From an uncultured virus (IMG/VR IMGVR_UViG_3300000116_000008) (Duplodnaviria > Heunggongvirae > Uroviricota > Caudoviricetes): DNA of 64,000 bases. The DNA is taken from IMG/VR virus record IMGVR_UViG_3300000116_000008. One strand, given 5' to 3'. Under the pieces are notes generated by a model. The model searched no databases. It was given only the letters and a program-made list of their open reading frames with translations, and was not told the DNA's origin. Shown here one piece after another: positions 1 through 64,000 of the stretch. Numbering within the stretch: position 1 is the stretch's first letter; every line of letters starts with the position of its first letter. The position numbers and the translations under genes are program-made.

Positions 1-756
1 AAGTCCTATGAAAGCACCTATAAATCCTCCTCTAAGAGCTAACCATCGATTAGTCCAAACTGCTTTCATTCCTTCTAATAATTCACCTTTTTTCAATCCG
101 CTATTAGATGTACTAGTTTTAGTAAATAATCCTTTTGTTAATTCTGGTATTGCAAACAATCCAGCAGCAACTGCTATTATCTGAATACCATCTTCTAAGT
201 AAAACCACCCCATAGTAAATCTCGGTTCATTATTATCAGGGTTTACTCCAACCATACCAATAAGTATGCCAAAAGCAATAGCTAAAATACTACGAAACCA
301 GTACTGATTACTTAAAAAACCTACTGTTGCGAGTGCTAGCATAGTAAAAGCCCAAAGTTCAGGAATTCCTAGAATCATTATCAAGTTTGTGTACCACGGT
401 AAAAGTAAAAAAACTAAACATCCCCATATTAATCCATTTACTGTAGAAGTTGTAACTGCAGCACTAATAGCATAGCCAGCTCTACCTTGTTGCGCTAAAG
501 GAAATCCATCAACCATTGTAGCAGCAGCACTATTTGCTCCAGGTATTCCTAATAATATTGCCGTAAAACTATCACCAGTCGTACTAGCGGCTACAACTGC
601 CATTAAAAAAATAACACCAAGATAGGGATCATGCACAAAATAACTTATGAAACCAAAAAGAGCTACAAGACCTGTTGTGGCGCCTGCACTTGGTATAATT
701 CCAACTATTAAGCCATAGAATACTCCTGCTAAAAGAGTAGCTATCATCTCAATCAT
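1..756 (-). CDS. tctA: Tripartite tricarboxylate transporter permease TctA family (3' end runs off the window)
   Basis: Hand translation MIEMIATLLAGVFYGLIVGIIPSAGATTG...AILLGIPGANSAAATMVDGFPLAQQGRAG is the TctA signature; ATGA overlap with the upstream stop. Confidence 0.88.
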   Translation of the reverse strand, partial: MIEMIATLLAGVFYGLIVGIIPSAGATTGLVALFGFISYFVHDPYLGVIFLMAVVAASTTGDSFTAILLGIPGANSAAATMVDGFPLAQQGRAGYAISAAVTTSTVNGLIWGCLVFLLLPWYTNLIMILGIPELWAFTMLALATVGFLSNQYWFRSILAIAFGILIGMVGVNPDNNEPRFTMGWFYLEDGIQIIAVAAGLFAIPELTKGLFTKTSTSNSGLKKGELLEGMKAVWTNRWLALRGGFIGAFIGL

Positions 757-1277
757 TTTGGGAATTTTTTAGCTATTAGAACATCATAGTGTTTATGATG
801 GTGCTTCCATTTCAATTTATGTTTGTGAGCAAATTTAAGAATTGCCTCGTTTTGAATAGCGATATGTTTTGCCATAGTTTGCTCATCTTTATAATAGTCA
901 TAGTTGGGATAAGCAATATTAAATCCTCCTGCTTCAAGCCACCAAGCTAAGGCAGCTTCGTTAGGTCTATATATTAAAATAATACCATCCTTGGGATAAA
1001 AATAATTTATAGTACTAAGCATTAAACTCCATTCATGACTTTTATGAAGTTTAGGTTTTTTACCTTTCTTTTCATAAGGTAAGTCTAGGTTTTTAGTGTC
1101 AAGCATTGCAGGAAACTCCATGCCTTTGCCAAAGTATACGCCAACGTGGTTTCCTTTATCTGTATAGCTTCTTTCAGGAGTACGATCACTTATATCGTAG
1201 TTTCCTTCATTTTCTAATTCTTGTGCTATTCCGCTCCAACGACTACCAGGAACTCCTGTTAAAAATATTCTGTTCAT
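753..1277 (-). CDS. Hypothetical protein with P-loop/sulfotransferase-like N-terminus
   Basis: IFLTGVPGSRWS motif; translationally coupled to neighbours. Confidence 0.55.
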   Translation of the reverse strand: MNRIFLTGVPGSRWSGIAQELENEGNYDISDRTPERSYTDKGNHVGVYFGKGMEFPAMLDTKNLDLPYEKKGKKPKLHKSHEWSLMLSTINYFYPKDGIILIYRPNEAALAWWLEAGGFNIAYPNYDYYKDEQTMAKHIAIQNEAILKFAHKHKLKWKHHHKHYDVLIAKKFPK

Positions 1278-1819
1278 ACTAAAGCATAAATATCCTCTAC
1301 TTCTTTTATATACGGATAATCTGATCTTACATAGTCAAATTTAAATCTACCCCCTGTAGAACCTTTTGTTCTAATGTTTTCAATAACTAAACCATATTTA
1401 TAGGAAACATCACGTGCATAGTCCATTGTCCATGGAAAAAACTCTAGCATAGTTCCATCAGCATGGGGATTGCCAGGATTTACCTTCATACAAATGCGAG
1501 AGCCTGGAGTCTCCTCTAATAAATTAACTACTTTAGCCAGTCTATCCTCAACCCATTTTTTGTCGTAAAAATTAATTGATCCGTAACAAATAATTAAATC
1601 AAATATCTTATCAGTTTTATAATCTAAAACGTCTATTACTTCGTCAGCCTCTTCATTAGCAATATCTATACCTTTGAAGTACTGAGGTAACTTAGCATAC
1701 TTTTTGTACTGATTAAAACCGCACCCAACATCTAGTATGAGAGAAGATTTTTCCATACAGTCTATAATATGAGTATCTTCTTCAGTTTGTTGCCAATGAT
1801 TTTTAAAGTAATCAATCAA
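1274..1819 (-). CDS. Class I SAM-dependent methyltransferase
   Basis: ILDVGCG motif I; FDLIIC motif. Confidence 0.8.
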   Translation of the reverse strand: MIDYFKNHWQQTEEDTHIIDCMEKSSLILDVGCGFNQYKKYAKLPQYFKGIDIANEEADEVIDVLDYKTDKIFDLIICYGSINFYDKKWVEDRLAKVVNLLEETPGSRICMKVNPGNPHADGTMLEFFPWTMDYARDVSYKYGLVIENIRTKGSTGGRFKFDYVRSDYPYIKEVEDIYALV

Positions 1820-2267
1820 TAATCTTTTTTTCTAACTGTACTATTAAATCATTGAGATACCATTTTGCTTTGGCTAAATCTTCTCTTTGTTTTCTTAAAT
1901 CACTGTGTTTTAGATTATATCTAGTCACATATTTTATAACATTACCTTGTGGATAACTCATTTCCCAAGAATTAATATATTCTGACGTTTCAATACCCTT
2001 ATTATAGTGTGGTGGGTGATTAACCATATCAGGTATTACTACTTTTGACTCTTTTACTAATTCTCTTTCAGTCTCTCCCGTTTTTCTTCTATATACTGTT
2101 TTTCCTTTGTCTGGAGATTCGTAAATATATTTTTCATTCATTTTTTCTGTCCACTTTTGTTTTTGCCTAAGTTTCCAAAGAACCCAGTCATAGTATCTTT
2201 CTGGTTCTGGATCAGGTAATTCTATATGATCACCTGTTCCTGTCATATCTTGAGTATACTTATTCAA
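1812..2267 (-). CDS. DUF3310 domain phage protein
   Basis: DMVNHPPHY...GNVIKYVTR...EDLAKAKWYL. Confidence 0.8.
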   Translation of the reverse strand: MNKYTQDMTGTGDHIELPDPEPERYYDWVLWKLRQKQKWTEKMNEKYIYESPDKGKTVYRRKTGETERELVKESKVVIPDMVNHPPHYNKGIETSEYINSWEMSYPQGNVIKYVTRYNLKHSDLRKQREDLAKAKWYLNDLIVQLEKKIID

Positions 2268-2572
2268 CTTATTTTCTCTTTTATAACATTTAATAGCATA
2301 CTTAAATTTTCTTTTTTGTTAAGATTTGTTCCGTCTACTCTTATATTAAGAATATCTTCAAGTTCTCTTAACATTACTTTTACTGTTTGACTCTTATCTT
2401 CTTCACTCAGTTCAGGTTTTTCATAAATTTTAAGTTGTACCAATTTACTTATAACACTTCTATAACCTTTTGCAAAGTGCGAAGCTAATTCATAAACGTC
2501 TTTTATGTCTTCTTCTGTATACATTTTTATTAACTCAGCTTCTTGCTCGTCATTCCACGCTTTAACGCTCAT
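2264..2572 (-). CDS. Hypothetical protein, possible helical DNA-binding; probable start MSVKAW
   Basis: Coupled ORF; GGAGA Shine-Dalgarno (SD) site before the ATG at 2572. Confidence 0.55.
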   Translation of the reverse strand: MSVKAWNDEQEAELIKMYTEEDIKDVYELASHFAKGYRSVISKLVQLKIYEKPELSEEDKSQTVKVMLRELEDILNIRVDGTNLNKKENLSMLLNVIKEKIS

Positions 2573-2838
2573 TATTTCTCCAATTCTAATTCTAATTGTG
2601 TATTCCAAATATATCTTTTTGCTACTTGTTCACTTGCTTCCTGTAGTAAGGGTATTAAAGAACTTACTTCATCAGCAGGCATTGAGTAGCCTGATTTTGT
2701 TGGATACCACTGACCAGTATCCCCATCCATAGAATATTCTCTAATATGAAGATATAACTGATCTCTAAATTCATTCACTGTAACTTTTACAGCATTTCCA
2801 TTCGGTTTACGGAACGCTGTTCCAAAATCAATGTTCAC
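2572..2838 (-). CDS. PC4/p15-like ssDNA-binding protein
   Basis: VTVNEFRDQLYLHIREY...WYPTKSGYS matches the PC4 fold pattern. Confidence 0.8.
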   Translation of the reverse strand: MNIDFGTAFRKPNGNAVKVTVNEFRDQLYLHIREYSMDGDTGQWYPTKSGYSMPADEVSSLIPLLQEASEQVAKRYIWNTQLELELEK

Positions 2839-3385
2839 TAATATTCTCTTTTAACCAATTGTTAGGTTTGACAATCATATTTAGCGAGTATCTCGCCTCA
2901 GATCTGTCTAAGTTTTTTGCTCCGTGAGGAGTGTCTGGGTTAAAAACTACTCCTTGTCCAGCTTCTAAGCATATCTCATCTTTACCAAAAATACATATAA
3001 AGTTAGGATTGTAGTTAATTGCTATCCATATTCTTAAATGCTTTTCAGTAGGATCATGCCAGTTCTCTTCGTCAATATGCACTGGCGTAACATACTGAGG
3101 CTCCTGTTTTAAAATCCTAATTCTTGCTGTAGGACATTCAAACTTATTTATTGCACTAATGGTTCTAGGTATGATACCACAAGTACTAGTAAATCTATAG
3201 CTATCACAAGTGTCAGGATATACTTTAAACATATTATTAGGCTTACCATCAGGGCTTTTTATTGCACAAGCAGTAATTGCATCTTTAAGATCCCTATCTT
3301 TATAGTTGTAATATACTAGTTTAGTACACTCGTCTAGCAAATCTTCAGCAATTTTGAATTTTAAATATTTATAAGTAAGACTCAT
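2828..3385 (-). CDS. 2OG-Fe(II) oxygenase, Asp/Asn beta-hydroxylase-like
   Basis: RIRIL...HID...PHGAKN...R, the HxD...H triad. Confidence 0.75.
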   Translation of the reverse strand: MSLTYKYLKFKIAEDLLDECTKLVYYNYKDRDLKDAITACAIKSPDGKPNNMFKVYPDTCDSYRFTSTCGIIPRTISAINKFECPTARIRILKQEPQYVTPVHIDEENWHDPTEKHLRIWIAINYNPNFICIFGKDEICLEAGQGVVFNPDTPHGAKNLDRSEARYSLNMIVKPNNWLKENISEH

Positions 3386-4756
3386 TTATCGTTTTTCACT
3401 TAGATACTCTTTTAATGTTCCGCCTTCAATTGGTTTATCAAGATAGTCTTTTCCTAAAATCCAAATATCAGAATTTTTACTATTTATTTGATCTAGCCAT
3501 ACATTATAGCAATCTTTTACACCCTGTAAACCTCTTACATATTGGGCATTAACTGTATGAAACGCATTACTCCACCATATGACACTATCAGGATCATTAG
3601 TTATTTTATTTGTTACTTTTTCGGGGTTCTCACAAATGTCTACATGAACATATGAGTGTTTCAATTGCTTATATCTTTCCCAATGATCTTTTATTACTTT
3701 CTCTGAACCCCAATACCCTATTTCTCTTTGCCACAAGTCATCTCTAGTTAATCGCTCAGTTTCTACACCACCTGTTTCACTGAATTGATACTTTGCTAGT
3801 GCCCACTTAATAAAACTAGGATAATCCTCACCATCCCAATACGTGAGTAGTAACTTTTTAAACGCTAAAGAAGGCTTACTATAATCGTAATAAACTATTT
3901 CAGTATCATCATAAAAACCAAAATGATGTAGTATCATGTTTGGTTTAAAACTTGCAGCAACACTGTATAGTTTTTTAATAGGCTTTTCAAGCTTAACATA
4001 CTTTAAATCAAGATAGTTTTCTGTATTCCAAAGAAAAACACATGTAGGAGCATACTCAACTATGTTCTGTATCCAATTTAGCTGTAAAGCTAATTCTTCC
4101 GCACTTTGTGACGGATAAATATATTGTTTTGATTCTCTTATCTTTGGGTGAAAATTGTACACAGTTAAATCGTTTTCTAAACTAACATTAATAAAATTCC
4201 AACCATCTACTAATGGTGTACAAACTGTAAGTTCCTCAGTAGGTCTCAAAGATAAAGGAGTATAATCGTCATGTATGTCTTTAGAATGTCTGTTAGCTTT
4301 TACCACGTTTTCTTCTTTAGTAGCTGATTTATTACCAAACACAGGTTTATCAAATTTTCTATAATAATCTAAATTAACTAACATACATTGTTTATGAAGT
4401 CCGTAGTATCCTATTTCGCCTTTGGGGTTATTCTTATTAGGTTTATTTTTATCCATAATATGCCCTGTGACAAAAAAGTTCTGCTTTTCTATCCATTTTT
4501 CAATATGCCTAAAGAACGCAGCTTCTTGAATTATATGACCTGTAGCTTGTACTATACAATACTTTACGTCATGCTCTAGTGCTTTATCTAAAACTTCGTT
4601 AACAGAGTTTGCAGTTATAATTGGTCCAAAGTATTTAAACCTAGTAAAAAATTCTGTTAATTCTTTATATTTTTGAGTGTTAGGAATATGCGTAGAAAAA
4701 GTTGTATCATTATAGATACCTACCACATAATCTTTATTTAACCCCATTTTTCTCAT
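3386..4756 (-). CDS. Hypothetical protein (456 aa), possibly GT-A-like
   Basis: Long coupled ORF between two oxygenases; family not recognised. Confidence 0.5.
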   Translation of the reverse strand: MRKMGLNKDYVVGIYNDTTFSTHIPNTQKYKELTEFFTRFKYFGPIITANSVNEVLDKALEHDVKYCIVQATGHIIQEAAFFRHIEKWIEKQNFFVTGHIMDKNKPNKNNPKGEIGYYGLHKQCMLVNLDYYRKFDKPVFGNKSATKEENVVKANRHSKDIHDDYTPLSLRPTEELTVCTPLVDGWNFINVSLENDLTVYNFHPKIRESKQYIYPSQSAEELALQLNWIQNIVEYAPTCVFLWNTENYLDLKYVKLEKPIKKLYSVAASFKPNMILHHFGFYDDTEIVYYDYSKPSLAFKKLLLTYWDGEDYPSFIKWALAKYQFSETGGVETERLTRDDLWQREIGYWGSEKVIKDHWERYKQLKHSYVHVDICENPEKVTNKITNDPDSVIWWSNAFHTVNAQYVRGLQGVKDCYNVWLDQINSKNSDIWILGKDYLDKPIEGGTLKEYLSEKR

Positions 4757-5369
4757 AGCTACGTATTACCAATTCTTCATATTCTTTTGCTCTTGTTCCG
4801 TGCACAATTATGTGATATCTTTCTTCTGTGCTTTTATTAATGTAAGCGTGAGTATTTCCTACATCTAATAGTAGTGCTTTTCCTGGCGCAAATGGGACAT
4901 AACCTTTATGACCTTCCATTTTCATTTTACACCCTTTTGGGTGATTTAGTGCCATATTTATTGGAGATAATTTAGAGTCAAAACTGTCTTGATGCGGAGT
5001 GATAAATCCCTCTGGCTCTAATAACATAAATCTAACTCGGTAATAAGACTTAAAAGGAAAAATATCACGAAAAAATTTATATGTGACAGGACATCTATCG
5101 ACTATGTCTGTCCACACATAAGGAGTTTCTTGGTTTGACTTATACCCGTATTGTTCAAAATGATTAGTTTTTTCAGCATCGATACCATGAATGCATAAAC
5201 TTCTCCAACCTTTATGTCTATAACCGCCCTGACCGTCTTGATCTCTGTGTTTAACAAATCTATCTCTTAAATTAATTGCTTCTTTATGCATTTCTTCATA
5301 AGGAAACTCTATGTCCAAGTCTAACCAAGGTATATTGCTCTCATTTATAATCCAATTAAAATCTTTCAT
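4734..5369 (-). CDS. 2OG-Fe(II) oxygenase, Asp/Asn beta-hydroxylase-like
   Basis: RVRFMLLEPEGFITPHQD...HAYIN...RYHIIVH. Confidence 0.8.
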   Translation of the reverse strand: MKDFNWIINESNIPWLDLDIEFPYEEMHKEAINLRDRFVKHRDQDGQGGYRHKGWRSLCIHGIDAEKTNHFEQYGYKSNQETPYVWTDIVDRCPVTYKFFRDIFPFKSYYRVRFMLLEPEGFITPHQDSFDSKLSPINMALNHPKGCKMKMEGHKGYVPFAPGKALLLDVGNTHAYINKSTEERYHIIVHGTRAKEYEELVIRSYEKNGVK

Positions 5370-5590
5370 TAATAAACCTTAACATCTTTTACATTAACTT
5401 TACTAGGTTCACAGACTGCTTTATAATGACGTGACATAGGAGTTTGTCCTCCATCATCTACTCTGTTCGGTACTCCAACATTTTTATTTATTCTTACTGC
5501 AAAATACATACAATCATCTATACTTCTAAAGTAACTTGTATCTAATTTCTGAACTCCTAGATACGTTATCAGAGCAAAAACTAATTCCAT
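5369..5590 (-). CDS. Small hypothetical protein
   Basis: Coupled ORF with a Cys pair (F.SIDDC...AVCEP). Confidence 0.55.
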   Translation of the reverse strand: MELVFALITYLGVQKLDTSYFRSIDDCMYFAVRINKNVGVPNRVDDGGQTPMSRHYKAVCEPSKVNVKDVKVY

Positions 5591-6108
5591 TAGCTATAGT
5601 TATCTAATAGACTTTCATCTACTGCAAAACTTGTCCCGCACCCGCAACTTGCTTTGGCACTAGGATTTTTTACAACTAACATTTTATTCATCATATGATC
5701 TTGTAAATCTACTTCAGATCCATATAAATACTTAACACTTTCGCTATCTATTAAAGCTGGGGGATTATTGGAGAACTGAATATCATTATCTGCTATTTGC
5801 GTATCAATATCTAGCAAATAATTAAACCCTGAGCAGCCACCTCCTGTAACTCCAAATCTAAAATATTCTCCAGGCTTAAGTGTTTCTGAAATATAAATTT
5901 GTGCTTTAGGAGTAATAGTAGGTAAATCTCCTACAAACTTATCATCAATTGTTGGCGCAAATCCATGAAAATCTCTTAATATTTTGTCATCAAGACTTTC
6001 TTTTTTCATTGCTTCATAAACACTAGGTTTAGTGTCAAACTCATCAAACCAATCATCTAGCTCTTGTTGTGCTTTTTCTTTGTCCGATTTCATTAATAAC
6101 TCCTTCAT
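5590..6108 (-). CDS. HesB/IscA/SufA A-type Fe-S cluster carrier with N-terminal extension (start uncertain)
   Basis: GGGCSG and NP.AKASCGCGTSF motifs. Confidence 0.88.
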   Translation of the reverse strand: MKELLMKSDKEKAQQELDDWFDEFDTKPSVYEAMKKESLDDKILRDFHGFAPTIDDKFVGDLPTITPKAQIYISETLKPGEYFRFGVTGGGCSGFNYLLDIDTQIADNDIQFSNNPPALIDSESVKYLYGSEVDLQDHMMNKMLVVKNPSAKASCGCGTSFAVDESLLDNYS

Positions 6109-7216
6109 ACATATCAATTACGTGGTCCCAGGTATTTTCCATTGATACATTATCTAACTTTGTATATAAATCTTGTTTATTATGGTGATGGTATATATAC
6201 TTTAACACTTGTTCTAGGTGATGTCCAGAAGGTTCGTTAACAAATGTATGAGTGCTCATCCGTGTCATAGCATCTCCAGGTTTCATTGCAAACACTCCAG
6301 AATCTGATATATTTACGTTTTGTTGAGATGTTGGAATTTTTAAACCAATTTCTTCGGGAACAAAATCATCGGTTGGTCCTCCTGAAGGAACAACAGGTAA
6401 ACAACCACAAGCCATTGCTTCTTGAACATGCATTGCAAAACCTTCAGCTCTGTAGGGATGAACTAAGACATTTGATAATTTATATAAGTTAGCCATTTCT
6501 GACTCACTAAGGTTTTCATCTATGTATATCACCTCAGCACTTTCAGTTTTATGTTGCATTTTTATTACTTCATTAAGAATATTATTCTTTCCATAAACAT
6601 TTGGGTTATCTTTAATTATAAGAGTGCATTTATCATATTTTTTAAAACATTTATGCCATACATTAATTAATACATCTAAACCTTTTCTCCATTGAGAGTT
6701 TCCAACGTATACAAAATTAAATCTATCTGGTTTGATACCTAATAAAGGAGTGACTTCAGATTTATCTTTGTTAAACAGCTCTGGATTAAACCCGTTTGGT
6801 ACTACAAAGGCTTTTGAAGGATTTAAACCTCCATCAGTAAAAACTTTTTTAACATAGTTACTAGGTATTATTAAAGCATCAGCGAATGTCTCAAACTTAT
6901 ATTGCCACTCAAAAGGAACTTTTGGGTATTCCCATGGTTGAATATATATCACTTTAGTTTCTTCTCCTACAGGCCAGTTCCAAATAGGTGGGTACGTATG
7001 TCTTATCTGAACTTCTGGATTAGATTCTCCTAAATCTTTAGTTTCTAACTCTTTTAAATTTTTAACAGTGTCAGTTGATAATTTGTATTGAGGATCATAT
7101 TTATCTAATGGGGTGATGTAAACGTCAAATTTTTTACTTAATCCAAATATAATATTACGATTTATAATCGTTAAAGAATGGTTGTCATAAAATTTTCCTA
7201 TAAATTCTAATTTCAT
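6053..7216 (-). CDS. Glycosyltransferase family 4 (GT-B)
   Basis: RKGLD and PYRAEGFAMHVQEAMACG. Confidence 0.88.
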   Translation of the reverse strand: MKLEFIGKFYDNHSLTIINRNIIFGLSKKFDVYITPLDKYDPQYKLSTDTVKNLKELETKDLGESNPEVQIRHTYPPIWNWPVGEETKVIYIQPWEYPKVPFEWQYKFETFADALIIPSNYVKKVFTDGGLNPSKAFVVPNGFNPELFNKDKSEVTPLLGIKPDRFNFVYVGNSQWRKGLDVLINVWHKCFKKYDKCTLIIKDNPNVYGKNNILNEVIKMQHKTESAEVIYIDENLSESEMANLYKLSNVLVHPYRAEGFAMHVQEAMACGCLPVVPSGGPTDDFVPEEIGLKIPTSQQNVNISDSGVFAMKPGDAMTRMSTHTFVNEPSGHHLEQVLKYIYHHHNKQDLYTKLDNVSMENTWDHVIDMYEGVINEIGQRKSTTRAR

Positions 7217-8064
7217 TAGTAGGCCCTCGATGCGTAGTTTTTAATATAATTTTCTAATTCTGTAAGAGGTAAAGCCTCTAATCTAGGCCATTGAGTTCCC
7301 CCTAGACCTGATGTTTTAAAATTACTCATTTCTTTATAGTTACTTAAATCAACCTGTTGCCATAATTGATAAAAAGGATCTTTTTCAACTAGATCGGAGT
7401 GACCTATATTTTTAATTTTTTGTTCTAATTCGTTAGACGGTCTGCATAGGCTCCAGTGTAATGCTACTAAAGGAGACATTAATCTGTTATCTCCTGCGGC
7501 TGATTTATCAGTCCATCTAGCATAAGTAAATGTGCTGTCTTTTGAAGTCATAAAACCTTGATTTTCGCCAAAGAAAGGGGTTCCATCTTCATTAGCTATA
7601 AGTAAAACAATATCCTGTTTTTCTTCCTCAGTTATAATTTTATAAGGAGTAGCCCATGTTAAAGATATATCTTTTTTATCCCTGTACCTTTCAACGATAG
7701 GTAGATAGTCATAAAAAAATTCTTTAGCATTCACTAACATTTCGTCTGCATCAACACTTACGATCCATTCATGAGTACATTCTTGTTTTAAAAAATTTCT
7801 CTCATAATTATCGTTTTCTATAGCTACTTTGGATTGATGAAAATCTTCTTCTACAATAGTGATTTTAGAGTCACCGTCTATCGCATCTAATTCTCTCCAT
7901 AAAGCATTTTCGTCGACTTCAAAAGGGTTGCCGCTCCAGGTAATTCTATCTTTATCAATACCTAAAACTATCTCATCAACATACTCATAGTATCTTTTAA
8001 TACTATCAGATAAGAATCTATTCGCATCATACGATATAAGACTTATAGCACTTTTTTTAATCAT
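7216..8064 (-). CDS. Glycosyltransferase family 2-like
   Basis: VDEIV...EWIVSVDADE (DxD). Confidence 0.7.
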   Translation of the reverse strand: MIKKSAISLISYDANRFLSDSIKRYYEYVDEIVLGIDKDRITWSGNPFEVDENALWRELDAIDGDSKITIVEEDFHQSKVAIENDNYERNFLKQECTHEWIVSVDADEMLVNAKEFFYDYLPIVERYRDKKDISLTWATPYKIITEEEKQDIVLLIANEDGTPFFGENQGFMTSKDSTFTYARWTDKSAAGDNRLMSPLVALHWSLCRPSNELEQKIKNIGHSDLVEKDPFYQLWQQVDLSNYKEMSNFKTSGLGGTQWPRLEALPLTELENYIKNYASRAY

Positions 8065-8852
8065 GTATTCGCTTTCGGTTTAACTGTTGGAGCAATAGGC
8101 TTTGTTGCAAAAGGTTTTGGAGTTATAGTTGGCTTTACTATAAGTTTCTTCTTAAAACCTATCATAGCAATTCCACTAAAATACTTATATGAATCACTCA
8201 TACTATTAGATACTCTATATTCTTTAAATCTTTCTTCTACTTTGTCCGCATATTTTATGAGAGCTTTATTTAACAGTTCTGCATATTCATGATTAGACTG
8301 CTGAGTAAATACAACTACACTTTCTGTTGCTAAAGAAGGAAGTACTAGTGTGAAAAAATCATCATATACTTTTTCGCTTACTGGCGATACGTCAAAATGT
8401 ACGACATCAAATTTAGGTTGTTTAGCCCAATCAACATCTTCAAAAGGCTTTTCAATTAATGTTAAGTTTTTTACGTCGAGTCTATCTTTTTCATGCCTAT
8501 AAATATTTAAGTTAGCCTCTAATTGAGATTTCATATTATCCCAAATAAAGCCTTCAGGTGCCCACTTTGGTGACTCTCTATCATCGTATAAATAGTGTTC
8601 TACTCCTACTGCTTTTAGAGTTGGATTATCCAGCATTCCAGATATAAGAGTTGAGCCTTTATAAACTCCTATTTCTAAGAAATTTATATTACTACTAGAA
8701 CATAGATTACTAATTAGTACTCTTTGCCTGATAGTTGATAAGCCGAAAATCATATTTCTCTCTCTATCTGTTGGTTTTCCTCTTTCATTGTCTGCATTCT
8801 GTAATGCTTCCATGCAAAAAGAATGCGATACTTTTTTGTTACTGCCTATCAT
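8061..8852 (-). CDS. Class I SAM methyltransferase (Methyltransf_24-like)
   Basis: FLEIGVYKGST, FDVVHFD. Confidence 0.72.
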   Translation of the reverse strand: MIGSNKKVSHSFCMEALQNADNERGKPTDRERNMIFGLSTIRQRVLISNLCSSSNINFLEIGVYKGSTLISGMLDNPTLKAVGVEHYLYDDRESPKWAPEGFIWDNMKSQLEANLNIYRHEKDRLDVKNLTLIEKPFEDVDWAKQPKFDVVHFDVSPVSEKVYDDFFTLVLPSLATESVVVFTQQSNHEYAELLNKALIKYADKVEERFKEYRVSNSMSDSYKYFSGIAMIGFKKKLIVKPTITPKPFATKPIAPTVKPKANT

Positions 8853-9066
8853 CTTTTTTCCTCTCTATAATAAGTCTGTCTATGAAATAAAATGGTATAT
8901 ACATTGTTAAAAGTATTATTAAAAATACTATCATTGGTAAAATGAATAACAATATACTACTAAGTAGCCAAAACATAATAGTAGCAGTTAAAATAGGACC
9001 TGCGCTACTTTTTTGTTTATATATCATTTTTGTAAGTTCACTCTTTGTTATAAACATTTTATCCAT
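8839..9066 (-). CDS. Small membrane protein
   Basis: Long hydrophobic segment; coupled ORF. Confidence 0.55.
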   Translation of the reverse strand: MDKMFITKSELTKMIYKQKSSAGPILTATIMFWLLSSILLFILPMIVFLIILLTMYIPFYFIDRLIIERKKDDRQ

Positions 9067-9793
9067 TTTTGATTACTCTGTCCAGCGTTTTGTAAAATTT
9101 TGAATTTGCCCATTTCGTATGGAGTCTTTTCATGTTCCTTGTTTCCATGAGAAGTTTGTTTTCATCCTTTAATCGTTTATTATCTCTTGATTCGTGGTGA
9201 TATAGTCTAACTGGGATATTATAAATTATTTGATCCTGTTCTCTTGCTTGTAAACAATAATCAACATCTCTATTATATGTCCACTCGTAGCTTGCATCAA
9301 AATCGCCAACGCTATCAATAAACGACCTTCTCAAATAACAACCACCAAAGGTAGTCCACGCTACTTCTCTAACATTATTGTATTGACCGGTATCTGTTTC
9401 TAGTTCCTTAAATTTAGATTCATTCTCCAAAACAAGCCCACTACCAAAATGATCTGGTCTATTATTGGTAAATTTTCCTCCAGCACATTGTACATAGTAC
9501 TGGTCTTTATCATTTTTAGCGGGATAAAGTAAAAGACACCCAAACATGCCTGCTTCTGGATGTTTTTGAACGTACTCTAATACTTCATCAAACCATCCGT
9601 CATGATGAGGGCTCATATCTGCATGAAGTATAAATATATCATCATTAGGAAACTGTTTCCACATTTTTTGAAACATCAAATCTGAGCCTATACCTGCAGT
9701 ATCTTGTTCATAATGCGCATCTAAATACCAAAACATATCTTTATGATCAATTATTTCTTGTTCATAAACATAGGGTACAATTACTTTAGCCAT
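9059..9793 (-). CDS. Glycosyltransferase family 2
   Basis: ILHAD, GGCYLRR...DVDYCLQARE...HHES. Confidence 0.8.
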   Translation of the reverse strand: MAKVIVPYVYEQEIIDHKDMFWYLDAHYEQDTAGIGSDLMFQKMWKQFPNDDIFILHADMSPHHDGWFDEVLEYVQKHPEAGMFGCLLLYPAKNDKDQYYVQCAGGKFTNNRPDHFGSGLVLENESKFKELETDTGQYNNVREVAWTTFGGCYLRRSFIDSVGDFDASYEWTYNRDVDYCLQAREQDQIIYNIPVRLYHHESRDNKRLKDENKLLMETRNMKRLHTKWANSKFYKTLDRVIKNG

Positions 9794-9965
9794 TTAATTT
9801 TCCTTCAATATCTTTCATACGCGCACCTACCCATTTAAGTATTATTTCACGTTCTGTACTTGTTATACCCCAACGTTCTTCAAAGTCTGTAACATTATTG
9901 AGNGTTGCTTCTTCATATCTTAAGGCATTATAAAGTGCTAGTTCAACGCTGTCTGGTTTTGTCAT
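9786..9965 (-). CDS. Small hypothetical protein (59 aa), missing from the ORF track; contains an N at 9903
   Basis: Hand translation MTKPDSVELALYNALRYEEATLNNV...EGKLNG; overlaps both neighbours. Confidence 0.55.
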   Translation of the reverse strand: MTKPDSVELALYNALRYEEAXLNNVTDFEERWGITSTEREIILKWVGARMKDIEGKLNG

Positions 9966-10966
9966 ATTAGTCTATCTGTCCAAGTTTTAGGGGTTTTATC
10001 TGTAATCAGTTCTAAAGGTAAATGATATTCAAATTCTTTAACTTGTGGTCTTATCCATGCAACCATTTCTTTTAATGTTTGATCTACTGATATTGTAGCA
10101 TTGTAATTCCACTCATCTCTCACTTTTTGGCTTGAACAAAAAGCATTTTTTACTTCTGCTGGTCTATCGGGAAAATGTTGAAGATTAGGATATACTTCAC
10201 AAAAGTGCCCAACTTTATAAGCTAACTCTTTAATTGATATTTCATTATCATCAGGACCAATGTTATACACTTGGCCACAAAGATCTGTTCGTGAACTCTC
10301 CATCATTCTATAAATTGCTTTTATACAATCTAAAACATTAGAAAATGATCTTTTTTGATCTCCCTCGCCATATACAATGATTGGTTTATGTTGCAAACAT
10401 CTATTTATCATTATTCCAACAACATTTCTGAAAGGATCAAAATATCTTTGACCGACCCCTACAACATTATGAGGAACTACTGTTAAGTAGTTTAAACCAT
10501 GTAGCTTACTTAATATCTGTAAATGTTGTTCTGCATTTACTTTTGCTAACCCATAAGGATCTACAGGTGCTGGTTGCATATTTTCTGTAAAAGGAGGTGT
10601 TTGTGCCCCATATCTAGCCATAGAGCTACAATTAATAAATAGTCTAATCTTATTGTGAATTGCTGCTGTTGCAGCTGCAATCGTACCTGATACAATACTT
10701 GTAGCAGTAACCATTGGAGAAAAAACACTTAATCCTTCATACGGAAGTGCTGCTGTGTGAAATACTACTTCACAACCCTTCATTGACTCTTTCAATAGCT
10801 CTATGTCTAATATATCGCCTTTTATATACGTTGCAAGTTCAGGTACGTTACCCTCAACACCACCAATCATGTTATCTATACCAACAACTTCATTGCCTTG
10901 ATTAATAAGGAATCTAGCCATAGTGCTACCTAGTAGCCCACTAATTCCTGTGATAAATATTTTCAT
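9962..10966 (-). CDS. NAD-dependent nucleotide-sugar epimerase/dehydratase
   Basis: GISGLLG Rossmann motif, YGLAK. Confidence 0.9.
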   Translation of the reverse strand: MKIFITGISGLLGSTMARFLINQGNEVVGIDNMIGGVEGNVPELATYIKGDILDIELLKESMKGCEVVFHTAALPYEGLSVFSPMVTATSIVSGTIAAATAAIHNKIRLFINCSSMARYGAQTPPFTENMQPAPVDPYGLAKVNAEQHLQILSKLHGLNYLTVVPHNVVGVGQRYFDPFRNVVGIMINRCLQHKPIIVYGEGDQKRSFSNVLDCIKAIYRMMESSRTDLCGQVYNIGPDDNEISIKELAYKVGHFCEVYPNLQHFPDRPAEVKNAFCSSQKVRDEWNYNATISVDQTLKEMVAWIRPQVKEFEYHLPLELITDKTPKTWTDRLI

Positions 10967-11598
10967 TATTTTACTATTCCTGTTACGGTTAAGGTGTATT
11001 TTGGGTTAATACCACAGTTTCCACTAAGATGAAAAATGTTTTGAGGAATCTCTATAGTATATCCTGGTTCCCAATGATGAATCATGTTATCATGAAGTTG
11101 AAGAAAATGTCCCCAATCCCAGGGACTAACTGCAACAAAATAACGTTTAGCTACACCCTCTGGAAATCTCAACCTAAAAGACCCAAACGCGTCAGTATGA
11201 AGCGGGATACCGTGTCCAGGATCATAGCGTAAAAGTCTTACTGCGCTTTTATCTTTTATAAGGTTAATTGAATCAAAAAACTCATCGCCTAGCATTTCTT
11301 TGAGTTTTAAGTCATCTTCAGGCTCACAACCCCAGTTTTTTTCCATGGAGTTGCTTTCATTATACCCTGTATGCATTAGCAAAACTGCTTGTTTCATATT
11401 ATCAGGAGTAGTAAAAGGTCTTGGATTATAATATTTATGTAAAGCCTTATCAATATTATCAGTTGACCAGTTAATTATGTCTTTATAGGGGATATCTAAT
11501 TTCAGTTCTAAGGGGGAAATTTCAAAGTGAGTATCTAAACTAACATTCTTTTCATCTAAATACTGTTGATAGTAGTCTTCTCTGGTGTATGCATTCAT
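10966..11598 (-). CDS. 2OG-Fe(II) oxygenase-like protein
   Basis: PGHGIPLHTD...FHLSGN. Confidence 0.7.
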   Translation of the reverse strand: MNAYTREDYYQQYLDEKNVSLDTHFEISPLELKLDIPYKDIINWSTDNIDKALHKYYNPRPFTTPDNMKQAVLLMHTGYNESNSMEKNWGCEPEDDLKLKEMLGDEFFDSINLIKDKSAVRLLRYDPGHGIPLHTDAFGSFRLRFPEGVAKRYFVAVSPWDWGHFLQLHDNMIHHWEPGYTIEIPQNIFHLSGNCGINPKYTLTVTGIVK

Positions 11599-11622
11599 GT
11601 GTATGCTCCTTTTTAAGGGTAT

Positions 11623-11656
11623 AAAAAAAGCTAGCTAAGAAACCTAGCTAGCTTTT
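11623..11656 (-). terminator. Intrinsic terminator after tctC (possibly bidirectional)
   Basis: AAAAGCTAGCTA/TAGCTAGCTTTT hairpin followed by a 7-U run on the minus strand. Confidence 0.8.
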
Positions 11657-11663
11657 AAACTAA

Positions 11664-12575
11664 TTATTTGTTGTCTAGGCTAATCCAAACGTCAACGATA
11701 TTCCAAAAGTTTTTAAGGCTCATACCCTTTGCTTCCATAATATCACCTGTCAAAATATGGCTTTTACCGTAGTATGCTTTTAAGTCAGCATCTTCCTTAA
11801 GCATTTTCATCACAGCAGTTTTTGCTACTGCTGTTTGCTTTGCATTCATGTTTACACCCTGCATTACACCATAGGTTGCCACATCTTTAAGCTTCCAGTT
11901 TGGAAACACATCTGCAAACTTCACAGTTCCGTTTACACCTGCCGTAGTTGCAAAACAATTTACACCAGGGGTGTTGATCTCACGAGCAGTATAACCAGTG
12001 TAAATCATATCTACGTCACCAGCAACTAGACCTTTAAGAGTCTTGCTAGAACCACTGAAATCTACACGATTAAATTTTATATTGAATTGCTTTTCTAAGT
12101 CAATAAACATTCCTTGCGGATAGTCAGAAACACCTATATTGATCTTTCCATCTTTTCCTTTTATCCACTTCTCAAAATCTGCTTTTGAATTAACATTATT
12201 GTATGGCTTCTTTGCTACACAAAGAGTCATACTTCTTAGAAATAACATTGATACTGTACTGTCTTCAGTAATAGCAGGGTTTGGGTCACATTTTTTTCTG
12301 AATTTATCAGATTTAAATTTATTAGCACTGATTAAATACATTGCAGCTCTGTCAGTATTTTTTACCCACTTATTGTTGGTATGGCAATTTTTAGTCCAGT
12401 GAAGCTTACTATCAAAACCTTGGCTTTGAAGAGCCTTATGGAACATAACTCCTTGTTTCCAAGAATTGCCTGTATTACCAGACGGTACAATGATATCTAA
12501 CTGATCTGCTGTTGCAGCAAATGAAGTAAGTGTTAGTGCAATAGCAAGTGCGCTAGTTTTCTTAAGTAAGTTCAT
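11664..12575 (-). CDS. Divergent TTT substrate-binding protein (TctC/Bug-like)
   Basis: Signal peptide; IIVPSGNTG and VDFSGSSKTLKGLVAGDVDM resemble Bug motifs; next to tctA. Confidence 0.65.
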   Translation of the reverse strand: MNLLKKTSALAIALTLTSFAATADQLDIIVPSGNTGNSWKQGVMFHKALQSQGFDSKLHWTKNCHTNNKWVKNTDRAAMYLISANKFKSDKFRKKCDPNPAITEDSTVSMLFLRSMTLCVAKKPYNNVNSKADFEKWIKGKDGKINIGVSDYPQGMFIDLEKQFNIKFNRVDFSGSSKTLKGLVAGDVDMIYTGYTAREINTPGVNCFATTAGVNGTVKFADVFPNWKLKDVATYGVMQGVNMNAKQTAVAKTAVMKMLKEDADLKAYYGKSHILTGDIMEAKGMSLKNFWNIVDVWISLDNK

Positions 12576-12594
12576 AATATCTCCTATGTGGTTC

Positions 12595-13965
12595 TTACAT
12601 TAAATTGATTTGATAAAAGGCATAAAACGCCTCTAATATTTTGTCTTGTAGCATAAAAGCGATCATTAAGACTAATGGTTCAGTTTTTCGCAGTAAATAT
12701 CCTAGCGGTGTTAAAACTAACATCACTGTAAGATGATACCACATATCATAATCAAGTGACCCAGTGTATAGCACGAGCCCGATTAGTAATATTCCTGTCC
12801 CGATTAACATGTAATTCATATTAACCTTTTGTAGGATGTTAATGTACTTTACTGCAGGCCAGCATAGTATTAACCCTATTGCATTAACTATAACAAACCA
12901 AGCACACAGATGCAAGAACAAATTTGTTTTGATTGTTGTCGTGTAATTGATGATATAGGTATTTATTTCTATAATTGCCAGTAGGAGTGTTTCACTACCA
13001 GAAATCGGAATTCCTATTAGTAGTAAAGGCATTAAACCAGTCATGTTAGTTGCATTGTTTGATGTCTCAGCTGATACTAATGACTTGATATCTCCTTCCT
13101 CAGAATATGTACCTCTTTTTCTCCCTAAATACCTTTCAAGGGCATAGCTAAGATTAGTTCCGACAGCTGTTCCAACATGAGGCACTAAGCCAATAAAAGC
13201 TCCTATAATACTACCTCTAATAGATGATGTTATATTACCAAAATATTCTTTTATATGTAACCAGACAGGAGTTTTATCTTCATAAACTCTATCAGTTTTA
13301 AAGTTTTTAAATTGATCTTTTACCTGTAATAACACAGGAAATACATACAAACTTACCATTACAGGAAATAAAGGTAAACCAGTTATCAACTCAGGAAATC
13401 TTTCATACGGAAGGTAATCTTCAGCAAAAATAGTAGGAGGAACACTTAATTGCCCTATACATGATAGTAAAAATCCTAACGCAAATATAAACGCATTCTG
13501 TATCTTACTATGTCCAAGAAGAAATACGACACTAAAAGATGCAATTAGTAATATTACTGATTGAATATTGTTATTATAAAATTTAGTGATCAGTTCGACT
13601 GCTGAAGGTAATGCTAATAAAACCATACCTAAAGCAATAAAAGCACCAACTACACTTCCTATTGCCGCATTTGAGATAGCTATATTTCCTAGTCCACGAG
13701 AAAACATTCGTTTGCCCTCTCTTACTGCAGGAAGACTACTAGCTTCTCCAGGGACTCCAAATACCGTAGCAACTACACTACCGCTAAACTGTGATACTGA
13801 AGTTAGTGCCATATAAAATAATAATAGTTGTAATAACGTTGAATCTAGTAAAAATGGATAAACTAAAAACAAAGTGACTAAGTTACCTATTCCAGGAATA
13901 AACCCTGAAAAATAACCACAAGTTATACCAGCTAAAACATGAGCTGTGTCGCCTAAATCAATCAT
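12595..13965 (-). CDS. tctA: Tripartite tricarboxylate transporter permease TctA family (second copy)
   Basis: FGVPGEASSL..VREG, SAETSNNA, LLLIGIP. Confidence 0.88.
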   Translation of the reverse strand: MIDLGDTAHVLAGITCGYFSGFIPGIGNLVTLFLVYPFLLDSTLLQLLLFYMALTSVSQFSGSVVATVFGVPGEASSLPAVREGKRMFSRGLGNIAISNAAIGSVVGAFIALGMVLLALPSAVELITKFYNNNIQSVILLIASFSVVFLLGHSKIQNAFIFALGFLLSCIGQLSVPPTIFAEDYLPYERFPELITGLPLFPVMVSLYVFPVLLQVKDQFKNFKTDRVYEDKTPVWLHIKEYFGNITSSIRGSIIGAFIGLVPHVGTAVGTNLSYALERYLGRKRGTYSEEGDIKSLVSAETSNNATNMTGLMPLLLIGIPISGSETLLLAIIEINTYIINYTTTIKTNLFLHLCAWFVIVNAIGLILCWPAVKYINILQKVNMNYMLIGTGILLIGLVLYTGSLDYDMWYHLTVMLVLTPLGYLLRKTEPLVLMIAFMLQDKILEAFYAFYQINLM

Positions 13966-13968
13966 TTA

Positions 13969-15075
13969 CTACTCTAAATAATATTTACCAATTAAAACGC
14001 CCTCTGGATATCTATGTAAAGGAACTCCACGAAGTTTTGAGTTATTTACTCCTAATAAATCCTTAAACAATTCGGGGTATATTTTAAACATTTGCTTTGC
14101 AAATGCGTCTGCCTTTCTTGAGATGTTTAGCTTAGAAACATGTTTTTTATCAAAAAAGGGTGATTTTCTATTCAATACATTAGTTCTACACAGAGTTTGG
14201 AATATATTTCTATATTGTGTCTGCCTAGCAGCACTAAAAGCAAATAATTTATGTTGTCTTAGATAATTTTTTACCATATGACATTGTTTTGAATGAACCC
14301 ACGGAGCTTCTGGGCTTGTAAAAAATGAAAGTCTATTACTTCCTTGACTACCACAAATAAAATTATCTGTATCCCAGATTTCTACATAAAATTTATCTAG
14401 CATCTCATCGTATACTACAGTTGGGTGAGTGCATCCTCTTATTATGATACCAGCTTCTTTTTGTGTTTGCATTGCTATGCCCGCTAATGGGGCAGAATAC
14501 TTTTCAAACGTTCTACTACTATGACTAAATACGTACTTTTCTGTATACGCTTCTTTTAGTAAAGTCCAACTATCCATTTGCCAAATATTTATTGTTGGAT
14601 TACCTATTAAAGAAAGATTAGTTGCTTTTAGTCTTGGAAGAGCTACTTGGTTTATTTCCCAATTTAGATGCTCGTGAAAATCTTTTTCTAGTCCCTCAAG
14701 ATTAGTCGCATAAATAACTATTTCATCAATCTTAATTTTATGTTTAAGAGCCGTGTCTAAAATTACTTGACTGTCAGCACCTCCACTATATGATAAAGCT
14801 ATATAATTATAATTATCTCTATACCATTGTAACCTATTTTTTAGAATATCATCCCATGACTCGATAGGCTCTTTAGTCCAATCATAATAATCAAAAGATA
14901 AATCTTTATCTAAACAACATCTTAGTTTTTCAAATACCTGAGTGCGTGTCAAACCTTTATTGAAGGCGTGATCGATTGCTAACCATTTAGTTGGAAAAAA
15001 ATGACCATCTTGTATATGATAGAATATTCCAGAGTCACTATGATAAAAAGTTTTTGCCGATATAGTTTGGATCAT
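13969..15075 (-). CDS. PP-loop (adenine nucleotide alpha-hydrolase-like) protein
   Basis: LSYSGGADS PP-loop. Confidence 0.65.
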   Translation of the reverse strand: MIQTISAKTFYHSDSGIFYHIQDGHFFPTKWLAIDHAFNKGLTRTQVFEKLRCCLDKDLSFDYYDWTKEPIESWDDILKNRLQWYRDNYNYIALSYSGGADSQVILDTALKHKIKIDEIVIYATNLEGLEKDFHEHLNWEINQVALPRLKATNLSLIGNPTINIWQMDSWTLLKEAYTEKYVFSHSSRTFEKYSAPLAGIAMQTQKEAGIIIRGCTHPTVVYDEMLDKFYVEIWDTDNFICGSQGSNRLSFFTSPEAPWVHSKQCHMVKNYLRQHKLFAFSAARQTQYRNIFQTLCRTNVLNRKSPFFDKKHVSKLNISRKADAFAKQMFKIYPELFKDLLGVNNSKLRGVPLHRYPEGVLIGKYYLE

Positions 15076-15078
15076 TTT

Positions 15079-16056
15079 TTACCATCGCCAATTCTCTTTA
15101 AAATGTTTTACTAATTTTAACAATTCTTTATCAAATTCTTTTTTAGGCTCCCACCCTAATTTTCTGAGAGGATCGCAGCTTATAGCATATCTGACATCTT
15201 GCCCAGGTCTTTCAAAGGATAAATCTAGATGAGTCTCTAAGTCAGGAACTTCTCTTTTAGAATGTTCTAAAAAATAACAATTAATTAGTTTTCTTACTGT
15301 ATCATAGTTAGATTGCTCAAACTCAGACGATATATTGTAGATACAATTTCTTTCTGCTTTTTCATACAAAGTTATTAAAGCATCAGAGGTGTCCTCGGTA
15401 TGAGTCCAAGTTCTAACTGGTAATCCATTGTTATGTAACTTAATTTTTTTATTTCTTGATAATCTTTTACAGGCTAAAGGAATTAGCTTTTCAGGATATT
15501 GATGAGGCCCATAATTATTAGACGGTCTTGCTATTATATAGTCTAATCCATGAGTTCTTGCCCAGCTCTGAATTAATAGATCTGCACTAGCTTTAGTTGC
15601 GGCATAAGGATTAGAAGGATTTAAAGTTGCTGTTTCATCAAAAGATTCTTTTTTTATGTCTCCATAAACTTCATCAGTAGAAATTTGAAAAAATAACGGC
15701 TTATCAGTTCTGATTGTTATTCTTTTTTGAATTAATGTTAAGAGGTTTTTTACCCCATAGATATTTGAGTGTAAAAATGGATCAACATTTTGATTTCCTA
15801 TGTCAACATCGCTTTCAGCAGCTAAATTAAATATTACATCACATTCTGGTAACCAAGTAAGATTACAAATATCTTCCATAATAATGTGGACTTTTTTACC
15901 ATACGTATTGATAAGTTTATCTATTAGTGGTTGATTTGATAAATAACAAAACTTATCAATAGCATATACATACCATCCTTGCTCTAATAATCTTTCAGTA
16001 AAAGTACTTCCAATAAATCCTGCAAAACCAGTTACGACTGCAACTTTTTTAGACAT
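15079..16056 (-). CDS. rfbB: dTDP-glucose 4,6-dehydratase-like
   Basis: GFAGFIG, ISTDEVYG, PYAATKAS, NNYGPHQYPEKLIP, RPGQDVRY. Confidence 0.88.
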   Translation of the reverse strand: MSKKVAVVTGFAGFIGSTFTERLLEQGWYVYAIDKFCYLSNQPLIDKLINTYGKKVHIIMEDICNLTWLPECDVIFNLAAESDVDIGNQNVDPFLHSNIYGVKNLLTLIQKRITIRTDKPLFFQISTDEVYGDIKKESFDETATLNPSNPYAATKASADLLIQSWARTHGLDYIIARPSNNYGPHQYPEKLIPLACKRLSRNKKIKLHNNGLPVRTWTHTEDTSDALITLYEKAERNCIYNISSEFEQSNYDTVRKLINCYFLEHSKREVPDLETHLDLSFERPGQDVRYAISCDPLRKLGWEPKKEFDKELLKLVKHFKENWRW

Positions 16057-17029
16057 AGTTAATTCCTTCTGTTAGCGCAAAACACTTTATGTTGTTAAAT
16101 AGGTAATTAGACACGGTAAGCCCTCTTAATGGTTTATAATATTGTTTATATTCGTATTTATTTAAAAAATCTTCTGGTAGGGCTTCTTCTGTAATATAAG
16201 GAAAACAATTCGGAAAAAAAGTTTCATCCTCTGAGTAGTTAGTATAACTTGTACCATCTAAATCTCTTAATTCATATTTTAATTTATAATAGTTATCTTG
16301 ATATTGTCTTGCTAGAGTATCTATATCAAATTGATCCCACCACTGCAGTATTGCAGCAGCGCTGATTTCGCTAATTTTATAGTTACCACTACGCTCATTA
16401 AATGCGCCCTCGATAATTCCAAAGTTTGTAGCGATTCTAACAGCATCTTCATATTCTTTATCTATAATAGCTAAGCCACCTTCTCCAAAACCAATAGGTT
16501 TGGTATGGTGAAGTGATATATAAGAACCACAAGCATAGTTACAGCTATTTGTACCATCTAAAAAAGTGTAAGGAGACGCTGCATTATCAAATATTATGTA
16601 AGGAAATTTGTGTTGTGATATGTACTCAAAATCTTGTAAATGACCAAATACATTAGTAACTATAAGTATTTTAGCTTGGTCTATATAGGGACTGTCTAAA
16701 TCAATATTAAAATCTGGTCTCATGTCCGTTACTACCGGTCCTTGGGCTGGTCCTAAAGAATTAGAGGCAAAAGTAAAATCTTGTGTTCCAATTCTTGCGG
16801 CTCCGTCCTGTCTTTGTATACCCCAGAGCATAGCATGCAAAGCTGAAGTACCGCTTGAGCAAGCAATAATAGCTTTTGATTCATCAATTTTAAGCATATC
16901 TCTTGCTCTGATTTCAAGTTCTTTAGCTGCCCAGCCATTATTAGTAAACTGATTAGTTTTTTGTGCGGTTTCCAAATAATGTTGAAATTTGTCTTGCAAG
17001 AGTGTTTTTTTGAGTATGTATGGTATCAT
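16049..17029 (-). CDS. DegT/DnrJ/EryC1 PLP sugar aminotransferase
   Basis: SSGTSALH, FDNAAS, SLHHTKPIGFGEGG. Confidence 0.88.
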   Translation of the reverse strand: MIPYILKKTLLQDKFQHYLETAQKTNQFTNNGWAAKELEIRARDMLKIDESKAIIACSSGTSALHAMLWGIQRQDGAARIGTQDFTFASNSLGPAQGPVVTDMRPDFNIDLDSPYIDQAKILIVTNVFGHLQDFEYISQHKFPYIIFDNAASPYTFLDGTNSCNYACGSYISLHHTKPIGFGEGGLAIIDKEYEDAVRIATNFGIIEGAFNERSGNYKISEISAAAILQWWDQFDIDTLARQYQDNYYKLKYELRDLDGTSYTNYSEDETFFPNCFPYITEEALPEDFLNKYEYKQYYKPLRGLTVSNYLFNNIKCFALTEGINYV

Positions 17030-17582
17030 TTCTATAAAGCGCCACTTTTGGTTGTTCTATATCAAGGTCATACACCCTGATTAATGATAATTTGTTCATT
17101 TCTACAAATTGTTCACAAACTTCTCTGATCCCGTTTGTGCTATTATTTGTCCAATAATCATCAAATAATAATAAAGGTATTTCTAAATCAATACATAGTC
17201 TTATATCAGATGCTACCCCTGTTTTAGAGTGATCACCATCTATAAACGCTAAATCAAATAGTTGTCCTTTTAGTTGTTGTTTTACTTTTTTACTGTTACT
17301 TAGTATAAAAGAAAATCTATCACCATGCAAGTTTTTTACTGCTTCAGATGCCTTGATAGTATCAGGATGGACTCCTATATCTACTGATGTTAACTTTGAT
17401 TTCTTATCTACATCAAACTCTAACCACATTGAAGCTGAATAACCTATGTTAAAGCCTATCTCAAGTATTGACTCAATTTTGTATTGATTATATATATCTT
17501 GAATTATAGGTCTATATACGTTTCTATCATTCCAGTGACCTTCTGTAGTTTTAAAATTAGCTAGATGTGGATATTGAGTCAT
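16953..17582 (-). CDS. Class I SAM methyltransferase (Methyltransf_24)
   Basis: LEIGFNIGYSA, FDLAFIDGDH, FDD. Confidence 0.82.
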   Translation of the reverse strand: MTQYPHLANFKTTEGHWNDRNVYRPIIQDIYNQYKIESILEIGFNIGYSASMWLEFDVDKKSKLTSVDIGVHPDTIKASEAVKNLHGDRFSFILSNSKKVKQQLKGQLFDLAFIDGDHSKTGVASDIRLCIDLEIPLLLFDDYWTNNSTNGIREVCEQFVEMNKLSLIRVYDLDIEQPKVALYRNDTIHTQKNTLARQISTLFGNRTKN

Positions 17583-18330
17583 AGACTTGTTCCCAAGGTA
17601 TTAATGGAGTAATGCACCCGTCTTGTAAATGCGTAGCGTGGCCTGGAACTGGGCAGTATGCTCCAACTTGGCTAAAGGCTTTCCAAGTCCAAGTATCGTC
17701 TGCAAAAGCTCCTGCTCTTAATAATTCAAATTTGTATTTTAACCAGGTAGAGCCTAATGCTGCAACAGTTAATGTGGCACTAGGTATAGATCTGATGTGT
17801 CCATAATTTGTAATTTCTAACCTACACATTCTATTGCTATCTATAAAATATCTGTCAGGATAATCTTGAGGTGCATAAAAACCTCCAAATTTATTACCAA
17901 AAAATGCTTTCATCGCTTCTATAGCTTGAGGTATGTGTAAATAATCATCTTCACAAATATAGATTAATTCATCTTTGTTTTGTTCAGATAGTTCTACTAA
18001 AAACTCCATCAACTCTGGACAAGAATTAGCTAACACTGGATGATACGTTGGATATGGATGATTTGCTCTAAGTTCTGGTAACGGAGTAATTTTATGAATA
18101 CTAAACTCTGCATTAGTATTATTTTTCATCCACTCAAGAGTATCGTTGGTGGTTCTATCATCTATAATAATTATTTTATCATTTTTATCTAACGACCTTT
18201 GAATCGAAAGATAACATTTTCTAATTATTTCTAATTTATGTTTTCCATTCCAACGTAGACCCTCTTTTGTCTCGTCTCCTAATGAACCTGCAGATACAGC
18301 AGCTTCTGAACTTCTAAATAATACTATCAT
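17557..18330 (-). CDS. Glycosyltransferase family 2-like
   Basis: IIIDD, IYICEDDYLH. Confidence 0.72.
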   Translation of the reverse strand: MIVLFRSSEAAVSAGSLGDETKEGLRWNGKHKLEIIRKCYLSIQRSLDKNDKIIIIDDRTTNDTLEWMKNNTNAEFSIHKITPLPELRANHPYPTYHPVLANSCPELMEFLVELSEQNKDELIYICEDDYLHIPQAIEAMKAFFGNKFGGFYAPQDYPDRYFIDSNRMCRLEITNYGHIRSIPSATLTVAALGSTWLKYKFELLRAGAFADDTWTWKAFSQVGAYCPVPGHATHLQDGCITPLIPWEQVYDSISTSS

Positions 18331-18956
18331 TTTTTTGGTGGTTTATTAACAATCACACCTGACTTGAAAAACTGTCTATCTTTCATATCGTCGAAAAGAT
18401 GTTCTCCAGAACTTAGTGTGTTGTCATTTCCTAAGTTAGTTCGTTGTGTAACGGTTGTTGCGTTACCTAGCCAGTTATCATCTCCTACGTTACAATAACC
18501 TAGCACAGTGGCATATGTAGTGAATATATTATGGTTTCCCATTCTGACATCATGATGAACAGACGCATAACAATTTAACAAGTTAAAATTACCTATATCA
18601 GCGTTTGCGTTTGTCATTGCAAAACAATTTAGTACATTACCAATACCCAATCTACTAGTTTGAGATAAATGTGCTTCATTAGCCGCTATATTTGGAAAAT
18701 GATTAATGTCTTGCTCGTAAACTTTAAATAAATGTTCTAAAAACTTTTTTCTCCAAACACGATGTCCTGTGCCTAAGACAAAAGAAGCTTTATCAGGGTA
18801 TTTAAAATCATCAACACCTTCTTCGTTAATTATTACTAGTTTATTGTTTTTTAAAATTAGAAAACCTCCGAAGTCTTCTATGACTCCGCCTAACACAAAT
18901 TGATCAAAACACTCTTGAGCATATCCGCCATTTCCTAATAGATAAGTTTTATACAC
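18327..18956 (-). CDS. NeuD/PglB-type hexapeptide-repeat sugar acetyltransferase
   Basis: LLGNGGYA N-terminus plus left-handed beta-helix repeats. Confidence 0.85.
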   Translation of the reverse strand: MYKTYLLGNGGYAQECFDQFVLGGVIEDFGGFLILKNNKLVIINEEGVDDFKYPDKASFVLGTGHRVWRKKFLEHLFKVYEQDINHFPNIAANEAHLSQTSRLGIGNVLNCFAMTNANADIGNFNLLNCYASVHHDVRMGNHNIFTTYATVLGYCNVGDDNWLGNATTVTQRTNLGNDNTLSSGEHLFDDMKDRQFFKSGVIVNKPPKK

Positions 18957-19188
18957 CTTTTATTGTGCCATCTTCGTATGCGGCATCCCATAAATTTCTA
19001 TTAAGTCTTACTCTCTTATCATTAACATCTACGTAATCTGTTTCTAGTTCTTTTTTTACTTCTTCAACTCTATGTTGCAGCCAACTGATAGATGTATGTA
19101 TATGACCGGTATCATGAGGTTGTAACCTACTTTTTGCTACTGCAATTTCATCCATTAACATTATAAGTTTATCGGTATTTTTTATCAT
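18949..19188 (-). CDS. Conserved phage hypothetical protein
   Basis: LQPHDTGHIHTSISWL; coupled ORF. Confidence 0.6.
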   Translation of the reverse strand: MIKNTDKLIMLMDEIAVAKSRLQPHDTGHIHTSISWLQHRVEEVKKELETDYVDVNDKRVRLNRNLWDAAYEDGTIKGV

Positions 19189-20213
19189 TTTTCTTCTCCA
19201 AAAATTGTGTTGTGTGTGTTATTAACTCTTATAAAAGTGGCACACTTTGATAAAGATTTTAGCCTCTTTGCACCTACGTAAGTACAGGCAGATCTAATAC
19301 CACTTAGTATATCTATTAAGGTATTATTAACAGCACCTTTATAGGGTACTTCAACTGTTTTACCTTCTACCCCTCTATAATCTTTAGTAGGAACATTGTG
19401 TCTGCTCATTGCAGATTCAGAAGACATTCCATAAAATCTCATTTTCCCTTCAACAATTTCGCCATCACACTCATCATGCCCAGCTAAAATTCCTCCGATC
19501 ATTACGAAATCAGCTCCTGCAGCAAATGCCTTTACAATATCTCCTGAGTTATTACACCCTCCATCCGCAATAATATGAGCATTAAGCCCGTGTGCTGCAT
19601 CTGCGCATTCCATTACTGCACTTAGTTGGGGATATCCTACTCCAGTTTTTATTCTTGTAGTACAAACAGAGCCAGGTCCTACACCGACTTTTATAATATC
19701 AGCTCCTGCTAAAATTAATTCTTGTGCTATGTCCGCGGTCACAACATTACCAGCAACAATAATTGCATCTGGCAATCTCATTCGCATATCTTTGATTGCT
19801 TCAATTACAGAAATAGTATAACCGTTAGCAACATCAATTCCAACCATATCCCACTTTAAGTGATTTGTTACCATATGTCCTACATCATCAATACCACCCA
19901 TCATACATACATTTTTACCTAGCATCTTATTATTAGTTGTACCGATTCTCCACCAAGTAGCATCTTTCTTCATAAAATGCCTTGCCGGACACGTAATCAT
20001 ACCGTGTTCTAACATTTTTTTATGCATTTCAGGCGTACCTACAGTATCCATATTAGATGCCATAATAGGAACTCCAGTCCATTCCATTTTACTATGTTTA
20101 AATTTAAATGTTCGGGTAATATCAACATCATAACGGGATGTTAGTGTTGATCGCTTAGGTCTCAGAAGAACATCTGAATAATCTAACTTAATATCGTCTT
20201 CGATTCTCATCAT
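19185..20213 (-). CDS. guaC: GMP reductase
   Basis: [54 protein letters not shown]. Confidence 0.95.
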
Positions 20214-20233
20214 TGCCTCATTTTAAATGTGTT

Positions 20234-20395
20234 GGCAGGGCTATTTTAGTTCCCACAGGCATCCAGCCCGCCCTGCCGTGTAGGTAATTTTACGTTCTTA
20301 TATCGAGTCTACCTTATCCGTCTTGGTAGCCCACCTACGTCGCCGATACATTACATCATAGCTACTGATGTACTTTCATCTTTACGATAGTATCG
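20234..20395 (-). ncRNA. Unassigned structured RNA (three closed domains) upstream of guaC
   Basis: Stems GGCAGGGC/GCCCTGCC, GTAGGT/ACCTAC and CGATAC/GTATCG with internal hairpins; ORF-free, GC-enriched. Confidence 0.55.
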
Positions 20396-20428
20396 CCTGC
20401 GAATCCTCTTTTTACGAGGAAAAAAGTT

Positions 20429-20545
20429 CCTACAAAATCAAGACCTCTTGCTGACAGTTAGCTAGACCGTTGATCTCTTACGTGTTAATTCACGATGACG
20501 TACCTCAGACCCGATCGAACCAGTGGTACACCTTGACGTTGTAGG
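20429..20545 (-). ncRNA. Rod-shaped RNA with an internal bubble (6S-like candidate)
   Basis: CCUACAA-c-GUCAAG/CUUGAU-u-UUGUAGG closing stem, bubble, further helices, apical CGUG/CACG hairpin, then a U run. Confidence 0.5.
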
Positions 20546-20563
20546 TATCCTTACAAGGAATAA

Positions 20564-20738
20564 GGGGAGAGATTCTGTTTCCGCGCTCTCTCCAGGCGCA
20601 TAGAAATTAAGCGGCTAGCGCTAACTCCTGAGGTGCAAAATTATCGTTTGCGTTTATTAAAATCTTGCGGTTAAGGTCGCTTGCGCACCTGCTTCTAAGT
20701 ATAGGTGTTTACTCATCTGTCGATCCTATTTCACCCCC
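20564..20738 (-). ncRNA. ssrA: tmRNA coding piece of a two-piece permuted tmRNA; tag ANDNFAPQELALAA at 20651-20607
   Basis: 5' GGGGGTGAAATAGGATCGAC; tag frame GCA AAC GAT AAT...GCC GCT TAA; downstream pseudoknot GGAGAGA/TCTCTCC. Confidence 0.95.
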
Positions 20739-20744
20739 AATGGG

Positions 20745-20954
20745 TTATGCTGCGAGCCAAGTATTTACTTCAAAAACTTCAATAAGCATAAAGCTAAAAA
20801 GTAATAAGAGTATACTATATACAATTAATTTACCACTGAAGTTGTGTGCCGCCATTTTAATTGCTATAAGTTCATTGCCTAAAAATCTTAGTGCTAGCTC
20901 AAACTCATTATGCTCATCTTTAATGACTACGCCGTTTTTCTTTTCTTCGCTCAT
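20745..20954 (-). CDS. 69-aa membrane protein encoded inside the tmRNA intervening segment
   Basis: Purine-rich AAGAGAG before ATG, one C-terminal TM helix, ends WLAA; fills the 232-nt spacer. Confidence 0.7.
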   Translation of the reverse strand: MSEEKKNGVVIKDEHNEFELALRFLGNELIAIKMAAHNFSGKLIVYSILLLLFSFMLIEVFEVNTWLAA

Positions 20955-20970
20955 AATTTTCTCTCTTTTT

Positions 20971-21021
20971 TGGTGGAGGTGTCGGGTACCGCCCCCGAGT
21001 CCAGTCTGCCTACTCTACTTA
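20971..21021 (-). ncRNA. ssrA: tmRNA acceptor piece (5' boundary approximate)
   Basis: GGACTCGGGGGCGGTACCCGACACCTCCACCA; CACCTCC pairs with GGGGGTG to give G3:U70; TAAGTA..TAGG pairs with CCTATACTTA of the coding piece. Confidence 0.93.
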
Positions 21022-21267
21022 TACCTCAAACAAAGCACTGTCTATATTAAGTTCTTTGAGTTCTTCTTTAGTATTGTAATTAAAGATTCTAAAACTATCT
21101 GCTTCAAGATCCCATACTAATTCCATACCCTCTGGGTATTTGCTTTCAGAACCTGCACCTTGAACGTGCTTTTTTAAAAACGGTTCTGGTAAATCCCAAA
21201 TTCTTGCGAAAACCATTTCTCGATTTTCTCCGTTCTTTTTCTTAAAAGTTCCTTTGTATGCTTTCAT
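21019..21267 (-). CDS. WYL_2/SH3 (Sm-like) beta-barrel protein
   Basis: FKKKNGENREM...VWDLEADSFRIFN pattern. Confidence 0.65.
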   Translation of the reverse strand: MKAYKGTFKKKNGENREMVFARIWDLPEPFLKKHVQGAGSESKYPEGMELVWDLEADSFRIFNYNTKEELKELNIDSALFEV

Positions 21268-21291
21268 CTAACTCTCCATAATTATTACTTA

Positions 21292-21320
21292 ATTATAAAG
21301 AATTATTTAGCAACGTGCAA
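21292..21320 (-). promoter_or_regulatory. Sigma70-type promoter for the SH3 gene / tmRNA / ncRNA unit
   Basis: TTGCAC-17-TATAAT. Confidence 0.7.
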
Positions 21321-21590
21321 CTTCAAAGCGTCTGTAAATTGTTTCTTAACTGTTTCCCAATCATCTAGAGACAATCTATAGTGTCTAAAATAATCATTTG
21401 TATAAATCTTAACATGATTACTTAAAACAGTCAAAGTAAAATTGTGGTATACTACATGACCTGTTTTTATAGCCTTAATAAAAGCTTCTAGCGTAAAAGT
21501 TAAATTATGTACGTGGTTTTCTGAAATTTTTATTGCTAGATGGACGTGGTTTGTTTTGCTGATTTGGATTTTTATTAGGTCTTTGAACAT
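21303..21590 (-). CDS. Hypothetical protein (probable start MFKDLIK), overlapping the bS21 tail
   Basis: ORF track; the only ORF filling the gap. Confidence 0.5.
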   Translation of the reverse strand: MFKDLIKIQISKTNHVHLAIKISENHVHNLTFTLEAFIKAIKTGHVVYHNFTLTVLSNHVKIYTNDYFRHYRLSLDDWETVKKQFTDALKLHVAK

Positions 21591-21831
21591 TTTTATTTCT
21601 TCTATTTTTTCTAAATTGATTAAGTTCATCACGAACAAATTGCTGTTCTAGTTGTGCCCGTTTTTTGATCCAACGTTTTTTACCTGCTTTTTTTGCAAGT
21701 CTTTTCTTTTCTGCTTTTCCAGTAAAGTGCCGTCTTTCTCTAAGTTCTTTTGAAATACCTTCTTCTAAAAGTTTCTTTTTGAGAATCCTAAGAGCTTTAC
21801 TTACATCATTATTTCTGACTGAAATGTACAT
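21505..21831 (-). CDS. rpsU: Ribosomal protein bS21 with basic Asn/Pro-rich C-terminal extension
   Basis: ISVRNNDVSKALRILKKKLLEEGISKELRERRHF..KAEKKR. Confidence 0.88.
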   Translation of the reverse strand: MYISVRNNDVSKALRILKKKLLEEGISKELRERRHFTGKAEKKRLAKKAGKKRWIKKRAQLEQQFVRDELNQFRKNRRNKNVQRPNKNPNQQNKPRPSSNKNFRKPRT

Positions 21832-22744
21832 ATTTTTTATAATAGTCTTTTATAGTAGACTCATAATCCTTGTAGTTAAAGTTAAAATCAAAAGTTTTTA
21901 ATAACTTTTGCGAGTCTAATAATCCTCTCGGTTTTCCTGTAGGCCCAAACTTTTCTTCCCACTCAAACGGTTCTGTATATACTAGCTCTATTGCTTTTGC
22001 TGATCTGACAAAATTATATGATATATTATATATGCCAGGATTCCAGTTGTCTAAAATATTTTTAATTGCCAAAACGAAGTCCTCTATATAGATGCATGAC
22101 GCCGCTTCTATCATAAAAGGTTTTTTAGCTAAAATTTGTCTCTCTAAATTCATCCATATGGAAAATTTTCCGTCTCCCATACCGTACACATGAATTGGTC
22201 TTAATATAATATCTTTTTCACTGCAGATAGTTTCTGCCTTTGCTTTACTGTCTCCGTAATGGTCTACAGATCCTAAAGAGTACTGCTCGTCAATTAATCC
22301 TTCCCAAGTGCCGTAAACCATGCTACTACTAATATGTAAAACAGGTGTATCACCGTAAGCATTTTTAATTTCTTGTAATCCTGTTACTATTGAATTAGTT
22401 GTAAATTCTGGAAAATGTTGAGAAAGAATAGCTTCAGATAAAGCTCCACAATTAATAATTAAATCATATTCTTTATGTATAGGTAGCATCTCAAAAGAAT
22501 TTGATCGATGAATCTCTTTTACTTTTTCTTTTATGAGTCCAAGCCTATACTTTAAATTTAAAGTTCTATGCTTTGCTTCAATTTCATTTATAGGCTGAAG
22601 TCCTTGTGATCCTCGATGGATATACTTAAAACCAACATAATCTAAATCAAAGCCATCTACAATGTCAACCTCGTGAATTTGCCCTAATTCATTTACTAGG
22701 TGGGCTCCGATAAAGCCCAGTCCGCCTGTAATTAGTATTTTCAT
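21809..22744 (-). CDS. NAD-dependent epimerase/dehydratase
   Basis: GGLGFIG, SSSMVYG, YGDSK. Confidence 0.85.
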   Translation of the reverse strand: MKILITGGLGFIGAHLVNELGQIHEVDIVDGFDLDYVGFKYIHRGSQGLQPINEIEAKHRTLNLKYRLGLIKEKVKEIHRSNSFEMLPIHKEYDLIINCGALSEAILSQHFPEFTTNSIVTGLQEIKNAYGDTPVLHISSSMVYGTWEGLIDEQYSLGSVDHYGDSKAKAETICSEKDIILRPIHVYGMGDGKFSIWMNLERQILAKKPFMIEAASCIYIEDFVLAIKNILDNWNPGIYNISYNFVRSAKAIELVYTEPFEWEEKFGPTGKPRGLLDSQKLLKTFDFNFNYKDYESTIKDYYKKYVHFSQK

Positions 22745-22816
22745 AAATAATTTTCAACTGTGATAATTGTGTTATAAAACTTATTAAGTAAGGAAATAAG
22801 CATAACGTCTATTGTT

Positions 22817-23086
22817 CTATCCTATGTGGGTTAGGGCCCACTCAATAGCCTTTTTATTAGATAGTTTAGCATTGATGTGAGTTTTATGAGTATCATTTTT
22901 AAATAACATTAAACAAGGAAGTCTGCCTGGTTTTTGATTATACAAAGCTAAACGAGGATCGTTTTCATTTGCAAACTCTGTTACTAGTCCTTCAATCTCA
23001 TTAGATATTGCCGTAAGCTGATTTTTTATATATTCTATATTTAATGAATTTGACGAGTGAGAAAAACCTACTAGTTTATGCGCCAT
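22817..23086 (-). CDS. Hypothetical protein, thioredoxin-fold-like without CxxC
   Basis: RLPCLMLFKN cis-Pro-like motif. Confidence 0.45.
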   Translation of the reverse strand: MAHKLVGFSHSSNSLNIEYIKNQLTAISNEIEGLVTEFANENDPRLALYNQKPGRLPCLMLFKNDTHKTHINAKLSNKKAIEWALTHIG

Positions 23087-23261
23087 TGACTTGTTCCTTT
23101 AACTGCTTAATATCTTGTTGAAGTAACTCAATTGTTTCACGAAGTTCAGATATCTCTTGATGTAGATAACGAATATCCCCACCAAGATCATTAGCCAATT
23201 CATGAATTGAAGAATGTACTTCTTTCATCTCAAATTTTAATTGTTTATCGTCTATATACAT
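23076..23261 (-). CDS. Small coiled-coil protein
   Basis: Heptad pattern; promoter directly upstream. Confidence 0.55.
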   Translation of the reverse strand: MYIDDKQLKFEMKEVHSSIHELANDLGGDIRYLHQEISELRETIELLQQDIKQLKEQVNGA

Positions 23262-23267
23262 ATTTGT

Positions 23268-23296
23268 AGACTACAACATAATTTTATTTTTAGCAA
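23268..23296 (-). promoter_or_regulatory. Leftward sigma70-type promoter at the strand switch
   Basis: TTGCTA-17-TAGTCT, 6 nt before the ATG. Confidence 0.55.
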
Positions 23297-23304
23297 GGAA
23301 ATTT

Positions 23305-23490
23305 ATGCACAAACGACCATCTCTATTAGAAGCAAAAGCACTTCTGAATCAACATGCGCCTGACGTAATGAAAGAGTATTATACCCTTATAGTAACTCAC
23401 GGAGAGTTCTTTGCAGCTCGGTACCTTGTTGATATTGTTGACCACTACAATCATATAACCTCAGTAACTGCTCAAGCTAACAATTCATAA
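23305..23490 (+). CDS. Small hypothetical protein
   Basis: AAGGA SD before the ATG. Confidence 0.5.
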   Translation: MHKRPSLLEAKALLNQHAPDVMKEYYTLIVTHGEFFAARYLVDIVDHYNHITSVTAQANNS

Positions 23491-23612
23491 AGAGAGTTAG
23501 CTAGTTTAACATTATTTTCTTTAGTTAAATGAATCGCCGCAAAAGTTGATTGTGTTACTCATACCTAATTATATAAAAATACACTGTTTTAGCAAGTACT
23601 TTTACAAAGCGC

Positions 23613-23641
23613 TTGATTGTAGCTTAAATATTTTATATAAT
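23613..23641 (+). promoter_or_regulatory. Rightward sigma70-type promoter
   Basis: TTGATT-17-TATAAT. Similar promoters lie at 24890, 35984, 38095, 40488, 52504, 54240, 56943 and 59697. Confidence 0.7.
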
Positions 23642-23664
23642 TAATCATAAATAAGGGAGATTTT

Positions 23665-23970
23665 ATGGCTAAAGCAAAAAGAACAGTATTATCAAAAATC
23701 GGTTACTCTGACTGGAGTGTAAGAAGAACTATAGATGAAGCAGAAAATATTGCTCGTTGGCAACCTTGGTTAACCCATGAGTGGATGGAAGAAGCTGCCT
23801 CAAGACTAGATATTGTTTATGCACCTCATCATGACTATTATGATGCCGCAGTACATCGTATTAACGCATTGTGGAAACAACATAGGCGATTTAGATGGTT
23901 TAATGAAAGAGAGTTTTGGAAAGACGGAAAAACTTACCAAACACCTAAAATGTTAGATCCTTTTTTCTAA
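23665..23970 (+). CDS. Hypothetical protein
   Basis: GGGAGA SD; ORF track. Confidence 0.65.
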   Translation: MAKAKRTVLSKIGYSDWSVRRTIDEAENIARWQPWLTHEWMEEAASRLDIVYAPHHDYYDAAVHRINALWKQHRRFRWFNEREFWKDGKTYQTPKMLDPFF

Positions 23971-24854
23971 TGAATAGTGAATGTATAAAGTTACTCAATC
24001 AACTGCCTAAGTCGTACTTATTAATCGTATTTCCGCCACATCACCACGGGAATGCGATAGGCAGGATTATCAGTTCTCATAAAGAATTTTATTGGCATAT
24101 AACTGATTGTGACTTATCCTATGACAACATACCTGTAACTTCTCCACTAACTTGGCCTGAGAGTGTAGACCACTTTGGACCTGATAGAGCAATAAGTGAA
24201 GAACAATTCACTCGTAAACAAGCACTATTAGGAATGTATCGAAGAGTGCATGGCGGACTATTTTTGCATGATGAAGATTTACTTATAGATAAAGGTGATG
24301 TGTTTCAAACGCGTGCATTATCGAATCCAGGGATGCGCTTCACATTGCTACATCATGGCAATGAGCAGATGAATGAAGTTAGCTTACCAAAACTAGTGGT
24401 AACAGATTGTGAAGAAGGCTTTAGAGAAGCTCGACAATATGGAATGAACCCTGCTCAATATGAGTCTTTAGATTATAAATCATTTAATGCAGAGTATCAT
24501 TTAGATTATAGAAAACTCTTCTCTCATGATTATAATATGTTTTATGATGAATATATGAATTTAGTAAAACACTTAAATTTAACACCTAACGAAGATGAAG
24601 TGAGAGGCTTTGTATTACGCCTCTTAGATAGAATGAAACACTGCGATGAATATCTTTGGAAAATTATGCAAGATGATGGTACACTTAGTGAGCCTTACTA
24701 TACCTCATCATACTGTTATGACGACTTGTATTCGCCAGTGTTTAGAAAATTTGAAGCAGCTTATCTGCACTTTATTAGACTTAAAGAGTTACCTTATCAG
24801 ATGAACGCAGTACGAACCCGTATTTTGTTTGATTTAGATAAGAAAAATAGATGA
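23970..24854 (+). CDS. Hypothetical protein
   Basis: 294-aa coupled ORF. Confidence 0.6.
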   Translation: MNSECIKLLNQLPKSYLLIVFPPHHHGNAIGRIISSHKEFYWHITDCDLSYDNIPVTSPLTWPESVDHFGPDRAISEEQFTRKQALLGMYRRVHGGLFLHDEDLLIDKGDVFQTRALSNPGMRFTLLHHGNEQMNEVSLPKLVVTDCEEGFREARQYGMNPAQYESLDYKSFNAEYHLDYRKLFSHDYNMFYDEYMNLVKHLNLTPNEDEVRGFVLRLLDRMKHCDEYLWKIMQDDGTLSEPYYTSSYCYDDLYSPVFRKFEAAYLHFIRLKELPYQMNAVRTRILFDLDKKNR

Positions 24855-24931
24855 TTTTCACCGTGCTTGTTAATGTTCAAAATTTTAGTTTGCACACACC
24901 CATAAACTATGCTATTAATAGGAGATTATAA

Positions 24932-25303
24932 ATGTATTTTAAGCTAGTTTCAAAGAATGCCTACCGTGACTTAGTAAGAAACGCAAGGCGAATCTGCATC
25001 TCACAGATTAGTGACAGCGAAAAAAGCGATGCTTTTAACGAGCTGTATGAGACACTTAAGCGCCGTCTCGGAGAGACAACGCGTACACTTAACGCTGAGG
25101 GAGCTTTCGCTAAACGTTGCAATCATTGGAATCAGCGTGGCATACCTGATATCAAGCCTGTGAAAACGCTACGAAATCCGTGGCTAAGCTTCAAACGTGA
25201 GTTTGTTGACGCAATACACGCCAAAGATGCGTCTAAACGCATCGAAATAGCTTTGTCTTGGTTTTATGCAAATCCACACCGCGATGATTGGATCGCATCT
25301 TAA
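24932..25303 (+). CDS. Hypothetical protein
   Basis: AGGAGA SD and its own promoter. Confidence 0.65.
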   Translation: MYFKLVSKNAYRDLVRNARRICISQISDSEKSDAFNELYETLKRRLGETTRTLNAEGAFAKRCNHWNQRGIPDIKPVKTLRNPWLSFKREFVDAIHAKDASKRIEIALSWFYANPHRDDWIAS

Positions 25304-25710
25304 TACTACGCGAAGCGTGCGACCGAAGGGAGCAAGCCTTGAAGAACCATCATGTGCAACTAGTATGGAATATACTAAAAGGAATGCCTATTGAAGTTTT
25401 CGATGATGAGGAACAACAGATGTGGGCAAACGACACTTATGAGCTAGTAAGTTTAAGAGATGAGGGAGATTTTAAGGGGAGTAGAGCTATAGGCTCCGCA
25501 AATTTAGTAACCGCTCTCAATATAATTAACCAAAAAATTGTTATTGAAAATTTAGCGGATAAAAATGTCAGACACTCAGCTGAAATCGCACAGAAACTTT
25601 TTGCTCAAATTATTAAGCATCTACAAGAAGAAAAACTCATCAGAAAAATACCAACTAAAGTAAGAGAAACATTTAAAATTATAGAGGGAAACAATGGAAG
25701 CAGCACTTAA
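25288..25710 (+). CDS. Hypothetical protein
   Basis: ORF track; coupled. Confidence 0.55.
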   Translation: MDRILILREACDRREQALKNHHVQLVWNILKGMPIEVFDDEEQQMWANDTYELVSLRDEGDFKGSRAIGSANLVTALNIINQKIVIENLADKNVRHSAEIAQKLFAQIIKHLQEEKLIRKIPTKVRETFKIIEGNNGSST

Positions 25711-25930
25711 AACTGAACTAAAAGCAGAAATATCAAGAATCGTTGATTTAATGATTCAAATAGAAGCTATGAGAGATCAAATTGCGTCACTCAAGAAAGA
25801 CATTAAAGAAGAGTATGGAATCCCTGTTGCAACAATTACTAAAGTAGCAACGATAGTAAGAAAAGAAAATCTCTCTGAAGAAGAAGAGAAGTGGGAAGAA
25901 ATCAAAGACTTTGTAGCAGCCTGCTCATAA
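25694..25930 (+). CDS. T4 DsbA/GapR-like dsDNA-binding protein
   Basis: ELKAEISRIVDLMIQIEAMRDQIASLKKDIKEEYGIP..TITKV helical pattern. Confidence 0.65.
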   Translation: MEAALKTELKAEISRIVDLMIQIEAMRDQIASLKKDIKEEYGIPVATITKVATIVRKENLSEEEEKWEEIKDFVAACS

Positions 25931-25944
25931 AGTTTAAATTTTTA

Positions 25945-25997
25945 TTGACATTGACTTAGCTTTTTGTTATTCTATTTGAAATGTGAAAAGCTAAGTC
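25945..25997 (+). promoter_or_regulatory. Sigma70 promoter of the synthetase-tRNA unit, bracketed by a 12-bp inverted repeat
   Basis: TTGACA-17-TATTCT; GACTTAGCTTTT (25953-25964) and AAAAGCTAAGTC (25986-25997). Confidence 0.65.
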
Positions 25998-26035
25998 TTT
26001 AGCCATATTTTTTTTGAGCAAAAAAAGGAGAAAAA

Positions 26036-26884
26036 ATGACTCAATTAATAGACCCGAATAAATTTACAGAAACAGTTGGCCTTTTAAGGTCATTTTTTTT
26101 GGAAAAAGGATTCCTTGAAGTACATACTCAAAATAGACTTTCTATCTTAGCAGCATGTGAAGATCCCTTTAACGTAGCAACATATAATTATGCAAGTCAA
26201 GTTTGGCCACTACCTCAAACTGGACAAATGTGGTTAGAGCATGAGCTCTTAAGTCGGCCCTCTAGTAAGGGCTTTTTTTGTGTCTCCACTTCGTACAGAC
26301 AAGAACCAAATGCAATACCAGGTAGACACGACATAATATTTCCAATGTTTGAATTTGAGATGCCAGGTAACGTAGACGATCTAAAAGCAATGGAGTATGA
26401 ACTATGTGATTACTTAGGCTTTGGAAAACTTACAGAAAAGACATATGCTGAATGGCAACAACATTTTGGTTTAAGTGCTGACGTAGAAATGGAAGCAGAA
26501 CACGAACTAAAGATGGAAGCAGAATTTGGTCAAACTATTATCACAAACTTTCCTGAACTAACAAGCCCTTTCTGGAACATGGCAAGAAATGATGACGGCA
26601 ATACTGCTAAAAAGATGGATGTTATCTTAGGTGGTATGGAAACTATTGGATCAGCAGAACGTTCATGTGATGTTGATATGATGAGAGATACGTTTCATAG
26701 TATTGTAGATGGAGAGTATAGTGAATTACTATACAAATTATTCGGCAAAGAACGTGTAGAAGCAGAACTAGAGAATTTTTTAGAGTTTGATTTCTTTCAA
26801 AGAGTAGGTGGTGGAATAGGTATTACACGTATGATTCCTGCGCTGGAAAAGATTAACAAGATTAATACCCTTAATCTAGGGTAA
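26036..26884 (+). CDS. Class IIb (Asn/Asp) aminoacyl-tRNA synthetase catalytic core lacking the anticodon-binding domain (AsnRS2/asparagine synthetase-like)
   Basis: Motif 1 LRSFFLEKGFLEVHT, motif 2 SYRQE...RH..IFPMFEFE, ETIGSAER, motif 3 GGGIGITRM; only 282 aa. Confidence 0.88.
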   Translation: MTQLIDPNKFTETVGLLRSFFLEKGFLEVHTQNRLSILAACEDPFNVATYNYASQVWPLPQTGQMWLEHELLSRPSSKGFFCVSTSYRQEPNAIPGRHDIIFPMFEFEMPGNVDDLKAMEYELCDYLGFGKLTEKTYAEWQQHFGLSADVEMEAEHELKMEAEFGQTIITNFPELTSPFWNMARNDDGNTAKKMDVILGGMETIGSAERSCDVDMMRDTFHSIVDGEYSELLYKLFGKERVEAELENFLEFDFFQRVGGGIGITRMIPALEKINKINTLNLG

Positions 26885-26891
26885 TGAATAC

Positions 26892-26990
26892 TCTGGGATG
26901 GTGAAACGGTAGACACGCACGATTGTTTCTCGTGTGATAGATGACGGCAAATTATTTATCGTGGAGGTTCGAATCCTTCTCCCAGAGCCA
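26892..26990 (+). tRNA. Non-canonical tRNA-Asn (GTT) with a long variable arm
   Basis: Acceptor TCTGGGA/TCCCAGA, G73, CCA; D arm GTG..GGTAGA..CAC; anticodon stem CACGA/TCGTG, loop TTGTTTC; 28-nt variable region; T arm GGAGG-TTCGAAT-CCTTC. Confidence 0.88.
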
Positions 26991-27621
26991 ACATAATTAA
27001 ATCACTTAATTTTTGATGACTTTTAGCACCTGCATGAGAGTTATCAGGTGCAAAATCTTTATGTTTTTCTAAGTCTAAATGAAACTTAATGTAATCTTCA
27101 GTTAATTCTTCTAATTGTGGCTGTAAATGAGGAAAACAACAGTGATGAATAGTTTTTATTCCTTTTGTACTTATTATTTGTTTTGCTACTGCTCCGCTCC
27201 ACATTCTTTTTACTACCTCTTCTTCAGAAAAATATAGCATTCCTGCAGCGTGCCAAGCTGCTCTATGCTCTTTTGTATTCTTACGTTTATTATCCAATAT
27301 TTGTTCCGATAATGTCCAATTTCTATAATATTTTTCATTCTGTAGCACATGATTTGCTACTATAAATCCCTGCCACTGATTATTTCTAAAATCCCACACT
27401 TGCCACCGATATTCATTCGTGTGACCGATAAGTATTAAATCAGGTTTTAACTTGACAGCTTCTTCAACTTGTGCTGTAATAAGATATTCAGAAGCGCCAC
27501 TTTGAGCTAGGTTCTTTAAATCAGCTTTAAACTTATTTTGTACTAAATAGGGGTAACACTGCTTTTGATCAGAGAGTCCTTCTCCCTGAGTAAAACTATC
27601 GCCACAGGAAACTATTAACAT
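26956..27621 (-). CDS. SGNH/GDSL hydrolase-like protein
   Basis: CGDSFTQG, NLAQSGAS, DNSH. Confidence 0.8.
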   Translation of the reverse strand: MLIVSCGDSFTQGEGLSDQKQCYPYLVQNKFKADLKNLAQSGASEYLITAQVEEAVKLKPDLILIGHTNEYRWQVWDFRNNQWQGFIVANHVLQNEKYYRNWTLSEQILDNKRKNTKEHRAAWHAAGMLYFSEEEVVKRMWSGAVAKQIISTKGIKTIHHCCFPHLQPQLEELTEDYIKFHLDLEKHKDFAPDNSHAGAKSHQKLSDLIMLALGEGFEPPR

Positions 27622-28246
27622 GAGCGAAGAAATATTTGTAGTTGGAAATTCATGGTCTATACCTTGTGATGAAGCACCCGTACCTGCTTATAATATACTC
27701 GGTTTAAAAAACCGATGGGAAATTCCTGGAATTACTTTAGATGCACAAGCAGAATACATTATTGATAACAATCTTGTCAACAGATTTAAAGTAATTTGGC
27801 TAATTGGCCACCATCACAGAGTTGACCCAACAGGTGCTGGCCGTTATTTACTACCCTATCCTTTAGGACCTAATGATCCATACGGTAAGTTAGTAAGAGA
27901 TTTGTGGTTTAAGAAGCTGACTAAAATGCCTTGGTATAATAGAATTAATGCTTTGTTTATTAAAGCGGTATTGGGTGATGCTACTAGAGATAATTTAATG
28001 CTCATACCTATTTATAGACCTCATACTTTAGAGCATATCTGGTTTACAGGACATCCTTGTATTTGGGATTTCAATTTGAGAGATTTTGCTAAAAAAGATG
28101 GAAACTTAGGTCCTCAAGGACATATGAATCAACAGGGTCATATTAAGTTTGCACCTATATTAGCATCGGAGATATACGATAGATGGAAGATTACATTAAA
28201 GATGGCTGGTCCGACGCAGTTGAAATCGGATTTAATGAGACGATAG
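27620..28246 (+). CDS. SGNH-like protein
   Basis: VVGNSWS N-terminal motif and GHMNQQGH C-terminal motif. Confidence 0.6.
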   Translation: MSEEIFVVGNSWSIPCDEAPVPAYNILGLKNRWEIPGITLDAQAEYIIDNNLVNRFKVIWLIGHHHRVDPTGAGRYLLPYPLGPNDPYGKLVRDLWFKKLTKMPWYNRINALFIKAVLGDATRDNLMLIPIYRPHTLEHIWFTGHPCIWDFNLRDFAKKDGNLGPQGHMNQQGHIKFAPILASEIYDRWKITLKMAGPTQLKSDLMRR

Positions 28247-28758
28247 CTAGACGAGCAAGTGATATAGTAAAATATTGCGAAAAAAATTATATAAATCACG
28301 GGCATCAATGGAGATGTGATTTTGCAGGTAAAGTTGCCATTCTTTTAAAACCTGGAGAAGGTTATGAATGGCACTTTGATAATTTAGACTTTGCGGAACG
28401 TCGATTAACAACTTCTCGTCCTGGGCGCTTTTGGTCACATCTAGTTTACTTAACTGAGGGTAAGCCTTTTGAGATTGGATCTTGGAACCCTAAAGGAAAT
28501 CGAGTTGAGCAAACCGATTTTTCTGCGCCTGAACCAGAAGAGATTTTAGTTAGAATATATCCTAAACCTGGAAAAACACTATTATTTCCTTGCTTTATGG
28601 TTCATCGTATACAACCTATTGTAGATAATCGTAGATGGGCATTTGTTGATTTTGTTGATGAACCTAATTATTCTACTAAAACGAAAAAAGATTTAACTAA
28701 TATATTTAATAGGTACTTTGATGAAGATACTAGGAGTAAGCTGCTATCATCACGATAG
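28183..28758 (+). CDS. 2OG-Fe(II) oxygenase
   Basis: YEWHFD...LVYL...PKPGKTLLFP..MVHRIQPI..RR. Confidence 0.82.
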   Translation: MEDYIKDGWSDAVEIGFNETIARRASDIVKYCEKNYINHGHQWRCDFAGKVAILLKPGEGYEWHFDNLDFAERRLTTSRPGRFWSHLVYLTEGKPFEIGSWNPKGNRVEQTDFSAPEPEEILVRIYPKPGKTLLFPCFMVHRIQPIVDNRRWAFVDFVDEPNYSTKTKKDLTNIFNRYFDEDTRSKLLSSR

Positions 28759-30079
28759 TGCAGCTGCATCATTAAAAAATAAATTTATACAAGGAGCCGC
28801 TCACGAAGAGAGGTTTACTCGTAAAAAATACGATAACTCTTTTCCAAATAATACAATTAGATGGTTACAAAATTGTTATGAGGACTGGGAGATAGCTGCT
28901 TTCTATGAAGAAAGTACCTATAAACAGTTTAAAACTGATATTAAAAAAATCACTAAAGCAGAACCTGTTTTAGTTGATCATCATAGTGCTCATGCTATGA
29001 GTTCTATTCTTATGACTGACTGGGAAGACTGCGCTGTAATGGTGATAGATACTGTTGGTGGTAAATTTTCAACATCTTTAGGAGTATATGAAAATGGCAA
29101 AATTACGTGGATCAAAAGGTTCCGTTATCCCAATTCTCTTGGGCTTTTTTATTCAACTGCTACTCGTTTATTGGGTTTTAAACCACTCAGCGGTGAGTCT
29201 CAAGTTATGGCAGCAGCAGGATATGGTACTCCAAAATGGGCTAATTTTATAAAAGATAAATTTATAAATGTTCAAGAAGGTGATTACACTTTACTACATG
29301 ATCTTACTCGTGGCGTAGGTTCGGGTGTTTTAGATTGGGATATAGCTGCTTCAGTTCAGTCTGTTTTTACAGATGTTGTGGTTAACTTAGCTAATTGGCT
29401 ATATAAAGAAACTGGAAAGACTAATTTAGCTTACTCAGGCGGTTGCGCTCTTAACTGTGTTACTAATTCACACTTAATGCGTTACACTTTGTTTAATGAT
29501 ATAGCTATACAACCTGCAGCAGGAGATGCTGGTGCTTCTTTAGGCGCAGCTGCTCTTATTGAAAGACCTGTATGGGAAAATGCATTTTTAGGATATGAGG
29601 ACTATGAGCATCTACAGGCAGACGAAGCAGCAGATAAACTTATTAAAGGTGATATAATACCAATTATTCATGGTCGAGCTGAGTTTGGACCTAGAGCTTT
29701 GGGAAATAGAACCTTGCTATGTGCTCCTATAGATAGTACAATAGACAGATTAAATAAAATTAAAAATAGAGAGAACGATTCTTGGCGACCTTATGCACCT
29801 ATTATTCAAGACAAGGAAGCTAATGACTTTTTTAATATATACAAAGCTTGTCCACATATGTTATTTGTAGCTGGTATAAAAGAGAAATCTAATTTTAAGA
29901 CTCACGATAATACCGCTAGATTACAACATATTACAGGCTCTCAGGCTTATTTATATAAAATTTTAGAAATTACAAGACAATATGGTTATCCAATTCTTAT
30001 AAATACAAGTTTAAATGCAAAAGGTAAGCCTATAGTTAATAAGAAAGAAGACTTACATGAAATACAATTATCTGACTGA
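28718..30079 (+). CDS. Carbamoyltransferase (NodU/CmcH/TobZ family)
   Basis: HDSAAA, EERFTRKK, HH.AHA, GGCALNC, EFGPRALGNR, LINTSLN. Confidence 0.93.
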   Translation: MMKILGVSCYHHDSAAASLKNKFIQGAAHEERFTRKKYDNSFPNNTIRWLQNCYEDWEIAAFYEESTYKQFKTDIKKITKAEPVLVDHHSAHAMSSILMTDWEDCAVMVIDTVGGKFSTSLGVYENGKITWIKRFRYPNSLGLFYSTATRLLGFKPLSGESQVMAAAGYGTPKWANFIKDKFINVQEGDYTLLHDLTRGVGSGVLDWDIAASVQSVFTDVVVNLANWLYKETGKTNLAYSGGCALNCVTNSHLMRYTLFNDIAIQPAAGDAGASLGAAALIERPVWENAFLGYEDYEHLQADEAADKLIKGDIIPIIHGRAEFGPRALGNRTLLCAPIDSTIDRLNKIKNRENDSWRPYAPIIQDKEANDFFNIYKACPHMLFVAGIKEKSNFKTHDNTARLQHITGSQAYLYKILEITRQYGYPILINTSLNAKGKPIVNKKEDLHEIQLSD

Positions 30080-30731
30080 TGTTGAAACTGAAACTCTTAA
30101 GTCTGGCAGAACTTATTTTACCCCTGACGGTGCTTATCCTTCTATTACTACTATATTAGGAAAAACAGCTGATAATACCTGGCTCCAAAAATGGATAGAA
30201 CGGGTAGGAGAAGAAGAAGCCGCACGAGTGTCTAAAGAAGCTACAGATAGAGGAACATTAGTACATGAATTTGCAGAGAGACATTTTAATGGGGAATCTA
30301 TTACAGATGAACTAAAGGTTCAAACTTTAGATGTTAGACAAATGAGTCATGATTTAATTAAAATGACTGAATCAGGAGTAGAAGAGGTATGGGGACAAGA
30401 ACAAGTTCTTTGGAGTAATAAATACAAATACGCTGGTAGAACTGACATGGTAGGTATCTGGAAAGGTAAACCTACTATAATTGATTTTAAAACAAGTAAG
30501 AAGAAAAAATATGTTAAACAAATTACTGATTATTTTATTCAGTGCTGTGCTTACGCTGTTGCTCACAACGAGCTGTACGGTACAGGTATCAGAAACATGG
30601 CAGTGCTCATTACAGTCGATGGCGGAGAACCCCAAATCTTTGAACGTGACGCCGTGCCTTATCTTCCACTTTTAAAGAATAGGAGAATGACGTTTGACAA
30701 ACTGCAAGCAGCTAAAACTACCTCTTCTTGA
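30057..30731 (+). CDS. PD-(D/E)XK exonuclease (Cas4-like phage exonuclease)
   Basis: YPSITTIL, RGTLVH, YAGRTD..IIDFKTS..Q..AYA. Confidence 0.88.
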   Translation: MKYNYLTDVETETLKSGRTYFTPDGAYPSITTILGKTADNTWLQKWIERVGEEEAARVSKEATDRGTLVHEFAERHFNGESITDELKVQTLDVRQMSHDLIKMTESGVEEVWGQEQVLWSNKYKYAGRTDMVGIWKGKPTIIDFKTSKKKKYVKQITDYFIQCCAYAVAHNELYGTGIRNMAVLITVDGGEPQIFERDAVPYLPLLKNRRMTFDKLQAAKTTSS

Positions 30732-31206
30732 AGGTGTTAATATTCACAAATTAATACACTTTTTTAAATTAGGTAAGCATCTTTTTACTGATCGATATTC
30801 AGAGTCTCCTCATTGGAAATCTTTTGACTTAATTAGTAACACAGGCTACTCGCCTATGTTTAAACATTTTCCTGAAATAGTAAAATGGTCAGAAATGTTA
30901 CAAAAAAAGAAATTCATTTCAAAAATACTAACACTTTACATATCAGTATTAGCACCCCGACAACAGATACCTTGGCATGTTGATATGGATAAACTAGGAT
31001 TTAATAAAGCATTTATTACGGCTTTACACATTGATGATAGCTTTATCGAGTTTAAAGATGATAAAAAATATTTTTATAAAAAAGGCTATAGCTATGCATT
31101 ACAAACAGGAATTGAGCATAGAATTATAAATATGAGTGATGATTATAGAATTACACTGTGTACGTCCCCAACAAAGGAGTTAAATAATGATACAATGGTT
31201 GCATGA
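30694..31206 (+). CDS. 2OG-Fe(II) oxygenase, Asp/Asn beta-hydroxylase-like
   Basis: IPWHVD...EHRIINMSDDYRI. Confidence 0.72.
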   Translation: MTNCKQLKLPLLEGVNIHKLIHFFKLGKHLFTDRYSESPHWKSFDLISNTGYSPMFKHFPEIVKWSEMLQKKKFISKILTLYISVLAPRQQIPWHVDMDKLGFNKAFITALHIDDSFIEFKDDKKYFYKKGYSYALQTGIEHRIINMSDDYRITLCTSPTKELNNDTMVA

Positions 31207-31315
31207 TTGGTATGAGACTTGGAAATTCAATAAAGAATTTGAGAAAAAGAAGAAAGAACTATTAAAAAAAGATCCCTTTATTTATAAGAATGGTAATGAT
31301 GATAAGAAGAATTAA
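31187..31315 (+). CDS. Small hypothetical protein (42 aa)
   Basis: AAGGAG SD; MIQWLHDW...KKDPFIYK. Confidence 0.55.
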   Translation: MIQWLHDWYETWKFNKEFEKKKKELLKKDPFIYKNGNDDKKN

Positions 31316-31499
31316 AAAACCACTGCTGGAATTTTTCGAAAAACACACATTGACCGATGCTGAAAAATCTTTTATATTAGGTTGTATAACTTCACAGAAA
31401 AAATTTCCACAACTTACACACCGTCAATGGCAAGTGGTTTGTGAGATAGAAAAGAGATACAAAGATGAGCAAATACTCAGGGGTAGAGAGACTACCTAG
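31290..31499 (+). CDS. Hypothetical protein
   Basis: ORF track; LTDAEKSFI..LTHRQW. Confidence 0.55.
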   Translation: MVMMIRRIKKPLLEFFEKHTLTDAEKSFILGCITSQKKFPQLTHRQWQVVCEIEKRYKDEQILRGRETT

Positions 31500-31806
31500 C
31501 GGAAAAATTAAATATAGGGGTACTACTTTTGCAGGATTCAACAAACCGAGACAATCTAACCGACCTGAGAAAAAGGGTATGGTACTTGCAAAAAAAGGCG
31601 ATAAAATTAAACTTATCCATTTTGGAGACAGTTCTATGGGGCATAACTACAGCCCAGCGGCGCGTAAGAGCTTCAAGGCAAGACACGCAAAAAATATCGC
31701 AAAAGGACCTATGTCCGCTGCTTACTGGTCTGATAAGGTGTATTGGGCAGGACCGAAAGGTTCCACAAAACAACCGCCAAAATCACAAAAGTATGTTAGA
31801 AGATGA
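31465..31806 (+). CDS. Small basic phage protein
   Basis: KLIHFGD...RKSFKARH...SAAYWS, a pattern typical of marine viral basic proteins. Confidence 0.7.
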   Translation: MSKYSGVERLPSGKIKYRGTTFAGFNKPRQSNRPEKKGMVLAKKGDKIKLIHFGDSSMGHNYSPAARKSFKARHAKNIAKGPMSAAYWSDKVYWAGPKGSTKQPPKSQKYVRR

Positions 31807-31853
31807 TCCCAGTTATTATGGCTGGTAATTAACTATTTCATAAGCAATAATCT

Positions 31854-32564
31854 ATGACAAATATAATAAAATTTCATCTGGTACAAGACTTTCCAGATAC
31901 TCTTGTACTTCCTCCACTTTCTTCTAAGAAACTTATTCCTGATTGGTTTAAGAAAATTCCACCTACAAATGAAGACGATCTTACAGTAAAAAAATGTGTA
32001 CCGTTTATTGATGCGATGAGTGCTGGGTACACTATTTTATCTCATATAGATATTATATTATATCAGACTGAAAAGAAAGAAGTTAGAATATATTGTCCAG
32101 ATAAGAAACATGAAGAACATTGTAAACGTTGGCCTCCTATAGAAACTCATCCGCAAAGGCAAGTTCCTGGCTCACCGATGTCGGGATATACTATCATAAA
32201 ATTCATGAGTCCATGGATTATTGAAACACCACCTGAGTATTCAACATTATTCTTACCTCCCATAAATAGACTAGAAATACCTATAGTTCCTTTAGTGGGC
32301 TTAGTAGATACAGATACTTACTACAATAACGTTAATATACCTTTTATACATACAGCGCTACAACCCGATAATGAAAAGCATTTAATACCTGCTGGTACTC
32401 CTATTTGTCAAGTAATTCCTTTTAAACGAGAAGAGTGGAAAGCTGAGTATACTTGGACAGAGAAAGAACAGTTAGATAGACAAAAAGAAGAGCGTGTAAA
32501 AATTACAGCAGAGAGACTAGATTGGTATAAAAATAATGCTCATCAAAAGAAAAAGTATGTCTGA
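31854..32564 (+). CDS. DUF6065-like phage protein
   Basis: PDWFK, KKCVPFIDAM..GY, PWIIETP, GLVDTD, GTPICQVIPFKRE. Confidence 0.65.
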   Translation: MTNIIKFHLVQDFPDTLVLPPLSSKKLIPDWFKKIPPTNEDDLTVKKCVPFIDAMSAGYTILSHIDIILYQTEKKEVRIYCPDKKHEEHCKRWPPIETHPQRQVPGSPMSGYTIIKFMSPWIIETPPEYSTLFLPPINRLEIPIVPLVGLVDTDTYYNNVNIPFIHTALQPDNEKHLIPAGTPICQVIPFKREEWKAEYTWTEKEQLDRQKEERVKITAERLDWYKNNAHQKKKYV

Positions 32565-32970
32565 ATGTTGTATAATAGGAGCAGGAAGTACAAAATATAA
32601 TGCATTACCAAATAAGCACAATTTCTATATAAGTGCTAATCTACATTACCCTAATGCTAACATTATTTTTGCACAAGATGATCCTATATTAGATAAAATA
32701 CTAAAGAAGAAACTAGATGGTTTTAATACACAACCTGTATTTACAACACCTCAAAAATATCGTGACTACAAGGACTTTAGTCGGTGTTATGTGTTTGATT
32801 ATAGGAACTTTTATAATACAGGAAGTTTATCATCTGGCCTAAATGCCATTGTTTTGGCACAGTTTTTAGGTTTTACGCATATCAATCTTGCAGGATTTAA
32901 CTTTAATGAAAAAGATTATTCGGTTGATTTTGATACAATTAGAGGTAATGTAAAATATACATTTTTATAA
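32536..32970 (+). CDS. Hypothetical protein
   Basis: IIGAG.., SSGLNAIVLA..LGF..INLAGF. Confidence 0.55.
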   Translation: MLIKRKSMSECCIIGAGSTKYNALPNKHNFYISANLHYPNANIIFAQDDPILDKILKKKLDGFNTQPVFTTPQKYRDYKDFSRCYVFDYRNFYNTGSLSSGLNAIVLAQFLGFTHINLAGFNFNEKDYSVDFDTIRGNVKYTFL

Positions 32971-32979
32971 GGAGAAACA

Positions 32980-33420
32980 ATGGATATAGATAAATTAAGA
33001 GAAGAAATTGAATATGATGAAGGAAATGTTCAGAAAATATACTTAGATCATCTTGGGTTGCCTACTTTTGGTATTGGACATCTTGTACGTGAGTCTGACC
33101 CTGAACATGGTTGGGAAGTAGGAGTAGAAGTTAGTAAGGAAAGATGTGACTCTGTTTTTAACGAAGATGTTAAAACAGTTATAGCTGACTGCCATAAACT
33201 TTATTCTGACTTTGATGATTTACCTGAAGAAGCTAAACGAATAATTGCAAATATGATGTTTAATATGGGTAGACCTAGATTATCTAAATTTAAAGGTATG
33301 AAAAGAGGTGTGGATGCGAGAGATTGGAACGCAGCCGCAGACGAAATGGTTGATAGCAGATGGTATCGCCAAGTAACAAAACGCGCTCAAAGATTAGTTG
33401 ATCGAATGAGAGCTGTATAA
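32980..33420 (+). CDS. Phage lysozyme (GH24, T4-lysozyme-like)
   Basis: DEG...YLDHLGLPTFGIGHL, NMMFNMG, SRWYRQV..RA. Confidence 0.92.
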   Translation: MDIDKLREEIEYDEGNVQKIYLDHLGLPTFGIGHLVRESDPEHGWEVGVEVSKERCDSVFNEDVKTVIADCHKLYSDFDDLPEEAKRIIANMMFNMGRPRLSKFKGMKRGVDARDWNAAADEMVDSRWYRQVTKRAQRLVDRMRAV

Positions 33421-33438
33421 CCGATATATCGGTTTTTT
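33419..33438 (+). terminator. Intrinsic terminator after lysozyme
   Basis: AACCGA-TATA-TCGGTT followed by a T run. Confidence 0.65.
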
Positions 33439-33495
33439 AACTAACTTGGGTGATGCATAAGTTAACGAACACCCTCTATTAGAAAGATAAAATTA

Positions 33496-34563
33496 ATGAA
33501 ACTACTAAAACTATTGATAGTTGCACTATCAGTTATGTTTTTCAGTGTTGCACATGCTGAAAATAAGACAAAAGTCGGATTTATTTATGTTGGCCCAACT
33601 GGCGACCATGGATGGACTTATAGACACGATATAGGAAGACAAGATGTTGAAAAGCATTTTGGAGACAAAGTTGAAACCACTTACATTGAAAGTGTAAAGT
33701 ATGGACCTGACGCAGAACGTGCAATCAGAGCTATGGCCAAAGGTGGAGCAGATATTATATTTGCAACAAGTTTTGGTTACATGGAGCCTATGCTTAAAGT
33801 AGCAAAAGAATTTCCAAATGTAAAATTTGAACATGCTACAGGTTATAAGCAATCAGATAACATGGCAAGTTATGGATTGAGATTATACCAAGCCAGACAC
33901 GTACAAGGTGTAATTGCAGGTATGATGACTAAGACTAACAAAATTTGTTACGTTGGTGCATTTCCAATTCCAGAAGTTATTCGTGAAATTAACACGTATT
34001 ACTTAGGTGCTAAGTCGGTTAATCCAGATGTTGATATTGATATCGTATGGGTTAATACATGGTACGATCCAGGTAAAGAAGCACAAGCCGCTAAGGTTAT
34101 GATTGCAGAAGGTTGTGATATGGTTGCTCAGCATACTGATTCACCTGCTCCATTGCAGACTGCAGAAAAAGCAGGCGTACTAGGTTTTGGTCAAGCATCA
34201 AACCAATATAAGTTTGCTCCTAAAGCTCAGTTGACTGCAACTATTGACAACTGGTCACCATACTATATTGAAAAAGTACAAGCAGTAATGGACGGCACTT
34301 GGAAGAGTGGTGATTACTTTGGGCACATGAAAGATGATGTTGTACAGATGGCACCATTTACTAATATGCCAGACGATGTAAAAGCATTTGCACAAAAGAT
34401 TAAAGATGGTATTACCAATGGAAAGTATTTTGCTTTTACTGGTCCTATCAAAGACAACACAGGTAAACTTCAGTTGAAAGACGGAGAGATTGCTAGTGAT
34501 GCACATCTTAATAGTATGATGTACTATGTTGAAGGTATTGACGCTAAAGTGCCTGGTAAATAA
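33496..34563 (+). CDS. BMP-family ABC substrate-binding protein (purine nucleoside-type)
   Basis: Signal peptide; KVGFIYVGP.GDHGW, IFATSFGYM, QHTDSP. Confidence 0.92.
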   Translation: MKLLKLLIVALSVMFFSVAHAENKTKVGFIYVGPTGDHGWTYRHDIGRQDVEKHFGDKVETTYIESVKYGPDAERAIRAMAKGGADIIFATSFGYMEPMLKVAKEFPNVKFEHATGYKQSDNMASYGLRLYQARHVQGVIAGMMTKTNKICYVGAFPIPEVIREINTYYLGAKSVNPDVDIDIVWVNTWYDPGKEAQAAKVMIAEGCDMVAQHTDSPAPLQTAEKAGVLGFGQASNQYKFAPKAQLTATIDNWSPYYIEKVQAVMDGTWKSGDYFGHMKDDVVQMAPFTNMPDDVKAFAQKIKDGITNGKYFAFTGPIKDNTGKLQLKDGEIASDAHLNSMMYYVEGIDAKVPGK

Positions 34564-34565
34564 AA

Positions 34566-35423
34566 ATGATACCAATAATAGACTTTAATGATACCAATCA
34601 TTTAAAGCATATAGAAGAAGCCTACACTAGTGTAGGCTTCGCTGTATTTAAAAACACATTAGCTTCTAAAGATCAAACTACTATGAATGTGTGGTTTGAT
34701 TTAATGAAAGAATTTTTTAAACAAGATTTAGAAGAAAAAAATAAATACAAATATCAAGCTAAAAACAACTTAGGTTATTCAGTTATGGGTGCAGAAAACG
34801 TAGATCCTAATGCACCAAAGGATATGAAAGAAAGTTTTAATTATAATAACAGTAGAATGCCTAATGAGTTATGGCCTACTATAAATGGATTTAAATCAAA
34901 TGCATTACAAACTATTGACATTGCAGATAGACTTACACTACAAATCTTAGAAAAGTTTGACACTATATTAGAGACAGATTCAGTATTAGTTAATTCACAT
35001 TTAAAACCGTATAATACCACAAGAGTTATACATTATCCAGCGTATACTGGCTCTTTAGAAGATAAACAATTAAGAATAGGTGAGCATAGTGATTATGGAA
35101 CTGTTACTCTACTTTGGCAGATTAATGATGTACCAGGATTAGAAGTACAAGATTTAAACGGTGTTTGGCACCCAGTACCTTACGAAAAAAATGGTGTTGT
35201 AGTTAATATCGGTGACTTACTACAACGTTGGACTAACGATTATTTTGTTAGTACAAAACACAGAGTGGTAAATAGCCATATACATATTCCAAGGTACAGT
35301 ATGCCACATTTTGTAGATCCTACTCCAGGCACTATTGTTGAAAATCTTACTAATGAGCCTGCAAAATATGAACCTATTGAGAGTAAAGAATATTTAATGT
35401 GGCGATTAAGTCAGAGTTATTAA
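34566..35423 (+). CDS. Isopenicillin N synthase-family 2OG-Fe(II) dioxygenase
   Basis: IPIID, HSDYGTVTLL, NIGDLLQRWTND..ST.HRV..RYS. Confidence 0.9.
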   Translation: MIPIIDFNDTNHLKHIEEAYTSVGFAVFKNTLASKDQTTMNVWFDLMKEFFKQDLEEKNKYKYQAKNNLGYSVMGAENVDPNAPKDMKESFNYNNSRMPNELWPTINGFKSNALQTIDIADRLTLQILEKFDTILETDSVLVNSHLKPYNTTRVIHYPAYTGSLEDKQLRIGEHSDYGTVTLLWQINDVPGLEVQDLNGVWHPVPYEKNGVVVNIGDLLQRWTNDYFVSTKHRVVNSHIHIPRYSMPHFVDPTPGTIVENLTNEPAKYEPIESKEYLMWRLSQSY

Positions 35424-35433
35424 ATTTTTAAAA

Positions 35434-35474
35434 TGTAATAAAATTGTAACATTTGTGTAATATAATTGTAATAT
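35434..35474 (+). promoter_or_regulatory. Pho-box-like array: four TGTAA repeats at 11-bp spacing
   Basis: TGTAA at 35434, 35445, 35456 and 35467, upstream of a phosphate transporter. Confidence 0.7.
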
Positions 35475-35513
35475 GTAGGTTAATGACCTACTTTTTACTT
35501 TTGGAGAAAGTTA

Positions 35514-35981
35514 ATGAAAGAATTAATTAAAAAGGTAGGTAAAATGGAATTAGGAAATCCCGTAATCACGGTACTCTTCGGACTTGTAATTTTTTATATA
35601 GGTCTTAAAATGTTCTCAGGTGGAATGAAATCCATGGGAAACTTAGAACACTTAAACTTCTTTTTAGGTAATCCGATGTATATGTTTATAGGTGGAATAG
35701 TCATGACGTTATTATGGCAATCTTCATCTCTTTCTACAACTGCTATAATAGCTTTAGTAGCATCGGGAGCAATACCTCTGCCCGCGGCAATAGCAGCTGT
35801 ACTAGGGGCTAATATCGGTACAACCGGCACCATTTGGTTAGCTGGTTTTTTAGTATCTGATGGCATGCCCAAAGGAGATACTTTAAGAATAGCTTTGGCT
35901 CATAGCGGTGCTAATCTCTTTATGGCAGTAATGTTACTACCTTGGGTTCATCACATAGCTAGGTGGCTATCTAAATTTTAA
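35514..35981 (+). CDS. Short Na+/Pi cotransporter family protein
   Basis: TLLWQSSS, LGANIGTT. Confidence 0.85.
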   Translation: MKELIKKVGKMELGNPVITVLFGLVIFYIGLKMFSGGMKSMGNLEHLNFFLGNPMYMFIGGIVMTLLWQSSSLSTTAIIALVASGAIPLPAAIAAVLGANIGTTGTIWLAGFLVSDGMPKGDTLRIALAHSGANLFMAVMLLPWVHHIARWLSKF

Positions 35982-36018
35982 CCTTGCCAAACCACTTTTC
36001 AAAAATTATAATTAACTT

Positions 36019-36405
36019 ATGGGAATGAAACTGTTTATAGGCTCACTTATGGTTATGGCTGTGATGGCAGCTGGGTTCGCTTGGTATTTCAAAAATACCC
36101 AGGCACGTATAACTACGCTTGTAGGAAATCAAGCTAAGTTAGAAGGTGTCATCCAGACACAGAACGAAACTATGAAAACCATGAAAGAAAACTTAACTAA
36201 ACAATTAAATCTTAGTAAAGATTTAAATGCAAAGTTAAACGAAGCCGATAAACAAAATAAACAAATTGCAGGACTATTAGCAAAAACTGACATAGTTAAA
36301 AACTCTATGGCTGACCCAAAACGTGTGGAAGGATCGATAAATGAGAAAGCTAAAAAGCTATTTGATACTATCAAAAGCATTACTACTCGTTCTTCTACTA
36401 AGTAA
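36019..36405 (+). CDS. Putative i-spanin (Rz-like)
   Basis: N-terminal TM plus coiled coil; overlaps a lipoprotein gene. Confidence 0.6.
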   Translation: MGMKLFIGSLMVMAVMAAGFAWYFKNTQARITTLVGNQAKLEGVIQTQNETMKTMKENLTKQLNLSKDLNAKLNEADKQNKQIAGLLAKTDIVKNSMADPKRVEGSINEKAKKLFDTIKSITTRSSTK

Positions 36406-36700
36406 TTGTTCTTTTATGCCAGAACCCAAAGTGGTTACTGAGACAAAGATTATAAAACCTACAATTATGATAGTAGATCATCCTGAGCCGTTAACGTTTG
36501 CAGATATGAATATGACAGTAATTACTGAGAAAAATGTTAATGAAGTAATTAAAACTATGAAAGAAAAGAAAGGTTACTTCGTTATTTACGGACTAGATCC
36601 TCAGTCTTTTAGCAATTTAGCTATTAGCTTAGAACAAATTAAAAGGTATATAGAACAACAAAAACAAATAATACTTTATTACGAAAAATCAGTTAAATAA
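36341..36700 (+). CDS. Putative o-spanin (Rz1-like lipoprotein)
   Basis: Lipobox LLLSNC; Pro-containing stretch. Confidence 0.6.
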   Translation: MRKLKSYLILSKALLLVLLLSNCSFMPEPKVVTETKIIKPTIMIVDHPEPLTFADMNMTVITEKNVNEVIKTMKEKKGYFVIYGLDPQSFSNLAISLEQIKRYIEQQKQIILYYEKSVK

Positions 36701-36725
36701 AGTAATTATCCCCCAAGGAGTTACA

Positions 36726-37217
36726 ATGATTGACCCAATCAGTGCCATTGCGATGGCTACTACTGCATTCAACACCATTAAAAAAGGTTTTGAAGTCGGC
36801 AGAGATATAGAATCAATGTATGGAGATATGGGCCGCTGGATGGGCGCCGTGGCAGACATAGACCAAGCAGCTAAAATGAATAAAAAACCGCCCCTATTTA
36901 AGAAGATATTTGCAGGCTCAAGTATCGAACAAGAAGCAATGGACATCTTTGCAGCTAAGAAAAAAGCTGAAGCGATGGAACTAGAATTAAAGAATTTTGT
37001 AAATATGACTCATGGTCCTAATAGTTGGAATGAGATAATTACATTACAAGCACAGATTCGTAAAGACAGAAAAAAAGCAATATACGACCAAGAGCAAAGA
37101 AGACAAGAAGTATTAAATGCAGTAGGTCTAATACTTATAGTAGGTGCTGTAATTGGTCTTTTAGTTGGAGGTTTTACGATAGTAGTTGATATATTTGGGC
37201 ACCCTAGACAATGGTAA
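36726..37217 (+). CDS. Hypothetical protein with C-terminal TM
   Basis: AAGGAG SD; MIDPISAIAMA N-terminus. Confidence 0.7.
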   Translation: MIDPISAIAMATTAFNTIKKGFEVGRDIESMYGDMGRWMGAVADIDQAAKMNKKPPLFKKIFAGSSIEQEAMDIFAAKKKAEAMELELKNFVNMTHGPNSWNEIITLQAQIRKDRKKAIYDQEQRRQEVLNAVGLILIVGAVIGLLVGGFTIVVDIFGHPRQW

Positions 37218-37417
37218 TATTTTATGTTTCTTTTATATTATGTTTATGTCTATTCATAGACGCCATTTGGATTATGTACTTATACAATAAAACTGATAAT
37301 TTTCTTTTCCAAAAAAATAAAGAAGCTAAAGAATTAAAACAAAGACATCTTGCACCTAAAAAATATGATGGTTCAAGAGACATAAAAGATAATAATTTGA
37401 GAAAATTATTTAAATAG
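37211..37417 (+). CDS. Small membrane protein
   Basis: N-terminal TM; coupled. Confidence 0.45.
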   Translation: MVIFYVSFILCLCLFIDAIWIMYLYNKTDNFLFQKNKEAKELKQRHLAPKKYDGSRDIKDNNLRKLFK

Positions 37418-37418
37418 A

Positions 37419-37685
37419 TTGGATAGATTAATGTGGTTTTTTCTATTAAAGGCAATAGCAGGCTCTATTGTTGGTTCTGCAACAGAATCTTGGTTCAGAG
37501 ATACAAGATTAGGAGTATGGTTTTATGCTAAAATGGATTCGCTCTATACTTGGGCAGCAAAAAGATACGGAATCAAAGTTATTACAGACGAAGAAAAACG
37601 AATGGCTAAATTCCCCGAACTCTCCAGACGACTCAACAGTATCGAGTCTCGTATTAGAGTACTCGAAGGGAAAAAAACTGACTAA
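37419..37685 (+). CDS. Hypothetical protein
   Basis: ORF track. Confidence 0.6.
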   Translation: MDRLMWFFLLKAIAGSIVGSATESWFRDTRLGVWFYAKMDSLYTWAAKRYGIKVITDEEKRMAKFPELSRRLNSIESRIRVLEGKKTD

Positions 37686-37764
37686 CAAACAAAAAGCTAT
37701 TATAAGAACTCGTTATAATACTTGGGAAAAAAATGGTCAAGAAATTGACTTCTAGGAGATAAAA

Positions 37765-38091
37765 ATGGCTGAAGAGATTAAAGCATCAGGTTTTCATCCT
37801 GCAGATACTAATGGTGACGGAAAAGTTACTAATGAAGAGCACAAAATGTATATGGAATTTAAGCGCAAAGAGCTAGAAGATGCAGACGCAATGAGAGATG
37901 CACAACGTAAAATGGCTTGGTTTGCTTTAGCAGGTATGTTACTATACCCTTTTGCAGTAGTATTGGCAGTAATGCTAGGACTTGTAGAAGCCAGTAAGAT
38001 ACTAGGTAGTATGGCGTCAGTTTATTTTGTATCAGTTGCCGCAATTGTTGCTGCATTCTTCGGGGCACAGAGTTTCGGTAAAAATAAATAA
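37765..38091 (+). CDS. EF-hand-like plus two-TM protein (holin candidate)
   Basis: DTNGDGKVTNEE loop; two TM helices. Confidence 0.6.
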   Translation: MAEEIKASGFHPADTNGDGKVTNEEHKMYMEFKRKELEDADAMRDAQRKMAWFALAGMLLYPFAVVLAVMLGLVEASKILGSMASVYFVSVAAIVAAFFGAQSFGKNK

Positions 38092-38134
38092 CCATTGCTT
38101 GTTAGTTATATTACATATAAAATATATATAACTA

Positions 38135-39232
38135 ATGGGAGACTTAATGGATTATTTTAACAACAGTTCTTACGACTGGCGTATCGCTCAATGTTGCCAG
38201 TTTCACGATAAAAATCAAGCAAAAAAATATAACTTTGGTACTACTACCAAAACTTATGCCCTCAAAGAGGGAGGTAAAGAACGCGTTCAAACTAAAGCCT
38301 TATATAATTGCAATCAGTTATTAGCAGTTATTCGTGATCACTTCCCTACACAACCTAAAAATCTTAGAGCATGGCGCATTTCCTCAGAGTTGTTTCCTTG
38401 TTATACCCTTGATTTTACACAACCTTGGTATACAGAAATATGGGGTGAAATTTCTGAAATACTTTCTGAAGCAGGCGAGCTTGCTAAAAAACATGAAATT
38501 AGATTAAGTGTTCACCCAGGACAATATACTGTGTTAGCCTCTAATAAATCTAATGTAGTCGAGAACTCCCTTAAAGATTTAGAGTATCATGCATTATACG
38601 GCAGTATGATGGGGCTACCTGCAGAAGATTTTTCAATGAATATTCACTTACAAGGATTATATGGAGGAAAACATGAAGATGGCATCAAACGATTCGCAGC
38701 TAACTACCAATATTTATCAGACTATGCACAAAAATGTTTATCCGTCGAAAACGAAGATAAACCCAATGGCTATGACATCGTCCACACACTTGAACTTGCC
38801 CAACGGGTCCCTATCCGCTGCACCCTCGACACACACCACTTTGACTGTCATAGAATGGTTGAGACAGAACGAGTCAAGATTGGTGAAAAGCAAGTCAACA
38901 GAAAAGTACGAGAAGTCGACTCTATTACAGCTACGTCAGACCTTTTTAAAGAAGCCGTCAAAAGCTGGAAAGGAGTACGCCCGCTTTTCCATACTTCACA
39001 ATCCTTCCCTCCAGAAAATCAAGCATATTGGATGAAGTGTAACGCCCACTCAGAAATGTTTTGGGATGAAGAGCATATGAGTAGACATGTTCCAATGTTA
39101 CAGTATGCAGATTTTGATATTGAAGCTAAATTTAAAGAAGTAGCTGTTAAAGGCTTTTACGATTATATACAAGCAGAGGCTGACTTTGCTGGAGAACAAT
39201 TACAAGCAAAAAGGATTCCAAATGAATGGTAG
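38135..39232 (+). CDS. uvsE: UV damage endonuclease (start may be 38147)
   Basis: RISSELFP, RLSVHPGQYTVLAS, VENED, LDTHH, HS, IEAK.KE. Confidence 0.92.
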   Translation: MGDLMDYFNNSSYDWRIAQCCQFHDKNQAKKYNFGTTTKTYALKEGGKERVQTKALYNCNQLLAVIRDHFPTQPKNLRAWRISSELFPCYTLDFTQPWYTEIWGEISEILSEAGELAKKHEIRLSVHPGQYTVLASNKSNVVENSLKDLEYHALYGSMMGLPAEDFSMNIHLQGLYGGKHEDGIKRFAANYQYLSDYAQKCLSVENEDKPNGYDIVHTLELAQRVPIRCTLDTHHFDCHRMVETERVKIGEKQVNRKVREVDSITATSDLFKEAVKSWKGVRPLFHTSQSFPPENQAYWMKCNAHSEMFWDEEHMSRHVPMLQYADFDIEAKFKEVAVKGFYDYIQAEADFAGEQLQAKRIPNEW

Positions 39233-39238
39233 GATAAT

Positions 39239-39430
39239 ATGAAAGAAGGACCGTTACTAAACACTATGCAAAATGATGATGAAAGTTCAGATAAACAATT
39301 TATAAAACAAATATTTATCTCTTATTATAAAGATGATGAGGGCAGAGTTAAAAAAGAGACTATTACTAGAGATTTTTTAAAAGACGATTACATAGATTCT
39401 ACGAAAATCGAAGTTCTATCTACAACATGA
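39239..39430 (+). CDS. Small hypothetical protein
   Basis: AGGA SD; MKEGP...KETITRDF..DDYIDS. Confidence 0.6.
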   Translation: MKEGPLLNTMQNDDESSDKQFIKQIFISYYKDDEGRVKKETITRDFLKDDYIDSTKIEVLSTT

Positions 39431-40482
39431 ACAAAACTTTTTGCTTTAAGCCGTGGACAGAGATATATTCACACTTTGGGAATGTAGGTCCTTGTTGTGT
39501 AAACTATGAACATTTTACTGGATCTTTGGATGAATATTCACATTCTTCTGAGCTTAAAGAGTTAAAAAAATATTTTTTAGAGGGTAAAAAACACCCATCG
39601 TGTATTGCTTGCTGGGAGACTGAGAAGTCAGGTGTAAAATCTCTGAGACAGTTAGATAATATTCGTGCTAAAAGTTTAAAAACTATATCCATAAGTATAA
39701 ATAATAAATGTAATTTTAAATGCAGAATGTGTAATCCTGCTGACTCTTCTGCTTGGGCAAAAGATATAGAGGCTTGTGACATCAGAGGTTTATCTCCGAC
39801 ACGAACCATTGAAGCATATGATAAAGTAGATTGGATAATCAATAAGTGTAAAGATAGTTTTTTGAATGTTAGGGTTATGGGTGGTGAGCCTTTAATTACA
39901 AAAGAGTTCATATATTTTTTAGAACAGATTGATAAATTTAATTTATATGAGAATATATATTTAGTTTTGACTACTAACCTCTCAACTTTATCTTATAAAG
40001 GCATAAACTTTTTAGATTATTTTGCTAAATTTAAAAAATTAGATGTGTATGCTAGTTTTGATGGTGTAGGTGATGTTGGTGAGTATATAAGGCACGGTTT
40101 TTTATATGATAAATTTGTTTCAAATTTACATTCAGCTAAAAAGTATATAAAATTTTTATCAGTCACCTTACAACTTTATAATCTCTATGATGCTCCTAAT
40201 ATAAAGAAATTCGCTGATACTCACAATCTTATTATAAATTATAATTTTTTAACTGATCCTGATTTTTTAAGAATTGAGAACCTTTCAAGAAAACAAAGAG
40301 ATAAGTTGATAGCTTATTATAAAGAAAAATCTTTTTATGATAGTGCTATCTTCTCCGTTTTAAATAGTGATGTGTATTTGAATAAGACTGACCACTTTTT
40401 AGCATACACAAAAAAACTAGATTTACTTTGGAATAAAAATTTTTCTGTAAGTATTCCTCAATTGTACTTTGATCTTTCTTAA
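39427..40482 (+). CDS. Radical SAM protein with N-terminal SPASM/twitch-like Cys cluster
   Basis: CNFKCRMC, GGEP, PCC...CxxCW. Confidence 0.88.
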   Translation: MNKTFCFKPWTEIYSHFGNVGPCCVNYEHFTGSLDEYSHSSELKELKKYFLEGKKHPSCIACWETEKSGVKSLRQLDNIRAKSLKTISISINNKCNFKCRMCNPADSSAWAKDIEACDIRGLSPTRTIEAYDKVDWIINKCKDSFLNVRVMGGEPLITKEFIYFLEQIDKFNLYENIYLVLTTNLSTLSYKGINFLDYFAKFKKLDVYASFDGVGDVGEYIRHGFLYDKFVSNLHSAKKYIKFLSVTLQLYNLYDAPNIKKFADTHNLIINYNFLTDPDFLRIENLSRKQRDKLIAYYKEKSFYDSAIFSVLNSDVYLNKTDHFLAYTKKLDLLWNKNFSVSIPQLYFDLS

Positions 40483-40521
40483 TTTTTTTGACACCCTACT
40501 TTAAAAATGTATAATATTCAT

Positions 40522-40743
40522 ATGGCTGTACGAAAATTTGTAAAAAAATCTAATGGAACAAAAATGTGGGAATCAATGAGTTCTTCGGTTAAGAAAAGAC
40601 CGACTCAAGATTGGTGTGCCTTTTACACCCCTATGGGCAGGATGGTATCTAAACCTGCAGGAAAAAGACCCCGTCATATGCACCCTGAAGAATGGTGTGC
40701 CGATAAGACACCGTTTCGAGGAAAAGTCAGAAGGAGTTACTAA
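40522..40743 (+). CDS. Small basic protein, probably leaderless (start MAVRK)
   Basis: TTGACA-16-TATAAT ends at 40515; ATG at 40522. Confidence 0.6.
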   Translation: MAVRKFVKKSNGTKMWESMSSSVKKRPTQDWCAFYTPMGRMVSKPAGKRPRHMHPEEWCADKTPFRGKVRRSY

Positions 40744-41459
40744 TGGAAGCATTACAACTAGACGCTCAGGATTATATTTTTCCAGTTGAGACACGTGAGA
40801 CATTTGAAAATAAAAATATTATCAAAGCAATTCACGCAAGTCAACATACCCAAAGAAACTATGATCTTGATAAGAAAATCCCTATTGAGGATGTAAAAAC
40901 TATAATTACCGCGGCTACTCAATGCCCTAGTAAACAAAATTTAGCTTTCTATGATTTACATGTTATAGTCAATAGAAACGTAATTAAAACCGTGTATGAC
41001 ACTACTACTAATAAGTATGACGAAACTGGCGAGTATCATTCACTATCTAATCCACAAGTGCTTGCAAATATGCTTTTGATTTTTTCTTTAAAAAAAGAAT
41101 TAGTAAAAGGTAGACATAAAGAGGTTGATGAAGCTAAGGTAAATCTCGGGTCTGCCAGAGTAGCTAACAACGATGCCCATGTCGCAATCGGTATCGCTGC
41201 GGGCTATGTAAATTTAACCGCATCATTAATAGGTTTAGAAACAGGATGTTGTTCCTGTGTAATGGGGTATGAAGAACTTAAAGAGATATTAAATCTTGAT
41301 TCTGACCCTGTACTATTAATGGGTGTAGGTTATAAAAATAAAAATACTAACAGAAGAATGCATCAATTAGCTGCTACAGATGAACATAAAGATAATGGCT
41401 GGGAAACTAAATTCCCAACTTTAAAGAAAGATTCTATTAAAATATATTATGTAAAATGA
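40743..41459 (+). CDS. Nitroreductase family protein
   Basis: QRNYD, AATQCPSKQN, L.ASLIGLETGCC. Confidence 0.82.
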   Translation: MEALQLDAQDYIFPVETRETFENKNIIKAIHASQHTQRNYDLDKKIPIEDVKTIITAATQCPSKQNLAFYDLHVIVNRNVIKTVYDTTTNKYDETGEYHSLSNPQVLANMLLIFSLKKELVKGRHKEVDEAKVNLGSARVANNDAHVAIGIAAGYVNLTASLIGLETGCCSCVMGYEELKEILNLDSDPVLLMGVGYKNKNTNRRMHQLAATDEHKDNGWETKFPTLKKDSIKIYYVK

Positions 41460-41842
41460 TTCTTCGACCTGACGATAAATTATTTGAAGAGTTATATTAC
41501 TTATTATTTACGTCAAGAAATGATCGCGAAGTTCATAATTTTAGCTGCACCATAATGACCTCTATTCTTGCTTACTACTTTACTAAGTATACAGAAAAAG
41601 TTTGGATTATAGATACTTCAAAGCACTGTGTATTGTATGACGGTAATAGCACCTGGGATTTCAGTTTAGGAATCGTCTTTGAAAACTATGAGTACCCAAC
41701 CTCTTCCCTTCCAGACTACTATTATAAAATAAGTAAATTTTATAAATTTTTTGATGAGAAAAACTATGAGTCTTATTATTCAGAACCTTCTGAATCTATA
41801 GTTAATTGTAAAAAAGTATTATCCAATGAAAACTACAGTTGA
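41456..41842 (+). CDS. Hypothetical protein, possible transglutaminase-like C-H-D triad
   Basis: FSC...HCVL...WDF. Confidence 0.45.
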   Translation: MILRPDDKLFEELYYLLFTSRNDREVHNFSCTIMTSILAYYFTKYTEKVWIIDTSKHCVLYDGNSTWDFSLGIVFENYEYPTSSLPDYYYKISKFYKFFDEKNYESYYSEPSESIVNCKKVLSNENYS

Positions 41843-42218
41843 TAGTGTTTATGTTAGATTACAACCCTCTAAAATACATGGTGTAGGTGTTTTTGCCATC
41901 AAAATGATACCTAAAAATTTTACTATATTTAAATCAACCTGTTTATATACTAAAACCCCTATAAGTTCGTTAGACAAATTGTCTGAACCCGAAAAGACCT
42001 ATTATCTTGATTTTTTTGTTCAGGAAGATAACTTTATTTACTTACCCTCTATACCAGTGCAATCTATTGATATTAGTTTTTTTATAAATCATGATTCTAC
42101 TTTTCCAAATGTTAAATATGATTATGAATTAGATAGCTTTGTTACTTTAATGCCTATACCTGTAGGTACTGAAATTGTTTATGACTATTCGAGCGTAGAA
42201 GATGAAATTATACTTTGA
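41826..42218 (+). CDS. SET-domain protein
   Basis: SKIHGVGVFA, FINH...PNV, GTEIVYDY. Confidence 0.85.
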   Translation: MKTTVDSVYVRLQPSKIHGVGVFAIKMIPKNFTIFKSTCLYTKTPISSLDKLSEPEKTYYLDFFVQEDNFIYLPSIPVQSIDISFFINHDSTFPNVKYDYELDSFVTLMPIPVGTEIVYDYSSVEDEIIL

Positions 42219-42948
42219 TAATATTTTTGGACACCAAACAGATGGTGATTTGTTATTCAGTGTTGTGAGCGCTGAGTTCGATCAAAATGAGTGGAATCAC
42301 GCTTTTGAAAATGGTTGGTCGCCTATCGGGATTTGGTATAATAGAGATAAAGATATTCTCTGGTATCAATCAAGGCAAACTAGAATTGATACTAAAATTC
42401 ATTTTCATAGTAGAAAGACTAAACTTTTACTACAAAAAACTACTGTAAATTGGACTATAAGTACTTCACATGGATATGATGAAGAAGTATATGCTTTGTA
42501 TGTTGACTATTGTAACTATAAAAAATTCACAGATATTGCAACGTACGACGAAATAGACATAATATTTAACTATCCTGTTAACCAACGTTTTATAAAGTTT
42601 TATTATGAAGAGAAGTTAATAGCTATAACTAAAATGAGTACTTGGAATAATAGTGTTTACTCTGAGTTTTTTTGGTGGAATTACAATTTACCAGAGTTAT
42701 CTGTCGGAAAGTTATCTGGAGCGATAGAAATAGACATTGCTAAAGAGTCAGGTAATCGTTATTTATATACGGGTCTTGGTTATCATCATCACGGCATATA
42801 TAAGTCTTTAAAAAAAGGATTCGAATGGTGGACAGGTAGAGAGTGGTCTACAGACGTTGAAAAATATAACTACTTGTGTAGAAAAGATGACGAAATTAAA
42901 ACTATAGATGAGCTGTATGAGCATCAGATAAATTATTTTAAGGAATAG
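42202..42948 (+). CDS. Ate/Bpt-like aminoacyl-tRNA-protein transferase (GNAT)
   Basis: AFENGW, EEVYALY..Y, KLIA, LSVGKLS..IEIDIAK..G.RYLY.G..Y...YK match the ATE_C pattern. Confidence 0.68.
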   Translation: MKLYFDNIFGHQTDGDLLFSVVSAEFDQNEWNHAFENGWSPIGIWYNRDKDILWYQSRQTRIDTKIHFHSRKTKLLLQKTTVNWTISTSHGYDEEVYALYVDYCNYKKFTDIATYDEIDIIFNYPVNQRFIKFYYEEKLIAITKMSTWNNSVYSEFFWWNYNLPELSVGKLSGAIEIDIAKESGNRYLYTGLGYHHHGIYKSLKKGFEWWTGREWSTDVEKYNYLCRKDDEIKTIDELYEHQINYFKE

Positions 42949-42954
42949 TGCTTT

Positions 42955-43242
42955 ATGAGTCACATTAAAGTTTTTTTCATAGCTAAAATAAAAAATCTTA
43001 ATGAAGAATATAAACAAAAAAATAAAGAGCTATGCGACTTAGCAGCTACTTTACCTGGATTTATGTCTATCGAGAGTCAAGAAATAGATGACGTTGAAAT
43101 TACTATATCTTGCTGGAAAGACAAAGAATCTATTAATTATTGGGCTAATCACCCTTTACATGCAAAAATAAAAAGAAGGAAAAAAGAATGGTATCACTGG
43201 GTAAAAGGAATACACGTGGAGGCTATAGATGAGTTATCTTAA
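42955..43242 (+). CDS. Antibiotic-biosynthesis monooxygenase (ABM) family
   Basis: LPGFMSIES, ITISCWKD.ESI..W.NHPLH. Confidence 0.82.
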   Translation: MSHIKVFFIAKIKNLNEEYKQKNKELCDLAATLPGFMSIESQEIDDVEITISCWKDKESINYWANHPLHAKIKRRKKEWYHWVKGIHVEAIDELS

Positions 43243-43894
43243 TCATAGTATTCCAACAATATGTTGTTTAATGAGAAATGAATATTTATACAACCATACA
43301 AAAGGTTTTGGAGAATTTACTCCATGTGATATTCACTCTGTTACTTCCCTACAAAAACGCGTTCCTTTGTTTGAGGCGTTTTTAGAAAATGGCGTTAATT
43401 GGACTCGAAGACCTATTCATGCTTTTTGTTGGAAAGAAGATGCGCCTGTTTTGCCTCTAGAGATGCACATGTATTGGGATTGCTTTAGTCATTACATTGA
43501 TGTCAATAAAAGAAATAGGTTAGTTGGTTTACGAGCTTCACTTATAGATTACAAAGGGGGTAAACACTCTGGAATTTATATGTTTACGCTAGATTGGGGA
43601 TGGGAGAATTTAGCTGGTAGCTTAGATACTAATTTCTCTGAAGATCCAGAACATAAGTGTGCTCACGTTTTTAAGATGGACAACGGAAATTTTTTCGCTT
43701 ATCCTAATAATAGAATAATTTGGCATGATGACGCCTGGGTTTTTAATCCAATCACTAAAAATCCTGGATATATCATTGATCAAACAATTTATACTGTTGA
43801 AAATAGAAGAGGAGGCGTTGTAACAGACAATTCATATTTTACAGAATTTGATAATAAAGGGGCTTCTGTTTTTGCTGATAGCCCTAAAGAATAA
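43229..43894 (+). CDS. Conserved phage hypothetical protein
   Basis: YLNHSIP, RPIHAF, WDCFS, EHKCAHV, YPNNRI. Confidence 0.7.
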   Translation: MSYLNHSIPTICCLMRNEYLYNHTKGFGEFTPCDIHSVTSLQKRVPLFEAFLENGVNWTRRPIHAFCWKEDAPVLPLEMHMYWDCFSHYIDVNKRNRLVGLRASLIDYKGGKHSGIYMFTLDWGWENLAGSLDTNFSEDPEHKCAHVFKMDNGNFFAYPNNRIIWHDDAWVFNPITKNPGYIIDQTIYTVENRRGGVVTDNSYFTEFDNKGASVFADSPKE

Positions 43895-43905
43895 TGGAGA
43901 TTTAA

Positions 43906-44064
43906 ATGCCTATAAAGAAAAAATCAGGACCAAAACCTACAAACCCTACTCTTTATGCAAAAGTTAAAGCTGAGGCTAAAAGAAAATTTAAAGTATACCC
44001 CTCTGCATACGCTAATGGATGGTTAGTTAAAACTTACAAATCTAGAGGTGGAGGATATAGATAA
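43906..44064 (+). CDS. Small basic protein (DUF5872-like), below the ORF-track cutoff
   Basis: GGAGA SD; PTNPTLYAKVKAEAKRKFKVYPSAYANGWLVKTYKSRGGGY. Confidence 0.75.
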   Translation: MPIKKKSGPKPTNPTLYAKVKAEAKRKFKVYPSAYANGWLVKTYKSRGGGYR

Positions 44065-44345
44065 TGGCTAAACCTAGAGGAGGTCTTACTGCTTGGTTTG
44101 GTAAAGGATCAAAAGGTGATTGGGTAAATATCGGCGCACCTAAAAAAGACGGTAAATTTCAACCCTGTGGTAGAAAATCTGCTAAAAGTGGAGGTAAGTA
44201 TCCTAAATGCGTACCGAGAGCAACAGCTCTTAAAATGACAGCAGCTGAAAGACGTAGTGCTGTTAGTAGAAAACGTTCTGCGGGTAACACCGGAGGTAAA
44301 CCTACTATGGTGAAAACTTTTACTAAAAGAAAGAAGAAGAAATAA
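44064..44345 (+). CDS. Small basic protein
   Basis: GLTAWF..DWV..PCGRK..YPKCVP. Confidence 0.75.
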   Translation: MAKPRGGLTAWFGKGSKGDWVNIGAPKKDGKFQPCGRKSAKSGGKYPKCVPRATALKMTAAERRSAVSRKRSAGNTGGKPTMVKTFTKRKKKK

Positions 44346-44346
44346 T

Positions 44347-44652
44347 ATGTCGTTAAATCCTCGCATACCAAGGAAAAAAGGACAACGTGCCAATAGTAAA
44401 AAACACAGTGATTTATATACTGATGAGAATCCAAAAGGTACGATTAAGAAATTAGGATTTAAAACTGTTGCAATTGCACAGGCTAGTGTTAGAAAAATTA
44501 AATCTTCTAGACGCTCGCATGCTCACAAAACACAAGCAGCTATTGCTATGGAGCAGAGAGCTCGAGTAATGGGTAAAGTTGGAGCAGCTGCAGTCTATAG
44601 AAGATTTATTAATACTCAAAAGAAAATTACACAACAAAGGAGAAAAAAATGA
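44347..44652 (+). CDS. Small basic protein
   Basis: HSDLYTDENPKGTIKKLGFK..AMEQRA. Confidence 0.72.
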   Translation: MSLNPRIPRKKGQRANSKKHSDLYTDENPKGTIKKLGFKTVAIAQASVRKIKSSRRSHAHKTQAAIAMEQRARVMGKVGAAAVYRRFINTQKKITQQRRKK

Positions 44653-44810
44653 TTAATTGGGTAAAAGATAGAATTAAAGAAATGACAACATGGAACGGTG
44701 CATCACTTATAGCTGTTGGTTGTATTATATTATTTGCAGGAGTTTTTGCAAAATATGCTGCTTATGCAGCGATCGCTTATGGAGCTTACTCTATTTGGAA
44801 AAGCGAATAA
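44649..44810 (+). CDS. Small two-TM membrane protein (53 aa)
   Basis: AGGAGA SD; MINWVKDRIKEMTTWNGASLIAVG...YSIWKSE. Confidence 0.7.
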   Translation: MINWVKDRIKEMTTWNGASLIAVGCIILFAGVFAKYAAYAAIAYGAYSIWKSE

Positions 44811-44816
44811 GGCTTA

Positions 44817-45185
44817 ATGAGAACTGGAATAGGAGTATTCCTATTTCTGTTTATACTTCTTGCTATAACAATAGTAGCACACGCTGGTGGTAAAACTTAC
44901 GAACCAAAAGACCCGAAGTACGGTACAAAGAAAACATACACACATCAGCAGAAAAGAAATAGTGGTATAGCAGAAAAGAAAAAATATACTACCTGTAGAT
45001 TAATGAAGAGAGTCACTTCAAGAATTACAGGTAGACAAGCTTGCATTTACAAAGGGGGGAACAAGACATTTACTCTAATGTATGAAGATGATTGTCCATC
45101 CTCTTATAAGTGTATATATGATCCATACGGAAAAGAACCTAATATCGACGACGTAGTTGATAGTTTAAATTCAATTAAAAAATAG
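44817..45185 (+). CDS. Secreted Cys-containing hypothetical protein
   Basis: Signal peptide; four Cys. Confidence 0.65.
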   Translation: MRTGIGVFLFLFILLAITIVAHAGGKTYEPKDPKYGTKKTYTHQQKRNSGIAEKKKYTTCRLMKRVTSRITGRQACIYKGGNKTFTLMYEDDCPSSYKCIYDPYGKEPNIDDVVDSLNSIKK

Positions 45186-45193
45186 GAGATGCT

Positions 45194-45343
45194 ATGATAG
45201 GCGAATCTAACGTTGGTGAAGAAAGACACTGCACATATTGTGGACATAGGTGCCATTGTTACTCAAGTGGTTGTCAAGAATGTGTTAATGATGTGTGTTA
45301 TACATGTCATTGTGACGAAGAAAAAAATGACATTCACACATGA
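45194..45343 (+). CDS. Cys/His-rich metallothionein-like mini-protein (49 aa)
   Basis: AGGAGA SD; HCTYCGHRCHCYSSGCQECVNDVCYTCHC. Confidence 0.7.
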   Translation: MIGESNVGEERHCTYCGHRCHCYSSGCQECVNDVCYTCHCDEEKNDIHT

Positions 45344-45557
45344 AGACTTTACTATAGATTTAACAAATAATAAAAAAGGTAAATTATATAAGGGTAATCA
45401 ATTAATGTTTGTAGGAGATGGTTATTCGGCTATTACAATGATGATGAGAAATTGTAAAGATAACCAACCAGTTAGAAATAAATTTAATGCACAACTTAAT
45501 ACTAGAGAGAAGTGCAAATTAGGTTTGGTGAAACATGAGAAAAAAACCAAAAATTAA
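45327..45557 (+). CDS. Hypothetical protein (start MTFTHEDF)
   Basis: 3' part of the track ORF 45213-45557. Confidence 0.6.
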   Translation: MTFTHEDFTIDLTNNKKGKLYKGNQLMFVGDGYSAITMMMRNCKDNQPVRNKFNAQLNTREKCKLGLVKHEKKTKN

Positions 45558-45705
45558 TATATCAGCTCTTTTACGAAAGCATCGAGCTGGAAAATCTATC
45601 GGTTCTACCAATAGAGCAAGACTAGTTGCAAGGGGATTGATTGCGAGAAAATCAGGTCCTCATAAAGGCAAAAAGAAAGATCTAGGTAAGAGAGGAAAAA
45701 GCTAA
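45535..45705 (+). CDS. Small Lys/Arg-rich protein (56 aa)
   Basis: MRKKPKINISALLRKHRAGKSIGSTNRARLVARGLIARKSG... Confidence 0.65.
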   Translation: MRKKPKINISALLRKHRAGKSIGSTNRARLVARGLIARKSGPHKGKKKDLGKRGKS

Positions 45706-45857
45706 TGAAAATGAACGGCATGAGAAACTGTGTAAAAGAAGATATCAATAAGTTAGGTAAAGGCGGTAAAATGCAAAGAAAAGGTCTAACACCTAAACAA
45801 AAGAAATTACCACCAGCTTTACAAGCAGCGATACTAAAAAAACAAAAAGAGAATTAA
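45705..45857 (+). CDS. Small basic protein (50 aa)
   Basis: GAGGA SD; LTPKQKKLPPALQAAILKK. Confidence 0.6.
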   Translation: MKMNGMRNCVKEDINKLGKGGKMQRKGLTPKQKKLPPALQAAILKKQKEN

Positions 45858-46013
45858 TATCTTTAGCTAATGAGTACTCGAAATATAATTTCAAGGGGAG
45901 CCTATTCAGGAAAAACCTTTACTCATGGTTCGAATTCTGTTATAGTAATATCTATAATTACTCGTATATTAATACAGAGTACTCAACAATGATACCAACT
46001 TATTGAGGATTCA

Positions 46014-46931
46014 ATGAAAATTTTTATGACTGGAAGCTCCGGTTTTATAGGTAAATACCTAACTGAGAGATTGTCAGGCAAACATGAAATAATTCACATG
46101 GTAAGTAATCTTGAGGAATACGAGAGAGTGAATGAAGAAATCTCGATGGCACAGCCTGATATTGTTCTTCATCTCGCCGCAAGAACAGAAGTTGAGTCTT
46201 CCTTTTATGAACATGTAGATTTTTCTATTATTAACTACGTTGGATCTGTTAATCTCATAGAAGCATGTAGAAAAGTTAAGAACTTAAAATTATTCTTATT
46301 TGCTTCTACAATGGAAACTTATGGCTGGCAAGAAGTATCTGATTTAGTTAAGAATGGCAAAGCACTTCACTGGGCCAAGGATTATGCTTTTGATGAGCAA
46401 ACACCTCAAAACGCTAATGCTCCTTATGCTGTTGCAAAAGTAGCAGTTGAAAAATATTTAGAATATGCTGCACGTTCTTACGGACTACCTTGGGCTGCTA
46501 TTAGACAGACTAATTGTTACGGTCGTTGGGATAACACTTTTTTTGTTATGGAGTCTATTATATCCCAAATGCTCAAGTCTGATAGTATAAATCTTGGATA
46601 CTCAAAACCTTACAGAAACTTTATATTCATCGAAGATTTATTAGATTTTTATGAACTAATGATTGATAACTATGATAAAGCATCAGAAGGGAAAGTGTTC
46701 TGTTGTGGACCTAATAACCCTATTAGAATTAGTGATTTAACAGACATAATAGCTAAAAAGTTAAATTGGACTGGTAAAATAAACTGGGATACTAGACCTG
46801 AAAGACCTGGTGAGATATATTATTTATCTTCAAAATCTGATAAAGCTAAAGAATTTTTTGGTTTTCAGCACAAAGTAAATCTTGACGAAGGAATTGATAA
46901 AACAATTAAATTATGGCAAAACCAATCATAA
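46014..46931 (+). CDS. NAD-dependent epimerase/dehydratase
   Basis: GSSGFIG, HLAA, PYAVAK, RPGEI. Confidence 0.9.
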   Translation: MKIFMTGSSGFIGKYLTERLSGKHEIIHMVSNLEEYERVNEEISMAQPDIVLHLAARTEVESSFYEHVDFSIINYVGSVNLIEACRKVKNLKLFLFASTMETYGWQEVSDLVKNGKALHWAKDYAFDEQTPQNANAPYAVAKVAVEKYLEYAARSYGLPWAAIRQTNCYGRWDNTFFVMESIISQMLKSDSINLGYSKPYRNFIFIEDLLDFYELMIDNYDKASEGKVFCCGPNNPIRISDLTDIIAKKLNWTGKINWDTRPERPGEIYYLSSKSDKAKEFFGFQHKVNLDEGIDKTIKLWQNQS

Positions 46932-48076
46932 TTGATGAGGTACCTTATAGACATTCAGTACTCCGTAAGTATGATTTAGATTTTTCAAATATAACCTATT
47001 GGTGGAGCGACTCCTGTGAAGAGAACTTCTTTGATCGATTGAAAAGTCTAAATCTTTATAAAAAATTTGCTGAAGATATGATTTTAAATGATGCTTATCT
47101 TATACTTGATTTTTCACAAGACCCTATAAATATTAAAGATGTAGAAAACTTTTATAGAAAGACAGTATTTAGATTTTTTAAAAAATATAAAATTTCTTGG
47201 CATAGACTAATTATTCTTAGTCCTTCTCCTGACAATTTATTTTTTGATCTAGCGGGATATAACTATACTGTTTATGTAAAACCTAGTAAGGTTACAAGAC
47301 CTTATAAGCACATACACTATAATAACCTATTCCAATATACTAAAGAATGTTATATAGATTCTGATTTATGTGCTAAAGTCGATTTAAAACCTACTAAACA
47401 CTTTTTATTTATGTCATATAGAGACTCTATACCTAGAATGTTAATGAATACTTTTTTTCACATAAATAATCTTGTTGATGATAATTATATATCTCATAAT
47501 CGATTTAAAGAGCAAAGTGCACTTTCAACCTCTTCTAAGCTAAGTTTAATAAGAACTATTTTTAAGTCTACAAAAAACTTTAATTTTGAATCTTTTGTTA
47601 AATACGGGTTTTTAAGACAAACTTTAGATGACCCCAGCGATAAATCTGAAGCTACTCACTCGTATGACTTGCATAGATTATACAGCTCTAAAACGTGTTT
47701 TGAGATTGTTGCTGAAACGTGTGTCGCACATAATAAACTCTGTATTACAGAGAAGACTTTCAAACCTATTCTTTCAAAAAGTGTTTTTCTGTTAATGGGA
47801 AATCCCCGTTCTATTAATCTATTAAAAAGTTTGGGATTCAAAACATTTTCTGATATTATAGATGAGAGTTATGATAATGAAGAAATATTTTATAAAAGAT
47901 TTTTAATGATCTTTGATGAGGTTAAAAAGTTATGCTCTTTAGATGTAACCTCTTTACATAAAAAACTTGAAGCAATGAATGAGATTGTAGAATATAATTA
48001 CAATCATTTTTTAAGTAATACTTGGAATTTCAACTTATTTCAAAATATACAACTACATATGGATACTAATAAATGA
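46913..48076 (+). CDS. Uncharacterised GT-like protein (ITEK family, copy 1)
   Basis: FEIVAET..ITEKTFKPI..LGFKTFSDIIDESYD. Confidence 0.6.
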   Translation: MAKPIIIDEVPYRHSVLRKYDLDFSNITYWWSDSCEENFFDRLKSLNLYKKFAEDMILNDAYLILDFSQDPINIKDVENFYRKTVFRFFKKYKISWHRLIILSPSPDNLFFDLAGYNYTVYVKPSKVTRPYKHIHYNNLFQYTKECYIDSDLCAKVDLKPTKHFLFMSYRDSIPRMLMNTFFHINNLVDDNYISHNRFKEQSALSTSSKLSLIRTIFKSTKNFNFESFVKYGFLRQTLDDPSDKSEATHSYDLHRLYSSKTCFEIVAETCVAHNKLCITEKTFKPILSKSVFLLMGNPRSINLLKSLGFKTFSDIIDESYDNEEIFYKRFLMIFDEVKKLCSLDVTSLHKKLEAMNEIVEYNYNHFLSNTWNFNLFQNIQLHMDTNK

Positions 48077-49182
48077 TTAAAAATTTTAATAATGATATTC
48101 TAAACTATGATTTAGAAAAATATAATTTTCCAGTATGGGCACTCAAGAGGGTTCAGGATATGTACCCTGACGTTTCATCTCTTGAGACTATACATTTACA
48201 TGTTCCAACAGTAAAGCTAGGAGCTTTACAGAGATATGTATCTGACGGCTGTGAAACTCCTGAATTTATGGAAATGTTAGATGATTTTCTAATAGAAAAT
48301 ATTGTACCTTTAGTTGATGGTAAAGACTTTTTAATACAACGTTTTGGTACTTTAAGAGTAGTAATACCAAATCAAGTCAAAGCTGGTAGGATTTTAAATT
48401 ATCATCAAGGCGTGTTTGTAGGTAATGGCACAGGTTTGCGTACTATATGGACTCCTTTTACAAACTGTTGGGGTAATAATTCTATGCATATGCTTGATTA
48501 TGATGAGAGTGTTGATATCACAAAACGTAGTATCAAAGAAAAATGGTCTCAACAATATTTAAATGAGTATTCTGAATCTAAATCTTTTCATATAGAGCTT
48601 AAGCGTGGGCAATCATGGTTATTCAATCAAGAACTTATACACGGTAATGTTAATAATGACACAGGTATTACTCGTGTTAGTATGGACTTAAGAATCATGA
48701 TAGAAGGCGAAAATTATGGTCGTAAGTATCCTGGACAGTATTTTAGGATTCCTTATGATTGGAAATTAGACAGAACAAAAGATAAAATTGATAATAAACA
48801 AACTTTTATATCTTACGTAGGATGGAACTCTCAATATTCAAAGCATCTACCTATGATTCTCCAGAGAAGTTTTATGGATAAGTATTTAAATAAGCATAGT
48901 ATTACTATCAATGATTATCATCAAGAAAATGAGTACTTAGATCATCAACCTAATTTACAATTTTTAACTAAAAATATAGATAATATAGTCATGTTGAGTA
49001 TTTACTGTTTACCCGATAATGTGGAGGACAGACAAAAAATTTATGAAACAGCAATAGCCAATAATTGTCAGTTGCATTTTGCTCAAGAAGATATTATAAT
49101 TAATGATCAAGATGATATCAATTTAATAGAAAAATACCTTACCTGGGGTTCATCTTACTTAGAATGGAGATTAAATGTCTAA
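48073..49182 (+). CDS. StrG-like 2OG oxygenase fused to a LIC12192-like carbohydrate-cluster domain
   Basis: QR..TLRV..YHQG..IWTP..HGNVNNDTGITRVSMDLR plus C-terminal IVMLSIYCLP..LHFAQE. Confidence 0.65.
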   Translation: MIKNFNNDILNYDLEKYNFPVWALKRVQDMYPDVSSLETIHLHVPTVKLGALQRYVSDGCETPEFMEMLDDFLIENIVPLVDGKDFLIQRFGTLRVVIPNQVKAGRILNYHQGVFVGNGTGLRTIWTPFTNCWGNNSMHMLDYDESVDITKRSIKEKWSQQYLNEYSESKSFHIELKRGQSWLFNQELIHGNVNNDTGITRVSMDLRIMIEGENYGRKYPGQYFRIPYDWKLDRTKDKIDNKQTFISYVGWNSQYSKHLPMILQRSFMDKYLNKHSITINDYHQENEYLDHQPNLQFLTKNIDNIVMLSIYCLPDNVEDRQKIYETAIANNCQLHFAQEDIIINDQDDINLIEKYLTWGSSYLEWRLNV

Positions 49183-49492
49183 CGTTTTTTCAAATGCGAG
49201 TTTTGCAGTTCTCTCAGTTATGCAAAATCACATAAACAACACCTTTATTGGTGCAACTGCTTTTGTTCAAAGAAAGCCTGAAGCCAACTATGGAAATATA
49301 CAAACTGTTTCTTTTGCGGCTGCTAACTTTGAAGATGAAGATTTCAATGTTGAAGCTAGATTTGAGGCTAATGTAGCTGCTAACATACAGCAACGAATTA
49401 CTTCTTATGAACAAGGAGATAGCCCCTTAGTTTCTTCTAACAGTAATATTAGCGCAAAAAGTTATGTTATGTCCGCAACAGAAATCAAGTAA
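49175..49492 (+). CDS. Hypothetical protein
   Basis: GGAGA SD; coupled. Confidence 0.55.
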   Translation: MSNVFSNASFAVLSVMQNHINNTFIGATAFVQRKPEANYGNIQTVSFAAANFEDEDFNVEARFEANVAANIQQRITSYEQGDSPLVSSNSNISAKSYVMSATEIK

Positions 49493-50423
49493 CTTTTTAT
49501 CAACAGTTACAGATGATTGTGAAATGAAGTTGATTACTAAAAAAGTAGTCAACTTTATTAGTAATTACGTACCTAATAACGTAAAATTTATTGATTTAAC
49601 TTGGTTTAATCAATATGATAATACAATTAATTTCTTAGATGATTCTTTAATTTTTGCTATTGATGTCGCAGATCCTCCTTATTATTTTGAAGAAAAATAC
49701 CAGTGGATAAAGAAATATCAAGGCAGGGTGATTTATGTAGGACCTGTAATTGAAAATATGCCTTGTCCTACGATTCCTTTTTTTGGTTGGTTACGTTTTA
49801 GACCGCAGGAAGTAAAAAGTAAAATTACATATGAAGACTTTTTTGTTTCTTTCAACCGAAAACCTCACTTACACAGACAGCAATATTTTGACAGCTTGAA
49901 AAACCACTCTAACCTACTTTCTAAAGGGTACGTTAGTTTTTTTGAGGATTTATCAAAACATGAAATCTCTAAATTATCCTTGGATAAAGACATAGTTAAA
50001 CTACAATCTTTAGCACAACAAATTGATGAAAAACAACTATACTCAGGATTTGAAATTGTTTGTGAAACTTCCGCTACTGATTATCATATATTTATAACTG
50101 AAAAATTTAATAAGTGTGTCGCCTCCGAGACTCCTCTGCTTTTACTAGGAGATTATAAAACTTTATCTTGTCTTAAAACTTACTATGGATTTACCGATTT
50201 TGGCCCAGATGACAGTTATGATAATGAGGTAAATTACTACACTAGACTCTCTAAAGTCTTAGATATTGCTGATAACTTTTATTCATACTCATTACGTAAA
50301 GTTTTTGATAACGCTAAAATAAATGCAGATCATTTACACAATCGTTTTGACGATATTCATGACGGCTATGTTATTAAATTTTTAGAGAAAGCCCTAAAAT
50401 ATGTACAACGTAACTTACAATAA
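49464..50423 (+). CDS. Uncharacterised GT-like protein (ITEK family, copy 2)
   Basis: FNRKPHLHR, FEIVCET..FITEK..DDSYD. Confidence 0.6.
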   Translation: MLCPQQKSSNFLSTVTDDCEMKLITKKVVNFISNYVPNNVKFIDLTWFNQYDNTINFLDDSLIFAIDVADPPYYFEEKYQWIKKYQGRVIYVGPVIENMPCPTIPFFGWLRFRPQEVKSKITYEDFFVSFNRKPHLHRQQYFDSLKNHSNLLSKGYVSFFEDLSKHEISKLSLDKDIVKLQSLAQQIDEKQLYSGFEIVCETSATDYHIFITEKFNKCVASETPLLLLGDYKTLSCLKTYYGFTDFGPDDSYDNEVNYYTRLSKVLDIADNFYSYSLRKVFDNAKINADHLHNRFDDIHDGYVIKFLEKALKYVQRNLQ

Positions 50424-51579
50424 AGAACTACCTTGTAACGATGCCATTACGTTTGACACGCGCATGTTTCCTAAAAAAATCTATTGGTGGCATGATGTAG
50501 GTGAGCATACTCTATCAAAATGTTTTAATTTAACAGAGGTAGTAAATTGTTTAACGTCTGGAGGGTTCTTTGTACTAGACTTAAGTTCTGATCCTTACAT
50601 GAATACGCTTTCTAATTTTAATAGCCCAGCATTTCAACAAATCCTTCAATTGTTTACAGACCACAATATATCTCTAAAGCAACTAATACTATTAACTCCA
50701 ACACCGGAGCCTCTTTTTAAAAAACTTATGACTGTCGGGTACGATGAATATCCTTCAAATAAGCCTTTTGAGTTCTCTTTCAAATACTTTTTCTATAATA
50801 GATTTTTCTTAGATGTTACAAACAATATCAAATTAAAAAGGCCATGGCTGCAAACACTGTATTTTGAGAAGGACATTCAAACTCATTTTCTAAGTTTATC
50901 TCGTAAAGATACTCTTCCAAGACGTTTTTTAAATCATTTACTACATGAGGAAGATTTATTTAAATACGGTTTAGTTTCCCATAAGAGAATAAAAGAGGAC
51001 CCTTTTAACATAAGTGATGATGAGTTACTATTACAAGATAAAGCTTTTATAACAGATCATATTACACGGAGATTAAATTATATAAACTTTGGTTATAAAA
51101 AACATTTACTAGACGAAGAATTTACTAGTAAATGTGCGATGAATGGAGATAATTATACTTTCCACTCTTTGATGAGTAGTAAAGTATTTTTTGAATTAGT
51201 TAATGAAAGCTGGCCTTTTGTCAATAATGCGTTGTTTGTTAGTGAAAAGCTACTCAAATCTATTTTTGCTAAAAATATTTTTGTTGTTTTTGGCAATCCT
51301 TATACCTTAAAATACTTACGTAACCTTGGTTTTAAAACTTTCTCTCATATTTTTGATGAATCTTACGACGAAAAATTAAATACAAAAAGTCGTGTAACCG
51401 CTATATTCAAATTGCTACACAACCTTGTTTCTCTACCAATATCGGATTGCAAGAAAATATATGATGAAACTCAAGAAATTTTAGACTATAATTATAATCA
51501 TTTGTTGAAATCTAAATGGAATTTTCAAATACATAAAAAAATTGAAAATTATATTATTGAACGGAGTTTATATGATTAA
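50401..51579 (+). CDS. Uncharacterised GT-like protein (ITEK family, copy 3)
   Basis: FELVNES..FVSEK..LGFKTFSHIFDESYD. Confidence 0.6.
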   Translation: MYNVTYNKELPCNDAITFDTRMFPKKIYWWHDVGEHTLSKCFNLTEVVNCLTSGGFFVLDLSSDPYMNTLSNFNSPAFQQILQLFTDHNISLKQLILLTPTPEPLFKKLMTVGYDEYPSNKPFEFSFKYFFYNRFFLDVTNNIKLKRPWLQTLYFEKDIQTHFLSLSRKDTLPRRFLNHLLHEEDLFKYGLVSHKRIKEDPFNISDDELLLQDKAFITDHITRRLNYINFGYKKHLLDEEFTSKCAMNGDNYTFHSLMSSKVFFELVNESWPFVNNALFVSEKLLKSIFAKNIFVVFGNPYTLKYLRNLGFKTFSHIFDESYDEKLNTKSRVTAIFKLLHNLVSLPISDCKKIYDETQEILDYNYNHLLKSKWNFQIHKKIENYIIERSLYD

Positions 51580-52327
51580 AACTGCTGTACGTATGGCATT
51601 GTTATCAAAGATAGTATATTATGACTATGATAGAATAAACACAATCTTACTTAAGATGGGATTGAAAGACTGGTATTGGTTTGATACTGAAGGTACTCAA
51701 GCTATAGTAGTTAAGACAGATAAAGAATTAATTGTATGTTTTAGAGGTACAGAGCCAGATCAAATGACAGATCTTATGTCAGATATTAAAGTTTGGAGAA
51801 AACCTTCCCGTGAAAAAGGATTAGTTCATTTTGGTTTTGCACAAGCGTTAGATAAAGTATATGATAAGATAATAGATCAGATAGATAGATTAGAAACTAC
51901 TGGTTTAAAAATAATATGCACAGGACATTCATTAGGAGCTGCGTTAGCTACTATATTTGCTAGCCGAATTGATGCTAAATACTTATTTACATTTGGTTCA
52001 CCAAGAGTCGGTAATAAAAGTTTTGTTAAAGAAATGGATAATGATAAAATTACTCATTATCGTTTTGTTAATAATAACGATATTGTGACTAAGATTCCAT
52101 TAGCTTTAGTGTTTTATAGACATCATGGTAAATTAGTCTACATTAATCATTATGGTAATATTAGAAATATGACTTGGTGGCAACGCTTTAAAGACGGACT
52201 AAGAGGTCGTAGAGCAGCGTGGTGGAATAAACAACCTTTTGATGGTCTAAGAGACCATGACATAGCGGCATATTATAAAAAAATTACTAACGAAAGTTTT
52301 AATGCAAGTTTACAGAGCCCGAAGTAA
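51572..52327 (+). CDS. Lipase class 3 (probable start MIKTAV)
   Basis: VCFRGT, VHFGF, TGHSLGAALA, TFGSPRVG, NNNDIV. Confidence 0.92.
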   Translation: MIKTAVRMALLSKIVYYDYDRINTILLKMGLKDWYWFDTEGTQAIVVKTDKELIVCFRGTEPDQMTDLMSDIKVWRKPSREKGLVHFGFAQALDKVYDKIIDQIDRLETTGLKIICTGHSLGAALATIFASRIDAKYLFTFGSPRVGNKSFVKEMDNDKITHYRFVNNNDIVTKIPLALVFYRHHGKLVYINHYGNIRNMTWWQRFKDGLRGRRAAWWNKQPFDGLRDHDIAAYYKKITNESFNASLQSPK

Positions 52328-52502
52328 TTGTCCAGTTTGTAATAGACCTGAAGAAGTCTGGTTTCAAAAAGGTAAAGTTGTACCAATAGATTTGATAGAA
52401 TGCCCGAAATGTCAAAACATATTTGAACCACAAGATTTCGTATCTACCTTCTTAGAAATGAAACAAAACTCTACAATATCTACTTCTCAAATAATCCTTT
52501 AA
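52302..52502 (+). CDS. Zinc-ribbon protein
   Basis: CPVC...CPKC. Confidence 0.65.
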   Translation: MQVYRARSNCPVCNRPEEVWFQKGKVVPIDLIECPKCQNIFEPQDFVSTFLEMKQNSTISTSQIIL

Positions 52503-52557
52503 GTTGCTAACTCCTTGATTTTTATGTAATATATACATATAAATAAAGGAGAAGTTT

Positions 52558-52854
52558 ATGGCTAGAGGAAAAAGAAGTTCAGGAAATAACTACACATCTA
52601 AAGGTGAGCGACGTAATGTTAGTCGTTCTGTTCTAAAAAGTCTAAAAATAGACTATAATAAGTCTATGGATCGTATCAACAATCAAGTATCTGCTTGGAG
52701 AAGAGGTTTGCATGTCATGCTTACCATCGCTAATCCCGACAAAAAAGAGACTAATAAACCTTATATTAGGGTAAACGCTCTTAATGTTTGGGGTCCTCCT
52801 CGTCAAATGAGTGACTTATATAGTAGGAAACGAAGAAATGACCGAGTTAACTAA
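52558..52854 (+). CDS. Small basic protein
   Basis: AGGAGA SD and promoter; YTSKGERRNV..TIANP..TNKPYIRV. Confidence 0.7.
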   Translation: MARGKRSSGNNYTSKGERRNVSRSVLKSLKIDYNKSMDRINNQVSAWRRGLHVMLTIANPDKKETNKPYIRVNALNVWGPPRQMSDLYSRKRRNDRVN

Positions 52855-53059
52855 GAGTTTCATAGGCGTTTTCAAAGAAAATAGTTTTGCTCTTGCCCTA
52901 GTGTATACTATTGGTCATGTAATTATTGCACTAAATGTTGTATACTGGATGACAGGAGCAAGTGTGTTTGAGGCTGGTTTAGTTGCTTTAGTCGAGCCAG
53001 CCATCAACGGCTTTTGGTTTTTTCTATTACACAAAATATGGAGAAAATGTAATGTATAG
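52838..53059 (+). CDS. DUF2061-like membrane protein
   Basis: YTIGHVIIA..AGLVALVEPAINGFWFFLLH. Confidence 0.7.
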   Translation: MTELTKSFIGVFKENSFALALVYTIGHVIIALNVVYWMTGASVFEAGLVALVEPAINGFWFFLLHKIWRKCNV

Positions 53060-53372
53060 ACCTTTACCCGATGGATTAACTATTAAGAAATCTAATGTGC
53101 AAGGTTTAGGGCTATTTGCTACAAAAGATTTTGAAGCAAATCTTATATTAGGTATTGTACATGTAATGAATAAAAACTTTCCGCACGGTGCAATTAGAAC
53201 GGCACTTGGCGCATTTTACAATCATTCAGAAGAACCTAATTGTGTTAATACAAAAGGCTTTTGGCATCAGATACCTGTATGCTATTTGCAAACAACAAAG
53301 CCTATTATAGCAGGAGAAGAACTCACTGCAAAATATACCTTATATGGTGATTTTAGTATGGAGAACAGTTAA
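53052..53372 (+). CDS. SET-domain protein (second)
   Basis: GLGLFA, YNHSEEPNC, GEELTAKY. Confidence 0.85.
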   Translation: MYRPLPDGLTIKKSNVQGLGLFATKDFEANLILGIVHVMNKNFPHGAIRTALGAFYNHSEEPNCVNTKGFWHQIPVCYLQTTKPIIAGEELTAKYTLYGDFSMENS

Positions 53373-54238
53373 TGCCTGAGGGTCCAGAATGCACTCGTAC
53401 TGCTAAACAAGTTGATAGAGCAGTTAGAGGCAAACAACTTGTAAATATTAACTTTGTGTCTGGTAGGTACACTAAAAAATCGCCCATAGGCTTTGGGGAT
53501 TTTTATATAGCACTTGAAGAGCAGCACTTACCTGTTAAGGGGGTTTTTAACAAAGGCAAGTTTATTTATTGGGAATTTGGAGATCTACTTCCAATTTGTT
53601 GGATGTATACTACTCTCGGCATGACAGGCAACTTTAAATTACAACCTTCAAAACATACCCGTGTTGCTTTTTACTTTGATGACGATTCTTCACTTTATTA
53701 CAACGATCAACGTAATTTTGGTACAGTAAAATTTGTATTTAATGAAAAAGAGCATGAGAAGAAAATTAACTCTATTGGCCCTGATATGCTAAATAATCCG
53801 TGCACCTTTGATACTTTTTGTAAAATTGCAGAAAAGAAACCTAAGTGGCAGGTTGTAAAATGGTTAATGGAGCAAAGTCAGATATCGGGTGTTGGTAATA
53901 TATATAAATCGGAGTCTCTATTTTTATCAAAGATTTCTCCATTTAGACTGATGGAAAGTTTAAGTAGCTATGATTTAGAACAGCTATACCTTTCTGTCTG
54001 TAAAGTTCTACGCAATGCTTATGATAATGGAGGCTCTACTATAAGAAGTTATTCAGATTTATATAATAATGCGGGGCAATATACTCGTTTTGCTTCTACT
54101 CCGAATGAGATTAAAGAAGCAAGAGGAGGTCATGTAATGGTTTATAACCAAAAGGAAGATATCTTTGGTAATCCTATTGAAAAAGCTAAACTATCTGATG
54201 GAAGAACAACTTTTTGGTCACCGTCTATCCAATCTTAG
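53372..54238 (+). CDS. Fpg/Nei DNA glycosylase/AP lyase lacking the zinc finger
   Basis: MPEGPE, KGK, LGMTG, D.RNFG, SGVGNIYKSESLF, GRTTFW. Confidence 0.92.
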   Translation: MPEGPECTRTAKQVDRAVRGKQLVNINFVSGRYTKKSPIGFGDFYIALEEQHLPVKGVFNKGKFIYWEFGDLLPICWMYTTLGMTGNFKLQPSKHTRVAFYFDDDSSLYYNDQRNFGTVKFVFNEKEHEKKINSIGPDMLNNPCTFDTFCKIAEKKPKWQVVKWLMEQSQISGVGNIYKSESLFLSKISPFRLMESLSSYDLEQLYLSVCKVLRNAYDNGGSTIRSYSDLYNNAGQYTRFASTPNEIKEARGGHVMVYNQKEDIFGNPIEKAKLSDGRTTFWSPSIQS

Positions 54239-54287
54239 TTTGCATAAATCCTAATTATTTGTTAATATAAACAAAATAGGAGATTAT

Positions 54288-54584
54288 ATGCGAAAATATA
54301 CATTATCTAAAAAAGCACTTGAAGAAAACCACGATAAATGGTTATGTTCAAGAGGTGTTCATCCCGACCAACTTAAAAATAAACCTAAATATCGTGCTAA
54401 AGCACCCGTTTATAAAATAGAACGTAAACACCCTACATCCGATGTAGTTGGTAATGGTTTTGTTCGTAAACAATCAGCCTATTCTGGTAGTGGAATTACT
54501 ATTGGACAAGCCTATAATAAAGGTAACTTAGTTGTACTATCAAAAAATGAAGCATCAGATGCAGCAACAGGAAAAAGAAGATGA
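54288..54584 (+). CDS. Small basic conserved phage protein
   Basis: AGGAGA SD; TIGQAYNKGNLVVL. Confidence 0.68.
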   Translation: MRKYTLSKKALEENHDKWLCSRGVHPDQLKNKPKYRAKAPVYKIERKHPTSDVVGNGFVRKQSAYSGSGITIGQAYNKGNLVVLSKNEASDAATGKRR

Positions 54585-55126
54585 CAAAACTACTAGAACA
54601 AGTAAGTATTAATAAATGGACACAAGACTTTATTAAAGAAGTTGAGCAGTACATTCAAACTGAGATATATAAAAATTTCAATTTATCACAAATTAACTTA
54701 GATTGGAATCCTCGTAGACGATCTTCTCGTGGGGGTATTTATACGGCGGGTCCTGGTATCAATATTGCTATGTTTCATATGATTCCTAAAAGCCCTTTTG
54801 ATGATGATGATTTAATTGAGATTTATCGTGTATATGAGTATAAATCTTTTGATGCTGATAAAGAGATTGGAGGTATTTACTCAAACTTTAAATACCAAAA
54901 ACTACAATTAGTTGTTTTACATGAAATTGCCCACGCATTACAATACTACTCTTATAAAATTAATAATTTTAGGTGCAAACCGCATGGTATTACTTTTAAG
55001 AATTTTTATCGTAGACTAAGAAATAAATTCTTAAACCCCTTCCTTCCAGACCAAAATAAGTTTAAAATACTATATGATAAAGAAATTAATGCTCTTAAAG
55101 ACAAGAGTGCTTTAAATTGGAGATAA
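54581..55126 (+). CDS. SprT-like zinc metalloprotease
   Basis: VLHEIAHA...PHG..FK. Confidence 0.7.
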   Translation: MTKLLEQVSINKWTQDFIKEVEQYIQTEIYKNFNLSQINLDWNPRRRSSRGGIYTAGPGINIAMFHMIPKSPFDDDDLIEIYRVYEYKSFDADKEIGGIYSNFKYQKLQLVVLHEIAHALQYYSYKINNFRCKPHGITFKNFYRRLRNKFLNPFLPDQNKFKILYDKEINALKDKSALNWR

Positions 55127-55127
55127 A

Positions 55128-56207
55128 TTGTCAGATAACTTTTGTTCAAGACCTTTCAATGAATTACATATAGAAGAAAATGGAAACATAACTCCGTGTT
55201 GTGTAATGCCTTCCAATAGATTTTTTATGGGAAACGGTATTGAAAATTATTTTTCAGGGCAACCATTAGAGCAACTGAAACAAAAACTAAATCAAAATGA
55301 AAGACCCGTTGAATGCGAATACTGCTGGAAAGCAGAGGATGTTAACCTTAAAACGCATAGAATAGCCGACAACCAAAAGGGTATCAGGCAAGTTCATATA
55401 AGGTTAAATAATGTCTGTAATTTTAAATGTAGAATGTGTAATCCTAAATTCTCGTCAACTTGGGAAATCGAAAACAGAAAACATAAATTCTTTGGAGAAA
55501 GTTTCTCTACCCAAAAAGATGTATTTGATTATGATCCAAGATTATTGCCTTTTATAGTGAAAGCAATAAGAAAAATGAATCTTAAGTTTATTAATATATC
55601 AGGAGGAGAACCTTTAATTACCGATGCTAATTATAAGTTTTTAATGTATTTAATTAATCACAATGTTGCTAAAGACGTAACTTTAGCTTACTCTACAAAT
55701 TTATCTAAACTATCCTATAAAAATAAAGATTTATTTCCATTATGGAGTAAATTTAAAAAAATTAACTTAGAAGCTAGTTGTGATGGCTGGGGAGAAGCAG
55801 TTGAGTATTCACGGACGGGTTTTAATATGAAAACTTTTTTAACTAATTTTATGAAAGCATTAAAATATATTCATAGAATTAATTGTGTTGTTAATATTTA
55901 CAGTGTTTGGTCACTTCCTTACGTTGAGAAACTGAGTAGAAAGTTTGATAAAAAAGTTATATACGCTCCTTGTTTCTTGCCCGAATTTTTGAATCCTCAA
56001 AGATTATTACCCGAAGATAAAGAAAAGTTATACTACTTATATAAAGAATACCCAAATCTTTTAAAAGTTTTTGACGATTACATTTCAAAAGATTTACCTC
56101 CCCTAAAAGAAATGATATCTTATAACCAAATGTTAGATAAGTATAGAGAGACAGATTTTTTCTCTGTTTTTCCTCAATATAGGAAATATAATGATATTAG
56201 TTACTAA
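55128..56207 (+). CDS. Radical SAM protein with SPASM/twitch-like cluster (paralog of 39427)
   Basis: CNFKCRMC, SGGEP. Confidence 0.88.
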   Translation: MSDNFCSRPFNELHIEENGNITPCCVMPSNRFFMGNGIENYFSGQPLEQLKQKLNQNERPVECEYCWKAEDVNLKTHRIADNQKGIRQVHIRLNNVCNFKCRMCNPKFSSTWEIENRKHKFFGESFSTQKDVFDYDPRLLPFIVKAIRKMNLKFINISGGEPLITDANYKFLMYLINHNVAKDVTLAYSTNLSKLSYKNKDLFPLWSKFKKINLEASCDGWGEAVEYSRTGFNMKTFLTNFMKALKYIHRINCVVNIYSVWSLPYVEKLSRKFDKKVIYAPCFLPEFLNPQRLLPEDKEKLYYLYKEYPNLLKVFDDYISKDLPPLKEMISYNQMLDKYRETDFFSVFPQYRKYNDISY

Positions 56208-56946
56208 TGGTTGCTCTCATACTTGTGGAGCTGAGTTAACATACCCAATGGAAAGAGCCTGTTATGAAAAGGCTTGGCCTAAGCATCTTGCCACTTTACT
56301 TAATTGTGAGCATACTAATTTAGCTGATTCAGGAGCGTCTGCACATAGAATAGTTAGAACTACGATACGTTACATTATAGATATGTTTCAACAAAAAAAG
56401 AAACTTGACGAGCATTTCTTTATAATATTATGGCCAGGTATGTTTAGAGATGAATTGTACTTACCTCAAGAACATACTATTGAGGAAGGTGCTTCGTTTT
56501 ATGATAATAATTGGTTACCCTTAGTAGTTGGGAATGACGAGTCCTATAAAAAAGCATTTTCACATAGGTTTTATACCTACTATAAATCATGGGTAGTTTG
56601 TGGTGAAAAAGTAAAAAGACAGATGGACTATCTACATCATATTATGTTGTTACAAAACTTTTTTGTTATGTATAAAATTAAATATCTTTTTTGGAATGCA
56701 GCACACAGCCCTCTTGATTTTACTGACCCTGAGCTTAAAGGTTACCTTGGGTTAGTTTTTAAAAAGAATTTTCCTTTTTTACAAGACGTTAATGAGTGTT
56801 TTACCGTACTTCTCCGAAACAATAATCAAAATATTTCAGAACATAGTATGGCTAGCGGGTTTGGTTCACATTATGATGAAGAAGCTCTTAAATGGTTTGC
56901 TAATTATTTACACAAGTATATAAAGTCAAATAATCTTTTACCTTGA
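56191..56946 (+). CDS. SGNH-like protein (DUF6071-like)
   Basis: NGCSHTCG, NLADSGAS, GSH. Confidence 0.72.
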   Translation: MILVTNGCSHTCGAELTYPMERACYEKAWPKHLATLLNCEHTNLADSGASAHRIVRTTIRYIIDMFQQKKKLDEHFFIILWPGMFRDELYLPQEHTIEEGASFYDNNWLPLVVGNDESYKKAFSHRFYTYYKSWVVCGEKVKRQMDYLHHIMLLQNFFVMYKIKYLFWNAAHSPLDFTDPELKGYLGLVFKKNFPFLQDVNECFTVLLRNNNQNISEHSMASGFGSHYDEEALKWFANYLHKYIKSNNLLP

Positions 56947-56990
56947 TTTATAGTCTTTATTTTGCTATATTATTATTTTAGGAGGTTAAT

Positions 56991-57227
56991 TTGGCACAAT
57001 ATGTAGTAAGACAAGGGAGATGGTCTAATGAAGTTACAAAATTTGATGACTCTAGGGAGCCTATCGATGTATATACCTTTAATCACAGGGGATGTGGTTG
57101 TCCTGCTTGGACTCGTAATTGTAAACACGTAAAAATAGTAAAGGCTTGGGAAAAAGCTGGTAAACCGTTAGGTTCAGTTTTTGACGATAGTGCTAAGATG
57201 ATTGGGAATATTTTCATTAATGAGTAA
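56991..57227 (+). CDS. SWIM zinc-finger protein
   Basis: CGCP....CKH; AGGAGG SD with TTG start. Confidence 0.72.
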   Translation: MAQYVVRQGRWSNEVTKFDDSREPIDVYTFNHRGCGCPAWTRNCKHVKIVKAWEKAGKPLGSVFDDSAKMIGNIFINE

Positions 57228-57978
57228 AACATTACTTTTAAATGATTCAACTCACTACCATCATGGCTGTGCAAAAGTAATAGAAACATTCACTTTTGAT
57301 CACAGTATTGCGACTAATAGATCTATTAATGTAAATTTTTCAGATTATTCTACAGTAATTCTAAATGGTGAGGGTACTATGCACCATAATAGGAATACTG
57401 CATTGAAGTTTTTACAAGCACTAAAGGACGCTTATTTAGCTAAGTGTGATGTTCAATTAGTCAATACTGTTTGGCAAGATATGACAAATGATTATGACGA
57501 TGTTCTAGCTAAATGTAGCCTTATTCAAGTAAGAGATACTATTTCACAACAAGAGCTTAAAAATAGACATGGTATTGATAGTGATATAGTTCCAGACAGA
57601 AGTATTATACCGTATGTTCCTTTTCAGGACTATCCCCCTGTAAATGTTTATCAAGGCAATCGTTTTGATAGTAAGGTAGAATCATTTAAGTTAGGATGTC
57701 CTAAGATTAACATTTTTAAAGAAGACTGGAATAGTATAGTTAATAGGCTGAGACACGCAAAGCTATTAGTTACAGGAAGGCATCACGAAGCATATGCAGC
57801 AATTAAAGCTGAGTGTGAATTTATATTATTACCAGGTAATACACATAAAAATGAAGGAATTTATTTAAACGCTGGAGTTTCTCCTATAAACTCGATTGAT
57901 GATATAGAAGATGTTTTATCTGGTGAGTATACTAGAGAATTTAATAGGATATTTGAGTATTATGGAAAAAGTATTTAG
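57220..57978 (+). CDS. Polysaccharide pyruvyl transferase-like
   Basis: NGEGTMHH, VRD..S, VPD, VTGRHH. Confidence 0.72.
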   Translation: MSKTLLLNDSTHYHHGCAKVIETFTFDHSIATNRSINVNFSDYSTVILNGEGTMHHNRNTALKFLQALKDAYLAKCDVQLVNTVWQDMTNDYDDVLAKCSLIQVRDTISQQELKNRHGIDSDIVPDRSIIPYVPFQDYPPVNVYQGNRFDSKVESFKLGCPKINIFKEDWNSIVNRLRHAKLLVTGRHHEAYAAIKAECEFILLPGNTHKNEGIYLNAGVSPINSIDDIEDVLSGEYTREFNRIFEYYGKSI

Positions 57979-58342
57979 AGATTGGGGTTGGTGGAGCGTA
58001 TTAGCAGAATACGATAAATCTTGTAAGATTAAAGAGTTAGTTGTCAAACCAAAGACTAAGCTTTCTTGGCAAAGACATAATTTTAGAAGTGAAGTATGGT
58101 TTGTTAGAAAAGGAACTGCTACAATCTACTATAGTGACGATAGGGAAGGATTAAAAAATGTTTTTAAAGATACAAAAGTCGAAAAGCAAACTCATCGGAT
58201 CTCACGATACCAGTGGCATTGCTTGGCTAACGAAACTAATGAAGAAGTGTCTGTTATTGAAATTCAGTTTGGCGATGATTGTCGTGAGTCCGACATCATA
58301 CGCAAGCAGCTTCCACAAGGAAGTTACCTGTTTGGCAACTAA
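57962..58342 (+). CDS. Mannose-6-phosphate isomerase-type cupin
   Basis: R.WG.W, LSWQRH..RSEVW, H.LAN, IEIQ.G..C.E.DI.R. Confidence 0.85.
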   Translation: MEKVFRDWGWWSVLAEYDKSCKIKELVVKPKTKLSWQRHNFRSEVWFVRKGTATIYYSDDREGLKNVFKDTKVEKQTHRISRYQWHCLANETNEEVSVIEIQFGDDCRESDIIRKQLPQGSYLFGN

Positions 58343-58748
58343 TATTTACTGGGAAGCTCGAAATCAAACGGTATCTGGTATGCTAGGGGTCGGAATGGTA
58401 ACTCGTAATAGAGTCAAGCGACAGACTTTTCCTAACACGTATTGTGGAGTTGTATACGAAGCTAAGATGAGTAAGTGGTGGAAAACTGAACACAATAAAG
58501 ATGTACCTGTAAGAAATAGATGTCAGTTTAGTTGGTACTGTGATGGTACATCTGACAAAGTACCTGCCTATGATCGTGAAGTTTGGGAAGTAGCAGTTTA
58601 TTTAGCACGAGGAATATATAATGGTAGATATACTGATAATACTTTTGGTGCTACACATTATCATGCTTACTATGTGTCACCTAAATGGGCAAAGCAATTT
58701 AGACATACTACTACTATTGATGATCACATTTTTTATAGATATGATTAA
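58239..58748 (+). CDS. Cell wall hydrolase (SleB/Hydrolase_2); probable start MKKCLL
   Basis: CLATNIYWEARNQ, NRV, CQFSWYCDG, GATHYHA.YV.P.WA, HIFY. Confidence 0.92.
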   Translation: MKKCLLLKFSLAMIVVSPTSYASSFHKEVTCLATNIYWEARNQTVSGMLGVGMVTRNRVKRQTFPNTYCGVVYEAKMSKWWKTEHNKDVPVRNRCQFSWYCDGTSDKVPAYDREVWEVAVYLARGIYNGRYTDNTFGATHYHAYYVSPKWAKQFRHTTTIDDHIFYRYD

Positions 58749-58830
58749 TGTGGGAAAACAGATTTCAGTGTAATGAGTTTACTGACTTTACAGATTCTGA
58801 TGTATAGTCCTCTACTCTTTCAAAATATAC

Positions 58831-58921
58831 TTGCATAACTCTTAATTTTTGAATATACTATATATGTAGATGCTCAAAAGAGGTCTACATAATTAAACTT
58901 GCTTAATAATAGGAGAAAATA
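58831..58921 (+). promoter_or_regulatory. Promoter plus ROSE-like RNA thermometer in the hsp20 leader
   Basis: TTGCAT-17-TATACT; 5' hairpin TATGTAGA/TCTACATA; TTGCT opposite the AGGAG SD. Confidence 0.65.
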
Positions 58922-59338
58922 ATGACTTTAACTAGTACATTCGCTTTTCCAAGAAGTGCGTTTCTTGGATTCGACCATATATTTGACGAACTTAATAATA
59001 TTCGTTTACACGCACACGACGGATACCCACCACATAACGTAATTAAAACTGGAGAGAAGACTTACACAATTGAACTTGCTGTTGCAGGATTCAAAAAGTC
59101 TGATTTGAAAGTTGATATTAAAGATCATGTACTAACAATTGGAGGAGAGCGTGCACAACGTAGACCTGCAGAAGATTACGTACATCGTGGTTTGAGTACC
59201 CGAAAGTTCTCAAAATCATATAGACTTTCCGAATACACAGAAGTCGTTGGAGCTGACCTAAACGATGGTATATTGACTGTCAACTTAGAAGTAATTGTTC
59301 CACAGGAAAAACTTCCGAAGGCAATATCTATCAAATAG
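58922..59338 (+). CDS. Small heat-shock protein Hsp20 (IbpA-like)
   Basis: FLGFD, YPPHNV, IELAVAGF, HRGLSTRKF, DGIL. Confidence 0.93.
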   Translation: MTLTSTFAFPRSAFLGFDHIFDELNNIRLHAHDGYPPHNVIKTGEKTYTIELAVAGFKKSDLKVDIKDHVLTIGGERAQRRPAEDYVHRGLSTRKFSKSYRLSEYTEVVGADLNDGILTVNLEVIVPQEKLPKAISIK

Positions 59339-59382
59339 TGTTGGTGTCTCTTTAAATAAAACTTAATTTAAGGAGAAATGAT

Positions 59383-59610
59383 ATGACAACTATGTCTATA
59401 ACTGCATTTACTTGCAGTGCATGCGAAAAAATCGCAACTATGTTTAACAATCTTTTTAGAAAAGTACGATTTGGAATGCAGATGTCTGCAAACCAAAGAG
59501 TCGCTAGAGAGTTAATCCACTTAGGCTTTCATCAGCAAAAAGAGTTTAACCAGCTTCTACAAAGAATGAACGATCAAGCTATAGAAGAATACTATGACAA
59601 CAAGAAGTAG
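59383..59610 (+). CDS. Hypothetical protein
   Basis: AGGAGA SD. Confidence 0.65.
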   Translation: MTTMSITAFTCSACEKIATMFNNLFRKVRFGMQMSANQRVARELIHLGFHQQKEFNQLLQRMNDQAIEEYYDNKK

Positions 59611-59755
59611 TATCTGATGTGGCCTTATACTGAAGATGAGAACGACTTCTTATCTAAATAAAAAAGCGAATGGGGGCTATGATTGTAGCTCCCTTCTTGC
59701 ATTATACCCCAAAATATTGTATTATAAGTTATAAATTTTTAAAAGGAGAATTATT

Positions 59756-59959
59756 ATGACTAAAGGCGAAATAAATTTTGCAATAAGACCTGACTACAAT
59801 CAGGAATCTACAGACGCAACTTCCGTAGTACCTGAGATTGACTACAAATTTTCTTTTGATCACTCTCAAGGTCTTCAACTTAGTATTCAAGAGATTGATT
59901 ATCATTTTAATAAATGGTTACTATCTTTAGGTTATGAGAGAAAAGGATCTAGTCAATGA
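59756..59959 (+). CDS. Hypothetical protein
   Basis: AGGAGA SD and promoter. Confidence 0.6.
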   Translation: MTKGEINFAIRPDYNQESTDATSVVPEIDYKFSFDHSQGLQLSIQEIDYHFNKWLLSLGYERKGSSQ

Positions 59960-60186
59960 AAATAGGAGATCAAATACTCAAAGCAGCTTTACTACAAGCT
60001 AAAGGTCAAGTAGAAGTACATAAAACTAACATTTTAGTTTATCAAAATATGCCAGCAGGTATTGGAGAGCATAGTGATGTTACTGAAGCAGTTATTTCTG
60101 AATTAGATAAGCTGGCTTCAGCTAATGATAGAATTGATATGTTAAGATACTACTTTGACATAGAAGATGAACATGACTTTGAATAA
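59956..60186 (+). CDS. Conserved phage hypothetical protein
   Basis: PAGIGEHSDV. Confidence 0.7.
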   Translation: MKIGDQILKAALLQAKGQVEVHKTNILVYQNMPAGIGEHSDVTEAVISELDKLASANDRIDMLRYYFDIEDEHDFE

Positions 60187-60212
60187 ACTATTGGCTTAGA
60201 TACTAAATATAA

Positions 60213-60286
60213 AGGGGATAAGTGTTATGGTAGCACGGCAGGCTCCAACCCTGTAAGCGTGGGTTCGACTCCTACATCCCTTGCCA
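60213..60286 (+). tRNA. tRNA-Trp (CCA)
   Basis: AGGGGAT/ATCCCTT acceptor, loop CTCCAAC, TTCGACT, encoded CCA. Confidence 0.93.
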
Positions 60287-60307
60287 ATTTTTAGGAGGAC
60301 AATTATA

Positions 60308-60532
60308 ATGTATGCGATAAAATGTACACCAAGCAAGTATAACCCAAATGATTGGTATTTACTCAGAGATTTAAATGATTATGTTGTTCATGTGTGGACA
60401 AGAGAATCTGAAGTAAAAAAGTTACTTGCTGAATTGAAAAATAATACTCTTGAGATAACACAAGATATCCCTCGATTGGCTCTTGAAAGGGCAACGGCTA
60501 AAAAAAGAGCAAAATTGACTGAAAAGGAGTGA
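60308..60532 (+). CDS. Hypothetical protein
   Basis: AGGAGG SD before the ATG at 60308. Confidence 0.6.
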   Translation: MYAIKCTPSKYNPNDWYLLRDLNDYVVHVWTRESEVKKLLAELKNNTLEITQDIPRLALERATAKKRAKLTEKE

Positions 60533-60942
60533 AGATGAATAAATTAATTAGTTTAACAACTATTGGAATCGTAACCTGTTTTGTGAGCACTGCTAATGCA
60601 ACACAACCTCATTCTGCAAAAGTTAGTGATCATTACAAAGCAGTTATAGTAAAGATACCAACAGATTATGAAGTATGCACAAAAGGTAACGGTAAAACAG
60701 ATTTAGAGAATTTTATTACAGGAGGTATTGTTGGTGGAGTGATTGGTAACAATATTCCTGGAGAAAAAGGGGGCGGAGCATTGGGTGCTATACTAGGCGG
60801 AGCATTAAACGCTGAAGCTAATAAAGGCATAAAATGTACAAAGCACACTCATTATGAAAAAAAGATGGAAACTATTTACTCACACAGCACTATAACCTTT
60901 ACTTATGATGGTAGAAGTTATACTGTAAGATTTACAAAGTAG
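60529..60942 (+). CDS. Glycine-zipper 2TM exported protein
   Basis: Signal peptide; GGIVGGVIGN..GALGAILGG. Confidence 0.78.
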   Translation: MKMNKLISLTTIGIVTCFVSTANATQPHSAKVSDHYKAVIVKIPTDYEVCTKGNGKTDLENFITGGIVGGVIGNNIPGEKGGGALGAILGGALNAEANKGIKCTKHTHYEKKMETIYSHSTITFTYDGRSYTVRFTK

Positions 60943-61018
60943 GTCTCGTAGCTCAACTGGACAGAGTATCGGTCTACGAAACCGAGGGTTGCAGGTTCGA
61001 ATCCTGCCGAGATCACCA
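60942..61018 (+). tRNA. tRNA-Arg (ACG)
   Basis: GGTCTCG/CGAGATC acceptor, loop CTACGAA, TTCGAAT, encoded CCA. Confidence 0.95.
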
Positions 61019-61038
61019 AATTAAGGAGAGAGAACTAA

Positions 61039-61533
61039 ATGCATAGAATATCTGCATATTGGAAAGATAAAACTATAGTTAGGTTATTCAGATGTGTTTA
61101 CGACGCTATTGACTTTAAAGATATTATGGATGCAAATTATCCTGATAAAGTAAAATTCGAAAAAGGAGTATTTTCAATGAGAGAATGGACATATGATATG
61201 TGGAATGTTATTATGGATAGTAAGCATAATCCACTACGGAATATCCCAGATTTGCAAGTTAGGCACCTGGTTATGCAAGTGTTGGCATGGATGTGGTGTA
61301 TCACATTTTCTATGTATTTTAGTTCTATGTGGATGTTTGGCATTACTGCTATTGCACATGCAATACTAATAGCAGCTATAGTTGTTACAGTTTCTACTTT
61401 TACTACAGCTAGTTTAAATCCTATATTTTTTATAAAAAAAGGTTATCATACACCAAGTAGAACTAGAGCGCTATATTATAACGGAAAAAGAATTGAACTC
61501 GATGCAAACGACCCTGGAGGCGAGCACGATTAA
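61039..61533 (+). CDS. Membrane protein
   Basis: NPLRNIPDLQVRHLVMQVLAWMWC; TM helices; DPGGEH. Confidence 0.68.
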   Translation: MHRISAYWKDKTIVRLFRCVYDAIDFKDIMDANYPDKVKFEKGVFSMREWTYDMWNVIMDSKHNPLRNIPDLQVRHLVMQVLAWMWCITFSMYFSSMWMFGITAIAHAILIAAIVVTVSTFTTASLNPIFFIKKGYHTPSRTRALYYNGKRIELDANDPGGEHD

Positions 61534-61707
61534 GGAGAGCAAATGTTAGGAAGATTAATTGAATACACCCGTACCACAACTTATCAACACAAACCAAGGA
61601 GAAAGTATATGACACCGAACCCACACTATATTAATATGATGATTAATATTGGTATATTCGCTATGTTAGTTTACGTTGCTATACAAGTTAGTTAAAGGAG
61701 AACATCA

Positions 61708-61905
61708 ATGTTTTATGATATTGATAAACTAAACGACTTAGAAAAAACTGTGAGTGATAATTTAGCCTCAGCTGATAATCATACACAACATAATGACCAT
61801 AAAACACATTGGATTAACTATCGAACTGATATGCCTAATTGTTTAATGGTTATTAGAGAATATAAAGAATTACTACGACAACTTAACTTAAGAAAGGAAA
61901 ACTAA
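61708..61905 (+). CDS. Hypothetical protein
   Basis: AGGAGA SD. Confidence 0.6.
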   Translation: MFYDIDKLNDLEKTVSDNLASADNHTQHNDHKTHWINYRTDMPNCLMVIREYKELLRQLNLRKEN

Positions 61906-62090
61906 TGGGAATTATTATATTAGCACTAGGTATGTTCAGCATGGACACACAAGAATTTAGAGAAACTGCTAATCAGCAAGTAAAAGAAGGATACAAATGG
62001 ACTTATGTCGGTAAGCAAGCACCATCAGGAGTTCCAGCTATCACTCTAAAGTCAAATGGCGATGAATATATACTTTGGAAATTAAAGTAA
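61905..62090 (+). CDS. Hypothetical protein
   Basis: AAGGA SD; coupled. Confidence 0.6.
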   Translation: MGIIILALGMFSMDTQEFRETANQQVKEGYKWTYVGKQAPSGVPAITLKSNGDEYILWKLK

Positions 62091-62314
62091 TGACAGTAAC
62101 ATACATGACTGATGGTTCACCTAAATCTTGGGATAAAAAGCTACGTACTTATGAAGTAACTTATCCCAGTGGTCAGAAAGTGTTTTGGAAAGACTATACT
62201 GCTCGTGATGCGCTAACTAAGTATGATGGTCACAACTCTATGTATAATTATGAATTAAAAATCCGAGAGATCGAAGGTAAAGAACTTGCCTTAAAAAAGA
62301 TTATGGATAAGTGA
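62090..62314 (+). CDS. Hypothetical protein
   Basis: TAATG coupling. Confidence 0.55.
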   Translation: MTVTYMTDGSPKSWDKKLRTYEVTYPSGQKVFWKDYTARDALTKYDGHNSMYNYELKIREIEGKELALKKIMDK

Positions 62315-62700
62315 TAGCAAACCTACTTTGTGCTTATCAAATGGTTATTTTTTGTGTATTATATAAATAACAATCAAAAATAGGAGATTTTAATGGCAAC
62401 TAACATTGTACTTTATGGCGTAGCTGCAGCAGCACTTATACTAACTTTCATGGCTACTAATGAGTTAGAAAATAGATTTGTAGAAATTGAGAAACAAATT
62501 GAAATTCAAAATACTATCATTGATAAACTAAGAAAGTAGGTGAAGCATGGATAATTTGCAAGAAAAACTACAAGAAACTATTCAAGAGTTAAAAGAAGTC
62601 ATGGAAGCTCGTAAAGCTAAGATGGACGACCTTAAACGAGAAATTGAAGAGCTTGAAGAAGAAAATGTCGCATTAGAAGAAAGCATTAAAGGAATCTTAG

Positions 62701-63339
62701 ATGACTTCTAATGAACCACATGATATGGCTAAAAGTTGGCTTGAGTGGTTAAAGCATAATCCTGACCCTGCAAGTTACCTATCTCCTGACGACTGGAGAA
62801 CTCAAGCTAACATCTGGATTGACTTAGGCTATTCTTGTGTGAAAACACCATTACTACCTAAATATCAGTATCATATTATAGATCGTTGCTTGCGTGGAGC
62901 TTCTGACATTATATCTTGTGAGACTACCGCAGTTCATTCAAACACCTCTAGTTTAATACAATGGTGTAAACAATGGAGTAGGGGAGCAGTTCAAGAGTAT
63001 GCACAACTATTTGAAGTACTCAAAGAGGATCGTGCAGGAAAGCCGCCAACTCATCGCCAGGTGTGTGAGTCGAGAGATGCTAGCAGAAAACGACACTTCA
63101 CTGCAGAACATCAGTTCCCCATCATGATACCTAAAAAAGGCATTCGTGATAGAGGATGGACACTAGAAAAGGCTCGCAATTGGATGTGGCAACACTCTAA
63201 GGTCACGATAGTTACTCAAGCAGAAAATAAACGACTCCTACCTTTCACAGAGGATATGGAGATAGCGAGTAAAAGATATTCAGATGCAGACATTGAGATT
63301 TGTATCCACCCTAAATATTTGGCTGACGACAATGTTTAA
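62701..63339 (+). CDS. Hypothetical protein, possible degenerate His-Me-finger nuclease
   Basis: EHQFP...VTQAEN..L. Confidence 0.5.
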   Translation: MTSNEPHDMAKSWLEWLKHNPDPASYLSPDDWRTQANIWIDLGYSCVKTPLLPKYQYHIIDRCLRGASDIISCETTAVHSNTSSLIQWCKQWSRGAVQEYAQLFEVLKEDRAGKPPTHRQVCESRDASRKRHFTAEHQFPIMIPKKGIRDRGWTLEKARNWMWQHSKVTIVTQAENKRLLPFTEDMEIASKRYSDADIEICIHPKYLADDNV

Positions 63340-63543
63340 GAATAAAACTGCCTGTGCAGCACTAGACGCGTATTATATTCAGCACAATGTAGCAGACTTT
63401 CAATATGAAGGTATGAGCGGTAAAGCTGCGTTTGAACTCTATTGTATACATAACGACGAGTTCCTTCTTGAGTTACTTTGTGCTTATCTTGACCTAGTCA
63501 ATAATATTAAAGCTATATACCCCGCTGTACCACAGAGCGTTTA

Positions 63544-63891
63544 ATGACCTTATTTTTTATACTACTTCTCAAACATGCAATTGTAGACTTAGGCGTACAA
63601 TCTCACTTTTCTGGATTACGTAAGCAGGCATATATCAGTAATGCACACATACATTATCTGCATCACGGAATATCAACTCTGCTCATTGCAGCATTCTTTG
63701 TAGACCCCCTCCTTGCAGTAGCTTGTGCTATTATTGATTATCTAGCACACTGGCATATAGACTGGGGAAAGCATCGTATTAATACAGCTTTTAGCATTAA
63801 AAGTCGATCTCGTTTATGGTGGTGGACAAATTCAGTTGACCAGCTACTTCATTTTGTTACTTATTACATTATTGTTCTCATAGGAGTATAA
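63544..63891 (+). CDS. DUF3307 membrane protein
   Basis: KHAIVD..Q, H..HH, HWHIDWGK, DQLLH. Confidence 0.85.
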   Translation: MTLFFILLLKHAIVDLGVQSHFSGLRKQAYISNAHIHYLHHGISTLLIAAFFVDPLLAVACAIIDYLAHWHIDWGKHRINTAFSIKSRSRLWWWTNSVDQLLHFVTYYIIVLIGV

Positions 63892-64000
63892 CATGGTTAC
63901 AGGACATGATATCTATCGTCATTTTAACCTCAAAACAACTCAAGATTTATTTGGAGTGTATATAGGTTGGCAACAGATACGACTATATCGAGCGCCCTTA

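Follow-up and report, generated by a model that had tools for sequence, protein, structure and literature searches.

The locus described here may, tentatively, be read as a mobile two-part phage cassette, in which a predicted adenylate-forming enzyme derived from asparaginyl-tRNA synthetase (AsnRS) is combined with a dedicated tRNA. It lies in a 64,000-nucleotide stretch of DNA (the window) from an uncultured virus of the Caudoviricetes (IMG/VR record IMGVR_UViG_3300000116_000008). With much the same reserve, we favor a tRNA-linked metabolic module over a simple private charging pair, with a chemistry that we infer from sequence comparisons. The features of the locus are as follows.

25945..25973, plus strand: sigma-70-like promoter candidate, TTGACA-17-TATTCT with upstream TG, 10/12 matches, some 60 nt before the ORF.
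26036..26884, plus strand: AsnRS-derived class IIb catalytic core of 282 aa, ATG start, from the ORF call, PF00152 and PHROG 29758.
26885..26891, plus strand: spacer of 7 nt between the enzyme stop codon and the tRNA, without a terminator-like site.
26892..26990, plus strand: type-II tRNA of 99 nt with anticodon GUU, from the Rfam tRNA match, covariation in relatives and model R1.

The original prediction of a class IIb core that lacks an anticodon-binding domain is borne out. In the Pfam search, the class II D/K/N core (PF00152) matched with an E-value of 5.9e-16, residues 13-277 corresponding to profile positions 28-299 of 308, and the OB-fold anticodon-binding domain (PF01336) gave no match in the 282-aa ORF. 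The protein thus begins at position 28 of the catalytic-domain profile. The AlphaFold model (pLDDT 95.5) superposes solely on the catalytic domains of AsnRS and AspRS, for example on residues 230-530 of human AsnRS with a Z-score of 27.7. VIA Z-scores of the model suggest an order of similarity, with 26-27.7 for AsnRS, 25-26 for AspRS, and 23-24 for GenX, archaeal AsnA and LysRS. Motif 2 (R88, E90, R97-H98, F102, E106, E108), which has a full-length loop, and motif 3 (G258..R265) are kept across 45 family members and align with genuine AsnRS and AspRS sequences. The side-chain pocket (..QTGQMWLE.. and ..GSAER..) resembles that of AsnRS (QSSQLYLE), unlike that of AspRS (QSPQLYKQ). The family also retains its ATP motifs, and two basic residues, K193 and R256, are specific to it.

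The enzyme is a member of a distinct family of approximately 270-300 aa that is remote from true AsnRS and AspRS, and a very long branch separates this family from AsnRS in the tree. The best-fitting profile is PHROG 29758 (function unknown), with an E-value of 8.2e-129; residues 1-271 of the enzyme cover positions 1-266 of this 267-position profile. The NCBIfam AsnRS equivalogs score far below their cut-offs (TIGR00457, asnS, 34.5 bits versus 342.6; NF003037, 32.6 versus 414), and each of these matches spans only about 80 residues. The same applies to the AsnA-type models NF005055 (23.6 bits versus 389) and NF005053 (11.7 versus 322), and to the EpmA/GenX models TIGR00462 (16 bits versus 286.9) and NF006828 (17.5 versus 264); TIGR00669 is not among the NCBIfam matches. 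A search of 1.84 billion proteins found 683 family representatives at E<=0.001, and the full-length members listed have about 260-300 aa. Upwards of 8,000 protein clusters (90% identity) and at least 595 viral contigs represent the candidate module of abundant ocean phages. For distant relatives in viral contigs, the queries P0160 and P0227 yielded no loci. The database labels "tRNA ligase" and "aspartyl/asparaginyl-tRNA synthetase" are probably misleading for this family. Our literature search found no paper on the family or on the pair, and the sole mention in the text available to us is a table entry "tRNA ligase" in PMC3037559.

A tRNA with anticodon GUU had been predicted 7 nt past the stop codon of the ORF, and both the coordinates (26884 to 26892) and the Rfam reading of the loop UUGUUUC agree with this. 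The match to RF00005 scores 45 bits, versus a gathering threshold of 29. The tRNA has U1-A72, G73, an encoded CCA, a D stem of 3 bp and a variable region of about 28 nt; its anticodon loop has U33, but U37. ARAGORN miscalls the long window tRNA as Glu(ctc) and calls shorter relatives Asn(gtt). Model R1 scores it at 103 bits. Outside its own family, the best matches of R1 are tRNA-Leu genes (57-66 bits), whereas other tRNAs stay below 50, and the Leu-like D arm is almost identical to that of the co-resident tRNA-Leu. Judged by its sequence, the body is therefore leucine-type and foreign to tRNA-Asn, in line with the non-Asn body of the original prediction.

Among 46 unique copies of this captive tRNA, 18 of 23 base pairs covary by compensatory change. 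The anticodon GUU, U1-A72 and G73 are invariant (46/46), G5-G7 of the acceptor stem are conserved, and the anticodon loop has 7 nt, with a variable region of either 13-17 or 28-32 nt. CCA is encoded within the clade of the window tRNA. Position 33 is U in 42 copies, with C and A in two each; at position 37, 36 copies have U, nine have A and one has C, so that a purine is present in 9/46. The elongator combination of U33 with a purine at 37 is hence absent from the window tRNA, and the copies are relaxed at both positions. On the other hand, the captive tRNA carries the full bacterial tRNA-Asn identity set (G34, U35, U36 and G73, with U1-A72). According to the portions of PMC9976931 and PMC1635274 consulted, the anticodon and G73 constitute tRNA-Asn identity, as read by AsnRS or ND-AspRS, and U1-A72 is the determinant for bacterial GatCAB. 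The D-loop of the captive tRNA is Leu-like and long. Class II synthetases reach their tRNA from the variable-arm side. GatB reads the D-loop of the tRNA (PMC2811023, in part). A long arm combined with a Leu-type D-loop may therefore keep host enzymes from loading the captive tRNA.

In phages, the enzyme and the tRNA are conserved as a unit, although the linkage is not universal. The tRNA is present at 75 of 78 testable close loci, beside the enzyme in all three Prochlorococcus myophages (3/3), and at 4/4 loci of an enzyme clade of 43% identity. In the reverse search, 69/69 such tRNAs had the enzyme immediately upstream, and the spacer in relatives is mostly 0-40 nt. None of the 7 flanking genes of the window recurred near the pair at 100 other loci. 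In contrast, the tRNA was found at 0/4 loci of a huge-phage clade and at 0/74 loci of cellular homologues that are 55-60% identical. Taken together, these tRNA-less homologues are 48-60% identical and have unchanged active-site residues. In cells, the family functions without any such tRNA. Homologues unlinked to such tRNAs had been named in advance as part of the evidence that would refute the predicted pairing; they exist in a huge-phage clade and in cells, and to that extent the prediction is contradicted. The pairing stands as a phage unit, with its AsnRS-like pocket and its foreign tRNA body, and not as a property of the whole family. On one phage contig, the pair is accompanied by a canonical tRNA-Asn, which counts against a simple decoding role.

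The original prediction also gave the enzyme its own promoter. A candidate with 10/12 matches is indeed present, but the region is no richer in promoter-like sites than expected (5 found, versus 5.5 from shuffles), and a promoter of its own is only plausible from the sequence. No terminator-like site was found on the plus strand between ORF and tRNA. In the RNA libraries of three studies, contigs contain stretches related to the ORF and to the 3' portion of the tRNA, and some of them span the ORF end into the tRNA; these are contigs that may reflect DNA carry-over, and the uncovered parts carry no weight. Rfam matches in the upstream leader (preQ1-II, 23.4 bits versus 47; SpR14, 28.3 versus 50) were taken as chance. 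On the minus strand, an ORF at 26956-27621 overlaps the tRNA, the reverse of which encodes its last 11 residues. This ORF is not the same protein as the "lipase" that trails the pair in P-SSM2 and P-SSM5. An ATE_C-like protein (42202-42948), a possible aminoacyl-tRNA transferase, was considered as a general partner and rejected, as it was not found in five other pair-bearing records, which include the complete P-SSM2 and P-SSM7 genomes. The record nearest to the window, G001, is a 46-kb fragment.

The cellular copies suggest a metabolic role, and these bacterial relatives of the enzyme seem to stand in for the opening steps of the pyrimidine pathway. Protein P0124 is a fusion of DHO_dh (PyrD) with the enzyme domain (54% identity), and P0139 is a fusion of the enzyme domain with OMPdecase (PyrF). 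In the alphaproteobacterial genome G014, pyrF and pyrD adjoin the enzyme gene, and in Aureispira pyrEF and pyrD are located 1-2 kb from it. Among 16 family-bearing genomes, aspartate carbamoyltransferase (PyrB) exceeded the cut-off in none (controls 14/14), and CarB and PyrC were each found in one. PyrD was strong in 7/16 and PyrF present in 8/16; in 6/16, both were found, but CarB, PyrB and PyrC were not. By contrast, 67 of the 81 genomes in a neighbouring order-level sample around the Moheibacter genome G016 have PyrB; in this sample, the enzyme family occurs in G016 alone, and it served only as this contrast.

A role in pyrimidine synthesis cannot account for every member of the family, since neither PyrD nor PyrF was found in the complete, gene-bearing CPR genomes G007 and G008. 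AsnRS and AsnB were not found in these genomes either, and the enzyme gene lies between Dus and DnaX. In G016, AsnRS was found and AsnB, AsnA and GatB were not, a gene set that is just as compatible with a plain asparagine synthetase; in G018, AsnRS was likewise found and AsnB and AsnA were not. No pyrimidine gene was detected among 101 ORFs scanned in the window, and PyrD was not found in P-SSM2 or P-SSM7.

In the metabolic module that we favor, the enzyme family would make a pyrimidine precursor from activated asparagine, with dihydroorotate as the simplest candidate. Asn-AMP or an Asn ester could react with CO2 to an N-carboxyanhydride, followed by ring closure via the side-chain amide. Such a route would supplant carbamoyl-phosphate synthetase, aspartate carbamoyltransferase and dihydroorotase. 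In the phages, the captive tRNA would be the aminoacyl carrier for the reaction. Loading via its Asn identity marks could fall to the host AsnRS, to the host ND-AspRS with GatCAB, or to the enzyme, which would afterwards consume the loaded tRNA. During infection, Asn-tRNA would then be an intermediate on the way to nucleotides. The module would feed phage nucleotide synthesis, skirting the regulated first steps of the host, and the captive tRNA would spare the translational tRNA-Asn from drain. As U33 is kept in 42/46 copies, the tRNA may in addition decode. This specific route, from activated Asn and CO2 to dihydroorotate, and with a host-loaded private tRNA in the phage version, is an undescribed one, and we consider it possible but doubtful.

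The strongest alternative, also unlikely in our view, is the private charging pair of the original prediction. The mini-enzyme would charge its own tRNA with Asn or Asp via the acceptor stem and the variable arm, the tRNA would decode AAY, and the phage would be freed from the host Asn-tRNA route or from host attack on tRNA-Asn. The tight two-way linkage argues for such a pair, as do the AsnRS-type pocket with its full-length motif-2 loop and the conservation of U1-A72, G73 and G5-G7. The 7-nt anticodon loop, the frequent U33 (42/46) and the invariant GUU are as decoding needs them, but GUU, although strictly kept, cannot be read by an enzyme without anticodon domain. A table in PMC9976931, seen as an excerpt, lists G73 and C2-G71 as antideterminants against LeuRS/TyrRS and SerRS, so that the Leu-type body would escape charging by these enzymes. 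Further in favor of the pair, AsnRS was not seen in 98/101 sampled genomes of the class of G014, and hosts there would thus take the indirect route. The literature on AsnRS and Asn synthetase of Prochlorococcus and Pelagibacter offered nothing usable on the Asn-tRNA route of these hosts. Each of the 16 cellular genomes tested has a standard Asn-tRNA route of its own, through AsnRS or GatB. It is difficult to see why a charging enzyme should have tRNA-less orthologues of 55-60% identity with the same active-site residues in such genomes, or be fused to PyrD and PyrF. The scarcity of purine 37 (9/46), the loss of U33 from four copies and the canonical tRNA-Asn on one phage contig weigh against the charging pair as well.

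Somewhat less likely still, enzyme and tRNA could be two independent asparagine helpers. The enzyme would be a tRNA-independent asparagine synthetase (from Asp, NH4+ and ATP) of the AsnA/AS-AR kind, and the tRNA would decode as an extra, host-charged tRNA-Asn, remoulded from a tRNA-Leu gene. They would be linked only through service to an Asn-rich proteome of an AT-rich phage. Size and architecture agree with archaeal AsnA (PDB 3P8T/3REU, Z 23-24), the NCBIfam AsnA-type models match weakly, and the tRNA retains the anticodon and G73 that AsnRS and ND-AspRS read. The family could supply Asn in G016 and G018, which have AsnRS without AsnB or AsnA. However, independent helpers do not predict the co-occurrence (69/69 and 75/78), the 0-40 nt spacing amid unrelated neighbours, or a tRNA type that is never found without the enzyme. 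The gene-bearing CPR genomes have no AsnRS to use free Asn, AsnB is already present in five genomes with PyrD but without PyrB, and the PyrD and PyrF fusions are left unexplained.

Finally, it is very improbable that the tRNA serves chiefly the structure or mobility of the cassette, as a signal for mRNA 3' processing or stability or as a recombination site by which the gene moves between phages, and shares no chemistry with the enzyme: the cassette does have unrelated neighbours in different phages, and the parts of Sullivan et al. 2010 (PMC3037559) available to us report that cyanophage tRNA genes co-occur with non-syntenic regions and may serve recombination, but the invariant anticodon, G73 and U1-A72 and the covarying stems, which hold across enzyme clades of 43-66% identity, exceed what a processing or attachment site needs. 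The CCA encoded in the window clade also speaks against such an element.

Should the product of the family be dihydroorotate or another pyrimidine precursor, the apparent gap in 6/16 family-bearing genomes would be filled, and the few known functions of synthetase paralogues would be joined by a new reaction. Should the phage tRNA be the carrier, it would be a dedicated tRNA in nucleotide metabolism, and the pair a new kind of auxiliary metabolic module of ocean phages. If the enzyme instead charges the tRNA, the two would be a natural minimal synthetase/tRNA pair without anticodon reading, relevant to genetic-code engineering.

With respect to known systems, the enzyme is most similar to canonical AsnRS, which provides the best structural matches (PDB 8TC8/8H53, 2XTI/2XGT, 1X54, 9SH8; Z 26-27.7, about 249 residues aligned) and the best PDB profile match (E 8e-15). 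Both share motifs 2 and 3 and the pocket signatures Q-x-G/S-Q-[LM]-x-L-E and G-S-x-[QE]-R. Unlike AsnRS, the enzyme lacks the OB-fold anticodon domain, and the two are only about 20% identical. Moreover, it has K193, R256 where AsnRS has the His of "PH.G", a T instead of the acidic residue that precedes the motif-3 Arg, and a 5-residue insert with G226 and Y228. The archaeal AS-AR ("AsnRS2", PDB 3P8T/3REU/1NNH) and bacterial AsnA descend from AspRS/AsnRS and, like the enzyme, consist of a class II core of about 290 aa that lacks the anticodon domain. With 282 aa and Z-scores of 23-24 to 3REX/3P8T over 239 residues, the enzyme has the AsnA/AS-AR architecture (class II core of about 290-330 aa), but it is structurally closer to AsnRS, and the AS-AR profile matches with an E-value of only 1e-6 and partial coverage. 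Neither pairing with a tRNA nor fusion to pyrimidine enzymes is known for AS-AR. EpmA (GenX/PoxA; PDB 3A5Y/3A5Z, Z 23.5-23.8), the LysRS-derived EF-P lysyl ligase, is also a class IIb core minus the anticodon domain, and its dedicated substrate is L-shaped, with an arm that resembles a tRNA acceptor. However, this partner is the protein EF-P, whereas the captive partner here is an RNA, and the pocket of EpmA is Lys-type rather than Asn-type.

We know of no pathway that combines an AsnRS-like core with a private tRNA, and parallels for the captive tRNA have to be sought elsewhere. The staphylococcal tRNA-Gly species for peptidoglycan bridges keep their charging identity, are disfavoured in ribosomal use and feed a non-ribosomal enzyme. 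Their bodies are of the normal type I and their users are Fem transferases, whereas the captive tRNA has a type-II, Leu-like body with Asn identity, and is physically joined to a synthetase-like gene. Aminoacyl-tRNA is an activated intermediate in the GatCAB amidation of Asp-tRNA(Asn), the determinant of which, U1-A72, is invariant in the captive tRNA. It is likewise an activated metabolic intermediate, as Glu-tRNA, in tetrapyrrole synthesis. In contrast to the module proposed here, both pathways draw on ordinary translational tRNAs and on unrelated enzymes.

The pair in the window consists of an AsnRS-like core, referred to as the enzyme, and a captive tRNA, arranged with nearby features as follows.

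25945-25973, promoter candidate TTGACA-17-TATTCT
26036-26884, plus strand, ORF of the enzyme, 282 aa
26892-26990, plus strand, captive tRNA, 99 nt
26956-27621, minus strand, 221-aa ORF, overlapping the tRNA by 35 nt on the opposite strand

As originally predicted, the tRNA starts 7 nt past the stop codon of the enzyme ORF, and no terminator-like site was seen between the two. The prediction that the enzyme has its own promoter is plausible only: the site at 25945-25973 is present, but promoter-like sites around it are no denser than in shuffled sequence. Contigs from marine RNA libraries of three studies contain relatives of the ORF and the 3' part of the tRNA, and some span the ORF end into the tRNA; as contigs, not reads, with possible DNA carry-over, they would be a weak sign of expression. 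A perfect 12-bp inverted repeat (GACTTAGCTTTT / AAAAGCTAAGTC, 25951-25997) flanks the candidate promoter's -10 hexamer and has a T-run after it. It may serve as an operator or terminate transcription of the upstream gene, and Rfam matches to it are all sub-threshold. The 221-aa ORF has an N-terminus ('...SCGDSFTQGEG...') that appears SGNH/GDSL-like by eye and no Pfam or PHROG match; its final 11 residues simply read the tRNA T-arm and acceptor in reverse.

The pairing is widespread in phages. In the Prochlorococcus myophages P-SSM7, P-SSM2 and P-SSM5, genes for enzymes 64-66% identical to that of the window, annotated as 'tRNA ligase', each have, within about 10 nt downstream, a tRNA(GUU) of 85-88 nt whose variable arm is long. 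In record AY939844.2, the PSSM2_199 tRNA-Asn feature is placed about 2 kb off (locus L002, 5825-5910 vs 3813-3900 by ARAGORN and Rfam), probably a coordinate slip. IMG/VR has at least 595 relatives, and the covariance model of the captive tRNA (R1) was run on the best 80 loci, all at least 80% identical. A full tRNA lies just 3' of the enzyme in 74 and is cut off by the contig end in one more; two loci end at the gene itself and count neither way, and three (L050, L079, L080) lack the tRNA. It is also found in a clade that shares only about 43% identity with the enzyme of the window (4/4 loci) and in six phage-like contigs binned into MAGs. Conversely, a search for the D-arm-plus-anticodon pattern gave 80 loci, 69 of them with an R1 tRNA, and the enzyme is directly upstream in 69/69; the other 11 matches were due to chance, in coding DNA. 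Of seven genes around the pair in the window, none turns up again close to it in 100 other loci, so the pair moves as a cassette. Permuted (two-piece) tmRNA genes lie close to the pair in the related phage contigs L042-L048, L054, L071-L072 and genome G006 (L326:15983-16398), with tags such as ANANRAPEMALAA; tags on related contigs read ANDN..ALAA, and permuted tmRNAs with such tags are presumably alphaproteobacterial.

The enzyme belongs to a family of AsnRS-derived cores of about 270-300 aa, and the predicted linkage of homologues to the tRNA, true of most phage loci, does not extend to all of them. No such tRNA lies near the gene in two huge uncultured phages or in two contigs related to them (48% identity; 0/4), and records of this clade carry ordinary tRNA-Asn genes of 74-77 nt. 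Scanning prokaryotes with one genome for each species gave 407 relatives. Among the matches listed, with phage-like contigs set aside, cellular copies are 55-60% identical, belong to Patescibacteria, Weeksellaceae/Moheibacter, Aureispira, Rickettsiales and other Proteobacteria, and have an R1 tRNA beside them in 0/74 loci. In a tree that is informative at clade level, not for deep order, the family forms a single group, well separated from AsnRS and AspRS, with one large phage clade (66 rows, 62 tRNA-linked, 2 apparent losses), a small tRNA-linked clade, one lone linked row, and the cellular clades apart.

In the Rfam alignment, the captive tRNA has the anticodon loop UUGUUUC, i.e. GUU with U37; ARAGORN miscalls the long window copy as Glu(ctc) and calls shorter relatives Asn(gtt). 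R1 was built from 46 unique copies, which covary in all four stems, with compensatory change in 18 of 23 pairs. G34 U35 U36, U1-A72 and G73 are invariant, and C2-G71 is present in 43/46. At position 37, 36 copies have U, nine A and one C, and at position 33, 42 have U, two C and two A; the tRNA is therefore lax at sites that are tightly constrained in decoding tRNAs. The variable region measures 13-17 or 28-32 nt, and copies of the window clade encode CCA, which the cyanophage copies do not. The expectation of a non-Asn body was borne out: the best non-family scores of R1 are tRNA-Leu genes (57-66 bits; other tRNAs, including Tyr and Ser, below 50 bits), and the D-arm is almost identical to that of a co-resident tRNA-Leu, so that by sequence the body is leucine-like. 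Passages of Giege and Eriani (2023, PMC9976931) give the anticodon and G73 as bacterial Asn identity, G73 as antideterminant against LeuRS and TyrRS, C2-G71 as antideterminant against SerRS, and t6A37 as a block to aspartylation of yeast tRNA-Asn. Parts of Bailly et al. (2006, PMC1635274) name U1-A72 as the bacterial GatCAB determinant and an enlarged D-loop as antideterminant. By the identity sets in these passages, the invariant GUU, G73 and U1-A72 mean that all marks for host-made Asn-tRNA are retained, and G73 and C2-G71 mean that the tRNA bears marks keeping type-II synthetases off.

All 16 family-bearing genomes have a standard Asn-tRNA route (AsnRS in 5, GatB in 13, the three without GatB all having AsnRS), and so do not depend on the family for an AsnRS. 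Several observations connect the family to pyrimidine synthesis. Two fusions, drawn from the longer representatives, join the family domain to DHO_dh (P0124, 661 aa, 54% identity, on 7 contigs) and to OMP decarboxylase (P0139, 588 aa). In an alphaproteobacterial genome (G014), pyrF and pyrD directly adjoin the family gene, and in Aureispira it has pyrEF and pyrD at a distance of 1-2 kb. Above cut-off, PyrB occurs in 0/16 family-bearing genomes (controls 14/14) and PyrC of either type in 1/16; CarB is found in 1/16, PyrD is strong in 7/16, and PyrF is found in 8/16. In an order-level sample around Moheibacter, only the Moheibacter genome itself (G016) has the family, and PyrB is present in 67/81 genomes.

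In formal terms, dihydroorotate equals asparagine plus CO2 less water. The AsnRS-type core would activate the alpha-carboxyl of Asn, the alpha-amine would be carboxylated to give an N-carboxyanhydride, and attack of the side-chain amide on the carbamate carbonyl would yield dihydroorotate and free the carboxylate. A single family enzyme would thus replace CarAB, PyrB and PyrC, which the fusions and phyletic pattern fit. An aminoacyl ester on tRNA would be an equivalent activated form, and the captive tRNA could be the carrier in the phage cassette, loaded by host AsnRS or ND-AspRS and completed by GatCAB. Such loading would explain the invariant GUU, which the enzyme cannot read, and completion by GatCAB would explain U1-A72; AsnRS was not seen in 98/101 genomes of a class-level sample labelled Alphaproteobacteria. 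The long variable arm and Leu-type D-loop may hinder class IIb synthetases. GatB, which reads the D-loop (PMC2811023), may likewise be hindered by them, and both features count against host loading. We tentatively propose that the captive tRNA and the AsnRS-derived enzyme may form a tRNA-linked dihydroorotate-making unit.

Some observations do not fit a pyrimidine role. No pyrimidine genes were found among the 101 ORFs scanned in the window, and no PyrD in P-SSM2 or P-SSM7. Two complete CPR genomes (G007, G008) have the family gene and lack PyrD, PyrF, AsnRS and AsnB. In both, the gene lies in a conserved neighbourhood between Dus and DnaX, near SerRS; the order SerRS .. Dus - family gene - DnaX is kept at loci L118, L154, L112, L117 and L130 of CPR genomes (Patescibacteria) lacking the same four genes.

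In Nomurabacteria (L168, 8812-11088), genes for a Lyase_1 protein (aspartase/adenylosuccinate-lyase type) and an amidohydrolase come after the family gene, possibly a different, aspartate-related neighbourhood. The auxiliary gene load of the window is unusually rich for a phage: a long minus-strand block (1-22744) holds sugar-nucleotide and glycosyltransferase genes, two TctA transporter genes and a GMP-reductase/IMPDH-like gene (19185-20213), and a PnrA-like nucleoside-binding protein is encoded at 33496-34563. Two Asp/Asn beta-hydroxylase-like genes (PF05118; 4734-5369, minus strand, and 30694-31206, plus strand) share the window with the Asn-type module. The protein encoded at 42202-42948 (plus strand, 248 aa) has an ATE_C domain (arginine-tRNA-protein transferase C-terminus, E 3e-9) and is possibly an aminoacyl-tRNA-dependent transferase; it was not found in five other records with the pair.

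The original prediction, that the enzyme charges its own tRNA as a private pair, agrees with the strong linkage in phages and the marks against type-II synthetases, and has against it the GUU that the enzyme cannot read and the unpaired copies; we regard it as doubtful. On a 133-kb contig with the pair, the tRNA array also contains a normal 76-nt tRNA-Asn with A37, so that the captive tRNA is not needed there for decoding. It is rather unlikely that enzyme and tRNA are two independent helpers of Asn supply; in favour of this view, and not fitting a pyrimidine role, the Moheibacter genome, with AsnRS and without AsnB, AsnA and GatB, would suit a plain asparagine synthetase. That the tRNA is a processing or mobility element only would suit a moving cassette and sits poorly with its invariant identity marks, and is very improbable.

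In openly available article texts, we found no study of the family, tRNA or pair, and the only mention is one row of Table 3 in Sullivan et al. 2010 (PMC3037559), 'tRNA ligase', T4-GC 194, for P-SSM2 and P-SSM7. The enzyme matches PHROG 29758 (function not known) over its full length (E 8e-129). Its sole Pfam match is PF00152 (class II D/K/N catalytic domain), at E 5.9e-16 and with residues 13-277 aligned to positions 28-299 of the 308 in the profile, and the 282 aa have no Pfam match to an OB-fold. NCBIfam matches to AsnRS, ND-AspRS, AsnA-type, EpmA and LysRS models are short, weak and far under cut-offs, the best being asnS (34.5 bits vs 342.6). The AlphaFold model, made from 45 family members, is confident (pLDDT 95.5), and its closest structures are AsnRS catalytic domains (Z 26-27.7), followed by AspRS (Z 25-26) and by GenX, archaeal AsnA and LysRS (Z 23-24), which upholds the description of an anticodon-domain-less class IIb core. 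The enzyme motif 'QTGQMWLE' aligns with 'QSPQLYKQ' of AspRS and 'QSSQLYLE' of AsnRS; the Lys that binds aspartate in AspRS is Leu, as in AsnRS, and the next residue is Glu. Compared with both synthetases, R256 occupies the place of the His in 'PH.G', the acidic residue preceding the motif-3 Arg is swapped for another, and K193 is a family-specific addition; this additional pair of basic residues could accommodate a further anionic group, for example a carbamate or second carboxylate.

Follow-up and report, generated by a model that had tools for sequence, protein, structure and literature searches.

A class-II-bodied tRNA with asparagine identity marks, encoded directly behind an AsnRS-derived enzyme gene in marine phages

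Introduction

What is a tRNA with the anticodon GUU and asparagine identity marks doing on the body of a leucine tRNA in a marine phage? Bacterial and phage tRNAs known to have class-II bodies are those for Leu, Ser, Tyr and Sec, and A37 is the t6A site of tRNAs that read ANN codons. The tRNA considered here lies in a 64,000-nt stretch of viral DNA, which in its whole length we call the window and which belongs to a T4-like cyanomyovirus; among named viruses, the closest to this region are the Prochlorococcus phages P-SSM2, P-SSM5 and P-SSM7. An earlier note on the window, made from its letters, had described the cloverleaf and its oddities, and had proposed poor decoding combined with some other role, resistance to anticodon nucleases, or mistranslation of Asn codons by a tRNA that SerRS or LeuRS charges. 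The AsnRS-like gene upstream of the tRNA was absent from that note.

An asparagine tRNA of class-II build that has a pyrimidine at position 37 in most members goes against two textbook rules, and clear selection maintains it in hundreds of contigs from ocean phages. That it is obligatorily coupled to a synthetase-derived enzyme suggests an undescribed, non-translational use of a tRNA. Should the two genes encode a working private synthetase/tRNA pair, they would be of interest to genetic-code engineers; should they constitute a tRNA-linked metabolic step, they would represent a new route by which marine viruses of Prochlorococcus and its relatives rewire nucleotide supply.

We found no literature discussing the gene-tRNA pair or the build of the tRNA, and none on an AsnRS-like enzyme in pyrimidine synthesis. 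In the accessible portion of Sullivan et al. 2010 (PMC3037559) the "tRNA ligase" is merely tabulated, for two genomes, and the accessible portion of Iyer et al. 2021 (PMC7824862) contains no mention of an AsnRS-like enzyme/tRNA pair. A tRNA-Asn is already annotated in the GenBank records of P-SSM2, P-SSM5 and P-SSM7, the P-SSM2 record showing a mismatch in the coordinates of its tRNA feature. Given these existing annotations, what is new relative to print is a tRNA-Asn that combines a class-II body with a position-37 pyrimidine and is captive to a synthetase-derived metabolic enzyme.

Results

Structure and conservation of the tRNA

The features of the locus are collected in Table 1. The sequence reads as the earlier note had described it, i.e. 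as a 99-nt cloverleaf with U1-A72, G73, GUU and U37. The Rfam tRNA model (RF00005) matches at 45 bits, above its gathering threshold of 29 (E = 2.3e-6 over the 64-kb window), with 25 extra bases of the alignment falling in the variable region, where the stem GAUAGAUGA/UUAUUUAUC is formed by nine pairs, two of them G-U, and closed by the 7-nt loop CGGCAAA. The MFE fold of the single sequence corresponds to the same cloverleaf with its long arm, at an energy z-score of only -1.5. ARAGORN reported the same coordinates but labelled the gene tRNA-Glu(ctc), a miscall resulting from mis-parsing of the long variable arm; shorter-armed relatives are called tRNA-Asn(gtt) by the same program. The same tRNA is present in the nearest related record (G001, 46 kb).

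Table 1. Coordinates of the tRNA, its parts, its partner gene and other sites discussed in the text (positions in the window)
Feature	Position	Strand	Details
Sigma-70-like promoter match, TTGACA-17-TATTCT	25945..25973	+	~60 nt before enzyme start; weak, consensus match
Partner gene, 282-aa class IIb synthetase catalytic core (AsnRS-like)	26036..26884	+	stop 7 nt before tRNA
Class-II-bodied tRNA(GUU), 99 nt	26892..26990	+	sequence, Rfam tRNA, covariation, family model R1 (103.9 bits)
Acceptor stem, 7 bp, UCUGGGA/UCCCAGA	26892-26898 with 26980-26986	+	U1-A72
D arm, GUG-AAACGGUAGA-CAC	26901..26916	+	3-bp stem, 10-nt loop with G18G19; class-II (Leu-like)
Anticodon arm, CACGA/UCGUG, loop UUGUUUC	26918..26934	+	5-bp perfect stem
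Anticodon GUU (positions 34-36)	26925-26927	+	
U37	26928	+	
Variable region, 28 nt	26935..26962	+	U, 9-bp hairpin, then G and U
T arm, GGAGG-UUCGAAU-CCUUC	26963..26979	+	canonical T loop
Discriminator G73	26987	+	
Encoded CCA	26988-26990	+	
ATE_C-like ORF	42202-42948		aminoacyl-tRNA protein transferase fold; rejected as tRNA user

Alignment of 42 distinct tRNA sequences anchored on the enzyme gene, drawn from the window, the P-SSM phages and IMG/VR, revealed standard pairs in all 840 of 840 stem cells and compensatory double changes in 14 of the 20 stem pairs. All five pairs of the anticodon stem and two of the three pairs of the D stem covary; none of 500 shuffles matched any of the observed covariation measures, and the signal was lost when the partners were slid. 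Despite covariation of every anticodon-stem pair, the anticodon itself is GUU in 42 of 42 sequences. The variable region forms a hairpin in each of the 42, flanked by one unpaired base on the 5' side and two on the 3' side, with differing stem sequences and lengths of 13-32 nt. The earlier note had held that a lack of compensatory changes among homologs would mark a pseudo-tRNA; the double changes and the unbroken pairing contradict that possibility, and the Leu-like D arm and long variable arm to which it had drawn attention are real and conserved.

Adding the matches of a tRNA-first scan, described below, to the enzyme-anchored sequences gave a pooled set of 89 distinct tRNAs, the scan matches being uninformative on the anticodon because their pattern imposes YUGUU. 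U1-A72 and G73 are each present in 89 of 89 and an encoded CCA in 87. At position 37, 68 of the sequences have U, 17 have A, four have C and none has G, such that the pyrimidine first pointed out in the window recurs in 72 of the 89. Loop positions 32, 37 and 38 vary and positions 33-36 are kept. The family combines a 3-bp D stem and a D loop of 10-11 nt with a canonical T loop, G18G19 and U33. The earlier note had considered that the extra segment might be spliced out, of which we saw no sign; it sits in the variable region, the length of which ranges naturally from 12 to 39 nt across the pooled family; the shortest arm, of 3 bp, is found in at least 17 members. The tRNA at 26892-26990 is genuine and structurally selected, and carries Asn identity marks on a leucine-type class-II body.

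Comparison with known tRNAs illustrates this mixed constitution. The phage tRNA shares GUU, U1-A72, G73, U33 and the canonical T loop with bacterial (class I) tRNA-Asn, which differs in possessing a short variable loop, a 4-bp D stem and A37, as opposed to the long hairpin, the 3-bp stem with its extended loop, and the predominant U or C of the phage family. With class-II tRNA-Leu it has in common the 3-bp D stem, the long D loop with G18G19 and the variable hairpin, and tRNA-Leu genes are the best outside matches of the family model R1, which scores them at 55-61 bits in two megaphages versus 44.6 bits for an ordinary tRNA-Asn there. Nevertheless, tRNA-Leu carries A73 and a Leu anticodon where the phage tRNA has G73, GUU and U1-A72, and none of the 42 enzyme-anchored members has a Leu, Ser or Tyr anticodon. 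Other odd long-armed cloverleaves are the allo-tRNAs, which Mukai et al. are said to have described in 2017; these and tRNA-Sec likewise join a long variable arm to an anticodon foreign to class-II amino acids. They differ in their acceptor/T-stem geometry of 8/4, 9/3 or 8/5, versus a 7-bp acceptor and a 5-bp T stem in the phage tRNA, and the latter additionally bears Asn-type marks and is tied to an enzyme gene.

Linkage of the tRNA to an enzyme gene in marine phages

Among 50,697 phage records, the only cultured isolates possessing the gene-tRNA pair are P-SSM2, P-SSM5 and P-SSM7, in each of which ARAGORN places a tRNA-Asn(gtt) of 87-88 nt behind a gene annotated as "tRNA ligase". We therefore turned to IMG/VR from both directions. 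An enzyme-first search yielded at least 595 related stretches, the best 80 of which were examined; two of these (L052 and L082) end at the enzyme gene and were left out, leaving 78 assessable loci. The tRNA lies 3' of the enzyme gene in 75 of the 78. In 73 of the best 80 it begins 4-10 nt past the stop codon, rarely further, and the family model added two more tRNA-bearing loci, L061 and L055, the latter being cut at the contig end. For the remaining three loci (L050, L079 and L080), no such tRNA was found either at the locus or anywhere in the whole records.

In the opposite direction, a tRNA-first scan with a pattern comprising the D arm and the anticodon loop returned at least 120 loci. Of 120 matches listed, 119 belong to this tRNA family and one (L285) is a different tRNA. 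Among the matches listed, the enzyme gene lies upstream of the family tRNA in 119 of 119: in 114 it was identified by tblastn at E <= 1e-5, in three at 1.4e-5 with a small extra ORF between enzyme and tRNA, and in two from the enzyme's last residues, visible in the few bases available. The surroundings of the pair are variable. In P-SSM7 its neighbours are the major head gene, accompanied by three tRNAs, on one side and gp3 on the other; in P-SSM2 and P-SSM5 it lies within a hypervariable sugar/lipid region, and in the window between small ORFs of no known kind and a convergent GDSL-lipase-like ORF. Gene and tRNA thus move as a unit.

A promoter scan of the region gave zero sites between the enzyme gene and the tRNA. 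Promoter-like sites numbered seven in the region as a whole versus 6.4 in shuffles, i.e. not above chance. The tRNA is almost certainly a co-transcript of the AsnRS-derived enzyme gene. RNA contigs from marine libraries (Logan) include relatives of the enzyme gene and small shares of the window; they leave the 5' half of the window tRNA uncovered, the joints listed being those between divergent relatives, and one relative's RNA contig spans its tRNA, for which DNA carry-over is possible.

Outside these phages the linkage fades. Megaphage relatives of the enzyme, at 48% identity, lack a tRNA beside the enzyme gene, and a long-arm tRNA(GUU) is likewise missing from the rest of their records. A second candidate user of the tRNA in the window, the ATE_C-like ORF, has no homolog in the 50,697 phage records, P-SSM2, P-SSM5 and P-SSM7 included, and is therefore not a conserved partner.

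The partner enzyme resembles the catalytic core of AsnRS

The partner enzyme matches PF00152 at 5.9e-16 over profile positions 28-299, corresponding to the catalytic part only, and is without an anticodon-binding domain. Of the NCBIfam models, asnS scores highest, at 34.5 bits, its cut-off being 342.6. A profile built from 38 family members matched AsnRS chains best (2xti, 1.3e-13; 1x54, 1.2e-10), followed by AspRS and, more weakly, by archaeal asparagine synthetase A (3p8t, 1.7e-5, a match spanning part of the domain only) and LysRS/EpmA (EpmA, ~3e-5). High confidence was obtained for the AlphaFold (AF2) model of the enzyme (pLDDT 95.3), for which Foldseek returned AspRS, AsnRS and LysRS catalytic cores. 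Motifs 2 and 3 are intact, and the motif QTGQMWLE aligns with AsnRS QSSQLYLE, the AspRS equivalent being QSPQLYKQ; we take this position to be one that discriminates Asn from Asp.

In forming a stand-alone class IIb core of about 290 aa, the family resembles archaeal asparagine synthetase A (3p8t, 1nnh), AsnA and EpmA/PoxA, from which it differs in that its profile is much nearer to AsnRS than to asparagine synthetase A or EpmA. To our knowledge, none of these paralogs has a tRNA gene beside it. At 50% identity the family has 683 representatives, most of them 270-300 aa long. Its catalytic motifs are identical between tRNA-linked and tRNA-less clades, and comparison of these clades gave no evident gain of basic residues or of a new RNA-binding surface.

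Cellular relatives and the link to pyrimidine synthesis

Among species-representative genomes, 76 loci were found to carry a relative of the enzyme. Six of these, on marine MAG contigs (63-80% identity), also carry the long-arm tRNA and are probably phage DNA. The long-arm tRNA is missing beside the other 70, in which the relatives are 43-63% identical: at one locus (L167) an ordinary 75-nt tRNA-Asn lies downstream of the enzyme relative, and at the remaining 69 the family model detected no tRNA. Hosts of the tRNA-less loci include Weeksellaceae, Chitinophagales, Chlamydiae, Dependentiae, Patescibacteria and DPANN archaea, among others.

Gene fusions and gene neighbourhoods both connect these relatives with pyrimidine synthesis. 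One fusion (P0124) joins dihydroorotate dehydrogenase (DHO_dh) to the AsnRS-like domain, and another (P0139) joins the AsnRS-like domain to OMP decarboxylase. A scan of the 123 ORFs that most closely flank non-phage loci placed PyrD immediately beside the enzyme relative in nine loci, PyrF, with or without a PyrE/phosphoribosyltransferase domain, in two, and an aspartate/ornithine carbamoyltransferase in one. PEP carboxykinase adjoins in 14 loci, all from MAGs labelled Weeksellaceae, Moheibacter, Flavobacteriales/Flavobacteriia/Flavobacteriaceae or Bacteroidetes.

The pathway content of the genomes themselves is in keeping with this connection. Across 24 enzyme-carrying genomes, PyrB (TIGR00670) exceeded its cut-off in one and PyrC in one (TIGR00857) or none (TIGR00856), versus 17 for PyrD (PF01180); both PyrB and PyrD were present in 14 of 14 control genomes. 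The enzyme-carrying genomes are MAGs, for which single absences are weak evidence, but the contrast between one genome with PyrB and 17 with PyrD is clear. Canonical AsnRS is also present in three of the five enzyme-carrying genomes tested, and the family is therefore no stand-in for AsnRS. These data tie the enzyme family to the dihydroorotate step of pyrimidine synthesis, and in cells it needs no such tRNA; judging from these sequence comparisons, its cellular members seem to stand in for the pathway's first steps. On the phage side, pyrE exceeds its cut-off in P-SSM2 and P-SSM7, and a tblastn search of the 50,697 phage records with P-SSM2 PyrE returned only the P-SSM2, P-SSM5 and P-SSM7 records, six marine single-virus fragments and one megaphage.

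Discussion

A proposed dedicated partner tRNA for a metabolic enzyme

The confinement of the tRNA to the 3' side of the enzyme gene, in combination with a tRNA-less and pyrimidine-linked cellular family, leads to the reading that we tentatively favour, from comparative sequence data: the tRNA may be a dedicated partner of the metabolic enzyme, acting as carrier or supplier of its Asx substrate and not as a general decoder of AAY codons. A host synthetase that reads the anticodon, AspRS or AsnRS, would load the tRNA. Such loading most likely explains the strict GUU, since the partner enzyme is without an anticodon-binding domain, and an invariant GUU alongside a drifting position 37 suggests that the tRNA is read by a full-length host synthetase and is not optimised for decoding. 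The phage enzyme would bind the acceptor end in the manner of synthetase cores and use or release the attached Asp or Asn, in a reaction that could plausibly supply dihydroorotate, and hence orotate, to the phage PyrE. The drift of position 37, mostly to U, might then reflect relaxed selection for decoding. The suggestion of the earlier note that the tRNA decodes poorly and serves another role fits the drift at positions 32, 37 and 38, the fixed positions 34-36 and the constant AsnRS-like gene upstream, and survives to that extent; its more specific proposals fare less well, as discussed below.

Several observations stand against a dedicated partner. The cellular relatives, and three of the 78 assessable phage loci, do without the tRNA, and the existence of tRNA-less relatives with like active sites means that the enzyme cannot strictly need a special tRNA. 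The clade comparison, as noted above, is without gained basic residues. The tRNA has also retained all that translation demands of a tRNA, namely the canonical T loop, G18G19, U33, CCA (87/89) and, in 17 of 89, A37, and may be used on the ribosome. Finally, we know of no chemical reason why tRNA-esterified Asx should aid the synthesis of dihydroorotate.

Uses of a tRNA-borne amino acid off the ribosome have precedents in Asp-tRNA(Asn)/GatCAB and in the Glu-tRNA of tetrapyrrole synthesis. These are alike in that an amino acid is carried for off-ribosome use, as proposed here, and the phage tRNA has kept U1-A72; the phage tRNA stands apart in its private class-II design and in having an enzyme gene of its own. 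Prochlorococcus and Synechococcus hosts presumably use the indirect route to Asn-tRNA; our literature search on whether such hosts lack AsnRS or asparagine synthetase found nothing. According to the accessible portion of Bailly et al. (PMC1635274), U1-A72 of tRNA-Asn is a mark read by the bacterial amidotransferase GatCAB, and one additional nucleotide in the D loop serves as an anti-determinant, blocking amidation in a bacterial system. By analogy, the long class-II D loop of the phage tRNA may block the host amidotransferase, which would count against amidation of the tRNA.

The dedicated-partner reading could be extended to a tRNA-dependent synthesis of pyrimidine precursors, in which tRNA-bound Asp or Asn would, with ATP, be converted by the phage enzyme into dihydroorotate or its direct precursor. 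This route would bypass carbamoyl-phosphate synthetase, aspartate carbamoyltransferase and dihydroorotase and feed the phage PyrE, and the odd body and U37 would reserve the tRNA for the enzyme, away from translation. We regard this extension, proposed from the same gene content and sequence comparisons, as rather improbable.

Alternative explanations

Of the alternatives, possible if on balance unlikely is a private synthetase/tRNA pair, in which the cut-down AsnRS would recognise the tRNA by the acceptor end and long arm in place of the anticodon and furnish Asn-tRNA directly to phage protein synthesis, bypassing the host route. The affinity of the family profile for AsnRS, the AsnRS-like motif together with intact motifs 2 and 3, the adjacency and co-occurrence of gene and tRNA, and the Asn marks and encoded CCA of the latter are all as expected for such a pair. 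A similar arrangement, in which an anomalous tRNA gene adjoins a divergent synthetase-type gene, is the pair of ProRSx and tRNA-ProA reportedly found in Streptomyces by Vargas-Rodriguez et al. in 2021. In contrast to ProRSx, the phage enzyme has shed its anticodon-binding domain, and the link of its cellular relatives is to pyrimidine synthesis and not to translation. An enzyme of this constitution cannot account for an invariant GUU; relatives with the same motifs have no partner tRNA, coexist with canonical AsnRS in three of five genomes, include fusions with PyrD or PyrF, and come from genomes missing PyrB and PyrC. Further, a pyrimidine at position 37 in 72 of 89 tRNAs is poorly suited to the reading of AAY codons.

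Phage tRNA genes are common, and it may be asked whether this one is an ordinary tRNA-Asn for codon supply, charged by the host and placed beside an unrelated metabolic gene. Other tRNAs do occur near the pair at some loci (for Gly, Thr and Trp in L009, and for Ile, Arg and Leu in P-SSM7), and the canonical T loop, encoded CCA and invariant anticodon would suit a role in translation. We nevertheless consider codon supply quite improbable. The enzyme gene accompanies the tRNA in 119 of 119 cases among the matches listed even though the neighbourhoods differ; in P-SSM2 the long-arm tRNA is the sole match of model R1, and, unlike the long-arm tRNA(GUU), the remaining tRNAs of P-SSM7 are for the A/U-ending codons AUA, AGA and UUA. 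The class-II body and U37 are left unexplained.

Phages are known to evade tRNA-cutting defences by means of their tRNAs, and the altered anticodon loop, with U37 and in some members U32 or C38, might similarly allow a decoy or spare tRNA to escape host anticodon nucleases directed against tRNA-Asn. The variation of positions 32, 37 and 38 with retention of 33-36 is consistent with such a role, which leaves the obligatory enzyme gene and the class-II body unexplained and is, in our view, very unlikely. Equally remote is a function as a tRNA-shaped 3' end of the enzyme mRNA, i.e. a processing or stabilising element and no carrier of an amino acid. The 7-nt gap and the lack of a promoter match between gene and tRNA would suit this explanation, but an invariant anticodon, U1-A72 with G73 and an encoded CCA are needless for RNase P processing or for stability.

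Hardly credible, lastly, is the mistranslating tRNA of the earlier note, whose long arm would recruit host SerRS or LeuRS and so place Ser or Leu at Asn codons: the Leu-like variable and D arms, the higher R1 scores of megaphage tRNA-Leu, and G73, the discriminator of bacterial tRNA-Ser, may be cited in its favour, but G73 in 89 of 89 members is at odds with LeuRS, which requires A73, U1-A72 and U11-A24 presumably depart from the tRNA-Ser pattern of acceptor and D-stem pairs, the arm shrinks to 3 bp in some members, and invariant Asn-type acceptor marks would be needless.

Variation in the tRNA and its surroundings

Three distinct relatives of the class-II-bodied tRNA(GUU), at the IMG/VR loci L026, L033 and L039, were found to have a T stem whose 5' strand is one base longer (GCAUGG vs CCUGC). 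The additional base forms a bulge and occupies a separate column in the MAFFT alignment. Two unusually long tRNA-like genes were also identified at the megaphage locus with a relative of the AsnRS-like enzyme (see table). In the window, the T arm and acceptor 3' strand of the tRNA are overlapped by the final 35 nt, stop codon included, of a convergent GDSL-lipase-like ORF. By contrast, the 'lipase' gene lying directly 3' of the tRNA in the Prochlorococcus phages P-SSM2 and P-SSM5 is encoded on the same strand.

Other genes of the window

A permuted (two-piece, alpha-type) tmRNA gene was identified within the cyanophage region at 20563-21075 (-), scoring 100.5 bits against Rfam alpha_tmRNA and 99.9 bits against tmRNA_permuted; an ARAGORN run on the window made no tmRNA call at this position. 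Proteins of the ATE_C fold use aminoacyl-tRNA as donor, and one ORF of the window matches this domain; no homolog of the ORF was detected among 50,697 phage records.

Coordinates of features in the window and at related loci
Feature	Record	Position	Strand	Remarks
Asp/Asn beta-hydroxylase-like ORF, first of two	window	4734-5369	-	
TctA-family transporter subunit	window	12595-13965	-	
IMPDH/GMP-reductase family protein	window	19185-20213	-	
GDSL-lipase-like ORF	window	26956-27621	-	convergent with tRNA
2OG-Fe(II) oxygenase	window	28183-28758	+	1-2 kb 3' of enzyme-tRNA pair
NodU/CmcH-type carbamoyltransferase	window	28718-30079	+	1-2 kb 3' of pair
Asp/Asn beta-hydroxylase-like ORF, second of two	window	30694-31206	+	
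PnrA-like nucleoside-binding lipoprotein	window	33496-34563	+	
ATE_C-like ORF	window	42202-42948	+	248 aa; arginine-tRNA-protein transferase C-terminal domain, 3.1e-9
tRNA-like gene, 99 nt	L089 (megaphage LR756508)	9418-9518		ARAGORN: tRNA-Pro(tgg)
tRNA-like gene, 99 nt	L089 (megaphage LR756508)	10212-10311		ARAGORN: tRNA-Leu(aag)
Short ORFs near pair	G009 (record of L039)	175669-176274, 179179-179553		
Short ORF near pair	G010 (record of L043)	53128-53493		

Genomic neighbours of the enzyme's relatives

At 14 MAG loci (L103, L108-L110, L113, L116, L118-L121, L123 and L125-L127), labelled Weeksellaceae, Moheibacter, Flavobacteriales/Flavobacteriia/Flavobacteriaceae or Bacteroidetes, a PEP carboxykinase gene lies immediately 5' of the enzyme's relative, and at a Peribacteria locus (L101) the relative follows a GatA-like amidase. 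Two large IMG/VR contigs (G009 and G010) also contain short DHO_dh-like and phosphoribosyltransferase-like ORFs at a distance of ~3-10 kb from the pair, with scores of 38 bits for DHO_dh and of 24-28 bits, below the pyrE cut-off, for phosphoribosyltransferase.
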